Shown piece after piece: positions 1 through 10,307 of a stretch of 10,307 nt of DNA. The stretch covers positions 1-10,307 of the forward strand of contig JBBDRO010000022.1 in assembly GCA_040905425.1 (NCBI GenBank), read 5' to 3'. A program made the translations under genes and the position numbers. Within the stretch, counting starts at the first letter, position 1, and every line of letters begins with the position of its first letter. The notes under the pieces were generated by a model. The model was not told where the DNA came from and ran no database searches. It was given only the letters and a program-made list of their open reading frames with translations. This DNA is from Gemmatimonadota bacterium (GTDB taxonomy: Bacteria; Gemmatimonadota; Gemmatimonadetes; Longimicrobiales; RSA9).

Positions 1-54
1 GGAGGGGACATTTCTATCCGTAGCTGGAGGGGACATTATCATCCGTAGACAACA
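1..54. mobile_element. Terminal region of an insertion sequence (IS21-family or IS1202/ISNCY-like); the element body lies upstream of the window
   Basis: Two direct repeats with a 25-bp period, GGAGGGGACATTtctATCCGTAG (1-23) and GGAGGGGACATTatcATCCGTAG (26-48), 20/23 identical, are followed by ACAACA (49-54). On the minus strand this reads 5'-TGTTGT...ATAATGTCCCC...GAAATGTCCCC. A TGT terminus with reiterated transposase-binding sites is established for IS21 and IS1202 ends. No transposase is visible in the window. Confidence 0.75.
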
Positions 55-85
55 GTTCAGGGTGCTTTTTCAGCGTGCGGAGGCT

Positions 86-118
86 TATGATTGCGTAGCC
101 TGTTCACCCCGAATGGAG
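86..118 (+). promoter_or_regulatory. Candidate -10 box (TATGAT, 86-91) and RBS (GGAG, 115-118) for the beta-propeller gene
   Basis: 5/6 match to TATAAT in a GC-rich background. GGAG lies 8 nt before ATG 127. No clear -35 box. Confidence 0.4.
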
Positions 119-126
119 TGCCGCTC

Positions 127-1341
127 ATGCCACGCTGTGTGTGCCTGGTGTGCCTCACCGTGGTCGCCATCGGCGGTGCGGCCTGCGGTGGCGCAAACAC
201 GCCGGAGACCACGGAGTCGTGGGCCGGCACCGTGGACACCCTACCGGGCGGCGCCGTCCACGTAGTGAATCCCGCACAGGGTGTCTGGACCGAGGAAGAC
301 CGCTGGCGGCTGACCGAGGCGCTGCGCATCGGCGCGGTGGACGGTGCGGGCCCGGAGCTCTGGGAGCGCGTGGGCGGCATGGCGGTCGATGGGGGCGGGC
401 GCCTCTGGGTGACCGACGCGGCCGCCGGTGAAGTGCGGGTGTTCGACGCCGCCGGACGGCATGTGCGCACGGTGGGGCGAGCCGGCGGCGGGCCCGGCGA
501 ATTCCGCTCGCCCCGCGACATATGGGTCACGCCCGCGCAGGAGGTATGGGTCGTCGATCCGACCGCCAGGCGCATCGAGGTTTTCGACACGGCGGGGACG
601 CGGCTGCACGGTGTGCCGCTACAGGGCCACATCGAAGCCATCACGGCCAGCCAGCAGTATGTCTGGACCGACGACGGGCTTCTGCATCAGACCTTCACCC
701 GCGCGGCGCCGGGGCCCATGCGGAACCGCCTGGCGGTGGTGCGGCACCGGTGGGAGGGGGGGACGCTTACGGCGCTGGACACGTTCCGCCTGCCTGAGGT
801 GGCGCCGGTGCCGCGCTTCGGCTTCCCGATGGAGGGCCCGGCCGGGCCGGCACTCGGCATCATGAACGTTCCCTACGCGCACGCTCCGCTGCGCACGCTG
901 GGCCCGGACGGTAGCGTCTGGATCTCGGAGGGGGATGGGGCCTACCGCATCCGCCGGCAGAACGCGCGCGGTGACACCCTGCGGATCATCGAGCGCGCGG
1001 TCGAGCCGATCCCGGTGCCCGACTCCGTTCGCACCCGCTGGAGCGAGACGATGGCCGGCAGCGCAGATGTGCCGGAACTACCGGACGTCATCGCGCCCTT
1101 CCAGACCGTTTTTCCGGCACCTGACGGCACGCTCTGGGTGCGCCGTCAGACGGGGCCGCGGAGCTATGTGCTGGATGTCTTCGATGCCGCCGGCCGCTAC
1201 CTGGGCGAGGCCATGGCCGACGTGGCGCTGAGCCGCTTCGGCGTGCAGCTGGTCACGTCGGACGCGCTCTACGGTACCATGAGCGACGACCTGGGCGTGC
1301 AGTACGTGGTGGCGCTAAGGATCGAAAAGCCGGAGCCGTGA
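127..1341 (+). CDS. 6-bladed beta-propeller (NHL-repeat-like) lipoprotein, about 404 aa
   Basis: ATG 127 with an RBS is preferred over TTG 91. Hydrophobic signal ending in a lipobox-like GAA-C. NHL-type motifs GMAVDGGGRLWVTD, VRVFDAAGRHVRTVGRAGGGPGEFRSP, DGSVWI, DGTLWV and DVFDAAGRYLG. Confidence 0.85.
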   Translation: MPRCVCLVCLTVVAIGGAACGGANTPETTESWAGTVDTLPGGAVHVVNPAQGVWTEEDRWRLTEALRIGAVDGAGPELWERVGGMAVDGGGRLWVTDAAAGEVRVFDAAGRHVRTVGRAGGGPGEFRSPRDIWVTPAQEVWVVDPTARRIEVFDTAGTRLHGVPLQGHIEAITASQQYVWTDDGLLHQTFTRAAPGPMRNRLAVVRHRWEGGTLTALDTFRLPEVAPVPRFGFPMEGPAGPALGIMNVPYAHAPLRTLGPDGSVWISEGDGAYRIRRQNARGDTLRIIERAVEPIPVPDSVRTRWSETMAGSADVPELPDVIAPFQTVFPAPDGTLWVRRQTGPRSYVLDVFDAAGRYLGEAMADVALSRFGVQLVTSDALYGTMSDDLGVQYVVALRIEKPEP

Positions 1342-1389
1342 AGGCAGGCCGCGGGGGAGTCGACGCTCGCCCCGGCCCGCGTGCGGCAG

Positions 1390-1395
1390 TATAAT
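1390..1395 (+). promoter_or_regulatory. Perfect sigma70 -10 hexamer upstream of the serine hydrolase gene
   Basis: TATAAT at 1390-1395 in the GC-rich 1342-1450 intergenic gap. The -35 position (TCGCCC, 1367-1372) is weak. Confidence 0.5.
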
Positions 1396-1450
1396 CCCGG
1401 GAGCCGCCCTGCCCGCGGCACATTCACTCCCAGCGAACCCCCGCAGTGAC

Positions 1451-2965
1451 ATGGGCCAATCAGCCATCAGCCGCGCAGCACCCACGCTCGGGCCGGCCGC
1501 TACCCTGGCCGTCGCACACCGGCCGGCCGCCACCCTGGCCCGCGCGATTGCGGCCGCCCGGCCGGCGGCACTGGCCTTCGCCGCCGGGGCCGCCGTACTT
1601 GCGGCACTCGCCCCGCCGCCGGCCGCCGCCCAGTACGCCATGGCGGACCGCGTGGATCGCATCTTCGCGGACTTCGCGGCCTACGACCGGCCGGGGTGCG
1701 CCGTGGCCGTGAGCGAGGAGGGGCGTGTCACGCTCGAGCGCGCCTATGGCATGGCGGAGCTGGAGCACGGCGTGCGCAACACGCCCGCCACCGTCTTCGA
1801 GGCGGGCTCCGTCTCGAAGCAGTTCACGGCGGCGGCCACCATCCTGCTGGCGCTGGACGGCAAGATCTCCCTGGAGGATGACATCCGGGACTATATCCCT
1901 GAGGTGCCGGACTACGGCCCCACCATCACCATCCGTCACCTGCTGAACCACACCAGCGGACTGCGCGACTGGGGCTCGGTGGCGTCGCTGGAAGGGTGGC
2001 CGCGGACCTCCCGCGTGCACACGCACGATCACATGCTGGACATCGTGAGCCGGCAGCGGGCGCTGAACTACCCGCCGGGGGAGCGCTACTCCTACACCAA
2101 CACGGGTTACAACCTGCAGGCGGTGCTGGTGGAGCGGGTGAGCGGGATGCCGTTCGCGGAGTTCAGCCAGCGGCACATCTTCGACCGGCTGGGCCTCTAC
2201 AACACGGAGTGGCGGGATGACTACACACGCCTGGTGCCCAACCGCGCGCAGGCCTATACGCGCTCCCGTGACGGTGGCTGGGCGCTGAACATGCCCTTCG
2301 AGAACGTGCACGGGAACGGCGGGCTGCTGACCACGGTGGGGGACCTGCTGCGCTGGACGGAGTCGCTGGAGCGGGCCGAGCTGGGGGAGCGCTTCGTGGC
2401 GGAGATGCACCGCACGGGCGTGCTCAACAACGGCGAGTCCATCACGTACGCGAGCGGCCTCGTGGTGGGGCAGTATCGGGGCGTGCCGGAGATCAGCCAC
2501 AGCGGCTCCACCGCCGGCTACCGCGCCTACCTGGCGCGCTACCCCGAGCAGCGCGTGGGCGTGGCCGTGCTGTGCAACGCCGCCAACGCCAGCGCCGGCG
2601 GCCTGGCGCACGAGGTGGTGGAGCTCTGGCTGGGCAACGCCCTGGCGCCCGTGGCGCGGCGTGACGCCTCGCAGCAGGGTGGACAGGAGGAGCCGCCGCC
2701 GCGCTGGGAGCCCACGCCCGCCGAGCTCGGCGCCTTCGTGGGCACCTATCACAGCCCGGAGGCCAACGCCACCTACACGGTGAGCGTGCAGGATGGCGAG
2801 CTGATGCTGCAGCGGCCCTTCCGCTCGCCGAACGCGCTTACTCCAGGGCGGGAGGCGGACACCTTCGGCAGCTACCGCTTCATCCGGGACGCCGCCGGCC
2901 GCGTCATCGAGCTGAGCGTCTCCTCCAGCCGCGTCTACGACATGCGCTTCGAACGCGTGCGCTGA
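1451..2965 (+). CDS. Secreted serine hydrolase of the beta-lactamase/D-Ala carboxypeptidase fold (AmpC/D-aminopeptidase-like) with a C-terminal beta domain
   Basis: SxxK in FEAGSVSKQF, LLNHTSG, YxN in YSYTNTGY, and HSG in ISHSGSTAGY. Ala-rich signal ending AAA-Q. The start codon is uncertain because of the long repetitive N-terminus. Confidence 0.9.
   Translation: MGQSAISRAAPTLGPAATLAVAHRPAATLARAIAAARPAALAFAAGAAVLAALAPPPAAAQYAMADRVDRIFADFAAYDRPGCAVAVSEEGRVTLERAYGMAELEHGVRNTPATVFEAGSVSKQFTAAATILLALDGKISLEDDIRDYIPEVPDYGPTITIRHLLNHTSGLRDWGSVASLEGWPRTSRVHTHDHMLDIVSRQRALNYPPGERYSYTNTGYNLQAVLVERVSGMPFAEFSQRHIFDRLGLYNTEWRDDYTRLVPNRAQAYTRSRDGGWALNMPFENVHGNGGLLTTVGDLLRWTESLERAELGERFVAEMHRTGVLNNGESITYASGLVVGQYRGVPEISHSGSTAGYRAYLARYPEQRVGVAVLCNAANASAGGLAHEVVELWLGNALAPVARRDASQQGGQEEPPPRWEPTPAELGAFVGTYHSPEANATYTVSVQDGELMLQRPFRSPNALTPGREADTFGSYRFIRDAAGRVIELSVSSSRVYDMRFERVR
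1491..1540 (+). repeat. In-frame 20-bp direct repeat (30-bp period) in the signal-peptide region
   Basis: GGCCGGCCGCtACCCTGGCC (1491-1510) and GGCCGGCCGCcACCCTGGCC (1521-1540), 19/20 identical, both encoding PAATLA. Confidence 0.75.
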
Positions 2966-3032
2966 GCGGGCGCTGAGGGCGCGGCCGGGAGCCGCAGCGC
3001 GGCTCATGCGCGTAAACTGAAGTTACGAATGA

Positions 3033-3071
3033 AAGCGACGACGTCCGGGAAGCTGCCGGGCGTCGTCGCTT
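3033..3071. terminator. Long hairpin, probably a bidirectional intrinsic terminator between the convergent hydrolase and kinase genes
   Basis: AAGCGACGACGTCCGG (3033-3048), 7-nt loop, CCGGGCGTCGTCGCTT (3056-3071), 15/16 complementary. Followed by ATTT on the + strand and TCATT on the - strand. Overlaps the kinase TAA. Confidence 0.75.
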
Positions 3072-4746
3072 ATTTCCGGCGCGTATCACGATCCACGAGC
3101 ACGATGTTCAGCGCCAGCATGAGGCCGCCCACGGCCGCGGCCAGGAAGAGCAGCATGGCCAGCGCGGGATAGCCCAGGATGGTCCACGCCGTGTCCACGC
3201 GCATGAGCAGGGCGGCGCCCAGGATGAGGGCGGCCAGGACCACGCCGAGCGTGATGCGGTTGGCGATCTTCTCCATGCCCTCCATGAGGCGGCCCTCGTC
3301 GAAGGCGTTGACGCGCACCTCGAGGTCATTGTCCGCCACCCGGTCCAGCACGCGGTTCATGCGCTCGGGCAGGTGGCGCACGAACTCGGTGAGCTCCATG
3401 AGGCCGGCGGCCATGTTGCCCGGGGAGATCTCCTGCAGCATGCGCCGGCGCAGCACGTCGCTGGCGTTGCGGCGGAGGGCTTCGGTGGGGTTGAAGTCGG
3501 GGTCCAGGGTGCGCGTGACCTGGTCCAGGTTGAGCAGCGTCTTGCCGAAGAGCGCCAGCTCCGGCGGCTGGCGCACCAGGTTCTCCGTGGATACGCGGGT
3601 CAGCTCCAGGAAGATGCGGCCGGTGGGGGTCCGATCGATCGTGGCGCCGGCGTGCTGCATCACCACGCGGGCAATCTCGCGCAGATAGCGCTCCTCGTCG
3701 TGCCCCTCCAGCGGCTGACCCAGCTGCAGCGACTCGCGCGCCGCCTCCTCCGCGTTCCCCTCGGCCACCGCCAGCAGGAGCTTCAGCAGCCCCTCGCGCA
3801 TGCCCTGGCTGACGTGGCCCACCATGCCCAGGTCCAGCAGCGCCAGGCGGCCGTCCTCGGTGAGGAAGACGTTGCCGGGGTGCGGGTCGGCATGGAAGAC
3901 GCCGTCCACCAGGACCTGCTGCAGGTAGGCTTTGAAGAGCTGCTCGCCGAGCGCGGCGCCGTCCACCTCCAGGCGCGCCAACGGGCTCACCTTGGTGATC
4001 TTGCGGCCGCGCACGTAGTCCATGGTGAGCACGCGGCCGGTGGTGTAGTCGAGCACGGGCCGGGGGATGACCAGCCGGTCGAAGCCGGCCAGGTTCTCCG
4101 CCAGCAGGAGCAGGTTGGAGGCCTCCTGGCGGTAGTCCAGCTCGCGCGCCAGCGACGTCTGGAACTGCTCCAGCACCTCCCCGAAGCCCACGCGGCGGCC
4201 GGCCTCGGTGTGCTCGTCAAGGAAGCCGGCCAGCTCGGCGAGCGCTTCCAGGTCATCCGCGATGCGCTGCCGGATGCCCGGCCGCTGGACCTTGACCGCC
4301 ACGTGGCGGCCGTCCCGCATGACCGCACGGTGCACCTGCCCCAGCGACGCGGCTGCCAGCGGCTCGTCCGCGAAGCTCCGGAAGGCCTTGGAGATCCGCA
4401 CGCCCAGCTCCTCCTCCACCAGCGCCACGGCTTCGCCGCCGGGGAACGGCTCCACCTCGTCCTGCAGCGTCTCGAGCGCCTCCAGGTAGCTGGTGGGGAG
4501 CAGGTCCGCGCGCGTGGAGAGGAGCTGGCCGAGCTTGATGTACGTGGGACCGAGCGCCTCCAGGTCGGCGCGCAGCCCCTCCGCCGCGGCCGGCGACCCC
4601 TCCGCCAGCGGTTCGTCGTGCGCCGTGGCGGAGAGCGTCTCGGCCAGGCCGGCCTGGCGCACCAGGTCGCCGTGCCCGTGCTTGATCAGCAGACGGGCCA
4701 CCCCGCCGTAGCGGGCCAGGTGCTTGGGTTTCAGGGACAGGGCCAT
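3070..4746 (-). CDS. AarF/UbiB (ABC1) family atypical protein kinase, 558 aa, with two C-terminal transmembrane helices
   Basis: LGPTYIKLGQLLSTRADL (KxGQ), LAAASLGQVH (A-rich loop), VAVKVQRP, ELDY, FHADPHPGN and LLDLGMVG. RBS GAGGAG precedes ATG 4746. True ubiB orthology cannot be established from this sequence. Confidence 0.95.
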   Translation of the reverse strand: MALSLKPKHLARYGGVARLLIKHGHGDLVRQAGLAETLSATAHDEPLAEGSPAAAEGLRADLEALGPTYIKLGQLLSTRADLLPTSYLEALETLQDEVEPFPGGEAVALVEEELGVRISKAFRSFADEPLAAASLGQVHRAVMRDGRHVAVKVQRPGIRQRIADDLEALAELAGFLDEHTEAGRRVGFGEVLEQFQTSLARELDYRQEASNLLLLAENLAGFDRLVIPRPVLDYTTGRVLTMDYVRGRKITKVSPLARLEVDGAALGEQLFKAYLQQVLVDGVFHADPHPGNVFLTEDGRLALLDLGMVGHVSQGMREGLLKLLLAVAEGNAEEAARESLQLGQPLEGHDEERYLREIARVVMQHAGATIDRTPTGRIFLELTRVSTENLVRQPPELALFGKTLLNLDQVTRTLDPDFNPTEALRRNASDVLRRRMLQEISPGNMAAGLMELTEFVRHLPERMNRVLDRVADNDLEVRVNAFDEGRLMEGMEKIANRITLGVVLAALILGAALLMRVDTAWTILGYPALAMLLFLAAAVGGLMLALNIVLVDRDTRRK

Positions 4747-4794
4747 GCGCGCTCCTCGGCGGCGCCTTCATGGCCCCAGCCGGGCGCCCCGGAA

Positions 4795-4810
4795 TGCAAG
4801 GGGCAGGCCG
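4795..4810 (-). promoter_or_regulatory. Candidate sigma54 (-24/-12) promoter for the ABC1 kinase
   Basis: The minus strand reads CGGCCTGCCCCTTGCA: GG-N10-GC with a canonical TTGCA -12 element, about 50 bp upstream of ATG 4746. Confidence 0.55.
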
Positions 4811-4837
4811 CGCGAGGGGGTGCGGGCCCGCTACGCC

Positions 4838-4866
4838 TTGCGTTGGCCTCCGCCCGCTTCCAGCTT
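4838..4866 (+). promoter_or_regulatory. Candidate sigma70-type promoter for the SDR gene
   Basis: TTGCGT (4838-4843), 17-bp spacer, CAGCTT (4861-4866). RBS GGAG at 4932-4935. Confidence 0.3.
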
Positions 4867-4942
4867 TGGCAGGCTCCGGCGCGGCGCCGCTCAGCCGCCC
4901 TCAGACCCCAAGCCTCCAGCAGACCTTCAGTGGAGACGGTTC

Positions 4943-5800
4943 ATGTCCCGTAGCAGCAACCCCGGCAGCGTCCTGGTCACCGGTGCATCCAAGGGCATCG
5001 GGGAAGCCTGCGCGCTGCGCCTGGACGGCCTGGGGTGGCGGGTGTTCGCCGGGGTGCGCCGCACGGAGGACGGGGCGGCGCTGCGGGAGAAGAGCTCGGA
5101 GCGGCTGGAGCCGCTCATGCTGGACGTCACCAGCGGCGAGCAGGTGGCGGCGGCGGGGCAGCGCGTCGACGAGGCGTGCGGGGAGGCGGGGCTCACGGCC
5201 GTGGTCAACAATGCGGGCATTGCCATAGCCGGGCCGCTCGAGTTCCTGCCGGTGGAGGAGCTGCGCCGGCAGCTCGAGGTGAACGTGGTGGGGCAGGTGG
5301 CGGTGACCCAGGCCGTGCTGCCGGCGCTGCGCCGCGCGCGCGGGCGGATCATCTTCGTGGGCTCGATCGCCGGGCGGAGCGCCATGCCGTTCACGGGCGC
5401 CTACTCGGCCTCCAAGTTCGCGCTCGAGGCCGTGACCGACTCCCTGCGGCTGGAGCTACGCCCCTGGGACATGCACGTGGCCATCGTGGAGCCCGGCGTC
5501 ATCAGCACGCCCATCTGGGAGACCTCCGCCGCCCGCGCGGAGGCCAATCTGGCGCGCATGCCGGAGGAAGCGGAGCGCTACTACGGCCGGCCGCTGGAGG
5601 CACTCCGGCGCCGCGCCCGGCTGGGCATCGAGGGGCTGCCCGCCAGCCAGGTGGCCGAGGTGGTGGAGCACGCACTCACCTCCAGGCGGCCGCGCACGCG
5701 CTACGTGGTGGGCTCGGACGCGGAGCTGCGCCGCTTCCTGGAGACGCTGCCCGACCGCCTGCGGGACTACATCATCGCGGGGCGGTTGAAGAAGCTTTAA
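4943..5800 (+). CDS. Classical short-chain dehydrogenase/reductase (17-beta-HSD/retinol dehydrogenase-like), about 285 aa
   Basis: TGASKGIG (TGxxxGxG), NNAG, catalytic S in VGSIAG, YSASK (YxxxK) and IVEPG. ATG 4943 with a GGAG RBS is preferred over the ORF-track start at 4724, which overlaps the kinase. Confidence 0.95.
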   Translation: MSRSSNPGSVLVTGASKGIGEACALRLDGLGWRVFAGVRRTEDGAALREKSSERLEPLMLDVTSGEQVAAAGQRVDEACGEAGLTAVVNNAGIAIAGPLEFLPVEELRRQLEVNVVGQVAVTQAVLPALRRARGRIIFVGSIAGRSAMPFTGAYSASKFALEAVTDSLRLELRPWDMHVAIVEPGVISTPIWETSAARAEANLARMPEEAERYYGRPLEALRRRARLGIEGLPASQVAEVVEHALTSRRPRTRYVVGSDAELRRFLETLPDRLRDYIIAGRLKKL

Positions 5801-5805
5801 GCGAC

Positions 5806-5835
5806 GACCCCGCGCGGCCGCGCGGCGGTCTTTCT
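5806..5835. terminator. GC-rich hairpin terminator between the convergent SDR and LVIVD genes
   Basis: Perfect 16-bp palindrome CCGCGCGGCCGCGCGG (5810-5825), extended by GACC/GGTC with a 1-nt bulge, followed by TTTCT. Confidence 0.6.
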
Positions 5836-5848
5836 CCATCCCGGCGCG

Positions 5849-7111
5849 TCAACGCTGCAGCGTCGAGACGTCCAGCACGTAGAGCCCGCTCACCATGTCC
5901 GACGCCCACACGCGCGTGCCCCGGTGCTGCACCCCCCAGACGGCCACGGGGCTCACGTCACTCAGCCCCACACCCGCTTCCCGCTCCATGAGCGTCAGGT
6001 TGCAGCGGCCGTCGGCGGCGCGCTGCTGCGCGCTGCAGGCGGACAGGTCCCCGCGCACGTCCAGCGCGCGCACGCCGCCGTTGTAGAAGGCGGCGTAGAG
6101 CACGCCGTTCTCCTCGTCCAGGTCGAAGTTGTGGGCGCCCGCACCGGGCACGTGGTAGAAGGCCACCTCCACCGGGTTGGCCATGTCCGAGACGTCCACC
6201 ACGTGCAGGTCCCCGCCCGAGCTGAACCCGATGGAGCCGCCCACCTCCTCCTCACCCACGAAGGCGTAGCGCTTCTGCCCCGTGAGCGCGTCGTGGTACC
6301 ACCACACATTGTGCACGTTGCCGCCCTCGGTGAGCACGTTGCCGAGCTCGACCGGGTCGGCGGGTGTGCCGCCGAGCTCTCCGCCGCCGATGTCCCACAG
6401 CGTGAGGCCGGCGTCCCAGAGGGCGGTGAAGAGGATGCCGTCACGCACGAAGACGTCATGCACGAAGGGCTGGCCCATGGTGCGCACGAGCACCTCCACC
6501 GGGTTGGCCGGATCGGACAGGTCCAGGATGACCAGCGCGGCCGCCACCGGCTCCGGAAAGGTGTTCAGCGGGTCGATGGAGAGGAAGGCGTACAGGGTGC
6601 CGCCCACCCGCCCGAACTTGGCGGTGTGCACGCCGGGGTTGGTGGCCTCCGAGTTATAGCGCGTGATGAGCGGGGGGCGCGCGGCGTTGGCCTGCAGGTC
6701 GTAGAGCATGACGGAGCCGCCGGTGCGCTCGGTGGCCACCATGAGGAGTTGGCCGTCGTCAGAGACCTGCACGTCGCCCGTGGTGCTGGCGAAGGGGACG
6801 ATGAGCGAGTCGGTGGCCACGGGCTCGTCACCGGCGATGTTCCACACCACCACCTTGTTGCCCGGATTGCCCCCGCGGTTGGACCAGGAGCTGGTGTAGG
6901 CCCAGCTGCCGTGGATGGCTACCTCCGCGGTATAGCGCTCCGGCACCTGGCCGTGGCCCACCACCGGGAGCGGCGCGGAGACCGGTAGCTCCTCCTCGTC
7001 GTCGTCGATGGGGGCCACGGGATCATCCTCGCAGGCGGTGGCCACGGCCAGGATGAGCGCCAGGAGGAGCGGGCCGGCGGATCTGCGTGCGGTCATGCTA
7101 TGGTGCCTCAT
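5849..7111 (-). CDS. LVIVD-repeat beta-propeller lipoprotein, about 420 aa
   Basis: ATG 7111 overlaps the upstream TGA (ATGA). Signal LLLALILAVATA-C is a lipobox, followed by an acidic linker. Repeats LVILDLSDPANPVEV, LHVVDVSDMANPVEV, VRALDV and LYVLDVS. Confidence 0.88.
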   Translation of the reverse strand: MRHHSMTARRSAGPLLLALILAVATACEDDPVAPIDDDEEELPVSAPLPVVGHGQVPERYTAEVAIHGSWAYTSSWSNRGGNPGNKVVVWNIAGDEPVATDSLIVPFASTTGDVQVSDDGQLLMVATERTGGSVMLYDLQANAARPPLITRYNSEATNPGVHTAKFGRVGGTLYAFLSIDPLNTFPEPVAAALVILDLSDPANPVEVLVRTMGQPFVHDVFVRDGILFTALWDAGLTLWDIGGGELGGTPADPVELGNVLTEGGNVHNVWWYHDALTGQKRYAFVGEEEVGGSIGFSSGGDLHVVDVSDMANPVEVAFYHVPGAGAHNFDLDEENGVLYAAFYNGGVRALDVRGDLSACSAQQRAADGRCNLTLMEREAGVGLSDVSPVAVWGVQHRGTRVWASDMVSGLYVLDVSTLQR

Positions 7112-8421
7112 GGTGTTTGTTCGTGTCCGCTGCTCCGGGCGGCGCCGTAGCGGCCCATACGGACGTGCCGCATGCCGGCCCCCAGCGTGAGTCCCACGGA
7201 GAGATGCCACTGCTCTGCCCGGCCGTACTGCTCCACCGGGTCGTAGATGGAACCGGTGAGCTCCGCCACGGTCTGCCAGGACGCCTCCACGAAGGGCGTG
7301 GCGCGAAGCGGGCCCACGCCGCGGCGGTGCTCCGCGCGGCCCGAGACCACCACCCAGCGCGTCACACCCACCAGGTGGGCGTCCGCGTGCGGGTAGGGGG
7401 TGCGGAACGGGTCGCTCAGCCGCTCCTCCTCGGGGCGGGTGCTCCGCTCCAGGCGGAGCGCGCCGCCCCAGGCGCCGCGCCGCAGCGCCGCCTCGCCGAG
7501 GACGCTCTCAAAGGTGTACACCCGCCGGCCCTCTTCGTGCTCGCTCGTGCGGGCCCACTCGACCAGGCCGTAGGCGGAGCCGCCCGCCAGCGGCACTTCC
7601 GCACGCGCGGACGCGCTGTACTTGCGGTGGTCCAGCGCGATACCGCGGATGCGCTGGTCGGCGGCCACGCGGGCGGTGCTGACCTGCAGCTCGAGGCCGG
7701 GGCGGGGCAGCGCCGTTAGCCGGGCCGCCCACGAGCGGCCGAAGCCGTCCAGCCCGCCCACGTCCTCCGGGCTGCGGGGTTCGGCGCCCGTGAAGATGCC
7801 CGCCTCCGCCACCACGGGACCGCGCGCCCAGGCCGCGCTGGCCAGCACCCGCTCGGGGAGCTGCGCCAGGTGGTGGTTCAGGGGGAACTTGATGAACGGC
7901 CGGGCCATGGGGTCGTCCGTGCCGAAGGGCGCGAAGCCGCGGCCCACCGATAACGAGGCGCTTCCGCCCGCCACGGGCGTCCGGCCCGAGAGCACCAGCT
8001 CGTGCAGGTAGGTGTGCGGATGGCGCCGGTCCACGTAGCCCTCCCCCCATATGCCGGCGGTCAGCTCGCCGCGCTGGAGGGTGAGCCCTTCCAGGTTGAG
8101 CATGCCCGTGGCGCTGAGCCGCCCGCCGGCCAGGGTGGCCGCGGCGGTGAGCACCGGCTGTGTCAGGTAGCCCTCCGTCAGCGTGCGGTCGGCCAGCGCG
8201 GGGGCGGCGCGCGTGAGCAGGCCGGTGGCGGAGGCGCCCAGGTGCAGCGCCGCGCCGGCGGGCGGCGTGGCGGGCGGTGGGGCGTGTGCGTGGTTCTGGG
8301 CGGCCGCGCCGGTGGTGGCGGTGGCGAGGGTGAGCGCGGCCACGGCCAGGCGGAGGGCACGCGGGCGCGGGGCCGGCGAGGCGGCGGTCGGCCATGCGGG
8401 GCGCGCGGTGCAGGCGTGCAA
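7108..8421 (-). CDS. Putative outer-membrane beta-barrel protein of unknown function, His-rich; start uncertain (TTG 8421 or CTG 8445)
   Basis: Signal peptide RALRLAVAALTLATATTGAAA-Q followed by NHAHA. Many amphipathic strands with alternating hydrophobic residues (SWAARLTA, LELQVSTARV, YSASARAE, YGLVEWAR, TPFVEASW, WHLSVGLTL). Motif WGEGYVDRRHPHTYLHEL. Translationally coupled to the downstream lipoprotein. Confidence 0.7.
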   Translation of the reverse strand: MHACTARPAWPTAASPAPRPRALRLAVAALTLATATTGAAAQNHAHAPPPATPPAGAALHLGASATGLLTRAAPALADRTLTEGYLTQPVLTAAATLAGGRLSATGMLNLEGLTLQRGELTAGIWGEGYVDRRHPHTYLHELVLSGRTPVAGGSASLSVGRGFAPFGTDDPMARPFIKFPLNHHLAQLPERVLASAAWARGPVVAEAGIFTGAEPRSPEDVGGLDGFGRSWAARLTALPRPGLELQVSTARVAADQRIRGIALDHRKYSASARAEVPLAGGSAYGLVEWARTSEHEEGRRVYTFESVLGEAALRRGAWGGALRLERSTRPEEERLSDPFRTPYPHADAHLVGVTRWVVVSGRAEHRRGVGPLRATPFVEASWQTVAELTGSIYDPVEQYGRAEQWHLSVGLTLGAGMRHVRMGRYGAARSSGHEQTP

Positions 8422-8441
8422 CGCGGTCAGGGCGGCGGCGC

Positions 8442-9245
8442 TCAGCGGCGCTCTGCCTTGGCCGCCAGCTTCGGCGTGCGGGCTTGCACCGCCGCCGGCA
8501 CGCGCGGATCGGGCGGCGCGGAGCGGCGGCGGCGGCGCAGCCGCATGCTGCTGCACGCGCCCGCCTGGCAGCCCACCCGCTCGGCGATGGCGCGCCACGG
8601 TTCACCGTGTCCGCGGTGGCCGTGTTCGAGCCAGGCCTCTGCGTGCGCCATCTCGTGTAGCATGGTGTCCAGCAGCGCCCCCTCGTTGCTCTCCAGCATG
8701 AGGTCGGCGTTCAGGGCCAGTTCCGAAACCACGTGCCGGCCCCGGCGCCGATCGTAGGCCACGTGCCCGAAGCGGCGCCGCATGCGGGCGCTCAGGCGGA
8801 GCGGCAGGTCCGCCGGGAGGCGCCCGCCGAAGTGGGAGCGATTCAGGTTGCGGTACAGGGTGCGCAGGTAGCGGTCCTGGGCGGGCGTGGCGCAGGTGGG
8901 CGCCGGCCGGGGGGGCTCCGCGGCCTGCTCGGCCTGGCGCTCCCACCACGCGCGCATGCGCGCCACGTTCTCCCGGAAGGCCGCCGTGCGCTGGGGCAGG
9001 AGGACGAAGGCGGCCACGGCGTCCAGCACGCCCTCGGGGGCCGTGCGGAAGCATTCGTGGACGTTCAGGGTGGAGCCGCGCGCGGAGATGGAGACGATGC
9101 GGGTCCGGTTGGGCTTGAAACGGACCTGGCGGATGCGCGTCACGCCGCGCGCCACCATGGCTTCGAGGAAGGCCTCCTCGTCCAGGGCCGCGAAGGCAAG
9201 GCTCAGCTGGTCATCCGACCGGCGACGGGAACGGGCTCGGCTCAC
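8442..9245 (-). CDS. SprT-like zinc metalloprotease domain protein, about 267 aa
   Basis: LYRNLNRSHFGGRLP, RMRRRFG, TMLHEMAH (HExxH, 8643-8657) and HGEPWRAIA are diagnostic SprT-family motifs. GTG 9245 has an AGGTG RBS 7 nt upstream and is preferred over 9440. Confidence 0.88.
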   Translation of the reverse strand: MSRARSRRRSDDQLSLAFAALDEEAFLEAMVARGVTRIRQVRFKPNRTRIVSISARGSTLNVHECFRTAPEGVLDAVAAFVLLPQRTAAFRENVARMRAWWERQAEQAAEPPRPAPTCATPAQDRYLRTLYRNLNRSHFGGRLPADLPLRLSARMRRRFGHVAYDRRRGRHVVSELALNADLMLESNEGALLDTMLHEMAHAEAWLEHGHRGHGEPWRAIAERVGCQAGACSSMRLRRRRRSAPPDPRVPAAVQARTPKLAAKAERR

Positions 9246-9394
9246 CTGAAAACACCTGCGTGAGAAGCGTGAATGAAGCCTGAGAACGGCGTTTCCAGCC
9301 GCCCTGCATGGGGCGTGCCCCCTCCTGTCCGGGCGCGCCGCCGTTGCCCCGCGCGGCGCGATGAGACAAATAGAAACCCGGTGGCGGGAACGGC

Positions 9395-9446
9395 GCAACG
9401 GGGGCTCCGGCCCGGCCGACGCAACCTCCAGCCGTCCCACCGTGTC
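9395..9446 (+). promoter_or_regulatory. Candidate ECF-sigma autoregulatory promoter(s)
   Basis: GCAAC-N17-TGTC (9421-9446), immediately preceded by GCAAC-N17-CGAC (9395-9420). Both fit the AAC(-35)/CGT-GTC(-10) ECF pattern. Confidence 0.5.
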
Positions 9447-9448
9447 CC

Positions 9449-10042
9449 ATGAACCGAGAGCACGATCGTGACTTCGACAGCAGAGACCGGGTGGACGAGG
9501 CCGAGCTGATCCAGCGCGTGCTGCGCGGCGAGCCCGCGGCGGAGCGGGAACTCTACGACGCCCATGTGGAGCGGGTCTACAGCCTGTGCTATCGGCTGGC
9601 GGGCGGGGATCCCGACCTGGCGGCGGATTTCACGCAGGAGGCCTTCGTCCGGGCGTTCGAGAAGCTGGGCACCTTCCAGGGTCGCTCGCGGCTCTCCACC
9701 TGGCTGCACTCCGTGGCCGTCTCGGTGGGGCTGAACGGCATACGCAAGGTCAAGCGGAACCGGCAGCGGGAGACGGCGCTGGACAGCGTCCCCCCCGCGG
9801 CGCTGGCCACGCGGGATCGGCAGGTGGAGCCGGATCTGAAACAGCGCCTGCGGGAGGCCGTGGGGGGGTTGCCGGAGAAATACCGGACGGTGTTCGTGAT
9901 GTACGACGTAGAGGGCTACACGCACGAGGAGATCGGCGCCGCGCTGGCCATGCCCGTGGGCACGTCCAAGGCGCGCCTCTCCAGGGCCCGCGCCAAGCTG
10001 CGGGAATGCCTGGCGGAATTCGCGGGAGAGTGGGCCGTATGA
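9449..10042 (+). CDS. ECF (sigma-70 family group 4) RNA polymerase sigma factor; alternative start GTG 9491
   Basis: Region 2 AADFTQEAFVRAF...RLSTWLHSVA and region 4.2 EGYTHEEIGAALAMPVGTSKARLSRARAKL. No region 3. Confidence 0.95.
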   Translation: MNREHDRDFDSRDRVDEAELIQRVLRGEPAAERELYDAHVERVYSLCYRLAGGDPDLAADFTQEAFVRAFEKLGTFQGRSRLSTWLHSVAVSVGLNGIRKVKRNRQRETALDSVPPAALATRDRQVEPDLKQRLREAVGGLPEKYRTVFVMYDVEGYTHEEIGAALAMPVGTSKARLSRARAKLRECLAEFAGEWAV

Positions 10043-10307
10043 CCCGGGAGCACGAGGACGGCATGAGCCATAGGGACGGCGAGCGCGCTGACGAGGCGCT
10101 GGGTGCGCTGGTGCGGGAGCTGGATCCCGTGCCGGAGGTGCCGCGGGAAGCGCTCTGGGCGCGCATCCAGGAGGAGCGGGCGCAGCGGCGAGCCGAGGTG
10201 ATCCCCTTCCGCCGGCGCATGGTCCGGCCGGCGTGGCGCGTGGCCGCCGTACTGGCCGCCACGCTGGTGGTGGGCGTGGGCATCGGCCGCATGAGCCGGG
10301 CGCCGGT
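10039..10307 (+). CDS. Probable membrane-anchored anti-sigma factor (5' part only; truncated by the window edge)
   Basis: Not in the ORF track. ATG 10039 overlaps the sigma TGA (ATGA), with GGAG upstream. Translation MTREHEDGMSHRDGERADEALGALVRELDPVPEVPREALWARIQEERAQRRAEVIPFRRRMVRPAWRVAAVLAATLVVGVGIGRMSRAP shows a P..LWARI helix followed by a TM segment, as is typical of anti-sigma factors. Confidence 0.8.
   Translation, partial: MTREHEDGMSHRDGERADEALGALVRELDPVPEVPREALWARIQEERAQRRAEVIPFRRRMVRPAWRVAAVLAATLVVGVGIGRMSRAP

Follow-up and report, generated by a model that had tools for sequence, protein, structure and literature searches.

The window, by which we mean the whole stretch of 10,307 nucleotides that was analysed, carries on its minus strand a gene for a SprT-like zinc metalloprotease, the features of which are collected in Table 1. 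The gene is flanked by a divergent ECF sigma/anti-sigma pair, with the sigma start at 9449, and by a downstream gene for a secreted protein. These adjoining genes give no DNA-repair context, and a scan of positions 8300-9600 returned 0 sigma-70 promoter-like sites and 0 intrinsic terminators.

Table 1. Features of the SprT-like protease gene and its product, in positions of the window
Feature	Positions	Strand	Basis and remarks
SprT-like zinc metalloprotease CDS	8442..9245	-	267 aa; TGA stop 8444-8442; open reading frame, translation and Pfam
GTG start codon	9243..9245	-	No other in-frame start in the 62 codons that precede the motif
Shine-Dalgarno-like AGGTG (putative)	9253..9257	-	7 nt upstream of GTG; by reading of the sequence
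Basic leader, residues 2-12, SRARSRRRSDD	9210..9242	-	Two acidic residues last; low AF2 confidence
Candidate β-clamp-binding motif QLSLAF, residues 13-18	9192..9209	-	Hexamer type Q-φ-x-[L/M]-x-[F/L]; conservation and co-fold
N-terminal α/β domain, family unassigned, residues 23-107	8925..9179	-	AF2 secondary structure, pLDDT 85-98
SprT-like metalloprotease domain, residues 128-230	8556..8864	-	Pfam; 6mdw profile match; Foldseek 6mdx_A
Zinc-binding/catalytic HEMAH, residues 197-201 (H197, E198, H201)	8643..8657	-	Sequence; alignment A1
H213 of GHG, presumed third zinc ligand	8607..8609	-	Invariant in A1; aligns with SPRTN GHG
Basic run RLRRRRR, residues 235-241, candidate DNA-binding region	8523..8543	-	Adjoins protease domain; A1; SPRTN analogy
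Low-confidence C-terminal tail, residues 242-267	8445..8522	-	Last two blocks pLDDT 60 and 51

The protease and its accessory regions

Translated from GTG 9245-9243, the product reads MSRARSRRRSDD-QLSLAF-AALDEEAF.... Its protease domain scores 61.2 bits for Pfam PF10263 (SprT-like), for which the cutoff is 25.6 (E 1e-16), and 207 homologues of the protein were found at E <= 0.001. The HEMAH sequence is followed by HGHRGHGEPW. In alignment A1, which contains 48 sequences, served for both co-folding and AF2 prediction, and was made up of rows hand-picked for intact motif-bearing N termini, H197, M199, H201, H213 and G214 do not vary, and E198 is kept in at least 90% of rows; HExxH and H213 would together provide the zinc ligands. 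An intact SprT zinc site, HEMAH...HGEPW, had already been described in a sequence-only reading of this DNA, and both the translation and PF10263 confirm it. The same reading found no signal peptide, and inspection of the sequence by eye agrees, since the basic leader is not followed by a hydrophobic stretch of the signal-peptide kind. The protein is described here as a cytoplasmic SprT-like zinc metalloprotease with a disordered, motif-bearing N-terminal leader.

Between leader and protease domain lies an α/β domain that includes the conserved strand R-V-R-F-K-x-N-R-[ST]-R. Pfam returned zero matches for residues 23-107, and the top scores for residues 19-112 in the ESM Atlas, to unnamed clusters, were 0.89, the lead threshold of the tool being 0.9. 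On the other side of the protease domain, R237-R239 of the arginine run are kept at 90% or more in A1, and the C-terminal tail contains a conserved V-P, with P250 likewise kept in at least 90% of rows. The PADLOC defence models gave 0 families at E <= 0.01, and PHROGs gave weak matches only, to SprT-like phage families of unknown function.

A candidate clamp-binding motif in the leader

The translation places QLSLAF exactly where the sequence-only reading had put it. AF2 assigns the protein no secondary structure before residue 23, where the first helix (residues 23-32) begins, and its mean pLDDT is 50 over residues 1-10 and 57 over residues 11-20. These values bear out the earlier description of the leader as disordered, and according to the model the motif would sit in an accessible terminus. 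The clamp-binding consensus is given in a review of the β clamp as Q-φ-x-[L/M]-[F/L] or Q-φ-x-[L/M]-x-[F/L] (PMC11139829). Chance matches were counted with the pattern Q-[LIVM]-x-[LM]-[FL] or Q-[LIVM]-x-[LM]-x-[FL], which occurs 3 times in the six-frame translation of the window (20,610 residues), corresponding to about 0.003 matches expected per 20-residue leader. A lone match is only mildly unusual, and it is the conservation across homologous sequences, described below, that puts the motif beyond chance.

Conservation among homologues

The pattern Q-L-x-L-x-[LFIV] is present in 67 of the 79 closest homologues. The remaining 12 comprise two proteins called from inside the motif, five called from the first helix, one fragment and four with other N termini; those started by gene callers at or after the first helix are P0051, P0053, P0054, P0057 and P0058. 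Among the 120 homologues listed, 69 have the motif, its register fixed at 32-37 residues ahead of the Asn in R-F-K-x-N-R, and it is absent from 39 of the 41 more distant ones. It occurs at the same register in 19 of 80 genome loci (18 by position-based scoring, together with L011, which was read by eye), nearly all of them from Gemmatimonadota/Longimicrobiales MAGs, and is absent from the other 61.

When the window is taken together with these 19 loci, the motif Gln is present in 20 of 20. Position 2 is Leu in 19 and Phe in one, with CTG, CTC, CTT and TTG codons; position 4 is Leu in 18 and Phe in two; and position 6 is Leu in 16, Phe in three and Val in one, with positions 3 and 5 variable. 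The invariant Gln, the synonymous variation of the Leu codons and the homologue counts indicate, at the level of sequence, that the motif is under selection. The leaders of the homologues are rich in Arg and Lys and variable in sequence, with Asp at position -2 in 14 of 20. Relatives also conserve the segment directly after the motif, [SA]-W-L-[ST]-E-[DE]-[DE], in which the window protein has Ala in place of Trp, and in view of this part of the N-terminal conservation may be structural. The sequence-only reading had proposed to look for a conserved motif between diverging flanks; the motif is conserved and the leader upstream of it diverges, but the segment downstream does not.

The translation start

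GTG 9245 is the only ATG, GTG or TTG in frame between the motif and codon -63. The stretch upstream of it is frame-shifted with respect to the 93%-identical homologue P0002, a comparison made with the protein sequence only, and because the frame differs this region appears to be free of coding constraint. A longer open reading frame of 332 aa (8442-9440) was considered and rejected, as it would come to within 8 nt of where the divergent ECF sigma gene begins and its frame does not match that of P0002. Also rejected was ATG 9158 (MVARG), the downstream start that the sequence-only reading had raised as a case against itself: the motif upstream of this codon is conserved at the amino acid level while its codons change synonymously, and an in-frame ATG precedes the motif Gln by 9-17 codons in all 19 loci that carry the motif. 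At locus L013, the open reading frame taken from stop to stop includes the motif, which there lies ahead of the internal ATG used as the start of P0051 and P0054. Gene callers often place starts within or after the motif, as for P0039, P0040, P0051 and P0054, so that the feature is partly hidden in databases.

Terminal motifs across the family

A survey of the wider family covered the best 150 of 2,615 matches, of which 95 are at least 200 aa in length and contain HExxH. Canonical motifs were found at the termini of 28 of these 95 representatives, 23 in the first 50 residues and five in the last 30. In 1000 shuffles of the same termini the number of motif-bearing sequences averaged 1.27 (s.d. 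1.11) with a maximum of 5, and the middles of the proteins gave 2 pattern matches in 18,542 residues. An anchor pattern that missed many sequences retained 59 of the 150 as full length, with the motif in 15 of the 59 versus 0.3 in shuffles. The clamp-type motif noticed in the sequence-only reading has counterparts of the same kind at N or C termini in the wider family, many more than shuffling would produce.

Distant members carry QLDLF, QLSLF or QLGLF at the N terminus; others have QLSLF, QLRMF or QLDLF at the C terminus or within about 12 residues of the C-terminal end. All 11 motif-bearing members that were tested are SprT-like by Pfam, and the organism names available, on two of 10 distant motif-bearing clusters, are Gemmatimonadota and Gemmatimonadales. 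On a tree of the 95 rows, the three states of N-terminal motif, C-terminal motif and none require at least 19 changes, and 54 of the rows are without a motif even by a relaxed pattern. From the sequences, the pentamer and hexamer forms at either terminus seem to behave as a mobile short linear motif. Clamp tethering is thus not universal in the family, unless members that seem to lack the motif have a cryptic form of it or one that is masked by wrongly called starts.

Co-folding with the β clamp

Residues 1-36, with a 48-row alignment, were co-folded with E. coli DnaN (Swiss-Prot DPO3B_ECOLI), which stands in for the clamp of the host, as the window does not encode the latter. The score was 0.75 (0.76, 0.75 and 0.73 in individual runs), and the best of three controls scored 0.00; in calibration, solved complexes reached the mark in 116 of 157 cases and mismatched pairs in 2 of 215, figures that are a rough guide here because an alignment of our own was used. 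The runs share at least 75% of their contacts, with a partner pLDDT of at least 54. The confident interface lies between residues 12-19 and β residues 172, 174-177, 242-243, 246-247, 278, 320, 344, 346, 360 and 362-366. Of these, Thr172, Gly174, His175, Arg176, Leu177 and Pro242 are described as subsite I of the peptide pocket (PMC11139829). In the model, residues 12-19 would thus occupy the canonical peptide pocket of the E. coli clamp, the outcome anticipated by the sequence-only reading, which had proposed such a co-fold with the DnaN of the host. Complexes of the β clamp with peptides have already been solved, and the pass may for that reason reflect what the model had learned from them; it speaks for likeness rather than for binding.

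Comparison with known systems

SPRTN (Spartan) is a DNA-protein-crosslink protease with a PCNA-binding PIP box, an SHP box and a UBZ domain, and its zinc-binding subdomain (ZBD) binds ssDNA. In a profile search of the PDB, human SPRTN was the sole family matched (6mdw, E 8.7e-6; 6mdx, E 2.7e-5), the rest having E >= 0.5. It is also the top match in Foldseek (6mdx_A, prob 1.00, target TM 0.44, 115 columns, 24% identity), a weak one at E 7.9e-3 in a search with no match at E <= 0.001. The SprT-type HExxH...GHG domain of the window protein is homologous to that of SPRTN, a basic stretch follows directly after it in both, and both have a sliding-clamp short linear motif, predicted in the case of the window protein, in a disordered region. 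The basic region of SPRTN lies at aa 220-230, after the SprT domain (PMC9240642), and by position and composition the arginine run at residues 235-241 is likewise a candidate DNA-binding region.

Unlike SPRTN, which has a PIP box for PCNA, the window protein has its motif at the N terminus and of the bacterial Q-L-x-L-x-F type for DnaN. It is without SHP, UBZ or ubiquitin-related parts, the SprT domain being its only Pfam match, and has the additional α/β domain at its N terminus. The alignments with SPRTN stop at about residue 232; conserved Cys residues are present (C226, at least 90%), and no subdomain corresponding to the ZBD was identified in this region. The protein is consequently an analogue of SPRTN that falls outside the SPRTN family, having no PIP box, SHP box or UBZ, and its clamp tether would most simply be a convergent acquisition.

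The motif itself finds its closest parallel in E. coli Hda, which also has a hexamer clamp-binding motif in a disordered N terminus. In many relatives of the window protein the motif is exactly QLSLPL, as it is in the N-terminal peptide of Hda, PAQLSLPLYL, whose Kd for β is 0.38 μM (PMC11139829). Hda is, unlike the protease, an AAA+ DnaA-related regulator, and the two have only the motif in common. The Pfam SprT-like superfamily includes E. coli-type SprT, of which the window protein is not an orthologue, since it scores 21.5 bits (E 1.4e-4) against a cutoff of 175 for the SprT equivalog NF003421 of NCBIfam and does not match the SprT zinc ribbon PF17283, which is present in the distant 877-aa representative P0264. 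The small zincin fold with HExxH is shared with Wss1/WLM and with the minigluzincins selecase, jannalysin and abylysin. Foldseek matches the minigluzincins at E 0.015-0.1 and Wss1 (5xbn) at E 1.4, rank 29, whereas at the level of sequence neither group was matched in Pfam or by the PDB profile. We know of no clamp motif in the Wss1/WLM or minigluzincin families.

A possible mechanism and its alternatives

The best explanation of these observations, to which we would assign a probability of about 0.55, is a SprT protease translated from GTG 9245 that is tethered to DnaN by QLSLAF and clears proteins stuck on DNA, much as SPRTN does. QLSLAF would enter the hydrophobic peptide pocket of DNA-loaded DnaN and so concentrate the protease where DNA is being, or has just been, replicated; the arginine run after the protease domain would contact the DNA; and the HExxH...H site would, by homology and analogy with PCNA-tethered SPRTN, cut stuck or crosslinked proteins at or behind the fork. 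The same logic could extend to a mostly Gemmatimonadota family of SprT-like proteins, whether the motif is N- or C-terminal, pentamer or hexamer. The parts of this explanation differ in strength. Clamp tethering is well supported in silico, and the conservation of the motif, the excess of terminal motifs and the co-fold with the E. coli clamp all favour this half of the sequence-only proposal. DNA-dependent, replication-coupled proteolysis of crosslinks is something we infer only, from the domain homology to SPRTN, the basic run and analogy. SPRTN mutated in its PIP box is still proficient in crosslink proteolysis (PMC9240642), so the clamp tether does not have to determine what is cleaved.

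It is on the substrate that the strongest alternative turns, one that we consider unlikely. The protease would be clamp-tethered and would act on something other than crosslinks, remodelling or regulating the replisome by cleaving, in the way of ImmA/IrrE-type regulators, proteins that are bound to the clamp or to DNA. Stalled polymerases, regulators of initiation, nucleoid proteins or a repressor would be examples. All of the evidence for clamp binding fits this equally well and is neutral as to the substrate, and structures of IrrE/PprI are among the weak Foldseek matches, with E above 1. Of the 19 motif-bearing loci, moreover, 12 have the divergent ECF sigma/anti-sigma pair next to the gene, with identities of 63-72% and, in 10 of the 12, within 55-284 nt of it; synteny nevertheless reaches unrelated downstream genes in 8-10 loci, so this arrangement may be plain conserved gene order. 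The nearest solved homologue, SPRTN, is a crosslink protease and not a regulatory one, and the conserved arginine run lies at the position of its DNA-binding basic region, both of which speak against such a regulatory role.

The other alternatives concern the tether, and both are less probable still. In zymogens of the minigluzincins a peptide docks onto the protease itself, and an N-terminal segment that served as an autoinhibitory or structural peptide, as a ligand of some other partner or as a degradation signal, rather than as a clamp ligand, would explain why conservation runs past the six motif residues into [SA]-W-L-[ST]-E-[DE]. Foldseek ranks zymogen-type minigluzincins (jannalysin, abylysin, selecase) among its best matches, and the motif is missing from many family members. 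We consider a role of this kind distinctly improbable. AF2 leaves residues 1-20 unpacked on the domain; the conserved residues Q1, L2, L4 and L/F6 are exactly the consensus positions for clamp binding, with 3 and 5 free to vary; a QL[SDG]LF pentamer, or a motif at the extreme C terminus, as found elsewhere in the family, is incompatible with a fixed intramolecular contact; and the co-fold uses precisely the motif and its immediate neighbours in the canonical pocket, with all controls at 0.00. A chance origin of the motif, or a gene start at ATG 9158 that would leave it untranslated, is disfavoured, and we think either very improbable indeed. However low the expectation for a single leader, such matches arise somewhere in any genome, and callers did start five homologues at or after the first helix; against this, residues upstream of the internal Met are conserved with synonymous codons in all 20 sequences, an upstream in-frame ATG is found in every locus, and the L013 reading frame shows the motif ahead of the very ATG behind two of those calls. 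A clamp-tethered protease that clears DNA-stuck proteins is, accordingly, the explanation that we prefer.

Significance

In the passages searched, a review of DNA-protein-crosslink (DPC) proteases describes crosslink repair in bacteria solely by pathways that depend on nucleases, namely nucleotide excision repair and recombination, and names no bacterial counterpart of SPRTN or Wss1 (PMC7782752). The word "protease" is likewise absent from the text of the β-clamp review (PMC11139829). Our own search of the literature, which covered main texts open without subscription, found no report tying a bacterial SprT-like protease to DnaN or to a clamp-binding motif; one paper that it brought up, PMC12363180, proved to be on another subject. 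We put forward, tentatively and at odds somewhat short of even, that a bacterial SprT-like family, so far almost only from Gemmatimonadota, may be both a set of β-clamp clients and a dedicated replication-coupled crosslink protease, with a Q-L-x-L-x-F tether to DnaN that evolved independently of the PIP-box/PCNA tether of eukaryotes and a motif that, within the family, was repeatedly acquired, lost or shifted from one terminus to the other. If this is true, the same protease fold would have been tethered to non-homologous clamp pockets through unrelated short motifs, a case of convergent evolution, and a protease would be a new class of enzyme among the clients of the β clamp. For the gap that these reviews leave in bacterial crosslink repair, the family offers a concrete and directly testable candidate.

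The protease gene and its start codon

The sequence-only reading had described a SprT-like protease with a clamp-binding-like motif, and this observation is confirmed. On the minus strand of the window, whose G+C content is about 72%, an ORF opens at 9440 and closes with the stop codon at 8444-8442, and translation from the GTG at 9245-9243 gives 267 amino acids with the N-terminus MSRARSRRRSDDQLSLAFAALDEEAF. This translation bears out the position proposed for the motif, and the zinc site is intact as claimed, its HEMAH being followed by HGHRGHGEPW. Residues 128-230 match the Pfam SprT-like family PF10263 with 61.2 bits, where the cutoff is 25.6. Identity with E. coli-type SprT was rejected: the score of 21.5 bits is below the cutoff of 175, and the SprT zinc ribbon is absent.

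GTG 9245 is the sole in-frame ATG, GTG or TTG in the 62 codons 5' of the motif and has AGGTG 7 nt upstream; an ORF extended to 9440 would come to within 8 nt of the divergent ECF sigma gene. P0002, at 93% identity the nearest homologue in the database, carries 21 additional N-terminal residues in its annotation, and comparison with that protein puts the window counterpart of the extension (MQGGWKRRSQASFTLLTQVF) in a different reading frame. The stretch 5' of the GTG thus tolerates a frameshift, which argues that it is not coding. The ATG at 9158 (MVARG) was ruled out as sole start by conservation of the motif region upstream of it in relatives.

Features of the window and their positions
Feature	Position	Strand	Source
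NHL/β-propeller protein	91-1341	+	Pfam
β-lactamase-fold protein	1451-2965	+	Pfam
ABC1/UbiB-type kinase	3070-4746	-	Pfam
Short-chain dehydrogenase	4724-5800	+	Pfam
LVIVD-repeat protein	5849-7210	-	Pfam
Downstream secreted protein (two long overlapping ORFs)	7108-8421	-
Conserved downstream frame	7108-8598
SprT-like protease	8442-9245	-	Pfam
Cysteines flanking the protease domain	8552-8570; about 8889-8897	-	alignment A1
HEMAH, residues 197-201	8657-8643	-
QLSLAF, Q13-F18	9209-9192	-
GCAACC-N15-GTGTC	9421-9446	+
ECF sigma factor	9449-10042	+

Conservation of the motif in close relatives

A word-indexed search found 207 homologues, and the best 120 are considered here; where a name is given it is 'SprT family zinc-dependent metalloprotease', and the source is a Longimicrobiales or Gemmatimonadetes MAG. 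The conserved R-F-K-x-N-R strand served as reference, with register counted from its Asn: 69 of these 120 have Q-[LM]-x-[LF]-x-[LFIVM] or the pentamer QLxLF at a fixed register, mostly -33. It is present in 67 of the 79 closest (P0002-P0080) and in two of the 41 more distant (QLDLF in P0081, QLELF in P0086), the remaining 39 starting directly at the first helix. Among the 12 close homologues without it, two are annotated from a start inside the motif (P0039, P0040), five from the first-helix start, one is a fragment and four have unrelated N-termini. Called starts fall inside or just after the motif in P0039, P0040, P0051, P0053, P0054, P0057 and P0058, so that the feature is partly hidden in public annotations; the stop-to-stop ORF at genome locus L013 has both the motif and an ATG upstream.

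Loci from one genome per species were read as stop-to-stop ORFs and are therefore independent of gene callers. By title, the 80 comprise 76 Gemmatimonadota-lineage MAGs, three of 'uncultured bacterium' and one Planctomycetota MAG. The motif is in frame in 19, all within the 25 best loci, and every one has an in-frame ATG 9-17 codons 5' of it. Across the window and these 19, the Gln is invariant (20/20; CAG 18, CAA 2), position 2 is Leu in 19 and Phe in one, through codons CTG, CTC, CTT and TTG, position 4 is L18/F2 and position 6 L16/F3/V1, with free variation at positions 3 and 5. This codon pattern is that of selection on the peptide and not on the DNA. The expectation that close homologues would keep the motif was thus borne out; that its flanks would diverge held for the leader before it, which varies in sequence while staying R/K-rich, with acidic residues at its end, but not for the conserved [SA]-W-L-[ST]-E-[DE]-[DE] that follows.

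The motif across the wider family

The 48 motif-bearing sequences of an alignment hand-picked for intact N-termini (A1) were made into a profile and run against 1.84 billion cluster representatives. Of its 2,615 matches at E <= 1e-3, 186 were also at or below 1e-10 and 66 at or below 1e-30. From the best 150 of the 2,615, 95 of at least 200 aa with HExxH were kept, the 55 dropped being fragments or lacking HExxH. The canonical pattern, Q-[LIVM]-x-[LM]-[FL] or Q-[LIVM]-x-[LM]-x-[FL], follows the available excerpts of a β-clamp review (PMC11139829). It occurs in 28 of these 95, within the first 50 residues in 23 and the last 30 in five, against a mean of 1.27 (sd 1.11, maximum 5) in 1000 shuffles of the same termini and two matches in the 18,542 residues of the proteins' middles. 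N-terminal examples are MELQLSLF (P0170), QLDLF (P0260) and QLGLF (P0251); the motif closes the protein in P0152 (...GGQLSLF) and P0145 (...GDQLRMF) and lies near the C-terminus in P0127 (QLDLF). All 11 motif-bearing members checked are SprT-like by Pfam.

A quick maximum-likelihood tree was made from the window protein and 94 representatives, in a length range of 200-400 aa that omits P0264. A relaxed pattern gives 34 N-terminal, seven C-terminal and 54 motif-less rows on it, and the minimum number of changes between these states is 19, compared with a mean of 34.1 when they are shuffled. The consensus is kept while terminus and pentamer or hexamer form switch, and in this respect the motif behaves like a short linear motif and not like part of a fold. 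Three representatives have unusual architectures: in P0248 (463 aa), radical-SAM/CofH-like domains are linked to a segment that matches the N-terminal domain of the family; P0164 (347 aa) is longer by about 200 N-terminal residues, in which Pfam finds nothing at E <= 0.001; and the long P0264 (877 aa) combines a SprT domain with a SprT zinc ribbon. They are either true fusions or artefacts of assembly or gene calling.

Structure and clamp docking

An AlphaFold2 model built with A1 (mean pLDDT 88.3) has a leader averaging 50 over residues 1-10 and 57 over 11-20, a first helix at 23-32 within an N-terminal α/β domain (23-107), the protease domain and a basic tail of low confidence. In the PDB, Foldseek found no match at E <= 0.001; human SPRTN (6mdx_A) ranked first (E 7.9e-3, probability 1.00, 24% identity over 115 columns), followed by minigluzincin zymogens, with Wss1 at rank 29. 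SPRTN was the sole PDB family matched by a sequence profile (E 8.7e-6), HExxH and GHG being aligned. The likeness extends to an arginine run at 235-241 after the protease domain (R237-R239 conserved in at least 90% of A1), the same relative position as the basic DNA-binding region of SPRTN in excerpts of PMC9240642. Conserved cysteines flank the protease domain in A1, as C-C-x-T before it in most relatives (a single Cys, TCAT, in the window) and C226-x4-C231 behind it. These may make up a second metal site, in loose resemblance to the Zn-binding subdomain of SPRTN.

For docking, residues 1-36 and A1 were used in a co-fold with E. coli DnaN (Swiss-Prot DPO3B_ECOLI), a stand-in for the host clamp. 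The score was 0.75 (runs 0.76, 0.75, 0.73) against 0.00 for the best of three controls, at a mark reached in the calibration of the method by 116 of 157 solved complexes and two of 215 mismatched pairs, counts that are only approximate here because our own alignment was used. Contact agreement between runs was at least 75%, and the partner had a pLDDT of 54 or more. Partner residues 12-19, and no others, make up the confident interface, opposite β residues 172, 174-177, 242-243, 246-247, 278, 320, 344, 346, 360 and 362-366; several of these are among the subsite I residues of the peptide pocket named in the excerpted PMC11139829 (Thr172, Gly174, His175, Arg176, Leu177 and Pro242). The DnaN co-fold proposed earlier thus puts the motif at the pocket, though that of E. 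coli and not of the host. Clamp-peptide complexes have already been solved, so this result may reflect model memory; the model shows that the peptide resembles a clamp ligand, which is likeness and not binding.

Gene neighbourhood

Upstream of the SprT gene stands a divergent ECF sigma/anti-sigma pair; about 20 nt past its stop come a secreted protein of unassigned family and then the LVIVD-repeat protein, an order kept in 8-12 motif-bearing loci. No neighbour has a DNA-repair link, nor does any window gene at 91-7210, and PADLOC gave no matches. The downstream protein has a signal-peptide-like N-terminus, a possible TTG start near 8421 and no Pfam, NCBIfam or PADLOC match; from near residue 89 on, its conserved frame is matched in eight loci with 48-57% identity, and the protein is possibly co-transcribed with the protease.

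GCAACC-N15-GTGTC ends 2 nt short of the sigma ATG. The 13 aligned intergenic regions all share its GCAACC unchanged (GGTTGC in the SprT orientation), and most have a similar GTGTC element, of which only two bases are invariant; together they look like an ECF-type autoregulated promoter that would give a sigma mRNA with no leader or almost none. In loci L001, L011, L015, L017, L019, L025 and others, -10-like boxes (TAGAAT, TAGATT, TAGACT, TATCAT) 6-10 nt 5' of the SprT ATG suggest leaderless SprT transcripts, unlike the window with its GTG start and AGGTG upstream. Loci L007 and L009 have about 1.2 kb of additional, mutually similar sequence between the sigma and SprT genes; the gap is 55-284 nt in the other ten.

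Function and rival readings

Comparative analysis shows an intact SprT-type metalloprotease with a conserved canonical clamp-binding motif in a predicted disordered N-terminus, and modelling supports the fit of that motif to the DnaN pocket. The six-frame translation of the window (20,610 residues) contains three matches to the clamp-binding pattern, about 0.003 being expected per 20-residue leader; a lone canonical match is thus only mildly unusual, and the case for the motif rests on the comparative evidence, with which a chance match or an untranslated motif is unlikely. One rival is a conserved peptide with a role other than clamp binding; the recurrence of the canonical pattern at either terminus and the co-fold speak against it.

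On the clamp reading, the motif would concentrate the enzyme on DNA-loaded clamps, the arginine run would contact DNA, and proteins stuck or crosslinked there would be removed, by analogy with SPRTN on PCNA. In excerpts of PMC9240642, SPRTN PIP mutants are still proficient in crosslink proteolysis, so tethering may tune rather than define function. The rival here is a clamp-tethered regulatory protease with substrates other than crosslinks: it draws equally on motif and docking; the SPRTN-like fold and basic stretch are the features shared with a crosslink protease.

A full-text search of the main texts of papers available without subscription found none that ties a bacterial SprT-like protease to DnaN or a clamp-binding motif. 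The word 'protease' is absent from the excerpted β-clamp review (PMC11139829), and the bacterial routes for DNA-protein crosslinks in the available part of a review of crosslink proteases (PMC7782752) are nuclease-dependent only. The window protein would bring together two known kinds, SprT proteases and clamp clients, and is apparently a convergent analogue of SPRTN-PCNA.
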